Origin: TPA_inf: Saccharomyces
Lineage: Eukaryota
DNA: 64,000 nucleotides
Assembly: GCA_000146045.2 (NCBI GenBank)
Contig: BK006942.2
Location: forward strand, 160,001-224,000
Direction of reading: 5' to 3'
Shown here piece by piece: positions 1-64,000 of this stretch (positions are counted from its first letter, which is position 1; each line of letters opens with the position of its first letter). Made by a program: the position numbers and the translations under genes. The notes under the pieces are model-generated. The model was not told the DNA's origin, made no database searches, and was given only the letters and a program-made list of their open reading frames with translations.

Positions 1-886
1 GGAAGGGACTGCACCCTGTGGCGGCATTCCCATCTGACCATAGCTCATTCCAGCTGCAGCAGGATCCTGCGGAGGCATGAATTGTGCTGGCTGTTGTAGA
101 GGGGTGGCATTTTGTCCATACTGGAGCTGAGCTTGTGGGTAAACACGTTTCTTGTGATGAGACATTTTGCAGATGGTCTCAGACTTATATATTTATGTCT
201 GTTTCAATGCGGCAAAAATGGACCTGAGTGCCAGATAAAACCTTTTTGTAGTGCTATTTTTGGCCTGTTTCCTGATGTACCATCCTCCTTACATAGTTTT
301 GTTTTTCTTCGTTTTCGTTCTTCCAGTTTTCATTTTCTTCTGCCGTAAATGGAAAAAACAAGAAAAAAAAAAAGAGAACAGCTAAGCGTTAACAAATCTG
401 CTCCAGTGGCCATGTCCAAGACTGTTTTTCAAGCCCAGATAGTGCCTGAATAGACTGCATTAAGCTGAAAAACTTATAGCAGTGGTTAGTGCAAAATGCA
501 CACTTGTCAGTGCTATGTATATTTGTGACACGATTCTATCACCCAAACATAGCACTAATTACTTTTTTGTTACCCGGCATTCTAGGCGGAAATTTGCTGA
601 AATTTTCCATCAATTAATTACGTAACCTATTCTTTTAAGAGCATGATGTTGTATATAAATATAGATCACCTTAGGAACAGTCAGGCTTTCTTAGGTTTCA
701 GAAGTTCATGTGTCTTGGCGCAGTCAATTCTCTCGATCTTTTTTTGGTTTGGACGTTTAAGAGTAGCGGTCGCCGGAAAATAGAGAGAAAAAGGAAATTT
801 AAAAGGAGTTCTTCTTTCTTCTTATTATTAGATCGTATACAGTAAAAAAAAAAAAAGGAAGTAGTAGTTCGAAGAGAAAGAAATAA

Positions 887-2977
887 ATGGTAGGCTCGAA
901 GGATATTGATCTATTCAACCTGAGAGAGAACGAGCAAATCGTTTCTCCTTGTCTTATCGTGCACGGAAAATGCAATAAGCAAAATGGTGCGAAGACCGTT
1001 CAAGTGCAGCATCCACAATTGCCTCCAATTACTTACCCCATACATAATCAGTTCTTCAAGGCCACTGTGATATTGACTCCTGGTGAGAACAAGTTGACCT
1101 TTGTTACAGACACTAACACCGCTAGGACAATCGTATGTTACTACACACCACTGACGCAGAACCCTCCCGTACACCTGTGTCTGATCTTGGCCAAGGATTC
1201 GCCTTTACAGTTTGACTCTCCTCGAGAACAGAAGGACAGAGAGGGCGGGAATGGCCTCGAATTGGCAATCAAGAAGCTAAGACTTGGGGCCAGACTCATG
1301 CAAGCGTACACGAACGAGCAAATGCTGAGAAACAGTATGGGAAATAGGACGTTTCCCTTTGTTGAAGAATTTACCTGGGACACGCTGTTCGAACGGCCTG
1401 CTATGAGAAACACCATCAAAATACATGTAGTTCGTTCGGAAAAGACGGTGAAGGAAATCCAGGACCCTGACATAGCTCAACAGAATTCCAAAGGGAAAAA
1501 CACCGGCGCCCTTTTTGGGATAGCCATGGACGCCCTTAAAAGTTACGGCGGACCCTTCACCAATAACGAAAAGCCTGTTCAGGCAGCTTGTATGTTTCTA
1601 GACACCCACTGGGATGGTAAGTTGATTAGAGGCCACGCCGCATTGGGTGGGGGTGACGACAGCATTAAGCTCGCCATTTTTGGGTCGCACGGGCTTTACT
1701 CATGGCCTACTTGTCTCGAGCAATTGGTGCCTTATTTTACTGATGAGACAAGATCCTCCACCAGTGAAGTCGCCAACGACTGTAATGAGTGTGGTACTTA
1801 CTGGGAATGTTTGACTATCACGTTGGGAGCATTTATGCATGAGATTGGTCACTTACTGGGTTGTCCTCATCAGGAAAGCGGTGTTATGCTAAGAGGCTAT
1901 ACCACTTTGAATAGGTCTTTCTTGACTAAAGAGGCTTATTCTGTAAGAACTAATTCAACTGGTGCTAGTCCTCCCATCTTCCCCAAGGAAGAATGTACCT
2001 GGAACCGTCTCGATACGGTAAGATTTTTGTACCACCCCTCTTTCACTTTACCACAGGATTATTACGATCCATCGTTCATGAGACCTACAAAATTGGGCGG
2101 ATACCCCAATATAAAACACTCTGTATATCCTTTGGGTAACGGCAGTTGCCGCATATTATCGCCCACAGGAATCTATTTGATTGAAATTATATGTGATGAT
2201 TTGGCCAGGGGCCATATTGAATACTTGCCGGTTTCCCTAGGTGGACAGGGGCCTCAACGGGAAGTTATAGTAACATTAGATGATTTACGTGCCAGGTTGC
2301 CCAAGAATGAACTCGCCAAGTTTGGCAATACCTTCAAATTGAAAATTCTTTCTGTTAATGCACCGGAAACCGAGTTCGACAAGTTCCCATCTTTGTTAGA
2401 TGTTCAGCCATTAGACATGTCGAAATATGGGTTTTCTAAAAATGTTCAAGGTATCAAATCACCACTTTATGGTCGCAGCGACGGTGGTAATGCTGTCGGC
2501 GTCGTCGCTTTTGATGTTAGATTAGTCACTGCTGTGAGAATATACCATGGCTATGCATTAGATGGTGTGAGGTTTTATTACAAGGAAAAACCAACTGGAA
2601 CAAAGGATGCTCCCGCATCCAAGCCCTCTGTACCACCAAGAAATTATTTCTCAAAAATTACACATAGTATCAAAAATCATGCTTCAATAAACGAAGAAAA
2701 TCTAAAAAGTGTACTCTTTGGACATGAAACACAAAATTTTACGGATGCTACACTAGAACCGGGTGAAATAATCATTGGGTTTAATCTGAGGTGCGGAGCT
2801 TGGGTTGATGCTATCCAAATTATAACGAGTCATGGGAGAATGACCGACATGTTTGGTAACAAAGACGGAGGTGGGTTCGCTGAATTGCAGCCACCTAATG
2901 GCCAATATATCCTAGGTGTGACTGGCAGAGTCGGTCAATGGGTCGACGCCTTCGGAATTATTTACGGAGCTTTATAG
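887..2977 (+). CDS. YIL108W: Putative zinc metalloendopeptidase, 696 aa, with a metzincin-type HEXXHXXGXXH motif
   Basis: ATG-to-stop ORF. The motif HEIGHLLGCPH is encoded at 1838-1870. The ORF sits at the expected position convergent with PFK26. Confidence 0.85.
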   Translation: MVGSKDIDLFNLRENEQIVSPCLIVHGKCNKQNGAKTVQVQHPQLPPITYPIHNQFFKATVILTPGENKLTFVTDTNTARTIVCYYTPLTQNPPVHLCLILAKDSPLQFDSPREQKDREGGNGLELAIKKLRLGARLMQAYTNEQMLRNSMGNRTFPFVEEFTWDTLFERPAMRNTIKIHVVRSEKTVKEIQDPDIAQQNSKGKNTGALFGIAMDALKSYGGPFTNNEKPVQAACMFLDTHWDGKLIRGHAALGGGDDSIKLAIFGSHGLYSWPTCLEQLVPYFTDETRSSTSEVANDCNECGTYWECLTITLGAFMHEIGHLLGCPHQESGVMLRGYTTLNRSFLTKEAYSVRTNSTGASPPIFPKEECTWNRLDTVRFLYHPSFTLPQDYYDPSFMRPTKLGGYPNIKHSVYPLGNGSCRILSPTGIYLIEIICDDLARGHIEYLPVSLGGQGPQREVIVTLDDLRARLPKNELAKFGNTFKLKILSVNAPETEFDKFPSLLDVQPLDMSKYGFSKNVQGIKSPLYGRSDGGNAVGVVAFDVRLVTAVRIYHGYALDGVRFYYKEKPTGTKDAPASKPSVPPRNYFSKITHSIKNHASINEENLKSVLFGHETQNFTDATLEPGEIIIGFNLRCGAWVDAIQIITSHGRMTDMFGNKDGGGFAELQPPNGQYILGVTGRVGQWVDAFGIIYGAL

Positions 2978-3277
2978 TAATTAGTCAAGGTTTTTTTTTT
3001 CTTATTTTTTTCTATTTCATAACTTAGTCATATCAAAATATATCTATTAAATTATTTTCCATATATACGTAGATATTCTTCATTTGCATAATTCTTTGGG
3101 AAAAAGGAAAACAGTTATAGAAAAATATAAACAAAAAACCGCAACACTTCATGATTGCGTCGAACAATATACCTTAAAGAAGAAAAAAAAAGGTTGGTTT
3201 TATCACTTCATTAGTCTATTTGAATAATTCATAAAATATTTCTGATTTTTTTTTTTTTTTTTTTTTTTCATATTATT

Positions 3278-5761
3278 TTAAACGTGACTTTGGCTGCGAT
3301 TCATGGTTTTTGCCCTTATATCTTCGTTGTCATTATTATCAGCATTATTAGGATAATCCTTTCCATGTAATAGAAAACTTTTATTTTTCAACATGGATAA
3401 CTTTTCGTCCACTTTATCTATTTCAAAAATTTGCCTTGGTGTAGCCGCTGACTTCTTTACATTAGGTACATTAGAAGCCGCTTTATTGTTGTTAGCCAAA
3501 AGAGGATTCACGTTGTTTTGATTTGGAACAACCCTGGGACGATGTATCGAAATTGAGGTACCTCCACCATCTAAGATGTTATTAGAAGTATTAGTGGCCA
3601 TAAGTGGTGCAGATAATGGTATTCTCGAATCACCATTTTCATTCTTGATGTTAAAGTTGCTCCCAATGAGAGTGGTATTATTGCTGCCAGTTTGAGCACT
3701 AACGCTATTCTTGGGTTGTTCTGATAATTCACTCTGGGATGAAGATGCAGAAGTAGGATTAGATCTTTTTCTTGACAAAAAGTCACTTGCAAAGCTGCTT
3801 CTTGCACTTGGCGGAGCTGTTGGTATAACAGAATATCTTCTTTCATTATAAACAAGGCCAACCTCCTTTACTCTGGTGGTATTCAAGTCCGTTTGTGGGA
3901 CCTTAGAAAATGAATCCGATGCTTCATCATACTCCCATAATGACCAAGTGATTCCATATGGTTTTGGTTCTAGGCAATATACACAATGTAATGGGACATC
4001 CAAATTGGCAATAATACCCATACTCAAGTTCATAAAATAACCCAATAAGGCTCTTGCCACCACCCGGTGTGTAATAATAAGAACGTTATCCTCGATTCTT
4101 TCTAGTTCTGTGATAACAGGTCTGAGTCTATTAATAACGTCCATATACGATTCACCGCCAATACCAGGGTATCTGTATCTCAACTTATCTTTCTGTCTTT
4201 TTTCGAATTCTTCAGGAAAGTTGTTTTTAATTTCTGGATATGTCATACCATCATAATCACCTGCACTTAACTCATCTAACATTTTCATTTGTTTGATAGG
4301 ATAATCATCTTCGTTGAAATATTGAGCAGTCCCTATAGTCCTAGCACGCATGCTGGTCCAAACGAAAAAGTCATTATAAATGTTCCCATCTGTATTTTCA
4401 TTATTCTTTTTTTGTTGCATGAGATTTTGATAAAATATTTCTCTCTGTCTGGCAATGAATTTTGGTAGACTTTTAGCAAATCTTAGACCACGAGGAGTCA
4501 AATGGGAATTTCCGCCTATACGGCCACTAACATTATCTTCGCTCTCGCCACTTCTCGTTATCCAAATTTGTCTGTCAGCCAAATTGAAATTTAACAAATA
4601 ATATACCGTCTGCGAAGCTAAAAACCCTTGAATATTGTATGCGATGACTTTCTTTCCCACATCTATCATTTTGATGTACTGCAAATTTTCGTCATCCTCA
4701 ATTGGTTCATAGGCTTTCAAGTAGTTTGCCAGGCGACTTTTAAAATCTTTTAAAGAGCTTTCAGGATCTTTACCTTTGTAATCTGGACCAAATAATTTGA
4801 GTCTAATATTTTTCTGTACCAGTGCATGATCCGAACAAACAGATTCTAAAAATAAAACCTTCAAATGAGGACTTCTCTTTCTGATTCTAGCCAGAACGTT
4901 TTTTCTTCTTTCACGAGAGGTATTTGTAGCATCAAAAATTCCCACAGATCCTGAACCTTCTAATAAATAATCTAGCAATTCATCCAGAGTATCCATGGCC
5001 CATTTGTCTCTCAACCTAGTAGAGTCGGCGTTTTTCGGCTCGAAAAACTTTGAATCCTGGTCCTTTAGGCCATGCTCCTTAGCAAACTTCCTTCTAGTGT
5101 TACCGACATTAAACACTTTACAATAGTATAAAGAATAATTTAAAAATCTGGATAATTTATTTGTAATAAATGACTTTCCCGTAGCTGGCAGTCCGACCAT
5201 GACAATCACTAACTTTGATCCACTATCTTCCTTTGATATGAGACCATCTGGAGATGTTTTAGACTTTGTTAAACCAGGAACATCGATGGTGGTAGGTCTT
5301 CTTTTATGGTGTCTCGTAGGTGATTTAATGTCTTTCAAATCAATCCGAGTTACCTCATTTGCTCCATCTGAAGGAGGCATGTAGTCAGTAGTATCGTTTG
5401 TGGGAATTTTAGCATTTTTTAGTTGCGTTTCGTCGTTAATATGCAATCGATGTAGCGATTTCAAATTAGTAGCGCTATTTTCAGGAGAGTCAGAAGGTGT
5501 ATTTTCTTCAGTGATTCCAGGAGAGTTCCAATTGCTCGATATAGGAGTATCGCTCAAAGGTCTTTTCTGAAAAAGTGGTAAGTGCTTAGATAATTCATCA
5601 TGCGGACCCTTTTCAGCATCAATTTTATCATCGGAACTCCGGGATAAAAGATCATAACTGGAGTCTTGACTAGGTGCCACATGGTGTGGAGATTGTGTAG
5701 GAGCAAGATCAATATCAGGCGGCACAGGAGATGTTTCAGAGAAGTCTACTGGTTTGAACAT
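3278..5761 (-). CDS. PFK26: 6-phosphofructo-2-kinase, 827 aa
   Basis: Kinase-domain P-loop GLPATGKS is present. The bisphosphatase-like domain has RSGES in place of the catalytic RHGES (encoded at 4541-4555), which is the known PFK26 signature. The start is ATG. Confidence 0.95.
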   Translation of the reverse strand: MFKPVDFSETSPVPPDIDLAPTQSPHHVAPSQDSSYDLLSRSSDDKIDAEKGPHDELSKHLPLFQKRPLSDTPISSNWNSPGITEENTPSDSPENSATNLKSLHRLHINDETQLKNAKIPTNDTTDYMPPSDGANEVTRIDLKDIKSPTRHHKRRPTTIDVPGLTKSKTSPDGLISKEDSGSKLVIVMVGLPATGKSFITNKLSRFLNYSLYYCKVFNVGNTRRKFAKEHGLKDQDSKFFEPKNADSTRLRDKWAMDTLDELLDYLLEGSGSVGIFDATNTSRERRKNVLARIRKRSPHLKVLFLESVCSDHALVQKNIRLKLFGPDYKGKDPESSLKDFKSRLANYLKAYEPIEDDENLQYIKMIDVGKKVIAYNIQGFLASQTVYYLLNFNLADRQIWITRSGESEDNVSGRIGGNSHLTPRGLRFAKSLPKFIARQREIFYQNLMQQKKNNENTDGNIYNDFFVWTSMRARTIGTAQYFNEDDYPIKQMKMLDELSAGDYDGMTYPEIKNNFPEEFEKRQKDKLRYRYPGIGGESYMDVINRLRPVITELERIEDNVLIITHRVVARALLGYFMNLSMGIIANLDVPLHCVYCLEPKPYGITWSLWEYDEASDSFSKVPQTDLNTTRVKEVGLVYNERRYSVIPTAPPSARSSFASDFLSRKRSNPTSASSSQSELSEQPKNSVSAQTGSNNTTLIGSNFNIKNENGDSRIPLSAPLMATNTSNNILDGGGTSISIHRPRVVPNQNNVNPLLANNNKAASNVPNVKKSAATPRQIFEIDKVDEKLSMLKNKSFLLHGKDYPNNADNNDNEDIRAKTMNRSQSHV

Positions 5762-6414
5762 GAGCTTTTATTCCTCTTGCCTTTGTTCCCTTGAATAAAC
5801 CCTTCTTCTACGCCTCTTGTTATTATTTTTACTCTTTTAGCTTATGGCACAAAAGTACACAAATAGATACTAAAAGGCGAAATTTATTTCACTTGATTTA
5901 CCCGTAACTGAATACTTGAGTTTGTCTATATATATATATGTATACCTTTTATTGTTAAAAAAAGAATATGCCAACAAAATCTATAATAAATAGTCCATGT
6001 ACTCCACTATAAATTAATTTGCTATTGTCAGTAATGGCGCGATTAAAAATAAATAGGAAAAGAAATCTCTCCTCAAAAAATCTTATGTCCCCTAATTTCC
6101 GTATGTTGTGATTTTGGTATTCAGAGATGATCACGTGATATAAACGTGATTATTATTATCGGTCGGGTATCCCACTCGTATAATATGACAAATACGTTCG
6201 ATCAAAAGAAGGGTAATACTACTTCCCAAAATGGAAATATCAAAACGTTAGAAGAATTACAATTATAGCTTTGGTAACATTACTGATCTAAAAGAGCCTT
6301 AGCTCAGCCCGTTTGAGCTGTATAGATATTTTTTTAGTTTATTCGAGAGAAAACCGGTTTTTTTGTTAGTATCTTCAACAAAATTTTCCTAATTCAATAA
6401 GGACTTCAATTTCC

Positions 6415-7444
6415 ATGTCTTTTCTACAAAATTTGTATGTTGCTATTTTCTTTTCTACTTCAAGTATTATTGTTCATCTTTTATTAACAAACTGGGTATG
6501 AGTTACCTTTTGAAAGCAGTCATATAAGTCCCGGCCAAACAATAAGATCTACTAGAGGTTTCAAGTGGAATACTGCCAATGCAGCTAATAATGCAGGCTC
6601 TGTATCGCCTACTAAGGCAACTCCCCATAACAATACTATTAACGGCAATAATAATAATGCCAATACTATTAACAATAGAGCAGATTTTACAAACAATCCA
6701 GTAAACGGATATAATGAAAGCGACCATGGAAGGATGTCTCCCGTCCTCACTACGCCAAAGAGGCACGCCCCTCCGCCTGAACAATTACAAAATGTAACGG
6801 ACTTTAACTATACACCATCGCATCAGAAGCCGTTTCTACAACCGCAAGCAGGTACGACAGTTACAACACATCAAGACATCAAGCAAATTGTGGAGATGAC
6901 ACTGGGGTCTGAGGGAGTCCTTAACCAAGCTGTGAAGTTACCGCGTGGTGAGGATGAGAATGAATGGCTAGCGGTTCATTGCGTGGATTTTTACAATCAG
7001 ATTAATATGTTATACGGGTCCATCACAGAATTTTGCTCCCCACAAACATGCCCGAGGATGATAGCGACGAACGAATATGAATATCTTTGGGCATTTCAAA
7101 AGGGTCAGCCCCCCGTTTCGGTAAGTGCCCCTAAGTATGTGGAATGTTTGATGAGGTGGTGTCAAGACCAATTTGATGACGAATCTCTTTTTCCTTCCAA
7201 AGTCACCGGTACCTTCCCGGAGGGATTCATCCAACGAGTAATTCAACCAATTCTAAGGCGATTATTCAGAGTTTATGCGCATATTTACTGTCATCATTTT
7301 AATGAAATTCTTGAACTAAATTTACAAACCGTACTAAACACAAGTTTTAGACATTTTTGTCTTTTTGCACAAGAGTTCGAACTACTAAGACCGGCTGATT
7401 TTGGTCCGCTGTTAGAATTAGTGATGGAGTTGAGGGATAGGTAG
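6415..7444 (+). CDS. MOB1: Mob1 kinase-regulator (Dbf2/Dbf20 activator), spliced: exon 1 6415-6434, intron 6435-6519, exon 2 6520-7444, 314 aa
   Basis: ATG TCT TTT CTA CAA AAT TT is followed by GTATGT. After the AG at 6518-6519 the frame joins the 236-aa ORF and encodes MSFLQNF-HISPGQTIRSTRGF. The Mob domain is recognisable downstream. Confidence 0.9.
6435..6519 (+). other. MOB1: MOB1 spliceosomal intron (85 nt): 5' splice site GTATGT, putative branch point TATTAAC at 6482-6488, 3' splice site AG at 6518-6519
   Basis: A canonical GTATGT follows a 20-nt exon 1. This is the only AG that gives an in-frame exon 2 with the downstream long ORF. Confidence 0.85.
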
Positions 7445-7580
7445 TATTGTATATTTATATAAGTCTGCTTGTAGGTTGTATTCTTCCATGCATGGGACAC
7501 AAAAACAAAAATACGGAAACATATTAATATAACATATGGATGGAAGGAAATAAAAACATTCTAGTTTACTATACTTGTAT

Positions 7581-9641
7581 TTATGATTTGAAATCGTTTA
7601 TTGGAGTTTGAATATAAATATTGGGAACTTGATCTTGTAATTCAGAATCATTAGTATCAGGTAATGAAGACATGGATGTATTCGTATTTGTTTGATTGTC
7701 CAATTTTGGTGTTACCGTGGACCCCACATAATTACTATTTATATCATCGTTTTCATCATTTTCTACCATTGTGCTATTGGCATTACTCAGCTGATACTTA
7801 TTAATGCTGGTATGGTTATTGGTTAGCTTGGGTTTCCCATCTGAATTCAAGTTTAATTTTTGTGTTATGAATTTATACTTGTCTTGTATATTCGAAGTAG
7901 ATGTTAAGATCTTCAAATTATCAAACCAAGACATCATTGATTCATAAGAATCGGCTTTAAAAACCCAATTGTGACCACGACGAATTATGCCGTTTTGCTT
8001 AGCATGCAACACAAACTTAGCATCCGAACCAGTCGAATTTGGTGATGATGTACTGTTTTTCCGGGAATGTTCCGTCACAGTACATTCACTTAATGCTAAC
8101 GACATCACTGGTACTAAATCTTTTTTTCTGTCCGCGGTCTTGAATTCATGTAAAAAGTTCGGTGTCAGCACATAATACCCTTTTGAATAGGATTTTAGAA
8201 ATTTTGATCTTCTTTCTAAAAACCCTGATTTGATTTCATAAGTCAAAGGATCGAATTGGTATTTGTAAACGATTTCTTTGAATGTCCTCATCGGTAGATT
8301 AGGCAATAAAAAGTTGGGATCCCTTGAAATGAAGTTATCCCATTCAAATTGTGGGTCAACGTTGAAAAATCCAGAATCTAATTTGGATATCAATATATCG
8401 AAAACCAATTGTGCTTCTTGTCCCAGTAATCTGGCATATATTGTTAAAGAGTTTTGAATTTCCATAACTACAATTTTTTCTAATTCAGCGCCTGAAGTCT
8501 CTAAATTATCAAAAGCTTCATGCAGAAAGTTTTCCTCCTGAAGTTGCTTTTTAATTTGTCTATCAAGCGCCAGCTTGGTTAAGAATGGATCTTGTTTTGG
8601 CACTGAATAGCGCGCATCCTTTAAAGACTCCTGAAATTGCTTCATGGCCTGTTTTGTTTGTTGTAACTCTTTGGAACAAGAATTTTTGAAATCCGACTGC
8701 AGTGATTTTATTTCCTTTATCTTGACTATTAGATCTCTCCTCAAGTCTTCCAAACGAGGAATAACATCATTGGTCAATTCCCTTGATGCCTTAGACGCGC
8801 TGGATGCTAGGGATTCATGATACTGGTTCAAAATTGTTGGTAAGTCCTGTATCGAGCCATTACCCAATGGCAAAAAAAACTTTTGTACTGATTTATCCTC
8901 CTGCGAGCTTGGTTGGTATTGATTCTCGATCGAAAAGAATGGGAATTGTACAGCATGTGATAATCTTAGTTGCTGTCTAACAATTTCATCCTGAATAGAA
9001 GCGATTTCTGTTAAGTAAACGATCACCGACTTGATGACATTTCTCCAAGCTGAAAACCTCGCTGCAAGAATATCTGTTGGTTGCGCAGCTGTAGGGACCA
9101 GTATTACTAATGGAGATCTAGGATCTTGTTGTTGTTGCTGTTGCTGAGCAAGTCTTTGACGTTGTAAGGAAGACCTAGCCCTCGACAGTATTGAAGTGTT
9201 GGTTAAAGAGTTTTTCCCTTGGAGCTGTTTCCCGTTGTTATTATTGGGATCTGGGACAGCAATGGTTACATTGGTGTTCGAGTCGATATTAGGAGAACCA
9301 TTGCTTATGATACCTTGCAACCCTCCAGAATTCATCGTCAGCGTCCTATTGTTTTGAAACGTTGAATTACTAGTGGAAGGAACTGGTTGTCCATTCAAAT
9401 AGCTTTGTTGGTTTATATCGGATGTCAAACTGCCATTTTGAAAGCTTGCGCTCTGCTGCTGTTGCTGCTGCTGCTGCTGTTGTTGTTGTTGTTGTTGTTG
9501 CTGTTGTTGTAAAACGTTGGCATGATCTGCTGAAGTCATACTTCTCGTATGCTGCTGCAAGTTATGCAGGTGCTGAAGATTTAGCTGTTGCTGTGACAGC
9601 ATATCAGAGACCGCAGAGGTCATTGTGTTGTTTTTCGACAT
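7581..9641 (-). CDS. SLM1: PH-domain phosphoinositide-binding TORC2/eisosome effector, 686 aa, with poly-Gln tracts
   Basis: Long ORF with an ATG start, a run of 19 Gln codons at 9453-9509, and a C-terminal PH-like region. The position after MOB1 matches SLM1. Confidence 0.92.
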   Translation of the reverse strand: MSKNNTMTSAVSDMLSQQQLNLQHLHNLQQHTRSMTSADHANVLQQQQQQQQQQQQQQQQQQQSASFQNGSLTSDINQQSYLNGQPVPSTSNSTFQNNRTLTMNSGGLQGIISNGSPNIDSNTNVTIAVPDPNNNNGKQLQGKNSLTNTSILSRARSSLQRQRLAQQQQQQQDPRSPLVILVPTAAQPTDILAARFSAWRNVIKSVIVYLTEIASIQDEIVRQQLRLSHAVQFPFFSIENQYQPSSQEDKSVQKFFLPLGNGSIQDLPTILNQYHESLASSASKASRELTNDVIPRLEDLRRDLIVKIKEIKSLQSDFKNSCSKELQQTKQAMKQFQESLKDARYSVPKQDPFLTKLALDRQIKKQLQEENFLHEAFDNLETSGAELEKIVVMEIQNSLTIYARLLGQEAQLVFDILISKLDSGFFNVDPQFEWDNFISRDPNFLLPNLPMRTFKEIVYKYQFDPLTYEIKSGFLERRSKFLKSYSKGYYVLTPNFLHEFKTADRKKDLVPVMSLALSECTVTEHSRKNSTSSPNSTGSDAKFVLHAKQNGIIRRGHNWVFKADSYESMMSWFDNLKILTSTSNIQDKYKFITQKLNLNSDGKPKLTNNHTSINKYQLSNANSTMVENDENDDINSNYVGSTVTPKLDNQTNTNTSMSSLPDTNDSELQDQVPNIYIQTPINDFKS

Positions 9642-9981
9642 TTTTTTTTCTTTTAATGTTGTATTCTTTTATTGTTAACTACTTTTTTTCTTTAAAAAGC
9701 TTCAAAAGAAGATGACCAAATGCAGATATAAGAACACTCTAATAGGTTGTACCAATTCAAGGGCTCAACAGATGTCCTCGTTGTTTTTCCCCCCCCCAGC
9801 TTGGATCGCTGTCACTCTTCAAGGCTTGAAAGCCTTCTCCCTTCTTCGATGGAATACGTAATGCCATGAGGGGAAAAGCCGCGGGAAGAGAAGGGTAACC
9901 CAATTTTAGGCCCCTGCAGGAACGTTAATCAATATATACTCTATCTAATGCAGTAATCTACGCTAAACATTCAAATGATCT

Positions 9982-11505
9982 TCATTGTGGGTTCTGCTGC
10001 TGCTCTCGGTATTCAGACTCTGCCAAAATTTCCATCTCTCTTATATTTAGTGTCTCCCACTCAGGTTCGCCAGTTTGTTCGTTGAACGATGCAATACATT
10101 CAAATTCAATATCCTGCTTGGAAAGTGACTCTTGCTCTTTTCTCATTTCCAAGGCCAGACTTCTTATGACGTTCTCACTACCCTGAGAAATGAACCACGC
10201 AGTCAGATCATCCAAGAGAACTTTGTCGTAGACGTAGTAAACATCATGGAAACGAAATGTTTCATGAATGTCCAAAAGCGCCCTTATGACTAGTCTCTTA
10301 CCACCTCGTAGAATATAATATACGAATGTCCACGCTTTCATTGCTAGGTCATAGTTTCTATGTAGTGGATAACTCAGGGCTCTCCTGATACCTGTAATGA
10401 TTGCAATCTTGATGAGAGAGCTGTCTTTATTAACCTTTGATATTTCTTTCATACCGTCTTGCAGTTCGTTCACCTGTTTTAATTGTTGGTCTAAGAATGA
10501 TATTTGAGGGCACAATTTTCCCATGGTCCAAGCACTCTCTGTGGTATGAGTACCTTCGTTTTCGATCTGTTCAAACACATAACTGAAAAGAACGCTGAGT
10601 ATAGTGACATAAAGTGGTTTTATATCTTCCACGAGATAAGACTTCTTGGGTAAATTGTCCTGCATCTGTTTTTGTTCCTCGTCAGTAAACTCAATTGGCA
10701 TGACCAGATTTGGGTTCGTACTGTCTTTGTACCATTGCAGGTATTGCTTTACGATCGAAGGTGTAAACTTCAGTAGTTCTTTAATGCCGTTAATTTCCAA
10801 GTCTTCCTCGTTACCGTATTTATGTGTCATATACTCGGAAACATAGTACTCAGGATCAAACTTCAAATTTTCTTTTCTTAACCTTTCAATAACTCTATCG
10901 TTCGCGTCAGTGTGTTCAGGATCGTCTAATTCATTGATATCGTTCCCGTTGCTTGTCGACACTGATATAACTGTATCATATAAGTTATCAAACCCATATT
11001 TTGTCTTCAATATTCCATTATTGGTGCTGGAATCCATCTTTTGCTCTATCTCCCAATTAAACCCCTCTCCCATTTGACCAATAGTCTTCACATCATCTTT
11101 AATATTATTCGACACGCCATCAGTTTCGACCTCTTGAATAAGGGGCTTTTGGGTTTTTTTCGCATCAGTATTTTCTGTTAATGCATCGGCACCTGCAAGA
11201 TCGCCTTGCCTAGCCAACAACTTTGTCGGTAGGTCCAAATCTTCGAAATATTCATTTTTATTCAGTTTGGCTACTTTTACATTGATGCATTCATCTTTGG
11301 AATCGTATTGAGCGGTAGACCTCTCATCATCGATTAATTCGTGAGGAAATCTTAATCTTAAATAGTAAGGGGATAAGTGAAAAATGATCATATTTTCTTG
11401 GATGATTATCTCTAAACCCACTGCACTGAACCTAATATTACTTATGAATATTTTGAGAAATATAAATTCCTCATCCTGTGTTATAGAGAATCTTGGTGTT
11501 ATCAT
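9982..11505 (-). CDS. SHQ1: H/ACA snoRNP assembly chaperone (Shq1), 507 aa
   Basis: ORF with an ATG start. The N-terminal CS-like region and acidic tail are recognisable as Shq1. Confidence 0.9.
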
Positions 11506-11750
11506 TATAGTTCAGAAGTGATGGTAGATTATAGCAAGTATTCTTCTTTTGTGAATCTTAATATTACTCTGAGCACTTGACACTGAATATTTAGTATTCA
11601 AAATTTTTCAGCTGATTTTTGCGATGCGATGGTGATGAAAAAAAAAACATGTAGTAGTAATAACAATCAAATAAAATAAGTGAAATCTCATGAACTATCT
11701 GCTGCGAATTTTAAGGATAATCGGATAGCTTGAAGCATTTCTTTTTCGTA

Positions 11751-13028
11751 ATGAGTGGCTCTACAGAATCTAAAAAACAACCAAGAAGAAGATTTATTGG
11801 GAGAAAATCTGGCAACAGTAATAATGACAAATTAACTACAGTGGCTGAAAATGGCAACGAAATAATCCACAAGCAAAAGAGTAGAATCGCCCTAGGTAGG
11901 AGTGTTAATCATGTGCCAGAAGATATATTGAATGACAAAGAGTTGAATGAAGCCATCAAATTATTGCCCTCTAACTACAACTTTGAAATCCACAAAACTG
12001 TGTGGAATATCAGGAAATATAATGCTAAAAGAATAGCCCTACAGATGCCTGAAGGTTTGCTGATTTACTCATTGATTATAAGTGACATTTTGGAACAGTT
12101 CTGTGGTGTTGAAACTCTAGTAATGGGGGATGTGTCTTATGGTGCATGCTGTATTGATGATTTTACTGCTAGGGCATTGGATTGCGATTTTATTGTGCAT
12201 TACGCTCATTCGTGTTTAGTTCCTATTGACGTTACAAAGATTAAAGTACTATATGTCTTTGTTACTATAAATATTCAAGAAGATCATATTATCAAAACGC
12301 TGCAGAAGAATTTTCCTAAGGGATCTAGAATCGCTACATTTGGTACCATTCAGTTTAATCCTGCGGTACACAGCGTCAGAGATAAACTGCTTAACGATGA
12401 AGAACACATGCTGTATATTATTCCACCACAAATCAAGCCTCTATCGAGGGGTGAAGTATTGGGGTGTACTTCTGAAAGATTAGATAAAGAACAATACGAT
12501 GCCATGGTATTCATCGGTGATGGTAGATTTCATTTGGAGTCTGCAATGATACATAATCCGGAAATTCCTGCATTCAAGTATGACCCATACAACAGAAAGT
12601 TCACTAGAGAAGGATACGATCAAAAGCAACTCGTGGAAGTTAGAGCAGAGGCCATTGAAGTCGCTCGGAAGGGTAAAGTTTTTGGTCTGATCTTAGGTGC
12701 ATTAGGTAGACAAGGTAATTTAAACACTGTAAAAAACTTGGAAAAAAACCTGATCGCAGCAGGTAAAACCGTGGTGAAAATTATTCTAAGTGAAGTTTTT
12801 CCCCAAAAGCTCGCAATGTTCGATCAAATTGATGTTTTTGTTCAGGTCGCATGTCCTAGACTGTCCATCGATTGGGGTTATGCCTTCAATAAACCACTAT
12901 TAACACCATATGAGGCTAGTGTCTTACTAAAGAAAGATGTCATGTTCAGCGAAAAATATTATCCAATGGATTATTACGAAGCTAAAGGATACGGGCGTGG
13001 GGAAACTCCGAAACATGCGATTGAATAG
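11751..13028 (+). CDS. DPH1: Diphthamide biosynthesis protein 1, 425 aa
   Basis: The ORF frame opens at 11730. The start MSGSTESKKQ (ATG at 11751) gives the known 425-aa product. The protein is from the Dph1/Dph2 family. Confidence 0.85.
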   Translation: MSGSTESKKQPRRRFIGRKSGNSNNDKLTTVAENGNEIIHKQKSRIALGRSVNHVPEDILNDKELNEAIKLLPSNYNFEIHKTVWNIRKYNAKRIALQMPEGLLIYSLIISDILEQFCGVETLVMGDVSYGACCIDDFTARALDCDFIVHYAHSCLVPIDVTKIKVLYVFVTINIQEDHIIKTLQKNFPKGSRIATFGTIQFNPAVHSVRDKLLNDEEHMLYIIPPQIKPLSRGEVLGCTSERLDKEQYDAMVFIGDGRFHLESAMIHNPEIPAFKYDPYNRKFTREGYDQKQLVEVRAEAIEVARKGKVFGLILGALGRQGNLNTVKNLEKNLIAAGKTVVKIILSEVFPQKLAMFDQIDVFVQVACPRLSIDWGYAFNKPLLTPYEASVLLKKDVMFSEKYYPMDYYEAKGYGRGETPKHAIE

Positions 13029-13364
13029 TTTAAATAGTTTTTGTTGTCACTTGTCTTCCTGTTACATATGTATAAATAGTTAGTATCATATTCTTCGGAG
13101 CATCTTTTCTATTGTTTAAACGTTTTTGACGGCTTGCAGGCGAAACTAAATTGTCTAAAATTCAAAACAATGCCTTCTAACTTGATATCACTGCTGGTCA
13201 AGCCTATTTTTATTCTGGTTTCTCAGGCAAACCCAAATGATATTGTCAAATTTTTCACTGAGTTTGCCAAGCATATTTCCATGGACTTTTGTATGGAAAC
13301 CGTGATGAGAAATCCGGGATTTCTCATCGAGGAAAGAAGTGACTCGAGCCTCTTAAGGCTTAGA

Positions 13365-13592
13365 TTAAACTTTTTTCTTTTTATCGCTGCGTATAAGCAA
13401 TACACCTAAAACAGAACCAGTTAAAGTAAACCCGATCAACAGTAAGAAGATGGGCAGGAAAATTGCAACATTGCTAGAAATGGGGAAGAGTAAACTCACA
13501 ACTGGATTGGAGTTCTCGATCTCGAAGATAGGCAGGAGCGACCATATGACATAATAAGTAAAAAGAAGGCAAATAATTACAAAACGGTTCAT
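13365..13592 (-). CDS. YIL102C-A: Small two-TM membrane protein, 75 aa (probable Dpm2-like subunit)
   Basis: Short ORF with an ATG start and two hydrophobic segments. It matches the size and position of YIL102C-A. Confidence 0.55.
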   Translation of the reverse strand: MNRFVIICLLFTYYVIWSLLPIFEIENSNPVVSLLFPISSNVAIFLPIFLLLIGFTLTGSVLGVLLIRSDKKKKV

Positions 13593-14581
13593 GAAACTAA
13601 ACAGACGTTTACTATGCCCAACCGGTGACTATTCACATTTTTGAGCTAGTATTGCATTTAGAGTACACGCAGTCATCAACAGTTTCTTTGTATCTCTTTC
13701 AAATATATTCCTTTACACGGGAATGCTAGCGGAAATGAATGTAAGGCGGAAAAGCTCTCCGTGCGAAACTATTCTTTTAGACACTGAATAAAGTTGTAGC
13801 CTCATTCCATAATCTGGGTCAGATTTTATGAAAATGTAGTTATTTCTGTTAGTTGCTGGGTTCTACGATATTCTGCTGCGTGGTTTAGCTTTCATACTTG
13901 ATTTTTACTCCTTCATCACTCCATATAGGTTGGATATGGCTGAATCTGTTTTTATCGAGGCACCCTTATGAACATAAACAACAGTATCCCGTCTAAGAAA
14001 TACTTTCGCTACAATGACTTCGAAAATTAGGAGTTGACTGTGGCTTCAGGTCATCACATTGAGTTCAGTATATTCCATCCAAACGTCGAGGCAGGTTGCC
14101 GTTGAAGATGTGCTGGCCCGCTTACAGGCCCATGTTTAACAGCAATTGCACCACATGCATGTCACATATGCATGTCACATATTAGCCCTAATTGTCTAGT
14201 GGAATTTTCGCAGTAAGAATCAAATGTGTTTAAAAGTCATAGCATTGATGAACAGCTTACTCGTATCTCTCTATTTGATTTGGACAATAGCTTGAGCAAA
14301 CGTTGGCAAAACAGCTGCTCTGAATAATGGTCAGCAATTAAATTTGCTTTTTTTGCGTACGGCTGTTCAGATATACTATTGTTGGAATAATAATCAATCG
14401 TCTATTGACTAATGTTTTCATACGTATTATTACTGCCTTCATGAAATAAGTAACCCTAAATTTTTATCACAACATTCTAATGTTCTTCATTTTCTGTAAA
14501 GAAAGAGCAGGACTGTGGCAGAATAGTACCATTTTCATCAGCAAATGTGAGGCTATGCCATTATTTGCGAATGCTATGAAC

Positions 14582-14887
14582 CTACTGCGTTGCATTCTCC
14601 AAGGTTCCCGCTGGGTGGGTCGCCACTAACTCTTCCGTGTGGCCGTCTATTGCTGATGCATTCAAACCATAGTCACCTGCGATAGGGTTAGTTGTGTAAG
14701 AGGTAAAACAGTGACCAGGTGTTAATTCTTCCCAGTTCATCAACAAGCTTGCTGAACCATTGCTCATTATAGTTGTTATACTGCAGGAATATTTCATCTC
14801 GATATCTACTTCTTCCAGAAAAGAATTTTTTAAACAATAATAGACCTCGAATCGCTTCAATTTTTTGAACTTTTCCACCTTTAGCAT
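14582..14887 (-). CDS. YIL102C: Uncharacterised small ORF, 101 aa
   Basis: ORF with an ATG start that ends 144 bp upstream of tT(AGU). It matches the size and position of YIL102C. I recognise no domain. Confidence 0.4.
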   Translation of the reverse strand: MLKVEKFKKLKRFEVYYCLKNSFLEEVDIEMKYSCSITTIMSNGSASLLMNWEELTPGHCFTSYTTNPIAGDYGLNASAIDGHTEELVATHPAGTLENATQ

Positions 14888-15030
14888 CTAACTTGGTTCT
14901 TTAATTACGATAATTCAGGATATGCGCAAGCCACCTACAGATTATAGAAGCAGTCGAGTACGAATCACTGTGACCGTCATCCTAGATAAATAGTATAGCT
15001 TGATGAAGAGTACTGAACCAACAAGTACGA

Positions 15031-15103
15031 GCTTCTATGGCCAAGTTGGTAAGGCGCCACACTAGTAATGTGGAGATCATCGGTTCAAATCCGATTGGAA
15101 GCA
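15031..15103 (+). tRNA. tT(AGU): tRNA-Thr, anticodon AGU, 73 nt
   Basis: GCTTCTATGGCCAAGTTGGTAAGGCGCCACACTAGTAATGTGGAGATCATCGGTTCAAATCCGATTGGAAGCA. The anticodon loop is CT-AGT-AA, with a B box GGTTCAAATCC. A T7 terminator follows. Confidence 0.95.
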
Positions 15104-15105
15104 AT

Positions 15106-15112
15106 TTTTTTC
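15106..15112 (+). terminator. Pol III terminator (T7) for tT(AGU)
   Basis: A run of 7 T lies immediately 3' of the tRNA. Confidence 0.8.
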
Positions 15113-15306
15113 TTCGGCACGTCATACACCTTGTAATGAGTGTACTAATTCTCTCTTCAAAAAGATCATTGTATGTTTTATGTTTTGTCTGGAAAAACAT
15201 ATAGTACGGATATTTTTGAAAAACTTTGAAATAATATGTAAATTATGTAAAAAAATTAAAGAACCATTATAAAAGAATATTACCAAAAATGTAACAGATG
15301 ACATTT

Positions 15307-17250
15307 TTATTGTTTTGAGTTTGTTTTAAATTTGAAATTGTTCAGTGAATTGTTCGCCCTTGGCGAAAAAGAGGTGTCCATATTGGTATTTGTATTATGA
15401 GCTGGTCGTTGGTTTTGTTGCTTATAAACTTCGCTAGCATATTTCAAAAAATGATAGTGATCATCACCATAAGGTTGAGGGAAAGTGGGAGGAGCAGGCG
15501 CGATTGGTGAAGAGGGGACGTTGTAGTGTCTTGGAGACTGGTACTGAGAAGGAACTGGGTGAATGTGGTCGTAAGTATAGTTTAGCTGCCGCTGTGGCGA
15601 CGAGAGCTGGTTTGGTGGGGGTAAAGAGTATCTTTGCTGTGGTATATAGATATTTCCCGGATATGAATACCGGTGACCGTGGGTGTTGTAGAAGGATGCT
15701 AGGTTTGACAAAATTTGCACCGTTGGATCTCTTGGCCCTATTGGAGAAGAAGTTTGAGAGGTGTATGTGGACGACTTTTGCCTTTTGCTGTTTTTTTTAA
15801 TGAAGTTCTTGTCATTTGAGGAAAGGCCCAAGTTTTCTACAAATGAGTCGAATGAGGGCAAGGCGTCCTCAATAACAAGTTTCTGCGCTTTGGAATGGGA
15901 CATGGAAGTAGATCTTTGTCTTGGCCTGGGTCTGGGCTTCTGCCTAGGTCTTGCCACTGCAGTAGACGTAAAATTGGTACTTGTATTAGCAGCAGCAGTA
16001 GCAGCAGTAGCAGCACCTGCACCAGTGGTAGAACTAGCAAATGTAACGTTTTGATGAGCCAAATACCACGATTCGCAATCTTTGGGGAAATCTGGACCAA
16101 AAATAGGCACCAGAAAGTATCTGATCGGAAAACAAAACCGCAGGCATAGCAACCTTGAGATTTCCATCGGCAACCAAGTACCCTGAATTTTGATGTAACC
16201 ACCTCTTATTCTTTTCGTAAAATTTGCCGGATTTAAGTTGGGCAAGTCTATTTGGTCAGGACCAAGTTCATTGATCAGGAAGTCTTTGTAAGACTGGCAA
16301 ATAAGGTCCCGCAGTTCGGGCTTGATGTTGTTCCAATGAAAATCGATGTAATTGTTTGCCTGCGTTGAAGAAGTAGATGAAGAAGACGCATTGGCGTCCA
16401 AGAAGGTAGACCCTGTGGATGTCCGTCTCTTTGGCGGCGAAGAGGTGGAGGACGACAACAGTACGCTTGAAGATTCCTCAGAAGTGAACGAACTGTGATT
16501 GTAAAAGCAAAAAGATAGAATTTTCTCGAATTCAGCCTTGCAAAAGAACTGCTGTTGGCTAGTGGAAACGCTGTCACCTCTGGGCAAGTTTATAAGCCCC
16601 TTCATAACATCCTGATACAGCCGCCAGATGCCCGTCATGAACACATAGCCGGAGTCATGCGACCATATTACGCAGTTGTTAGGGTTGATGAGCTTGTCAT
16701 TGATCAGATTATGGTCCATTTTGGTCAACTTGAACTGCTGATTCTTTGTCAGCGAGGAGGTGGCATTTTCACGCGATGCTGTTGACAGAGCCTTCTTTTC
16801 TTGCTTGGTGGGTGATGCTGAGACTGGTGTTTTGTTAGACCGGGAAGGTAGTATGATCTTACCCATCAGAATATTTTTATCGTGCAGATGCAAGGCGGAG
16901 TGAGGAGTGGCGGAGCTAGCGAGCTGCGATAGCAACGTTTGTTCGTGGACTAGGCTCTGAATTGTTTGTAGGTTGGGAAACTGGTACTCGAAGCAGTTCA
17001 GAACGTTCTGCGCCGCCGCCTCTTCCCCGTTCCCTGCGTCCCGAGCACTGATAATGAAGTTTGGATGTGTGAACTGCGCAGCAATGGAGGATTTATAGTT
17101 AACCTTTCTAATATTGAGTCCGGCGCTGAAACTGGCCGGCGGCGAGTCCCTATCCAGTACGCTGACGAGGTAGAGACGCTGATAGTCGTCCAGGGGGTTG
17201 TCCGTTAAGTGTACCGTGTCACTGTTAATGCTAAAAGCGGGATATTTCAT
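15307..17250 (-). CDS. XBP1: Stress-induced transcriptional repressor with an APSES-type (Swi4/Mbp1-like) DNA-binding domain, 647 aa
   Basis: ORF with an ATG start, an APSES/KilA-N-like segment (WSHDSGYVFMTGIWRL ... GGYIKIQGTWLPM), and Ala/Thr and Ser-rich low-complexity regions. Confidence 0.9.
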   Translation of the reverse strand: MKYPAFSINSDTVHLTDNPLDDYQRLYLVSVLDRDSPPASFSAGLNIRKVNYKSSIAAQFTHPNFIISARDAGNGEEAAAQNVLNCFEYQFPNLQTIQSLVHEQTLLSQLASSATPHSALHLHDKNILMGKIILPSRSNKTPVSASPTKQEKKALSTASRENATSSLTKNQQFKLTKMDHNLINDKLINPNNCVIWSHDSGYVFMTGIWRLYQDVMKGLINLPRGDSVSTSQQQFFCKAEFEKILSFCFYNHSSFTSEESSSVLLSSSTSSPPKRRTSTGSTFLDANASSSSTSSTQANNYIDFHWNNIKPELRDLICQSYKDFLINELGPDQIDLPNLNPANFTKRIRGGYIKIQGTWLPMEISRLLCLRFCFPIRYFLVPIFGPDFPKDCESWYLAHQNVTFASSTTGAGAATAATAAANTSTNFTSTAVARPRQKPRPRPRQRSTSMSHSKAQKLVIEDALPSFDSFVENLGLSSNDKNFIKKNSKRQKSSTYTSQTSSPIGPRDPTVQILSNLASFYNTHGHRYSYPGNIYIPQQRYSLPPPNQLSSPQRQLNYTYDHIHPVPSQYQSPRHYNVPSSPIAPAPPTFPQPYGDDHYHFLKYASEVYKQQNQRPAHNTNTNMDTSFSPRANNSLNNFKFKTNSKQ

Positions 17251-17339
17251 GTTGGAGAAGGTGTCTATGATAAGGTATTTTGAGCTTGCCGTTGTGTGGG
17301 GAGAAGAACTGGATGCGTACCGAGAACGAGCAAGTTAAA

Positions 17340-17520
17340 ACACTAGTACACGAATAATAGATATATATATGTATGTATATATATGTTGAAGTGTGTACAC
17401 ACGTACACGCACAAGCTACAGACGCCACGCGGCCCGGCATTCATATATGTACATACATTTATGCACATATATATATATATATATATGTATATGTAAATGT
17501 ATATATACAGCTTGTGATTT
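17340..17520. repeat. Compound (TA)n/(TG/CA)n microsatellite and low-complexity region
   Basis: Runs such as atatatatatgtatgtatatatatg and atatatatatatatatatatgtatatgtaaatgtatatata. The overlapping 112- and 117-aa ORFs (YIL100C-A and YIL100W) are dubious. Confidence 0.85.
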
Positions 17521-18003
17521 CGCGCGCCGAATGGGCTGAAAAGCACAGTATAGTGGAGAAGAAGAGAGAGGAGAAGGGGAGAGGGGCAATAGCAATGGAT
17601 GTGGTAGAATACAGGGAAGGCCAAGCTGTTGTTCAATGGATGCGGTTCGAGGCCCAGCGCAAGGGGGGCGCTTCGAAGCATAGAACATTATCCGCGGAAA
17701 CGGGTATTAGGGGTGAGGGTGAATAAGGAAAGTCAGGGAAATCGGGCCAGAGTAACACCCATTCATAGCACTCGTACAAGGTGCTTTTAACTTGCCTGCA
17801 TGTGTGGAGTCACAAATTAGGGGACTCAGGCACAGAAGCAAGGGTCCTTTTTTGGTTCCCTGTTTCCTCCTGCGCATTTCGTATTTTTTCTCATCTCTTG
17901 GCTCTGGATCCGTTATCTGTTCTGTTACACAAGAAATCGTACATTTACAATATAGTGATAATCGTGGACTAGAGCAAGATTTCAAATAAGTAACAGCAGC
18001 AAA

Positions 18004-19653
18004 ATGGCAAGACAAAAGATGTTTTATAACAAATTACTCGGCATGCTCAGCGTAGGATTCGGGTTTGCTTGGGCGCTCGAGAACATTACTATATACGAAT
18101 TTGACTTTGGCAAGGGCATTCTCGATCAAAGCTACGGCGGTGTATTTTCAAACAACGGCCCTTCGCAAGTGCAGCTGCGGGATGCAGTCTTGATGAATGG
18201 GACAGTGGTATACGATTCAAACGGCGCTTGGGACAGTAGTGCGCTGGAGGAATGGCTCCAGGGACAGAAAAAAGTTTCCATCGAAAAAATATTTGAAAAT
18301 ATTGGGCCCAGCGCCGTGTATCCGTCTATTTCGCCTGGGGTCGTGATTGCGTCACCATCGCAAACGCATCCAGACTACTTCTACCAATGGATAAGGGACA
18401 GCGCGTTGACGATAAACAGTATTGTCTCTCATTCTGCGGGCCCGGCAATAGAGACGTTATTGCAGTACCTGAACGTTTCATTCCACTTGCAAAGAAGCAA
18501 CAACACATTGGGCGCTGGCATTGGTTACACTAACGATACAGTGGCTTTGGGAGACCCTAAGTGGAACGTCGACAACACGGCTTTCACGGAAGATTGGGGT
18601 CGTCCTCAAAACGATGGGCCTGCTCTTCGAAGCATTGCCATCTTAAAAATCATCGACTACATCAAGCAATCTGGCACTGATCTGGGGGCCAAGTACCCAT
18701 TCCAGTCCACCGCAGATATCTTTGATGATATTGTACGTTGGGACCTGAGGTTCATTATTGACCACTGGAATTCTTCCGGATTTGATCTATGGGAGGAAGT
18801 CAATGGCATGCATTTCTTTACTTTACTGGTACAACTGTCTGCAGTGGACAAGTCGCTGTCGTATTTTAACGCCTCAGAACGGTCGTCTCCCTTTGTTGAA
18901 GAATTGCGTCAGACACGCCGGGACATCTCCAAGTTTTTAGTGGACCCTGCGAATGGGTTTATCAACGGCAAGTACAATTATATTGTTGGGACACCCATGA
19001 TTGCCGACACATTGAGATCCGGACTGGACATATCCACTTTATTAGCTGCGAACACCGTCCACGATGCGCCATCTGCTTCCCATCTTCCGTTCGATATCAA
19101 TGACCCTGCCGTCCTGAACACGTTGCACCATTTGATGTTGCACATGCGTTCGATATACCCCATCAACGATAGCTCCAAAAATGCAACGGGTATTGCCCTG
19201 GGCCGGTATCCTGAGGACGTATATGATGGATATGGCTTTGGCGAGGGAAATCCCTGGGTCCTGGCCACGTGTACCGCTTCAACAACGCTTTATCAGCTCA
19301 TTTACAGACACATCTCTGAGCAGCATGACTTGGTTGTCCCAATGAACAACGATTGTTCGAACGCATTTTGGAGCGAGCTGGTATTCTCCAACCTCACGAC
19401 TTTGGGAAATGACGAAGGCTATTTGATTTTGGAGTTCAATACACCTGCCTTCAATCAAACCATACAAAAAATCTTCCAACTAGCTGATTCATTCTTGGTC
19501 AAGCTGAAAGCTCACGTGGGAACAGACGGGGAACTAAGTGAACAATTTAACAAATACACAGGGTTTATGCAGGGTGCCCAACACCTTACCTGGTCCTATA
19601 CTTCATTCTGGGATGCCTATCAAATAAGACAAGAAGTTTTACAGAGTTTGTAG
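18004..19653 (+). CDS. SGA1: Sporulation-specific glucoamylase (GH15), 549 aa
   Basis: GH15 motifs are present: WGRPQNDGPALR and the catalytic region WEEVNG. Confidence 0.95.
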   Translation: MARQKMFYNKLLGMLSVGFGFAWALENITIYEFDFGKGILDQSYGGVFSNNGPSQVQLRDAVLMNGTVVYDSNGAWDSSALEEWLQGQKKVSIEKIFENIGPSAVYPSISPGVVIASPSQTHPDYFYQWIRDSALTINSIVSHSAGPAIETLLQYLNVSFHLQRSNNTLGAGIGYTNDTVALGDPKWNVDNTAFTEDWGRPQNDGPALRSIAILKIIDYIKQSGTDLGAKYPFQSTADIFDDIVRWDLRFIIDHWNSSGFDLWEEVNGMHFFTLLVQLSAVDKSLSYFNASERSSPFVEELRQTRRDISKFLVDPANGFINGKYNYIVGTPMIADTLRSGLDISTLLAANTVHDAPSASHLPFDINDPAVLNTLHHLMLHMRSIYPINDSSKNATGIALGRYPEDVYDGYGFGEGNPWVLATCTASTTLYQLIYRHISEQHDLVVPMNNDCSNAFWSELVFSNLTTLGNDEGYLILEFNTPAFNQTIQKIFQLADSFLVKLKAHVGTDGELSEQFNKYTGFMQGAQHLTWSYTSFWDAYQIRQEVLQSL

Positions 19654-19771
19654 ACAAAAAAAAAAATAAAAGGAAAGCGAGAAGTATACACAAGTGTATT
19701 TCCTAGATATTTACATCAAATATATATATATACTTATTTACAAAACTCTGATATTATAAATTGATTAGATA

Positions 19772-20239
19772 CTATGTCGGAACGTCCAGCCCAACCACGT
19801 TTGCAGTTCTTTTCACTTTCTCATCCTGTGTCAACTTGTTGCCAGGATTGTATCTGTCGACCAGCTCCTCGTATTCTCTTTGGTTGTCCAAGAACTTGAT
19901 GATGTCCAAAGCGTGTTCGAATATCTCGTCAACGTTTTGTCCCTGGGCCACCTTTTTCTCCCACTTTATATCGTTTTGTAATATGGAACGTAATGACTTA
20001 GAGTCGGCTATAAACAAATTCAAAGATCTGTCGCTTACCGGATCTAGTTTTTTCCATTTCTCTAACTGTCTGTTGATGTTCTCATGCGAGTCTCTCTGAT
20101 TTTGTTTCTTAGCATATTCCAACTTTGTTATCATTGCCTTTCGTAGATTGCCCCAATTGACTATCTTGCTTGGCCTTTCATATTTCAGAATGGCTCTTAT
20201 GAGTCCTCTATATGTGCGTAATGTTCTTGGTCTATCCAT
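19772..20239 (-). CDS. FMC1: Mitochondrial F1-ATPase assembly factor, 155 aa
   Basis: ORF with an ATG start. The size and position match FMC1. Confidence 0.85.
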   Translation of the reverse strand: MDRPRTLRTYRGLIRAILKYERPSKIVNWGNLRKAMITKLEYAKKQNQRDSHENINRQLEKWKKLDPVSDRSLNLFIADSKSLRSILQNDIKWEKKVAQGQNVDEIFEHALDIIKFLDNQREYEELVDRYNPGNKLTQDEKVKRTANVVGLDVPT

Positions 20240-20426
20240 TTCCCTGGCACTCTCTCTTTCTCTCTCTTTTCAGCTTTTTGTTATCCACTTATCGCTGCAA
20301 ATGAAACTCTAGTGCAATTTGAGATATTCACTTTTTGCAAAGGCGAAGAGAAGGGGGTGGTTAAATCTACAATTTCATACATAAAACAGAGAAAATGATT
20401 ATAAATTATAGGAAAGTAGGTAAGCC

Positions 20427-21977
20427 ATGGCAGAGAAATCAATATTTAATGAGCCTGATGTGGATTTCCATTTGAAATTAAATCAACAATTATTTCATAT
20501 TCCTTATGAACTACTGTCCAAACGTATCAAGCATACTCAAGCGGTAATTAATAAGGAAACCAAATCACTACATGAACACACGGCCGCATTAAATCAAATA
20601 TTTGAACATAATGACGTTGAGCACGACGAGTTGGCACTAGCAAAAATAACTGAAATGATTAGGAAAGTTGACCATATAGAAAGATTTTTAAATACGCAAA
20701 TCAAGTCCTACTGTCAGATTTTGAACAGAATTAAAAAAAGGCTGGAGTTTTTCCACGAACTGAAGGACATCAAGTCACAAAATTCAGGAACATCGCACAA
20801 TGGAAATAATGAGGGTACCAGGACTAAATTGATACAGTGGTATCAGAGTTATACAAACATTTTAATTGGTGATTATCTGACGAGGAATAACCCGATTAAA
20901 TACAACTCGGAGACAAAGGATCATTGGAACTCTGGCGTAGTGTTTTTGAAACAGAGCCAACTGGATGATCTCATTGATTATGATGTCCTCTTGGAGGCTA
21001 ATAGAATTTCGACTTCGTTACTACATGAGCGTAATCTCTTACCCCTAATTTCATGGATAAACGAGAACAAAAAGACACTGACCAAAAAGTCCTCTATATT
21101 AGAGTTTCAAGCAAGATTGCAAGAATATATTGAACTACTAAAGGTGGATAACTATACCGACGCTATAGTATGTTTTCAAAGATTCCTTTTACCATTCGTT
21201 AAGAGCAACTTCACCGATTTAAAATTAGCATCTGGACTTCTGATTTTTATCAAATACTGTAATGATCAAAAGCCAACTTCTTCTACCAGCTCTGGATTCG
21301 ATACTGAAGAGATTAAGTCTCAAAGTTTACCAATGAAGAAAGATCGAATATTTCAACATTTTTTTCACAAATCTTTACCTAGAATTACCTCCAAACCTGC
21401 GGTGAATACAACAGACTATGACAAGAGTTCCTTAATAAATTTACAAAGTGGAGATTTCGAAAGATATCTGAATTTATTAGATGATCAAAGATGGTCGGTA
21501 TTAAATGATTTATTCTTGAGCGACTTTTATTCCATGTATGGCATATCACAAAATGACCCTTTATTGATATACCTGTCACTAGGTATATCGTCTTTGAAGA
21601 CAAGAGATTGCCTGCACCCTTCTGACGATGAAAATGGAAATCAAGAGACGGAAACTGCCACAACAGCAGAGAAAGAAGTTGAAGATTTACAACTCTTTAC
21701 GCTACATTCACTAAAAAGGAAAAATTGTCCCGTTTGCAGTGAGACTTTCAAACCAATAACACAGGCATTACCATTTGCTCATCACATTCAGTCTCAATTA
21801 TTTGAAAATCCAATACTATTACCAAATGGAAATGTTTACGACAGTAAAAAATTGAAGAAATTGGCCAAAACATTGAAAAAGCAAAACTTAATTTCTTTAA
21901 ATCCAGGTCAAATTATGGATCCAGTTGACATGAAAATATTTTGCGAATCAGATTCTATCAAAATGTACCCAACCTGA
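20427..21977 (+). CDS. FYV10: GID complex subunit (LisH/CTLH with a C-terminal degenerate RING), 516 aa
   Basis: ORF with an ATG start and a C-terminal CPVC...H RING-like segment. The position matches FYV10/GID9. Confidence 0.9.
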   Translation: MAEKSIFNEPDVDFHLKLNQQLFHIPYELLSKRIKHTQAVINKETKSLHEHTAALNQIFEHNDVEHDELALAKITEMIRKVDHIERFLNTQIKSYCQILNRIKKRLEFFHELKDIKSQNSGTSHNGNNEGTRTKLIQWYQSYTNILIGDYLTRNNPIKYNSETKDHWNSGVVFLKQSQLDDLIDYDVLLEANRISTSLLHERNLLPLISWINENKKTLTKKSSILEFQARLQEYIELLKVDNYTDAIVCFQRFLLPFVKSNFTDLKLASGLLIFIKYCNDQKPTSSTSSGFDTEEIKSQSLPMKKDRIFQHFFHKSLPRITSKPAVNTTDYDKSSLINLQSGDFERYLNLLDDQRWSVLNDLFLSDFYSMYGISQNDPLLIYLSLGISSLKTRDCLHPSDDENGNQETETATTAEKEVEDLQLFTLHSLKRKNCPVCSETFKPITQALPFAHHIQSQLFENPILLPNGNVYDSKKLKKLAKTLKKQNLISLNPGQIMDPVDMKIFCESDSIKMYPT

Positions 21978-22116
21978 AATAGTTTCAAGCTATATGCATT
22001 TTTTTATATAAAGATTTGTCCAACTTTCACAACTATTTTACAGATACTTACGCTATATAAGAATTAGGGAAAATGAAAGTTCTTTCATCAACATGGCGAC
22101 ATTCTTCCTTCTGTAC

Positions 22117-23127
22117 TTAGTCTGAATCAGAATCTGTGTCTTTTTTGCTTTTACGGTTATGTTTTGAACTATTCGAGACATATTTACTAAAGATGTAGAA
22201 CCTAGCATCACGTTCTTTCGCAGGTTTTGTAGTATCTTGTTCGCTATTCGTTCTCCGGTGATGATATCCTGGAAAATTTTCCCATTGGAATTTGCTCGAT
22301 CTGCTCAGAGTTAGTCCATTTTTTTTGGCTAAAAGTTTGATTTGCCATGAATCATAGGGCTCTCCATCGAAAAGGGACAGTATGATGTTACCATAACCTT
22401 CGGCGGTCAATTTTTTAGCCTGGGGAGTATCCTCATTAAGATCATAGCCTTGCGTATAACGAAGAGTATCATTTTGAATTTTCGTGTTTATAAGATTAAA
22501 TAATTGTAAGGAATTTTGGAAAAAGTTAAAAATTAAGTCCTGATGCTCTCTAATATTTCTTTCTTGATCCTTAATACCTTTTCCATTATGGGGAAAATTG
22601 AAAACTATATTTTGTAAAGGTTTGTTACCCCAACGATGATCGCTAAGCCTGTTGATTATTTTAAACCAAGTATTATTTTTGGAAATTTTAAAGCTCTTTA
22701 CGAGCTTCGTAACGTCAATCTGGAAAAATATCGGAATATTTAGATCTTTTAAGTACTGGTAATTTTCCTCAAAAGTATGCGGATATTTCAATTTCAGCTC
22801 ATTCACAGAATTATCGTAACTTGTTATGATTAAATTGTCACTTTCAATATAGTTTTGTTCAACAATGGATCTGGCAAAAGAAAAATCTCCTTCACCACAT
22901 AGCATCAAAGTTTCATCCTTCTCAAAGGGCATAACCTTCCCTTGATTAAGTTTTTGGAATTCTTGGTTTCTCTTCACGGTTTTGTTATTAGCGCTCGAAT
23001 TTTTCTTTCTTAGTTCATGTTTTTGCTTACTTTCAATATTCCTCACTAATTTCACTTTGGCCTTGTGCCTTAATAATGCACCTTTTAGGCCTTTACTCCC
23101 AATCTTACCCTTCAATTTCCTGGCCAT
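22117..23127 (-). CDS. BMT5: 25S rRNA (uridine-N3) methyltransferase, 336 aa
   Basis: ORF with an ATG start and a Rossmann-like methyltransferase core. The position matches BMT5. Confidence 0.85.
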   Translation of the reverse strand: MARKLKGKIGSKGLKGALLRHKAKVKLVRNIESKQKHELRKKNSSANNKTVKRNQEFQKLNQGKVMPFEKDETLMLCGEGDFSFARSIVEQNYIESDNLIITSYDNSVNELKLKYPHTFEENYQYLKDLNIPIFFQIDVTKLVKSFKISKNNTWFKIINRLSDHRWGNKPLQNIVFNFPHNGKGIKDQERNIREHQDLIFNFFQNSLQLFNLINTKIQNDTLRYTQGYDLNEDTPQAKKLTAEGYGNIILSLFDGEPYDSWQIKLLAKKNGLTLSRSSKFQWENFPGYHHRRTNSEQDTTKPAKERDARFYIFSKYVSNSSKHNRKSKKDTDSDSD

Positions 23128-23430
23128 TGATAATTTTAGGTTATGATTGGTGTTAATCTATGATTTTAACGTTACTAAACGTTGTCAGGCTCCAATGAAT
23201 TTAAGTAATGGAAGGTTTTCTTTTAAGCTCATCGCATCGCCAATTCTTTTCTTTTTTTTTTTTTTTTTCCGAATAATTTACATTCTTTCTACAGGAGAAA
23301 AATATGGGAGCCAGCTTGAAATACTAAAATCATTAATAATACTGATGTACATGATCCAATAACAAGATCAACTACGACTTTTGTTATTACTGATTCAGAA
23401 GGAAAAAAAAATTGACTTCCAAGAAGTCAT

Positions 23431-23435
23431 AAAAA
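23431..23435 (-). terminator. Pol III terminator (T5 on the - strand) for tI(AAU)
   Basis: aaaaa on the + strand lies immediately 3' of the - strand tRNA. Confidence 0.6.
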
Positions 23436-23439
23436 TAAG

Positions 23440-23513
23440 TGGTCTCTAGCGGGATCGAACCGCTGATCCCCGCGTTATTAGCACGGTGCCTTAACCAACT
23501 GGGCCAAGAGACC
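23440..23513 (-). tRNA. tI(AAU): tRNA-Ile, anticodon AAU, 74 nt
   Basis: This is the reverse complement of GGTCTCTTGGCCCAGTTGGTTAAGGCACCGTGCTAATAACGCGGGGATCAGCGGTTCGATCCCGCTAGAGACCA. It is identical to the + strand copy at 50665-50738. Confidence 0.95.
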
Positions 23514-23936
23514 AGGAATTTGTTGAAGTATTTCATGTAAATTTAATATTAGTACTGATAGAGATTTCCGATATATATGATCGCTCTCAATTATTTTATA
23601 TCAAGTAAATGTCAATGTCGTTAGTTTGCACTAGCTGTTACTATTTATTCTTAGTAAAGGTTTTTAAAAAAAACTGTAATTATAACCAGGCAGGCGTATG
23701 CAGAGCGAAGGTCTTGGAAAAAGAAAAATATAGAACAGTACATTTAGGAAACGCTAAAAAAGTCACCAAGCAGGCAGGTCACAGGCTCCACTTGAACATA
23801 AGTTAGTTCGCTAATACAGGTTGAATTTCCATTGTGGGATAGTTTATTATCTTCAGCGAAAAAAATCTTTTTTGATTGAAGTGTTGATCAAGATTATTTG
23901 TAACCTCCTATCTTTAGTTGAACTGATCCAAAAACA

Positions 23937-26369
23937 ATGAATACTCCACAGATTAGTCTGTATGAACCCGGGACAATATTAACTGTGGGATCTCATCATG
24001 CTAAGATTATCAAATACCTTACGAGTGGTGGATTCGCACAAGTATATACTGCCGAAATTTCCCCTCCTGACCCATATAGCAATGCTAACATAGCATGCTT
24101 GAAAAGAGTCATTGTCCCCCATAAACAGGGTTTAAATACCTTGAGAGCTGAAGTGGATGCTATGAAACTCCTTAGAAATAATAAGCATGTTGTTTCTTAC
24201 ATAGATTCACATGCTGCAAGGTCTGTAAATGGTATAGCATATGAGGTGTTTGTGTTAATGGAATTTTGTGAACGTGGAGGTCTTATAGATTTTATGAACA
24301 CCAGATTACAAAATAGATTACAAGAATCTGAAATATTAGAAATTATGAGTCAAACCGTCCAAGGTATAACTGCAATGCACGCTCTGCAGCCGCCATTGAT
24401 TCATAGAGATATTAAGATTGAGAATGTACTTATTTCTCATGATGGCTTGTATAAAGTTTGTGATTTTGGTTCCGTTTCCGGTGTGATAAGGCCACCTAGA
24501 AATACTCAAGAGTTTAATTATGTTCAACACGACATCCTAACAAATACTACAGCTCAGTATAGATCACCTGAAATGATTGACCTGTACAGAGGGTTACCTA
24601 TCGACGAAAAATCTGATATTTGGGCTCTTGGTGTCTTTCTTTACAAAATATGTTACTATACTACGCCGTTTGAAAAAAGTGGTGAAGCCGGTATACTACA
24701 TGCAAGGTATCAATATCCATCCTTTCCGCAGTATAGTGACAGGTTGAAAAATTTGATACGTCTTATGTTAATGGAAGCACCATCTCAGAGGCCAAATATT
24801 TGTCAAGTTTTAGAGGAGGTTTCCAGGTTACAGAATAAGCCTTGCCCGATTAGAAATTTTTACTTGTTAAGAGCAATGAATCAGAATGCGAATACCCAAT
24901 TGGCCGGTGAACCGTCTTCGACAACTTATGTTCCAACACAGAAATTTATTCCCGTACAAAGCCTTCAGAGCATCAACCAGCCACCAAATATGATGCCTGT
25001 AACTCACGTCAGTACTACTCCTAATTTGGGTACTTTCCCTATATCTATTAATGATAATAACAAGACAGAAGTAACGGCGCATGCTGGCTTACAGGTTGGA
25101 AGCCATTCAAATTTGACTAGTCCCTTAATGAAAACAAAATCCGTTCCACTTTCTGATGAATTTGCATCACTATATTATAAAGAGCTACACCCTTTTCAAA
25201 AGTCTCAGACTTTCAAATCAGTAGAAAGTTTCCAATCCCCACAAAGGAAGTCTATGCCTCCATTATCGCTTACTCCTGTTAATAATGACATTTTTGATAG
25301 AGTTTCGGCAATAAATCGTCCAAATAACTACGTTGATTCTGAGACGCAAACTATAGATAACATGGCTGTGCCAAACTTAAAACTATCTCCCACCATTACA
25401 AGCAAATCACTAAGCTCCACAAAAGAAATTGCTGCTCCAGATAATATAAATGGAAGCAAGATTGTGCGTTCACTAAGCTCTAAGTTAAAAAAGGTTATTA
25501 CTGGTGAATCTCGCGGCAATTCTCCGATTAAATCAAGGCAAAATACTGGTGATAGTATCAGATCAGCATTTGGTAAGCTTCGTCATGGGTTTACAGGAAA
25601 CTCAGTGAACAATAGCAGGTCTGCTTCCTTTGATAATAACAATGTCAACGGCAATGGTAACAATACAAACAGGCGATTAGTTTCGTCTTCAACCTCCTCC
25701 TTTCCTAAATTTAATTCTGATACCAAAAGAAAAGAGGAATCAGACAAGAATCAGAGACTGGAAAAACGTCGCAGTATGCCTCCTTCAATTTTATCAGATT
25801 TTGACCAGCATGAGAGGAATAACTCGAGAACTGGATCAAGGGACTATTACAGGTCTCATTCTCCAGTGAAGAAAACTCAAGCATCAGCTAAAACGACATC
25901 AAAGCCTACTTTGATACCAGATAATGGCAACGTTAATATAAATCAAGAAAAGAAGGAATCAATTCAAAGAAGAGTGCATAACTTACTAAAGAGTTCTGAT
26001 GATCCGGTAACGTATAAATCCGCATCCGGGTATGGTAAATATACAGATATTGGTACAGAAACTTCCAATCGACATTCAAGTGTAAGAATAACACCAATCA
26101 CAGAAGAAAAGTTTAAGAAAACCCTTAAGGATGGTGTTTTGGACATCAAAACGAAAAGCAACGGTAAAGATAAATCAAGACCACCACGTCCACCACCAAA
26201 ACCACTACATTTAAGGACAGAAATTCAGAAGATAAGAAACTTTAGTCGTTTACAATCAAAGAAACTGCCGATTGAAAGAATTTCCAGCGAAGCCACAGAA
26301 ACTATTGTTGATGTTAACGTAGATGATTTAGAAGCCGATTTTAGAAAAAGGTTTCCCAGCAAAGTTTAA
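23937..26369 (+). CDS. PRK1: Ark-family Ser/Thr protein kinase regulating actin and endocytosis, 810 aa
   Basis: Kinase motifs HRDIKIENVL, DFGS and APE-like are present. There is a long Ser/Asn/Pro-rich C-terminus. Confidence 0.95.
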   Translation: MNTPQISLYEPGTILTVGSHHAKIIKYLTSGGFAQVYTAEISPPDPYSNANIACLKRVIVPHKQGLNTLRAEVDAMKLLRNNKHVVSYIDSHAARSVNGIAYEVFVLMEFCERGGLIDFMNTRLQNRLQESEILEIMSQTVQGITAMHALQPPLIHRDIKIENVLISHDGLYKVCDFGSVSGVIRPPRNTQEFNYVQHDILTNTTAQYRSPEMIDLYRGLPIDEKSDIWALGVFLYKICYYTTPFEKSGEAGILHARYQYPSFPQYSDRLKNLIRLMLMEAPSQRPNICQVLEEVSRLQNKPCPIRNFYLLRAMNQNANTQLAGEPSSTTYVPTQKFIPVQSLQSINQPPNMMPVTHVSTTPNLGTFPISINDNNKTEVTAHAGLQVGSHSNLTSPLMKTKSVPLSDEFASLYYKELHPFQKSQTFKSVESFQSPQRKSMPPLSLTPVNNDIFDRVSAINRPNNYVDSETQTIDNMAVPNLKLSPTITSKSLSSTKEIAAPDNINGSKIVRSLSSKLKKVITGESRGNSPIKSRQNTGDSIRSAFGKLRHGFTGNSVNNSRSASFDNNNVNGNGNNTNRRLVSSSTSSFPKFNSDTKRKEESDKNQRLEKRRSMPPSILSDFDQHERNNSRTGSRDYYRSHSPVKKTQASAKTTSKPTLIPDNGNVNINQEKKESIQRRVHNLLKSSDDPVTYKSASGYGKYTDIGTETSNRHSSVRITPITEEKFKKTLKDGVLDIKTKSNGKDKSRPPRPPPKPLHLRTEIQKIRNFSRLQSKKLPIERISSEATETIVDVNVDDLEADFRKRFPSKV

Positions 26370-26516
26370 AACTTGCTCTCACACATAATAGACTATGTAA
26401 TATTAAAAGTCATACAAAATGTACAAATTTTCTTTCGTCAATCATTTGAAATTTTTTGAAATATATCTTGTCACTCATTCATTTATTTATTCGTTTCTAT
26501 TTTCCTATTATATGCT

Positions 26517-27653
<1,137 letters not shown>

Positions 27654-27989
27654 TTAGTTATATAAATATGTCGCACTAATATAATAATCGCATAGATACA
27701 GTCTTAGCTAATTCTAAATCAGTTAAGATGTCCTTATATAACTGTAGAACCAGTTTAGTTTCTTGTTGTTCTTTCCTCTAATTAGAGTCATCTTAAGAAT
27801 ATTTTTCCACGGGAAAAAAGTGAAAAAAAAAAAAAAAAAAAAAAAAAAGAGTGGGAATTTTCAGTGCAGTTGAAAAAATCGAGGTGGAATTTGAGAACGA
27901 CAATTACTTAGCACTACATGTGTTGTTCTCGTTTGTTTTTAATTATATACAGGTTGGTTAGGTGACGTTGGAGAAAAGAGGCAGCCCAC

Positions 27990-28787
<798 letters not shown>

Positions 28788-29065
28788 TCAGAATTCTAAG
28801 ATCTTCTTCTTGAATGGTGCGCAATGTCCTTCTTCCTTTTCCAAGCTTCTAATGAGGTTATTTTCTTAGACTTTTGTGCAGTATCTAAATATTATTGGTT
28901 TTATTGCTTGTAACTTGCACTTTTCTGTAATTGCCGAAGTATCAAAGAAATTTCAACTCTCAAAGAAGATGCGCAAGAATGAAGACCAAATGAAAAATGT
29001 CATAAAAAAGCAGTATATTAGCTGTCTTGGGTTAGGGTCCTCGTTCAACAGATTCTTTTTGCTTA

Positions 29066-30967
29066 ATGGTGCAAATGAGATCCAAAAACATGGCATACGA
29101 GTCGGGAACTAATAACTATAGTGATACAATAGCTAATGGAAATACCCTGCCGCCGCGAAGCAAGAAGGGACACAGTGGACGTAGAAAGAGGAGCGAAACT
29201 TTGCCCATAGCGTGTAATAATTTTTGTGTTACAAGACAGATTGATGACGATGAACAAGCGTTCAAAATGCTAGATAAAGTGAGTCATCTGAAAAAATTCA
29301 GTGCTGAAGACGGTGATGATAACAATATATTCGTCCAATGGGCCGATGATATTACAGATATCTTATTTGGACTATGCTGTACAGGAACGTTTTTGAAACT
29401 TCTTATAAGCTCTGCATTATCCGGCCGGGCTAAGACATGGTTTGATTCTACAACGGAGGGAATCGATGACCATGTGATAAAGGCTTACAGTTTTGAAAAA
29501 TTTCTTGCTCTACTATCAGAAGAATTTGATGGAGCAAGATCTTTAAGAAGGGAAATTTTTACGGAACTATTGACGTTGTCCATTGATTCTGAGAAGTCAT
29601 TAGAAGCATTTGCCCATAAATCGGGACGTCTAACTCCATATTATCTGTCTTCTGGTGCTGCGTTGGATCTATTCCTCACAAAATTGGAGCCACAGTTGCA
29701 AAAGCAACTGGAAAATTGTGCATTCCCAATGACTTTGAATTTAGCACTATTGATAACTGCCTGTGAATTTGCGAAGAGAGCATCTAATCATAAAAAATAC
29801 CGGTATAAAAATACGAGGGATTCCGACATTTGTACTCCAAAGAGTAAGAATACTGCTATCGTTAGCAAATTATCGAATACTAAAACTATAAGTAAGAATA
29901 AGGTTATTGAAAAGAGTGATAAGAAAAATTACTTTGATAAGAACAGTCAACACATACCCGATCCTAAACGTCGGAAACAAAATGAACCTGGAATGCGGCT
30001 CTTTCTTGTCATGGATGAGGAAAAGAATATTCTTACATCTAGGAATGTTTCTGCCAATGCATACACATCAAAAAATGGACACACCAATTTAAGCGATCTC
30101 CATACGAATCTTAAAAACAGTAAATCTCAACAATGTGCAGTGGAGCCAATATCGATTTTGAATAGCGGCAGTTTGGTTACAGGCACAATTAATATTGACC
30201 TAATTAATGATGAAGTTTTAGGCACGAAGGAGGAAACTACAACTTATGATGAACGTATGGATGGAAACTCACGTTCTTTGAATGAGAGGTGCTGCGCCGT
30301 CAAGAAAAACTCACTACAACCTATAACATCAAATATATTTCAAAAAAACGCTGAAATTCAGGGCACAAAGATCGGGAGCGTTCTAGATAGTGGTATATCG
30401 AATAGCTTCTCCTCAACAGAGTATATGTTTCCGCCCACAAGCTCTGCGACAGTTAGTAATCCAGTAAAAAAAAATGAAATCAGCAAGAGTAGCCAGGTTA
30501 AAGATATTGCCCAGTTTAATCCGTTCATGACAAACGAAAAGGAGAAAAAGTTAAATCCATCAGAAAGCTTCAAAAGCCCTGGAGTGTCTATGGAAATAAA
30601 TAGGCTAAGCCGTATCGCGGGCCTCAGAAATATTCCAGGAAACATTTACGAAGACAGCAAAATGCTTAATTTGAAAACTCGAAAGTGCTACCCACTGCAT
30701 AACTTTGCTGTGCGCACGAGGAGTGCACATTTTAATGACCGTCCTTCTAATTATATATCACCGCATGAAACCATAAATGCGACTCTCCGATCACCTGCAA
30801 GCTTTGATAGTATTCAATGTATTACTAGGTCCAAGAGGGTAGACGCAGAGACCAATAAAGCAACTGGTTCAGCAAAAAGCGAAAATATAGAAACTAAGAG
30901 CAGAAAGTTCCCTGAAGTAATAAACCCTTTTCTTGTGAACACAACGAACAAGAAAGAAAGCGATTAA
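29066..30967 (+). CDS. YIL092W: Uncharacterised protein, 633 aa, Ser/Asn/Lys-rich and low complexity in its C-terminal half
   Basis: Long ORF with an ATG start. No recognisable catalytic motif. The position matches YIL092W. Confidence 0.8.
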   Translation: MVQMRSKNMAYESGTNNYSDTIANGNTLPPRSKKGHSGRRKRSETLPIACNNFCVTRQIDDDEQAFKMLDKVSHLKKFSAEDGDDNNIFVQWADDITDILFGLCCTGTFLKLLISSALSGRAKTWFDSTTEGIDDHVIKAYSFEKFLALLSEEFDGARSLRREIFTELLTLSIDSEKSLEAFAHKSGRLTPYYLSSGAALDLFLTKLEPQLQKQLENCAFPMTLNLALLITACEFAKRASNHKKYRYKNTRDSDICTPKSKNTAIVSKLSNTKTISKNKVIEKSDKKNYFDKNSQHIPDPKRRKQNEPGMRLFLVMDEEKNILTSRNVSANAYTSKNGHTNLSDLHTNLKNSKSQQCAVEPISILNSGSLVTGTINIDLINDEVLGTKEETTTYDERMDGNSRSLNERCCAVKKNSLQPITSNIFQKNAEIQGTKIGSVLDSGISNSFSSTEYMFPPTSSATVSNPVKKNEISKSSQVKDIAQFNPFMTNEKEKKLNPSESFKSPGVSMEINRLSRIAGLRNIPGNIYEDSKMLNLKTRKCYPLHNFAVRTRSAHFNDRPSNYISPHETINATLRSPASFDSIQCITRSKRVDAETNKATGSAKSENIETKSRKFPEVINPFLVNTTNKKESD

Positions 30968-31029
30968 AAGTATTTGTGAATGATAATATTCTTCATTGTG
31001 TACTCTATACATTGTGGCAGTGCTAATAT

Positions 31030-33195
31030 TTATTTAAATTCATAAATTTCCTTTTGTGCATGCGATAATACAGCTGCTCTTTTCGTCCCCACAATTCTTT
31101 CGAGTGAAAGACCATCAAGCTTGCTATAAATGCATCTAACAGTGGATATGTTTAAATCGGTATTACCTAGAAAGGCGTTCTTACCAATAAATCTGACAAC
31201 TTCATTGTAAAATTCAGGATTGTTTGGAGGCTTATAAAAAACGACGCTCTTGACACCCTTGATTTCATAACGTCTATAATGGTGCAGTCTTTCCGTATAC
31301 AACATAACTTTTAGACGCCCCTGTTGAAACAATGACCTATTTGCATTGAGCTGTCTTTGGCTAGAGTACTCATTTATATCCCCAAATAAAATCGTCGTCT
31401 TCTCTTTCATGTAGTTTCTAATACGAATGAAATCAGTGTAATCAGGAATGTAAATCAGTATTCCGTCTTCATACCCGGTGGATTTGACAATACCAGGAAT
31501 GATGACACTTGTAAAAAATTTAAATCTGTAGTCAGGCTCTTCAATAATCGAATTCCCAATAATGTCAAATCTTTGAAAGATTTGCCTGATTTTCAAACCG
31601 GATTGCCCAATACTGGAGTTTTCTGATCCTATTACCTTGTGATTCTTCCATCTTCCTGCCATGTTACGGCATCTACCATTGATTAATGAATTAGCCGCTG
31701 GCGAGATGTATTTTGTGAATACCATTGTCTGTCTGAAGAGCTTAGCTTGTTCATTAATGTACCACATCCGAATTCTGCTAAAGTCAGCTTCATGTTGTTG
31801 ATCCGGGATTTTGTTAAGATGGTCAAAGATGGTGAAAATATGAGATATGTTCTGGTATTCTATTGAATGTAATTGATCAATCACCATCAACTCTATTGAG
31901 GACAAAAAATCGTCCTGCCTCTTTTTTTTATCTGTATTTTCTAAGATCATTTGAATACCCAATGGCGAACATACAATAATGTCAGACTGGTAAAAATTGC
32001 TATAAAGTTTTATAGCCTTTCTTGTGAATTTGAGACCGACAACAAAAAAATCGTTGGTGTTCCCCCTAAATATGTGTTGGAAAGATTTTGGTTTGGACTT
32101 TGGAGGTAAGGAGTCGTCACGGAATTGGTCGTAGAACTTTCCCTTCTTGTCAACCTGATCTATACCAGATTTTGAAATTATCTTATCTACAACGCGGTAC
32201 GCCACCTCTCTAGTAGGGACTACAATTAACACTTTTGGTCTTGTAAAACCTTGATCTAGGTGTTCAGTGTCTGGGTTATCCTGTAATCTTTGATTATTTT
32301 TCAAGATTCTATCTCTTGTCTTGTAGATGTGATTCAAAACATGCAAAGCATATAAATCTCTGTACTCGTCTTCGTCCTTTTCGTAGGAGTCATACTCGTA
32401 TAATATGTCTTTATACTGAAACATGGGGTCTACTAATTTTTTTTGCAAAGCAGTCAATGGATCAGTTTTTTTATCCAATAGTCCATTTTGCACTTTTAGC
32501 CTTTGTTTCAAAAAGTATGAATATATAGATGATGACCTGTACGGACTTTCCACCAATGCTTCCTCACCAATTACTACCGGTTTAGCATATATATATGATT
32601 CACTGTCACTTAGTGAGCCCTTTACGGATTTGTATTTTACACTTTTGGTCTTGAAAGCATTCGACAACTTATCAACGAATTTCTCCGGAACTTGGTTGAA
32701 ATGAGACTCGAAAGGATCTTGCTCATCTTCACTGTCTATATCTTTTTCGTCTCCACTGCTGTCATCGTCGTTATCATCCTCGTGATTACCCAAAAGGCCA
32801 TTCTCTATCTCCAATTGATCATCCACTGGTCCATGTTCTGTATTTTCGTGCTCATCCTCCCCAACTTCGGCAGGAGCTTTGTTACTCTCGTCAGCCTCTC
32901 GCCTTCTTCTTTTTGGCTCTGGATGTTCAGATTTGAGAATCGTCAATAAAGCGTCATAAACTTTTTCCTTTTTACCCTCTTCATCCTCAATATCGAAATC
33001 ATCGCCACTGTCGACATCGGACACTTCATCCTCATCGGATCTATGGTCAATATCTTCTGCTACGTCCTCTAATGTTTCTGTGCTTCCGCCTTCAGTTCTG
33101 GCAGAAGATCTTTTAATCTTCCTCAGTTCTTGTCTTCCTCTTTTCCGATAGCCACGGAAATTATCATTCTTTTCCCTCACAGAACTGTCACTCAT
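31030..33195 (-). CDS. UTP25: SSU processome component (degenerate DEAD-box-like), 721 aa
   Basis: The frame is open to 33216 from a TTG. The first ATG at 33195 gives the known 721 aa. There is an acidic N-terminus and a helicase-like core. Confidence 0.9.
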
Positions 33196-33594
33196 TACAA
33201 TTTGGTCACTTCGCAATTATACCACCGTCTCACTGAACCAATGCAGTTTATTCCCTGTATTATATTATTGCAAAATATGCGATGAGCTAAATTATAGTAG
33301 TATTGCGAAGGAAAAATTTTTCAGATCATGGTACACGAGGAATCGCATCAGCTTGAAGCGAAGCAAGGGACTGGAGCGGTTACTGGTTTCGGAGAGATGA
33401 TTGATGAGAAGATGAACATAGGTAAAGGATCGAGGTGTAGTGATACTGGAAGGGCTGTGCGTAAAGTGTTGGTGGATCTTATAGTATTCGTGAAGCTTCT
33501 TTTTCCGTTTTGCTCCCCTCAGCCCATCGCGTAATTGCTTAGATCTATTAGAGAGGTGCTGTTTGTGGCCGATCACGCTAAAGATTAGGCAACG

Positions 33595-35070
33595 ATGACC
33601 AGTTTGTCCAAAAGCTTCATGCAGAGTGGACGAATCTGCGCAGCATGTTTCTATCTGTTATTCACACTACTTTCAATTCCAATCTCGTTTAAAGTTGGTG
33701 GTTTGGAATGCGGGCTTTCCTTCACGGTGACACTGTTCACTTTATATTTCATAACTACGACTCTTAACGTGTTGGCAAGACGACATGGAGGAAGACTATA
33801 CATTTTTTTTACCAACTGTCTGTATTACTCACAACATTTTATCATTGCATCTTTGCTATACCTGTTTTTGTCTGGATTTTCTAATGATGAGTTGGGAAAC
33901 GTTCTGAAAAATAAATATAATGAGTCGGAGTCGTTCCTGGAAGCTTTGAAAAATAGCTTGAATTCCAATCAAATTAACTACGTCTTATATTATTACTACT
34001 ATCGATTTGTTGTACAACCGTGGCAATTCGTGCTTACCAAGTCCACACCTTTTTTTACTCTATCGGAAGGTTTTTTCACTATTTTAGCCATTCAGGCCGT
34101 CGGGGAAACTAATAGATGGTTATCAAATGACTTGAATTCAAACACGTGGATTATTTCCTCATTGTTAACCTCCGGAGGTGTGATTACCGCATCGCTGTAC
34201 TATTTGTATCGGATTTATGTCACCCCCATATGGCCGTTATCCATCCAAACGGCGTCCTTATTAGGACTTGTTTTGTCTATGGTATGTGGACTGGGGTTGT
34301 ATGGTATTGTGAGTCAAAAAGGATCCGTCATAGAGAGCTCTTTATTTTTTGCGTATATTGTTCGTTGTATTTATGAAATTTCCCCCAAATTAGCTACTAC
34401 CGCGACTGATGAAATTTTAAATTTGTTCAAAGACGTCTGGCAGAAACATCAAAGAAATCTGCCCACAGCTGACAATCTTTTGTGCTACTTTCATAATGTC
34501 ATATTGAAAAATGCAGAGGTGTTATGGGGGTCCTTTATTCCTAGAGGAAGAAAGAAAACCGGTGATTTTCATGATAAACTCATTAGCATTCTATCATTCG
34601 AAAAAGTATCCTTGATATCTAAACCATTTTGGAAATTTTTCAAGAATTTCACCTTTAGTGTTCCGCTATCCATTAATGAATTTTGTCAAGTTACAATTAA
34701 GATGGCAAGCGAATCAGTTTCCCCAGCTATAGTAATCAATTTATGCTTTAGAGTTCTGATGTTTTACTCGGCAACGAGGATTATTCCAGCATTACAAAGA
34801 AAAAATGACAAACAGTTGCGCAAGAGTCGCAGGATCATGAAGGGATTGTATTGGTACAGTCCTTGCATATTAATTGCTATGTATACTCACCTGATTTTAC
34901 AATATTCAGGTGAGCTAAAGAAAGACCTGTGCATATGGGGTTGCAGTGAAAAGTGGTTTGGCGTAGATCAACCAGAAATTATAGTAGATTCATGGGGATT
35001 TTGGAACTGGTGCAACATTTTCTGTACTATTTTGGTATACGCTACAGAATTAATAGGTTCTGGTAGTTGA
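33595..35070 (+). CDS. ICE2: ER multi-pass membrane protein, 491 aa
   Basis: ORF with an ATG start and many hydrophobic helices. The position matches ICE2. Confidence 0.9.
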   Translation: MTSLSKSFMQSGRICAACFYLLFTLLSIPISFKVGGLECGLSFTVTLFTLYFITTTLNVLARRHGGRLYIFFTNCLYYSQHFIIASLLYLFLSGFSNDELGNVLKNKYNESESFLEALKNSLNSNQINYVLYYYYYRFVVQPWQFVLTKSTPFFTLSEGFFTILAIQAVGETNRWLSNDLNSNTWIISSLLTSGGVITASLYYLYRIYVTPIWPLSIQTASLLGLVLSMVCGLGLYGIVSQKGSVIESSLFFAYIVRCIYEISPKLATTATDEILNLFKDVWQKHQRNLPTADNLLCYFHNVILKNAEVLWGSFIPRGRKKTGDFHDKLISILSFEKVSLISKPFWKFFKNFTFSVPLSINEFCQVTIKMASESVSPAIVINLCFRVLMFYSATRIIPALQRKNDKQLRKSRRIMKGLYWYSPCILIAMYTHLILQYSGELKKDLCIWGCSEKWFGVDQPEIIVDSWGFWNWCNIFCTILVYATELIGSGS

Positions 35071-35598
35071 AGCTGATGCATTGTCAAAAGAGCCGCATTA
35101 CCAGCTTTGCCAAATACGCGAAGACAAAAAGGAAGGTGAAATACCAACTGACTTATAACTAAGTGATAGATGATATCTGTTTTAAGTGCCATTCCTGAAC
35201 CATTTTTACATTTGGTTAGTTTCTTTTTTTGTTATTATTTGCATTAGTCCCTTGCACGTTCATAGTGAAAATCCCTTACGCTCACCACTATTTTCTAATA
35301 AATACAATGAACATTTTAACTCATACTCTAATATGTAGACACATAAATATATAAATATATAACATTTCCCTGAAATACTACTTTTATTACGTGGTAGATT
35401 TTAACCTGAAGCCGATGCAGATTATTCTAGATAATTTTATTTCGGTTTTTTTTTTTCTGTTTTGCTAATTTCCAAGAACCCTTTTTCTTCTCTTATCACA
35501 ACGATAAGAGGTACTTAAGATGATCTTCATCCTTGGATTATTATTCTTTCCCTCTTAGAAAAGTGAATAATGAGAAGAATCCATTCTTAAATTTGGGA

Positions 35599-45634: not shown

Positions 45635-46507
45635 ATGAGCTTTATGGATCAAATCCCAGGAGGAGGAAATTATCCAAAACTCCCAGTAGAATGCCTTCCT
45701 AACTTCCCGATCCAACCATCTTTGACCTTCAGAGGTAGAAATGACTCGCATAAACTGAAAAACTTTATCTCCGAAATAATGCTAAACATGTCTATGATAT
45801 CTTGGCCGAATGATGCCAGTCGTATTGTGTACTGCAGAAGACATTTATTAAACCCCGCTGCTCAGTGGGCTAATGATTTTGTACAAGAACAAGGTATACT
45901 TGAAATAACATTCGACACATTCATACAAGGATTATATCAACATTTCTATAAGCCACCAGATATCAATAAAATCTTTAATGCAATCACGCAACTTTCCGAA
46001 GCTAAACTTGGTATTGAGCGTCTCAACCAACGATTCAGAAAGATTTGGGACAGAATGCCACCAGACTTCATGACCGAAAAAGCTGCCATAATGACATATA
46101 CTAGGCTATTGACAAAGGAAACCTATAATATTGTCAGAATGCACAAACCAGAGACATTAAAAGACGCCATGGAAGAGGCTTACCAGACAACCGCACTAAC
46201 TGAAAGATTCTTCCCAGGATTCGAACTTGATGCTGATGGAGACACTATCATCGGTGCCACAACCCACTTACAAGAAGAATACGACTCTGACTATGATTCA
46301 GAAGATAATCTGACCCAGAATAGATACGTCCACACCGTAAGGACAAGAAGATCTTACAATAAACCAATGTCAAATCATCGAAACAGGAGAAATAACAACG
46401 CATCCAGAGAAGAATGTATAAAAAATCGGCTATGCTTCTATTGTAAGAAAGAGGGACATCGCCTGAACGAATGTAGAGCACGTAAGGCGAGTTCTAACCG
46501 ATCTTGA
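45635..46507 (+). CDS. GAG3: Ty3 Gag3 (capsid, spacer, nucleocapsid with a CCHC knuckle), 290 aa
   Basis: The ORF frame opens at a TTG (45584). The ATG at 45635 (MSFMDQIPGGGNYPKL) gives 290 aa. CFYCKKEGHRLNEC is a zinc knuckle. The stop codon is at 46505-46507. Confidence 0.93.
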   Translation: MSFMDQIPGGGNYPKLPVECLPNFPIQPSLTFRGRNDSHKLKNFISEIMLNMSMISWPNDASRIVYCRRHLLNPAAQWANDFVQEQGILEITFDTFIQGLYQHFYKPPDINKIFNAITQLSEAKLGIERLNQRFRKIWDRMPPDFMTEKAAIMTYTRLLTKETYNIVRMHKPETLKDAMEEAYQTTALTERFFPGFELDADGDTIIGATTHLQEEYDSDYDSEDNLTQNRYVHTVRTRRSYNKPMSNHRNRRNNNASREECIKNRLCFYCKKEGHRLNECRARKASSNRS

Positions 46508-49500
46508 ACTCGAATCAAAAGACCAACAAACTCTTTTTATCAAAACCTTACCAATTGTACACTATATCGCCATCCCCGAGATGGACAATACCGCCGAAAA
46601 AACCATAAAAATACAAAACACGAAAGTAAAAACCCTGTTTGACAGTGGATCACCCACGTCATTTATCCGAAGAGATATTGTAGAACTTCTCAAATACGAA
46701 ATCTACGAGACCCCTCCACTCCGTTTTAGAGGATTCGTAGCCACCAAATCCGCCGTTACATCCGAAGCAGTCACCATTGACCTCAAAATCAATGACCTGC
46801 AGATAACTTTAGCCGCGTACATACTGGATAACATGGACTACCAATTGTTAATTGGAAATCCAATCTTACGCCGCTACCCGAAAATCCTGCACACAGTACT
46901 GAATACCAGAGAGAGCCCCGACTCCTTAAAGCCCAAGACTTATCGCTCCGAAACCGTTAATAACGTTAGAACCTACTCCGCTGGTAATCGTGGTAACCCC
47001 AGAAACATAAAACTGTCTTTTGCCCCCACCATTCTCGAAGCAACTGACCCGAAATCCGCTGGTAATCGTGGTAACCCCAGAAACACAAAACTGTCTCTTG
47101 CCCCCACCATTCTCGAAGCAACTGACCCGAAATCCGCTGGTAATCGTGGTGACTCCAGAACCAAAACCCTGTCTCTTGCAACCACTACTCCTGCAGCAAT
47201 TGACCCGCTTACGACCCTTGATAACCCAGGTAGTACTCAAAGTACATTTGCGCAATTCCCGATACCTGAAGAAGCGAGCATCCTAGAAGAGGATGGAAAA
47301 TACTCCAACGTTGTCTCAACCATTCAGAGTGTAGAACCTAATGCTACTGATCACAGCAATAAGGACACCTTTTGCACTTTGCCAGTTTGGTTACAACAGA
47401 AGTATAGAGAGATCATACGTAATGATCTCCCACCAAGACCTGCCGACATTAACAACATCCCCGTAAAACATGATATTGAAATTAAACCTGGCGCAAGACT
47501 ACCTCGACTACAGCCATACCATGTTACAGAAAAGAATGAACAAGAAATCAACAAAATAGTTCAAAAACTGCTCGATAACAAGTTCATTGTTCCCTCAAAG
47601 TCGCCCTGCAGCTCCCCTGTAGTCCTCGTCCCGAAGAAAGACGGTACCTTCCGACTCTGCGTCGATTACCGCACCCTGAACAAAGCTACCATCTCCGACC
47701 CATTCCCATTACCCAGAATCGACAACCTATTGAGCCGTATTGGAAATGCCCAGATATTTACCACGCTAGATTTGCATAGTGGTTACCACCAGATCCCGAT
47801 GGAACCCAAAGACCGCTACAAAACCGCCTTTGTCACCCCATCCGGTAAGTATGAATATACCGTCATGCCATTTGGCTTAGTCAATGCACCTAGTACATTC
47901 GCAAGATACATGGCTGATACATTTAGAGACCTGAGATTCGTCAATGTTTACCTTGATGATATATTAATCTTCTCCGAATCTCCAGAAGAACATTGGAAAC
48001 ATTTAGACACGGTACTAGAAAGATTAAAGAACGAGAACCTCATTGTTAAGAAGAAAAAATGTAAATTTGCATCTGAAGAAACTGAGTTTTTAGGCTATAG
48101 TATTGGAATCCAGAAAATAGCTCCACTACAGCACAAATGTGCAGCAATCCGAGACTTTCCGACGCCTAAAACAGTAAAACAAGCACAGAGATTTTTAGGA
48201 ATGATTAATTACTACAGACGATTCATTCCGAATTGCTCCAAGATTGCACAGCCAATCCAACTGTTTATTTGTGACAAAAGTCAATGGACAGAAAAACAAG
48301 ACAAGGCAATTGAGAAACTAAAAGCCGCCTTGTGTAACTCCCCCGTCCTAGTACCATTCAACAACAAAGCAAACTACCGACTTACAACAGACGCCTCAAA
48401 AGACGGCATTGGTGCTGTTCTAGAAGAAGTCGACAACAAGAACAAACTTGTTGGTGTCGTCGGTTACTTCTCTAAATCCTTAGAGAGTGCCCAGAAAAAC
48501 TATCCTGCTGGCGAATTAGAACTACTTGGAATTATCAAAGCACTCCACCACTTCCGATATATGCTTCACGGAAAGCATTTCACGTTAAGAACAGACCACA
48601 TTAGTTTGTTATCATTACAAAACAAGAACGAACCCGCACGACGCGTGCAACGCTGGTTAGATGACCTAGCCACATATGACTTCACCTTAGAATACTTAGC
48701 TGGACCCAAGAACGTTGTCGCAGATGCCATATCCCGTGCCATATATACTATAACCCCCGAAACATCCCGACCTATCGACACAGAAAGCTGGAAATCTTAC
48801 TACAAATCAGACCCATTATGTAGTGCTGTCTTAATTCATATGAAAGAATTGACACAACACAACGTCACACCTGAAGATATGTCAGCCTTCCGTAGTTACC
48901 AGAAGAAACTCGAACTATCAGAGACCTTCCGAAAGAATTATTCCCTAGAAGACGAAATGATCTATTACCAAGACCGACTAGTAGTACCAATAAAACAACA
49001 GAACGCAGTTATGAGACTGTATCATGACCATACCTTATTTGGAGGACATTTCGGTGTAACAGTGACCCTTGCGAAAATCAGCCCAATTTACTATTGGCCG
49101 AAACTACAACATTCGATCATACAGTACATCAGGACCTGCGTACAATGTCAACTAATAAAATCACACCGTCCACGCTTACATGGACTATTGCAACCACTCC
49201 CCATAGCAGAAGGAAGATGGCTTGATATATCAATGGATTTTGTGACAGGATTACCCCCAACATCAAATAACTTGAATATGATCCTCGTCGTAGTTGATCG
49301 TTTCTCGAAACGCGCTCACTTCATAGCTACAAGGAAAACTTTAGACGCAACACAACTAATAGATTTACTCTTTCGATACATTTTTTCATATCATGGTTTT
49401 CCCAGGACAATAACCAGTGATAGAGATGTCCGTATGACCGCCGACAAATACCAAGAACTCACGAAAAGACTAGGAATAAAATCGACAATGTCTTCCGCGA

Positions 49501-50132
49501 ACCACCCCCAAACAGATGGACAATCCGAACGAACGATACAGACATTAAACAGGTTACTAAGAGCCTATGTTTCAACCAATATTCAGAATTGGCATGTATA
49601 TTTACCACAAATCGAATTTGTTTACAACTCTACACCTACTAGAACACTTGGAAAATCACCATTTGAAATTGATTTAGGATATTTACCGAATACCCCTGCT
49701 ATTAAGTCAGATGACGAAGTCAACGCAAGAAGTTTTACTGCCGTAGAACTTGCCAAACACCTCAAAGCCCTTACCATCCAAACGAAGGAACAGCTAGAAC
49801 ACGCTCAAATCGAAATGGAAACTAATAACAATCAAAGACGTAAACCCTTATTGTTAAACATAGGAGATCACGTATTAGTGCATAGAGATGCATACTTCAA
49901 GAAAGGTGCTTATATGAAAGTACAACAAATATACGTCGGACCATTTCGAGTTGTTAAGAAAATAAACGATAACGCCTACGAACTAGATTTAAACTCTCAC
50001 AAGAAAAAGCACAGAGTTATTAATGTACAATTCCTGAAAAGTTTGTATACCGTCCAGACGCGTACCCAAAGAATAAACCAATCAGCTCCACTGAGAGAAT
50101 TAAGAGAGCACACGAAGTTACTGCACTCATAG
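45635..50132 (+). CDS. POL3: Ty3 Gag3-Pol3 polyprotein produced by a +1 frameshift (45635-46489 joined to 46491-50132; about 1498 aa). Pol3 comprises protease, reverse transcriptase, RNase H and integrase.
   Basis: The POL3 frame is open from the frameshift site to 50132. Motifs present: protease LFDSGSPTSFI, reverse transcriptase YLDDILIFS, integrase HHCC (H..H...C..C) and DDE. The order PR-RT-RH-IN is gypsy-type. Confidence 0.92.
46487..46493 (+). promoter_or_regulatory. Ty3 programmed +1 ribosomal frameshift heptamer GCG-AGU-U
   Basis: GCGAGTT lies 12 nt upstream of the GAG3 stop. Skipping A46490 reads GTT into the POL3 frame. Confidence 0.9.
46980..47213 (+). repeat. In-frame 78-bp tandem repeat (2 full copies and one diverged) within POL3, between protease and reverse transcriptase
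   Basis: Units at 46980-47057, 47058-47135 and a third from 47136 (diverged). They encode SAGNRGNPRN(I/T)KLS(F/L)APTILEATDPK, repeated. Confidence 0.9.
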
Positions 50133-50293
50133 GAATAGATACTACACACAAAACTTACTTATGTCACATGCAAGACGTAGACCCAACACTTTCAGTAGAA
50201 TACTCAGAAGCTGAATTTTGCCAAATTCCCGAAAGAACACGAAGATCAATATTAGCCAACTTTAGACAACTCTACGAAACACAAGACAACCCT

Positions 50294-50307
50294 GAGAGAG
50301 AGGAAGA
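50294..50307 (+). promoter_or_regulatory. Ty3 polypurine tract
   Basis: GAGAGAGAGGAAGA abuts the 3' LTR. Confidence 0.7.
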
Positions 50308-50647
50308 TGTTGTATCTCAAAATGAGATATGTCAGTATGACAATACGTCACCCTGAACGTTCATAAAACACATATGAAACAACCTTATAACAAAACGAAC
50401 AACATGAGACAAAACCCGACCTTCCCTAGCTGAACTACCCAAAGTATAAATGCCTGAACAATTAGTTTAGATCCGAGATTCCGCGCTTCCACCACTTAGT
50501 ATGATTCATATTTTATATAATATATAAGATAAGTAACATTCCGTGAATTAATCTGATAAACTGTTTTGACAACTGGTTACTTCCCTAAGACTGTTTATAT
50601 TAGGATTGTCAAGACACTCCGGTATTACTCGAGCCCGTAATACAACA
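50308..50647 (+). repeat. Ty3 3' sigma LTR (340 bp), identical by eye to the 5' LTR
   Basis: Base-for-base match to 45220-45559 on manual comparison. Confidence 0.97.
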
Positions 50648-50664
50648 GAACATATGAAATATCT

Positions 50665-50738
50665 GGTCTCTTGGCCCAGTTGGTTAAGGCACCGTGCTAA
50701 TAACGCGGGGATCAGCGGTTCGATCCCGCTAGAGACCA
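50665..50738 (+). tRNA. tI(AAU): tRNA-Ile, anticodon AAU, 74 nt (the Ty3 integration target)
   Basis: GGTCTCTTGGCCCAGTTGGTTAAGGCACCGTGCTAATAACGCGGGGATCAGCGGTTCGATCCCGCTAGAGACCA. A T7 terminator lies at 50741-50747. Confidence 0.95.
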
Positions 50739-50740
50739 TA

Positions 50741-50747
50741 TTTTTTT
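50741..50747 (+). terminator. Pol III terminator (T7) for tI(AAU)
   Basis: A run of 7 T lies 3 nt after the tRNA. Confidence 0.8.
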
Positions 50748-50922
50748 GTACAAATCTCTTCTACTACTGCTAAGACAGTAAGTAAGAAATACGAGACTCC
50801 AACAATGTACTTTTTTTTTGCTTTGTACTGCTCTATCGATACAAAAAATCCCTATAAAATAAACATATATATGTTTGCTGCAATGAGAATGGAAAAAAAA
50901 TTAAAAAAACTCACATATAATC

Positions 50923-52005
50923 TCAATAACGGCCATTTCTTTGGCTTTTGTTAGAAGATGATCGGCCCCTCTTATTCTTAGGACCCTTGGGGAAGTCGTC
51001 CCTATTATAGCTGAACTGGCTCGAATAATCGTTCGTTCTGTTGTTTTGGCTACTTCTGGGGAAATCTAAGGGGTGTGTCTGAACTCTTTTATTTTTCGTC
51101 ACTTTGTAGTTCTGTGCGCTAAATGGTGACTTCTTCTTCCTGTTATTACTGCTTTCATATCTATTATTGCTACTATTTTTGTTCCTTGTTGACTGCACTT
51201 TGCCCTTCCATTTCATTTTATCTCTATAAGTCCTTGAGCCAGGGAGGTCGTATGCATCGTCGTTATATTCATAGTCAAGCAGGTTGAATTCATGTTCGTT
51301 ATCAAAGTGTTGCCTTTGTGAAGCTTCACGTTTATAGTCTTTCAATTGGTTAAAATAGTGTTGTTTAAATTTTGTGGCTAAGTTATCACCGCAAAATGCA
51401 CTTCCATCAGTGTTCGGCACTCTCGATGACCTTCTTTCAGCACAGTCATCGCCAAAATGACCGGCATTCCCACAGTTATAACAGAAAACTGTTTGAAAAT
51501 CGAAGTCACCTTGGTTAGCATCTTTTGTTTTTAATAAATAAGATCTCCAAATACTAGGACATCTTTCTCTTGAGTGTCTTTTGCTATTGCAAAGCGTGCA
51601 GAACACCTTCTTCCATTTATGAGGACACTGTGATTTATAATGGCCGTTTGCATTACAATTAGTGCAAATAATAGCCTTAGGGCAGTGTTGTGAGTAATGA
51701 TCATCCATAAACCCGCAGTAAGTACATATCACATGGGGACAATTCCTTTTCAAATGACCTCTTTGCGAACAATTATTACACTTTGGCTCTGCCTCCATTA
51801 TCGCACCGTTTGAGTCATAATCTGTTATTCCAAAATACCGTCCTTGGCCACGTAAAGTCCTCAGTTCCTCTGGGTTAGCATCTACATCCTCTATGGAAGG
51901 AGCCAATAATTTATTAAATGATGACGAGTCACTTCCTGTCGGTGTTGTATCCTTCACATACGGCAAAGTATCGATACTTTCTACCTCAGATAACAATGTC
52001 GACAT
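50923..52005 (-). CDS. AIR1: TRAMP-complex zinc-knuckle RNA-binding protein, 360 aa
   Basis: Five CCHC knuckles are present: CNNCSQRGHLKRNC, CTNCNANGHYKSQC, CTLCNSKRHSRERC, CYNCGNAGHFGDDC and a further one. Confidence 0.92.
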   Translation of the reverse strand: MSTLLSEVESIDTLPYVKDTTPTGSDSSSFNKLLAPSIEDVDANPEELRTLRGQGRYFGITDYDSNGAIMEAEPKCNNCSQRGHLKRNCPHVICTYCGFMDDHYSQHCPKAIICTNCNANGHYKSQCPHKWKKVFCTLCNSKRHSRERCPSIWRSYLLKTKDANQGDFDFQTVFCYNCGNAGHFGDDCAERRSSRVPNTDGSAFCGDNLATKFKQHYFNQLKDYKREASQRQHFDNEHEFNLLDYEYNDDAYDLPGSRTYRDKMKWKGKVQSTRNKNSSNNRYESSNNRKKKSPFSAQNYKVTKNKRVQTHPLDFPRSSQNNRTNDYSSQFSYNRDDFPKGPKNKRGRSSSNKSQRNGRY

Positions 52006-52498
52006 AATATCTTAGCTCCGTGGTCCGCTTCCTTTGTATTCCTCATGTGAGAATGTTGGACCTTTCCCACTCATCGCATCGCTAATTTTTAGTAATTTTT
52101 CATTTTTTCATGGACCAAGAAATTGAAAAGCCTGTCAATGAGCTTTAACAGTAGCAAGAAACAAAGACAAAGGACAAGCGCCTATGGAAGTCACTTTAGA
52201 AATATTGAAGTCACATTTTCATATAATATATAAATGAATTTACAGATGTGCCATTGTATATGCTGACGCAAACGCTTTCTTTTTACTGTTTAAATGACTC
52301 TTACCTTGTGATATGTATAAATCATCATATACGGCTATCTTGCTAAAAAATTTTTTTCGAGGAATTTTCACTTGAAAAAAATACTTGCGATGGCAACAAA
52401 AGAAAGTTAGATAAATCGTGCATTAAATGATGTGTCATCTGAAAGATTACAGGTTAACGAAAAATTAACAGCTAACAGAGCAAGAAAATAAAACGGAG

Positions 52499-54703
52499 AT
52501 GAGTGCTAGTGAAGCAGGTGTCACTGAGCAAGTCAAAAAGCTGTCTGTCAAGGATAGTAGTAATGATGCCGTAAAACCAAATAAGAAAGAAAACAAAAAA
52601 TCCAAGCAACAGTCCTTGTACTTGGATCCTGAACCAACTTTCATCGAGGAAAGAATTGAAATGTTTGACAGATTACAAAAGGAATACAATGATAAAGTTG
52701 CTTCTATGCCACGTGTTCCATTGAAGATTGTCTTGAAGGATGGAGCCGTTAAGGAAGCCACTTCTTGGGAAACCACTCCGATGGATATTGCCAAAGGAAT
52801 TTCTAAATCTTTAGCAGACAGGTTATGTATTTCTAAGGTTAATGGTCAATTATGGGACTTAGATAGACCATTTGAAGGCGAAGCCAACGAAGAAATCAAA
52901 TTAGAACTGCTAGATTTCGAATCTGACGAAGGTAAGAAGGTCTTTTGGCATTCGTCTGCCCACGTCTTGGGTGAATCTTGTGAGTGCCACCTAGGTGCCC
53001 ATATTTGTTTAGGTCCTCCAACTGATGATGGGTTCTTTTATGAAATGGCTGTTAGAGATAGTATGAAAGATATATCTGAATCTCCAGAAAGAACCGTCTC
53101 CCAAGCTGATTTCCCAGGATTGGAAGGCGTTGCCAAGAATGTTATCAAGCAAAAGCAAAAATTTGAAAGATTGGTCATGTCCAAAGAAGATCTTTTGAAA
53201 ATGTTTCATTATTCGAAGTATAAGACTTACTTGGTACAGACAAAGGTTCCAGATGGAGGTGCTACTACCGTCTACCGTTGCGGTAAATTGATTGATCTAT
53301 GTGTCGGCCCTCATATCCCACATACTGGGCGTATCAAAGCTTTCAAACTATTAAAGAACTCTTCTTGTTATTTCTTAGGTGATGCGACAAACGACTCTTT
53401 ACAAAGAGTTTACGGTATCTCTTTTCCAGACAAAAAATTAATGGATGCTCATTTGAAGTTCTTGGCGGAAGCCTCTATGAGAGATCACAGAAAGATTGGT
53501 AAAGAACAAGAATTATTCTTATTCAATGAAATGTCCCCAGGTTCTTGCTTTTGGTTACCTCATGGTACTAGAATTTACAACACTTTGGTTGACTTGTTGA
53601 GAACCGAATACCGTAAGAGAGGTTACGAAGAAGTCATCACTCCAAACATGTACAACTCCAAATTGTGGGAAACCTCAGGTCACTGGGCCAATTACAAGGA
53701 AAACATGTTTACTTTCGAAGTAGAGAAGGAAACTTTCGGTCTAAAACCAATGAACTGTCCAGGTCATTGTTTGATGTTCAAGTCTAGAGAACGTTCTTAT
53801 AGAGAATTGCCATGGAGAGTTGCAGACTTCGGTGTTATCCACAGAAATGAATTTTCTGGTGCCTTGTCTGGTTTGACTCGTGTCAGAAGATTCCAACAAG
53901 ATGATGCTCATATCTTCTGTACCCATGACCAAATTGAGTCTGAAATTGAAAATATTTTCAACTTTTTGCAATACATTTACGGCGTTTTTGGATTTGAATT
54001 TAAGATGGAATTGTCCACTAGACCAGAAAAGTACGTTGGAAAGATCGAAACCTGGGATGCCGCTGAATCAAAATTAGAATCTGCCTTAAAGAAATGGGGT
54101 GGTAACTGGGAGATCAATGCTGGTGATGGTGCTTTCTACGGTCCAAAGATTGACATTATGATTTCTGACGCTTTAAGAAGATGGCATCAATGTGCCACCA
54201 TCCAATTAGATTTCCAATTGCCAAACAGGTTCGAATTGGAATTTAAATCTAAAGATCAAGATAGCGAGAGTTACGAAAGACCGGTCATGATCCATCGTGC
54301 CATTTTAGGGTCTGTTGAAAGAATGACTGCCATTTTGACCGAGCATTTTGCTGGTAAATGGCCATTTTGGTTATCACCACGTCAAGTTTTGGTTGTGCCA
54401 GTTGGTGTCAAGTACCAAGGGTATGCTGAAGACGTCCGTAACAAATTGCACGATGCTGGCTTCTATGCCGATGTCGATTTGACCGGTAACACTCTGCAAA
54501 AGAAGGTCAGAAACGGGCAAATGCTAAAATATAACTTCATTTTTATTGTTGGTGAACAAGAAATGAATGAAAAATCTGTTAACATTAGAAACAGAGACGT
54601 TATGGAACAACAGGGTAAAAATGCTACTGTTTCTGTTGAAGAAGTTTTGAAACAGTTGCGTAACTTGAAAGATGAAAAGAGAGGTGACAACGTCTTAGCT
54701 TAA
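52499..54703 (+). CDS. THS1: Cytoplasmic threonyl-tRNA synthetase (class II), 734 aa
   Basis: TGS and editing-domain N-terminus, class II core motifs (FRNE..., GPKIDI), and a C-terminal anticodon-binding domain. Confidence 0.96.
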
Positions 54704-54990
54704 TGAGATTTTATGTAGTTAAATTTTGACTTATTTAATTTATGTTTTGTAAAGAATAAAATGAGTATGATGAAGGAATCTTACCTCTATTAACTATTTC
54801 TTCTTTTTTTTTCCTTCGATAAGATGTGCGCGAATTCAATATGGAAGAAAGCAATTTGGTATGCAGATGGTGTTCACCGGCAGTGTTTAAGTTACGAATA
54901 TATAAAAACAAATTCAGGAACCCGCCGAATTTGGCCCAAACATATACCTATATACAAATTAGTGACCATACGCTATTATTACTCCGTCGT

Positions 54991-55953
54991 CTAGGAGCGG
55001 TTCCCACCATATCTCCCGCTCTGCAGTAAACGCTGATATTTGTCATCAGAAGAGGAATTATCGGTAGCATTACCATCGTCAGAAAATCCTGAGATAAATA
55101 TATCGGATTCATGATCCACTGAAGCATCTGATTCCTGCGACTGATCTCTACTGGTGTTCCTTATATTTTCCCATGATGAAGACGAACTGTTGTCGCCGTT
55201 CCTGATTTTTTCCCAGGAAGACAGAACAGGACTGTCGTTTTGCTCTCCTTCAATTGGGTCAGGAGATTTTCTACCCTTATTACGATACAATCCTATAGGA
55301 TCCCTTTGGTTCATAAAGGGCGAGCCGTTAAAAACTCCGCCTTTTTTCATTTGCTGCAGTTTGACTTTCGGGTCTGGCAATCTTCTCTCCGGATTTTGGT
55401 ACGTTATGTAAAAGTACATCGACCACCTTGAGGGGGAGCCTGAATCTAATAAGCGCATCATATTGTACTGCCTTTGATTTCTCGGAATTTCTTTTGTTTG
55501 ATCATGTTGAAAGGCTCCAAAGTCGTTGTCACCATATTTGTTGGAATAGTTATCCTTCAAAACACCTGTGGGGTCACGTTCGTTCAACTGTCGTGTATAC
55601 ATGGACCTACCAGCAAAATTTGTAGCAAAAAATAAAGCCATTACACCCAAGACAAAATTCCTCGGCACCTTAACACCTTTAATAGCCTTGGTCTTGTAGT
55701 AACGATAGGCAAATGGAGTTAAAAATACAGCTGAAAACCCAAGCCAACCACCCCACATCTCAGCTTTAGCAATGGATCTATAGGCCTTCGATAACTCCAG
55801 CCTGTCTCTTGCATCCAGCAATTCGTCTTTTTCATGAAATTCAATAGCATTTTCATAAGCCTTTTTAAACCAAGGCCTCTTCATAAAGGGTAGTTCATTT
55901 TCCATTCCCTTACCATTCTGGCCATATTGCTGTTCTTCTTCTTTTCCCAACAT
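54991..55953 (-). CDS. YIL077C: Mitochondrial membrane protein of unknown function, 320 aa (possibly RCI37)
   Basis: The frame is open to 55956 from a GTG. The ATG at 55953 gives 320 aa. There are two hydrophobic segments. Confidence 0.75.
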   Translation of the reverse strand: MLGKEEEQQYGQNGKGMENELPFMKRPWFKKAYENAIEFHEKDELLDARDRLELSKAYRSIAKAEMWGGWLGFSAVFLTPFAYRYYKTKAIKGVKVPRNFVLGVMALFFATNFAGRSMYTRQLNERDPTGVLKDNYSNKYGDNDFGAFQHDQTKEIPRNQRQYNMMRLLDSGSPSRWSMYFYITYQNPERRLPDPKVKLQQMKKGGVFNGSPFMNQRDPIGLYRNKGRKSPDPIEGEQNDSPVLSSWEKIRNGDNSSSSSWENIRNTSRDQSQESDASVDHESDIFISGFSDDGNATDNSSSDDKYQRLLQSGRYGGNRS

Positions 55954-56657
55954 CACCTTGTTCTACGCTTGAAATTAGGCTGCTCCTTAAAACGAAAATC
56001 ATATTAAGCATTGACACATAAAAAGTTCTGTTCTGCGTCAAAGTAGCATTAGCTCATAAGGCTTTCACCCTTGCTTGACTTACACCCGCGGAAATAAAAA
56101 CACAGAAAAAGAAGGAAATAATGTATAAACAAGTAACTATGAACGAAATTTCCTGTTACGGATTGTTACGCTAGCTATTAAAATTCGTCTCGTCAAAGAT
56201 CGACTGTAGCAGCGTGCTGCTGATGTCAAAGAATTGGGAGCCACAAGCTGGTGAAATGGTATCTGTCTTAGTACTCACAACATTCTAGGCTGCAAAAGAG
56301 GTTATACCGGAACAATAGTTGCTAAAATGGAATTCAGGAGATGGCTCCAACGCAACGATCAGGACGCCCGCTGATCTCACTCTTTAGTGTCCACACTATA
56401 TAGTAACATTACATTCAATTGGAACCGTAATGTTGTATAAAATCTTTTGTCTTGCTGTATAGGTGCGTATGCAGCGTCTTCAATGGGATAAAGATATTCT
56501 ATTTTTAATTTTTAAGGTGATCTTAATTTTTTGTTGGTTCTTTTTCAGTTTTTTGTCAAGCGAAAAACTACAGTTTCTACAGAAAAACACGTCAAGCTAC
56601 AGTATAAGAACGGATTGTGAAGAACTCGGTGGAGAACATAGAAACAGACAAAAAATC

Positions 56658-57548
56658 ATGGATTACTTTAATATCAAGCAGAATTACTACACGGGGAACT
56701 TCGTGCAATGTTTGCAGGAAATAGAGAAGTTTAGCAAGGTCACAGATAACACCTTATTATTCTACAAGGCGAAAACCCTTTTAGCTCTAGGCCAATATCA
56801 ATCACAAGATCCTACCTCTAAGCTTGGCAAGGTACTAGACTTGTACGTCCAGTTCTTAGATACAAAAAACATTGAAGAATTAGAAAATTTGTTAAAGGAT
56901 AAACAGAATTCACCATATGAATTATATCTGTTAGCCACGGCTCAAGCTATCTTGGGTGACTTAGATAAAAGTTTGGAGACATGTGTAGAAGGGATTGACA
57001 ATGACGAAGCAGAAGGGACTACAGAATTATTGCTGCTTGCCATCGAAGTCGCTTTGTTAAACAACAACGTTTCGACCGCGTCCACCATCTTTGATAACTA
57101 CACTAATGCTATTGAGGATACTGTTTCCGGTGACAACGAAATGATTTTAAACCTGGCTGAATCGTACATTAAATTTGCCACAAACAAAGAAACGGCAACA
57201 TCCAACTTTTACTACTATGAAGAGCTATCTCAAACCTTTCCTACTTGGAAAACTCAATTGGGATTGCTCAATTTGCATTTACAGCAAAGAAACATAGCTG
57301 AAGCTCAGGGTATTGTCGAGCTATTACTATCTGACTACTATAGCGTCGAACAAAAAGAAAACGCCGTATTGTACAAACCTACTTTCTTAGCAAACCAAAT
57401 TACGCTTGCTCTTATGCAAGGTCTTGATACTGAAGATTTAACAAATCAATTGGTTAAATTGGATCACGAACATGCATTCATCAAGCATCACCAAGAAATT
57501 GACGCAAAATTCGATGAATTAGTGAGGAAATATGATACGTCCAACTGA
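56658..57548 (+). CDS. SEC28: Epsilon-COP subunit of the COPI coatomer, 296 aa
   Basis: The ORF frame extends upstream to 56463 from a non-ATG start. The first ATG at 56658 (MDYFNIKQNYYTGNF) gives the known 296 aa. The protein is TPR-like and helical. Confidence 0.9.
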   Translation: MDYFNIKQNYYTGNFVQCLQEIEKFSKVTDNTLLFYKAKTLLALGQYQSQDPTSKLGKVLDLYVQFLDTKNIEELENLLKDKQNSPYELYLLATAQAILGDLDKSLETCVEGIDNDEAEGTTELLLLAIEVALLNNNVSTASTIFDNYTNAIEDTVSGDNEMILNLAESYIKFATNKETATSNFYYYEELSQTFPTWKTQLGLLNLHLQQRNIAEAQGIVELLLSDYYSVEQKENAVLYKPTFLANQITLALMQGLDTEDLTNQLVKLDHEHAFIKHHQEIDAKFDELVRKYDTSN

Positions 57549-57862
57549 TTTACGTAATATCTCACATTAAACATGTAGGTTTTTTAGAAAAAGAAAAAAA
57601 TATTTCATGTATATGCCTATATACTATTTTGATAAAGCCGAATAAGATGGTACCATAAATGAGGTTGACATGGCTTGAACAAAATCATATAAAGTATAAT
57701 TAACAAAGCGGAAACAACATTTGTCACGTTAGAATTATGCGTAAAGTAGCTAATCCTGGCAGAATAATTCAATGATTTTTTTTTAAAAGTATGTACACTA
57801 TTATTTATTTTCTGGCATTTTGAACTAATTCTTCATTTTCTGTACGACCATGCACCCTTGAT

Positions 57863-60700
57863 CTAAGCACTAGGGAAGTCGACATTATCATCGACCTTAA
57901 ATGGGGTTGGAAGTGGAGCGTTAACATCTTTCATTTGCCTAACAGTTTCAATTAGTGCTACAGGTTCCTTGGGTTCCCTATCTCTTAAAACCACCACACC
58001 GTTATTTCCTTTGAATTTACGTACAGGAACAAATCTGTCGTCCTTAATAAAGGAAATATATCTCGATTGTTGTGGTAGTATACGGGTCATATTGTCGACT
58101 TTATAAGGTTTAGAAGAGTACTTATTTTTGTAAAATTCTTCGTCGTTTTCTTTTGTTTCTTTTATGCCTTTTTTATTCGTCTCTCTTTCCTTTTCTTTTT
58201 CCTCATGCTCTTTTTTCTTTTCTTCCTCATTTGGACCCTTTTCCTTCTTTGTCTTCTTTGCCCTTGCTTTTGCTCTTGCTGTCGTGGAAAGAACAGCTGT
58301 TGCTACCTTCTCTACCTCCTTACCACTTGCTTCCTCATACATCCTCGGATAACTGAATGCATCTTCTTTAGCGTAACAATTCATTTGAAATTTGGGTATA
58401 GCTTGATCGCTACCACGAATACCAATGACAGTTGTTGGTGTAAAAGAAAGGGATAAAAAGTGAGCCAGTGGGAACCAGTACCAGAATTGTGAGAACATGA
58501 CCAAACCAACTACGGACTTGGTATCCAATGTGCCTGTATCCGCATTTTCCAGCTGAATTGTAACATTACGCCCACCGGCATTCATTATACCTTGGGCCAC
58601 ACATGCACCGAATTTGGCTAAACCTTCTTGGTGTTTGTTTGTAATCACGCTCAAAAAATTTTTGTTAATATCAGCAACTTGAGGGTTTAGTTTTTCTGTT
58701 TGTTGAATCAAAATCATGGATAAAGCTATCATGGCAGCCTGACGAACAAAATCTACTGGGTCCTTTGTTAGCGGATCTAAAACGTCAATAGCTGATTGTA
58801 AACCCTTGCCGGCACAAGCAATCCCAAGAGCAAATGCGGTACCACATCTGACATGAGCGTTATGCGATTTAGATAGAAGTTGGACAATCCTTGGTACAGT
58901 GGTATAATCACGCAAGAGAACAAACCCTAATGCGATGACTGCTGCCCTTCTGACATCATCGTTAGAATCCGAGACTGCCACATGCAGTAATCTCTTGACA
59001 GCTGAATTATTTCCCGTACCCGCATACGCTAACGCGATTGTGAATGCACCTCCATAGCGTAACAAGGACTCATCACTTGCTAACATCTTAGTAATTAAAT
59101 CATCAGCTAACTCTTGACGGCCGTAATTTATCAGTGCTAAACCAACGGCTAGACCACGAGTAATATTGCCATGCTGCGTTTCTTGGGAATATGTAAACAT
59201 ATCGTGAATCGCTTCAGGCTTACCTGTTCCGAGCATACAGAGACCCATACCTAATGCAGCTGCTTCTCCAGATGTGGCAGAATCGTTGTACAGAACTTCC
59301 TTTAAGGCTTCATAAACTTCAATATTAGCAGAACCCATAGCAGCAAGACCGATACCCAGTGAAGCACCATGTAACAATACATCTACGTCTTCATCGCCTG
59401 AAGTTCCGCTATTCTCAACTATTATGTTTTTCAGATAGTCAGTTGTATCACGACCAAAGCCAGCATAAATTAAACCCAAACCATACAATGAACCACCTTT
59501 GATAAACCTAGAAGAAGCTCGACTGCCTGGCAAGTAAGGGGCCATGACTTTTTTACCCTCCAATAAATTGCCTTTATGAATTACACCTAAAGAGGCTGTA
59601 GCTGTAAATTTAGCCCAATTTTGAGCCTTACCTAACCATGGCAAGTTCGCCTTGATAAATGAATTGTCGGTAGTACCAGCGTGCATAAAACCGTTGGCAA
59701 CGCTGACTGCGGTGTGGAACAAAGAAAATTTCCCATCCAAAGATGATTTAGACTTGTTTAAAAGACCGATGTCAATGTTTTTATTATTCAAAAGGAAGGT
59801 ATTGTAATAATCACAAGTCGGTAGCCCAGATAGAATATTCAATAAGGCAGGATCGTAACCCTGGGCAGTTAGTTCGGTTACTAAAATCTCAAGCAACTGC
59901 TGAGACGCAGACGAAACCAAATCAAATGCAATTTGAGCAGATAATCCTTCATCGTTCTCTTCCTTTAATTTTTTAAATAGCTGAAGTGCCAATCCGGCGT
60001 CATTCAAATTTACAACTACTTTATTGAGCGTTAAGTAATCGCAGTTAGGCATATTCATTAGGAAATCAAATGATTTTCTCAATATCGAGGATCTGAACTT
60101 GGAATTTGTCACAGTAGTTATAGCTAAGGTCAATAAGTAGTTAATAATTTTAACGTTTTCAGAAGTGGAATCCTGATCCAATTTGCTCTTTAAAGCACTT
60201 TCAATGATATCCAATCTGTAACCTTCTAAGGCAATTCCTAAAGCTAATTTTAATTCTGAAGCTTTCAAACATTTTTCTATCATTCGCTCAAAAATAGAGG
60301 TTAATTTTGGGTCAATAATATCCTTGGTGTAAAATTGTTCGTCCTTAGTGTATTGCTTGGAAGCCTCTTGGACGTACATCTCAATACTCTTTGAGACTAT
60401 AGTTTCAACAAATTGTGACTTTTCGTCTATATCAAAACGATCCTTTGCGGCAAGTGCATACTTCACAGCCGATTCGTATTCACCAAGATTGTAATAAACT
60501 TTGGATGCAATCAAAGCAGCCATTTCACGGTCTGAAAAGGTATCGTCATCATACAATGCCTCAATATCCGGCAGTTCATTCGAGATCTCAGACCATAATT
60601 GGTCCACAACATTATTTATAGATTCTAGGGCATATGTTTTAACAGAATCTTGATTCTCTCTCAACAATGCTAAAAGAGGAGCAGCAGTCGTCAAAGACAT
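57863..60700 (-). CDS. RPN2: 26S proteasome regulatory subunit Rpn2 (PC-repeat toroid), 945 aa
   Basis: PC repeats (LGLALGIACAG, GAALGMGLCMLG and others) and a C-terminal Lys/Glu-rich tail. Confidence 0.95.
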   Translation of the reverse strand: MSLTTAAPLLALLRENQDSVKTYALESINNVVDQLWSEISNELPDIEALYDDDTFSDREMAALIASKVYYNLGEYESAVKYALAAKDRFDIDEKSQFVETIVSKSIEMYVQEASKQYTKDEQFYTKDIIDPKLTSIFERMIEKCLKASELKLALGIALEGYRLDIIESALKSKLDQDSTSENVKIINYLLTLAITTVTNSKFRSSILRKSFDFLMNMPNCDYLTLNKVVVNLNDAGLALQLFKKLKEENDEGLSAQIAFDLVSSASQQLLEILVTELTAQGYDPALLNILSGLPTCDYYNTFLLNNKNIDIGLLNKSKSSLDGKFSLFHTAVSVANGFMHAGTTDNSFIKANLPWLGKAQNWAKFTATASLGVIHKGNLLEGKKVMAPYLPGSRASSRFIKGGSLYGLGLIYAGFGRDTTDYLKNIIVENSGTSGDEDVDVLLHGASLGIGLAAMGSANIEVYEALKEVLYNDSATSGEAAALGMGLCMLGTGKPEAIHDMFTYSQETQHGNITRGLAVGLALINYGRQELADDLITKMLASDESLLRYGGAFTIALAYAGTGNNSAVKRLLHVAVSDSNDDVRRAAVIALGFVLLRDYTTVPRIVQLLSKSHNAHVRCGTAFALGIACAGKGLQSAIDVLDPLTKDPVDFVRQAAMIALSMILIQQTEKLNPQVADINKNFLSVITNKHQEGLAKFGACVAQGIMNAGGRNVTIQLENADTGTLDTKSVVGLVMFSQFWYWFPLAHFLSLSFTPTTVIGIRGSDQAIPKFQMNCYAKEDAFSYPRMYEEASGKEVEKVATAVLSTTARAKARAKKTKKEKGPNEEEKKKEHEEKEKERETNKKGIKETKENDEEFYKNKYSSKPYKVDNMTRILPQQSRYISFIKDDRFVPVRKFKGNNGVVVLRDREPKEPVALIETVRQMKDVNAPLPTPFKVDDNVDFPSA

Positions 60701-61080
60701 CTTTTCCGGTTATATTTGAACTCAATCTATTCTGGGTGGTCTTTTACTGGATAGAGTTCCACAATTTTTTTTCCCTTGGATTCAAAGCATTATACTTTTA
60801 TGTATCCAGTTTTGCCACCGAAAATAAATGAAATGCGCCCTTCTCCTATTGAAAAGCAATATGCTATTACCCGCACTAAACCCTCGAAATAATGGCAATA
60901 AGAGGCAGATCGAAAAAGCTCGACAGATTATCGTCCATGAATCGTGAGACAGCACTTTGTGGAGTTTAATGGGCAATCAAAGGCTATTTTTTTACTCGAT
61001 TCCGTTTCAACATATCTTACATACTATGAAGATAGGGGAGGATTTTAAATCTATACATATATTTTTATTTATCTGAGTAA

Positions 61081-62490
61081 TTAGTATAATAACCTGATGG
61101 AAACTTTGGCAGAAGTTTGGTTCAACTTTTCATATATATCCTTGATTTCACTTTGATTAACAGAAGAGATGTCTGCCATTAGATAAGCGATCTCGCCGTG
61201 AGAATCAGAAAACTGTTTCTCGATATTATGATCGGATAAGATATCATTAACGGTCTTCAAAACACCAGGAACGTTACGATGAATATACAAGACACGTACT
61301 GTGTTCTCTTGATCGTAGTCCAAAGACTTCAAACTGACTTCTGGGAAGTTCACAGAACCGACAGAGTTACCTTCATTGATGTATTTGGACAATGCAGTAG
61401 CCACCTCAATACCGATTGAACTTTGAGCTTCTTCTGTAGAGCCACCAATATGTGGTGTCAGGATTATATTTGGTAATGAAACCAACTCAGAAGTCCAGCT
61501 GTTAAGTTCATCGTTAAATGAACCTTCACCGTTCTTAGCTGGTTCATGTGGATAAACATCTAAAGCAGCACCTGCAATTTTGTTGGCCTTGACGGCTTGG
61601 ATCAGAGATGGAATGTCCACGACAGTACCTCTTGAGGCATTAATAACATAAGCCCCGTCCTTCATAGCAGCGAATTGTGGAGCAGATAACATTTTTTCAG
61701 TTTCTGGAGTAGCTGGTACATGTAGTGTTACAAAATCAGATTTATTCAACAATTCATCTAATGTAGAAACTTGTCTGGCAGTACCTAAGGCCATAATTGT
61801 CACGATATCATAGTATAGCACATGCAGGCCCATAGCTTCTGCAAGAACTGATAATTGCGAACCAATGTGACCATACCCAATAATACCGAGAGTTTTTCCT
61901 CTTACTTCCCAACACCTAGCAGCGACTTTATTCCATGTACCTGTATGCAGTTCAATGGATCTATCACCTAATTGTCTTGCTAAACTAATGATCTCACCAA
62001 TTACCAATTCTGCTACGGATCTTGAATTGGAGAATGGCGAATTGAAAACAGCAATACCTTTACTAGCGGCATATTTTAGGTCTACTTGATTGGTACCTAT
62101 GCAAAAACAACCAATACAAACTAGATTCCTGGCATGCTGTAGTATTTTTTCAGTCAATCTAGTTTTGGATCTTATACCGATAGCGTGTACGTCTTTGATT
62201 TTTTCAATCAATTCATCCTCAGGTAGAGAAGACTTGTGGAACTCTACTTGGTAACCCTGATCCTTGAAGATTTTGATTGCAGTTGCATTGACATTTTCCA
62301 ACAGTAGAATATTCATGTCACCAGTAGAAAAAGGTTTTAAAGCCTTTGGTTGCTTTGTAATGCTTACACGACGAGGTAGTGTGTTCATAAATGACTGAGT
62401 TGGTGAGGTTGAGACTGCACCAGGAGAGCCAGAAAAGTTCATGGCACGTTGGAATGAATCTTGTAAATTATCGGCAGCTGAATAAGACAT
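61081..62490 (-). CDS. SER33: D-3-phosphoglycerate dehydrogenase (serine biosynthesis), 469 aa
   Basis: NAD-binding motif GIIGYGHIGSQL, 2-hydroxyacid dehydrogenase catalytic residues, and a C-terminal ACT domain. Confidence 0.93.
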   Translation of the reverse strand: MSYSAADNLQDSFQRAMNFSGSPGAVSTSPTQSFMNTLPRRVSITKQPKALKPFSTGDMNILLLENVNATAIKIFKDQGYQVEFHKSSLPEDELIEKIKDVHAIGIRSKTRLTEKILQHARNLVCIGCFCIGTNQVDLKYAASKGIAVFNSPFSNSRSVAELVIGEIISLARQLGDRSIELHTGTWNKVAARCWEVRGKTLGIIGYGHIGSQLSVLAEAMGLHVLYYDIVTIMALGTARQVSTLDELLNKSDFVTLHVPATPETEKMLSAPQFAAMKDGAYVINASRGTVVDIPSLIQAVKANKIAGAALDVYPHEPAKNGEGSFNDELNSWTSELVSLPNIILTPHIGGSTEEAQSSIGIEVATALSKYINEGNSVGSVNFPEVSLKSLDYDQENTVRVLYIHRNVPGVLKTVNDILSDHNIEKQFSDSHGEIAYLMADISSVNQSEIKDIYEKLNQTSAKVSIRLLY

Positions 62491-62936
62491 GTTAGGGAGG
62501 AAATACCCGAAATCAGTGTTTGTTACTTTTTAATGTTACAATAATCTACAGCTAAAACAGACAAAGTATTTTTTAATGTAGTAGCTCGTAACCTTCTTAT
62601 GTATTAAACCTGGGAGATTCCATTAGTTTTCATAACGGTGACTCGTTTCCAGCGTGAAGAATCTAGCCCACAATTAATCTGAGCGCTGTCCGGCTGACGG
62701 CCAAATTCTTCGGTGTAAAGAAAAAAATGTGGCATTTTGTGTATATTTGGCAAGAACAAGAGTGTAATATTATTGATAGTGCACGTGACATTATGAAAAA
62801 CAATAGCACTTATTAACTATGCTAAAAATTTTGTAGCTACCGATTCTATCACGCTTCCTGGTACGGGTGCAGGCAAAGATTGCTAGGGAATTAAGGGTCA
62901 GCCAGTATAAACGACAGTAAATGGAATAAAAAAGGT

Positions 62937-64000
62937 TTATTTAGCAATACTATTGATATCGATATTTGCCGAACTTGCTAAAGACTCCCATAAAGAGTAC
63001 AATTGCTCCTGCAAGCCTTCATTAACCATGTTTGCGAACCCCATTGAATGTTTACACCAAACAATTCCATTGCTTTTGTTGTCTTTGATTATGTAATTGA
63101 CGCCGATATTCCAACAGTAAGTGGCTATAGTTTCTAACTCTGTTTGAAGGACACCATCTGTGTCTTGAAGACTTGATTGATTTATATTTAGGATCTTAAG
63201 AACCCTATCCAATATGCGTAGTTCGACCTCATGGTTAAGATTAATTGCATTTTCCAGTAAAATTCGCAGCCAGCTACAGAGTTCCCGTTCTTTCACTTCA
63301 GGGCCCATGTTTCTTTTTAATACTGTTTCAAGTATCTCTATGAGAACTCCTTTAGGTAAATCTTCCATATTCGACGAGATATCAATAAGTAGCGCATCCA
63401 CGCGGCTATCTTGATACAATTCCGTTTTCTTCAATATGTCCAGAATCCTAGTTTGATCAGGCATCATTAAGGCACTTTCCAGATGTATAGTCAACGCCTC
63501 CAGGAAACATTCATGTAATGTATTTCTATCTTCCAATGATGACCCATCCTTAAATTCCGAGCTTTTCTTCATAACATTTATGCTATTAACCAACTCTTCT
63601 GACTTCTCATAAATATCCCAATCCTTTTGGTGTTGGTCTTGCTTTGCTTTTTCTTTGGCTATTATCAACTGCAAGATTGTGGCTTTGAACCTCCAATATG
63701 TGAAATGATACATTTTCGGGAAAGTGAAGTCTTGGACCGGAATAAGGTCAATAAATTGAATGCAATACTGGGGAAACTCGGAGATGGATTCACAGGACTG
63801 ATCAACTAAGCATTTTACAGCCACATTATAGGAAAAAGAGGCAAACCACTCGATTTCGTTTACAGCCACTGATTGCTGATATATTGCTTCCTTCTCAACG
63901 TCTGGTGGTAATTGATTTAGTAACTTTACAGTTTTGAGAAACTCGACAGCCTTCTGTAAAAGTTTCTGTACTGTTGGTAAATAATTTATGAAGGTTTCTA
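62937..64000 (-). CDS. SPO22: Meiosis-specific synaptonemal-complex (ZMM) protein; 3' part only, as the gene continues past the window edge
   Basis: The frame is open from 62937 to the window end. The apparent M at 63869 is a GTG, so this is not the true start. SPO22 is about 975 aa with its intron near the 5' end, which lies outside the window. Confidence 0.8.
   Translation of the reverse strand, partial: ETFINYLPTVQKLLQKAVEFLKTVKLLNQLPPDVEKEAIYQQSVAVNEIEWFASFSYNVAVKCLVDQSCESISEFPQYCIQFIDLIPVQDFTFPKMYHFTYWRFKATILQLIIAKEKAKQDQHQKDWDIYEKSEELVNSINVMKKSSEFKDGSSLEDRNTLHECFLEALTIHLESALMMPDQTRILDILKKTELYQDSRVDALLIDISSNMEDLPKGVLIEILETVLKRNMGPEVKERELCSWLRILLENAINLNHEVELRILDRVLKILNINQSSLQDTDGVLQTELETIATYCWNIGVNYIIKDNKSNGIVWCKHSMGFANMVNEGLQEQLYSLWESLASSANIDINSIAK

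Follow-up and report, generated by a model that had tools for sequence, protein, structure and literature searches.

The spacer between protease (PR) and reverse transcriptase (RT) of the retrotransposon Ty3 is labelled J, for junction domain, in the legend to Fig. 1 of PMC11381356. In Ty3-1 / YGRWTy3-1 (Ty3-G), the closest described system, J occupies the same PR-RT position and has the same flanks as the segment studied here, from which it differs in holding two tandem units (units 1 and 3 of our copy) and in belonging to an element with an intact integrase C-terminus; with residues 128-246 assumed as J, the two-unit form has a computed size of 93 aa and 9.9 kDa, and the three-unit form of our copy 119 aa and 12.6 kDa. 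The J of Ty3-1 is described as a '10-kDa' domain, which presumably corresponds to the computed two-unit mass, and Claypool and co-workers reportedly found in 2001 that this 10-kDa domain is dispensable for Ty3 transposition. Duplications of the PTAP region in HIV-1 Gag p6 are likewise short, in frame, polymorphic among isolates and located in a disordered segment, and they are generally ascribed to RT template switching or slippage. Unlike the Ty3 unit, for which we know of no motif function, the p6 duplications include a functional motif, the ESCRT-binding late domain. Established knowledge covers the element, its J domain and the difference in length from the reference Ty3-G polyprotein, and what we add is small, namely a population-level polymorphism between two and three units and a chimeric unit.

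We characterized the element that hosts the repeat in the window, by which we mean the whole stretch of 64,000 nucleotides that was analysed, and found the following features:

45220-50647, forward strand: full-length Ty3 retrotransposon hosting the repeat, 5,428 bp, with identical LTRs at its ends and flanked by a GAACA duplication
45220-45559, forward strand: 5' LTR (sigma), TGTTG...ACA, 340 bp
45635-46507, forward strand: GAG3 (290 aa), Pfam Ty3_capsid, E = 7.8e-79
46487-46493, forward strand: GCGAGTT heptamer in the GAG3/POL3 overlap, its sole forward-strand occurrence in the window
46581-46910, forward strand: protease fold, ORF residues 1-110, with the DSG active site at residues 21-23; Pfam Peptidase_A2B, E = 1.7e-95; pLDDT ~90
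47319-48746, forward strand: RT/RNase H, ORF residues 247-722; alignment to PDB 4ol8, Pfam RVT_1 and RT_RNaseH
50308-50647, forward strand: 3' LTR (sigma)
50664-50739, forward strand: tRNA-Ile(AAT), Pol III target of the insertion; ARAGORN, Rfam tRNA at 58 bits

The host is Ty3 of S. cerevisiae (Metaviridae), as every defining feature of Ty3 that we tested was present. The two LTRs are identical at 340/340 positions, they enclose an internal domain of about 4.7 kb, the 5-bp target duplication GAACA stands on either side, and the tRNA-Ile(AAT) begins 16 bp past the end of the 3' LTR. This spacing agrees with the habit of Ty3 to insert around the transcription start of Pol III genes, between a few and about 20 bp ahead of a tRNA gene. 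POL3 lies in the +1 frame after GAG3 and contains, in order, the Pfam domains Peptidase_A2B, RVT_1, RT_RNaseH, Integrase_H2C2, rve and SH3_Tf2-1. We take the GCGAGTT heptamer to be the Ty3 +1 programmed frameshift site, and the POL3 frame near it reads RVLTDLELESKDQQT..., matching the Ty3-G fusion protein P0135. The element shares 99.98% identity with L002, a contig of S. cerevisiae, and 99.1-99.4% with further Ty3 copies, and a deposited S. cerevisiae protein (KAJ1537331.1) is identical to its Pol3 ORF. Its protein is near-identical to PDB 7q5b ('Transposon Ty3-G Gag-Pol polyprotein'), the differences being one 26-aa unit and a small number of substitutions. The assignment to Ty3 POL3 made in an initial annotation of this DNA, drawn from the letters and their open reading frames, was therefore upheld by the LTRs, the target duplication, the adjacent tRNA gene, the capsid, PR, RT, RNase H and integrase domains and the match to 7q5b.

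Within POL3 we resolved the repeat into three units:

46977-47054, forward strand: unit 1, A-type, SAGNRGNPRNIKLSFAPTILEATDPK
47055-47132, forward strand: unit 2, A-type, SAGNRGNPRNTKLSLAPTILEATDPK; missing from Ty3-G / Ty3-1 (26-aa offset against 7q5b; 78-bp gap against VL3 and VIN7)
47133-47210, forward strand: unit 3, C-type, diverged, SAGNRGDSRTKTLSLATTTPAAIDPL; its orthologue in the VIN7 element is unit 2

Tandem Repeats Finder reported an array at 46977-47207 (period 78, 3.0 copies, 89% matches, no indels, score 350), and a repeat search returned three in-register copies at 46977-47054, 47055-47132 (97%) and 47133-47210 (77%). The identity at a lag of 78 was 0.878 over the array versus 0.281 ± 0.038 (maximum 0.378) in the remaining element, so that the repeat lies far beyond chance. 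Because the distance in nucleotides between the ATG of the ORF at 46581 and the first base of the array is divisible by 3, the three units are in the POL3 frame, where they form residues 133-210 with 26 aa per unit. The in-frame 78-bp tandem repeat described in the initial annotation is thus real in both period and reading frame, but its estimate of about 2.5 copies gives way to three full units; its coordinates (46980-47213) cover the same array, one codon 3' of its own S-first phase (46977-47210). Its description of two near-identical units followed by a diverged one also holds, given that units 1 and 2 differ at 2/78 nt (97% identity) and unit 3 differs from them at 17-18/78 nt (77-78% identity). 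The first 18 nt, TCCGCTGGTAATCGTGGT, are identical in every unit. Between units 1 and 3 we counted 12 non-synonymous and 2 synonymous codon changes. The 78-mers flanking the array showed 24-36% identity, and no further degenerate (fourth) unit was detected in them.

The units lie in a segment whose position and predicted structure both indicate a spacer:

46962-47318, forward strand: J (junction) region, ORF residues ~128-246; N-terminal boundary inferred, C-terminal boundary equal to the RT start

With the PR fold extending to about residue 110 and the alignment of the crystallised Ty3 RT (4ol8) beginning at about residue 247, the repeats (133-210) occupy most of the PR-RT spacer, between the protease and reverse-transcriptase regions as had been proposed. 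The N-terminal boundary of J (~residue 128) was assumed, in line with the mass calculation. We modelled residues 1-400 of the ORF in AlphaFold2, using an alignment of 30 homologues, and obtained pLDDT values of ~90 for residues 1-110 and 25-41 (<50) for residues 112-260, with confidence recovering in RT and secondary structure absent over residues 109-229. The composition of the repeat is also linker-like, with 49% P/G/S/T/N and 1% aromatic residues, compared with 27-28% and 8-9%, respectively, in PR, RT and IN segments. The disorder prediction that the initial annotation had proposed as a check, with pLDDT of 25-41 and no secondary structure at the repeats, and the J label in the legend of PMC11381356 both agree with its idea of a flexible junction or linker. 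These results suggest that the repeat makes up the core of the J spacer, predicted by the model to be intrinsically disordered and probably weakly constrained, between folded PR and RT.

We further compared Ty3 alleles drawn from proteins that share its 90% cluster or belong to neighbouring ones (~15 alleles), and they fell into two-unit and three-unit forms, confirming the expectation that copy number would differ between Ty3 copies or strains:

Two units, NIKLSF + DSRTKT: P0135 (deposited as TY3B, CAA97115), P0129, P0136, P0140 and P0143
Two units, NTQLSL + DPRTKT: VL3 P0001 and P0141
Two units, the first chimeric (C-type 5' half, A-type 3' half), DSRTKTLSL/APTILEATDPK + DS: P0122
Three units, in three sequence combinations: window/L002, P0125, P0128, metagenome contig L050 and P0134

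Alignment to 7q5b broke into two stretches with registers 26 residues apart, which means that the window copy has exactly one unit more than Ty3-G, and, in the DNA alignment, elements with two units show a clean gap of 78 bp. The repeat therefore accounts for the 26-aa (78-bp) length gap between the window copy and the reference Ty3-G polyprotein. In a set of seven Pol3 proteins from S. cerevisiae, 10/78 columns were variable in the repeat versus 13/991 elsewhere (Fisher P = 1.3e-6), half of the variable repeat columns stemming from the chimeric unit. In the proteins compared, the J repeat is thus the most variable part of Pol3, being both the fastest to evolve and variable in length.

The Pol3 of P0125, which combines three units with an intact integrase, is encoded at three loci of GCA_001634645.1. 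These three-unit elements adjoin tRNA-Val, tRNA-Pro and tRNA-Asp, and all have an intact POL3; aligned over 5,430 bp, two of them have 0 mismatches, whereas the remaining one shares 99.4% identity with the window element. Identical copies at different tRNA genes indicate that a three-unit element has transposed recently, and its transposition with an intact POL3 argues that the additional unit is tolerated. Three-unit arrays also occur in L002, L050 and L099-L103, which are independent assemblies. A metagenome scan with GCTGGTAATCGTGGTRAC found 93 stretches; among the 84 matches listed, L050 is the only Ty3 (with three units), and the remaining stretches among the matches listed have one match each, presumably by chance.

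Comparison with more distant elements bears on the age of the two unit types. Other Saccharomycetaceae Ty3-like elements share the order PR-linker-RT, and the units of the VIN7 and Torulaspora elements resemble the A and C types. In the VIN7 hybrid (contig L003), the related Ty3 element, at 80% nucleotide identity, has two units, of which unit 1 is nearest the S. cerevisiae A-type (85-88% vs 73%) and unit 2 is nearest the C-type (82-83% vs 74-78%). As the VIN7 units pair with the A and C types, the A/C duplication is older than that split, and since the A/C architecture has been kept across lineages with ~20% nucleotide divergence, the segment may not be wholly neutral. In the Torulaspora globosa elements (P0003/P0009), the first unit is A-like and the second is degenerate, and Tandem Repeats Finder found no array in their repeat region. 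In Arxiozyma and other yeast Ty3-like elements (P0004-P0007) the PR-RT linkers are short and free of repeats, and a third unit was absent from the VIN7, Torulaspora globosa and P0004-P0007 elements alike. A phmmer search of the J segment against 1.84 billion representative proteins gave credible matches limited to the Saccharomyces cluster and Torulaspora. Two unrelated tandem-repeat proteins also appeared in the phmmer results (E = 4e-4), and we regarded them as chance matches inflated by the repeat.

On this sampling, the duplication from A to A-A' is confined to Ty3 of S. cerevisiae. Units 1 and 2 differ at 2-4/78 nt across S. cerevisiae Ty3 and whole elements differ by ~0.6-1.1%, so the A-A' duplication is no younger than the copies sampled. 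For the ~15 alleles, either three units were ancestral in S. cerevisiae and were lost recurrently, or two were ancestral and a unit was gained recurrently.

We propose that the array is a disordered repeat of the J spacer that arose by an old A/C duplication, later became A-A'-C, and varies between two and three units through misaligned exchange, its length being tolerated; we put the probability of this reading at roughly 0.88. An early duplication of the 78-bp (26-aa) unit would have produced the A-type and C-type units common to related Ty3 lineages, and a second duplication of the A-type within S. cerevisiae would have yielded the A-A'-C order seen in the window, after which the array would have fluctuated between two and three units among copies. 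The pattern of alleles points to out-of-register homologous recombination or RT template switching as the likely driver. The 18 nt identical at the unit starts could mediate such misaligned exchange, and the chimeric unit of P0122 is the type of product that it would be expected to leave. At the protein level, the array is predicted to be disordered, it varies, and elements of both forms are active, which suggests a passive flexible spacer that would tolerate change in both length and sequence. We also considered unit 2 as a chimera with a C-type 5' part and an A-type 3' part from a single unequal crossover, and rejected this because unit 2 lacks the C-type sites 19, 22 and 29; a crossover within the common 18-nt 5' block may have given rise to it.

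The units might instead be functional modules, carrying a motif for a host or Ty3 factor or acting as a spacer that times the release of PR and RT, in which case copy number would be selected and would modulate transposition. Consistent with such a role, the motif SxGNRG...L(S/P)(L/F)A(P/T)T...(A/E)(A/T/I)D and the two-unit layout are kept in VIN7 and, in a degenerate state, in Torulaspora, and the recent burst in one genome involves three-unit elements. However, the repeat tops the variability of the Pol3 protein, the differences from unit to unit are overwhelmingly non-synonymous, and the P0004-P0007 elements do without the repeat and have much shorter PR-RT linkers. Moreover, the repeat is predicted to be fully disordered, two-unit elements (Ty3-1, whose activity is taken from the literature) and three-unit elements are both transposition-competent, and deletion of J is reportedly tolerated, all of which makes selection on copy number improbable. 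Slightly less probable still, in our estimation, is that the array serves as both a recorder and a tuner of Ty3 replication, with units gained, lost or made chimeric, like that of P0122, by inter-RNA template switching in virus-like particles and their number quantitatively affecting the kinetics of Gag3-Pol3 processing or the rate of transposition. If it did, three-unit elements would perhaps be more active, and the three-copy burst in GCA_001634645.1 might hint at this.

The same stretch also contains a reading frame on the opposite strand:

46926-47255, reverse strand: antisense 'ORF' of 109 codons, with TTG as start codon when the bacterial table is used; by-product rather than gene

This frame is one of several behind the suggestion that the repeat acts as nucleic acid, whether the Ty3 genomic RNA holds a structured or cis-acting element there or the DNA an antisense or overlapping gene, given that two of the antisense frames and an alternative sense frame have almost no stops and yield ORFs of 88-109 codons. 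Stop-free frames are, however, the mechanical outcome of repeating a stop-free unit: the ORF at 46926-47255 exists because the unit is free of stops in two antisense frames, in agreement with the earlier view that it comes from the repeat. No Met codon occurs in its translation, hence no ATG start, and Pfam returned a single match to it, below the cut-off. Furthermore, the array folds no better than shuffled sequences (MFE -36.5 vs -40.4 ± 3.8 kcal/mol, z = +1.04), and the tRNA was the only Rfam match over the element region; we thus regard a role as nucleic acid as very improbable. An even smaller chance attaches to the third unit being an assembly or sequencing artefact, or a mutation private to a single locus. 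Tandem repeats are a classic cause of collapse and expansion errors in short-read assemblies, yet at least seven independent records have the three-unit structure, among them a metagenome contig and, for three loci, chromosome-level contigs, and their unit sequences are not all alike, which excludes an assembly artefact. The preferred reading remains that of a length-tolerant, disordered spacer repeat shaped by successive duplications and misaligned exchange.

The importance of the array beyond annotation is slight. It is a handy marker for separating Ty3 lineages and for spotting recombination between copies, its units may be miscounted in short-read assemblies, and the antisense ORFs of the region should stay unannotated as genes.

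Finally, we examined the 3' part of POL3, in which the window copy carries a lesion:

50037-50040, forward strand: A4 run (active copies need A5), a 1-nt deletion that frameshifts the integrase C-terminus; ORF stop at 50132

Past the A4 run, frame 0 reads ...VQFLKSLYTVQ...*, and the C-terminus of intact copies, KFVYRPDAYPKNKP..., is readable in the +2 frame. In the published element YILWTy3-1, a chromodomain-region frameshift abolishes activity, which can be regained once the frame is restored (PMC8632968); because the A4-run frameshift matches this defect, we read the window copy as YILWTy3-1. Judged by its sequence, the copy is most probably the defective S288C-type element of chromosome IX (YILWTy3-1 / Ty3-2). 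The disabling lesion is the 1-nt integrase frameshift and not the additional J unit. The flanking genes encode Sds3-, DFP- and AIR1-like proteins, together with the tRNA-Ile. These flanks would fit the SDS3/CAB2...AIR1 neighbourhood on chromosome IX, and YGRWTy3-1 is ~5,350 bp long, compared with the 5,428 bp measured for the window element.

We found that the integrase C-terminus of the Ty3 element in the window is thrown out of frame at the following site.

50037-50040, + strand: A4 run

Intact Ty3 copies require A5 at this position, and the intact integrase C-terminal sequence (KFVYRPDAYPKNKP...) remains readable past window 50037-50040 in the +2 frame. This agrees with the inactivating frameshift published for YILWTy3-1, the defective chromosome IX copy of S288C (PMC8632968). 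Despite this defect, the two LTRs (window 45220-45559 and 50308-50647) are identical at 340/340 positions, which suggests that the insertion is young or that the frameshift was gained at or after insertion. A short way upstream of the 3' LTR lies a 10-bp tandem repeat in two copies (TTAGACAACT; window 50252-50271), which is kept in another Ty3 copy (L001:3717-3736) and is probably trivial.

The window holds two tRNA-Ile(AAT) genes, which share 95.6% identity over 91 bp and are inverted relative to each other; Ty3 is present only at the second.

23431-23521, - strand: first tRNA-Ile(AAT) region, without Ty3
50657-50745, + strand: second tRNA-Ile(AAT) region, the Ty3 carrier

Three full-length copies with three J units and intact POL3 were detected in GCA_001634645.1 (L099, L100, and L101), adjoining tRNA-Val(AAC), tRNA-Pro(AGG), and tRNA-Asp(GTC), and two of the three share 100% identity along 5,430 bp. 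The strain has undergone a recent Ty3 burst. Within the junction itself, J unit 1 of a metagenome-derived Pol3 from ENA (P0122; 1232 aa) is chimeric, with a C-type 5' half (DSRTKTLSL) and an A-type 3' half (APTILEATDPK); this composition points to gene conversion or unequal recombination between units. The J units were also weakly matched, with a library-wide E of 4e-4 and 43% identity across 58 aa, by P0144 and P0145 (L098:845-1435, GCA_006243085.1). These proteins are unrelated and contain separate tandem repeats of ~26-27 aa (PGKRGNTRGVLVEPTALERSDPRSRKI in P0145), and the match is probably due to repeat-inflated chance.

A Ty3 relative with 80% nucleotide identity was found on a contig of the VIN7 hybrid (L003:4529-7587), near ferrochelatase, MBOAT, and Med4 genes. 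Its match to the window element is confined to the first ~1.9 kb of the latter, and it is split into two gene calls, one of 327 aa (Gag-PR) and one of 528 aa (PR-J-RT); this copy is degenerate or truncated. A Ty3-like PR-J fragment (P0003) was also observed in Torulaspora globosa CP059247.1 (L004:2808-6936), ~15-28 kb from a chromosome end, with a MATalpha_HMGbox gene ~2.6 kb from the fragment and likewise close to that end.
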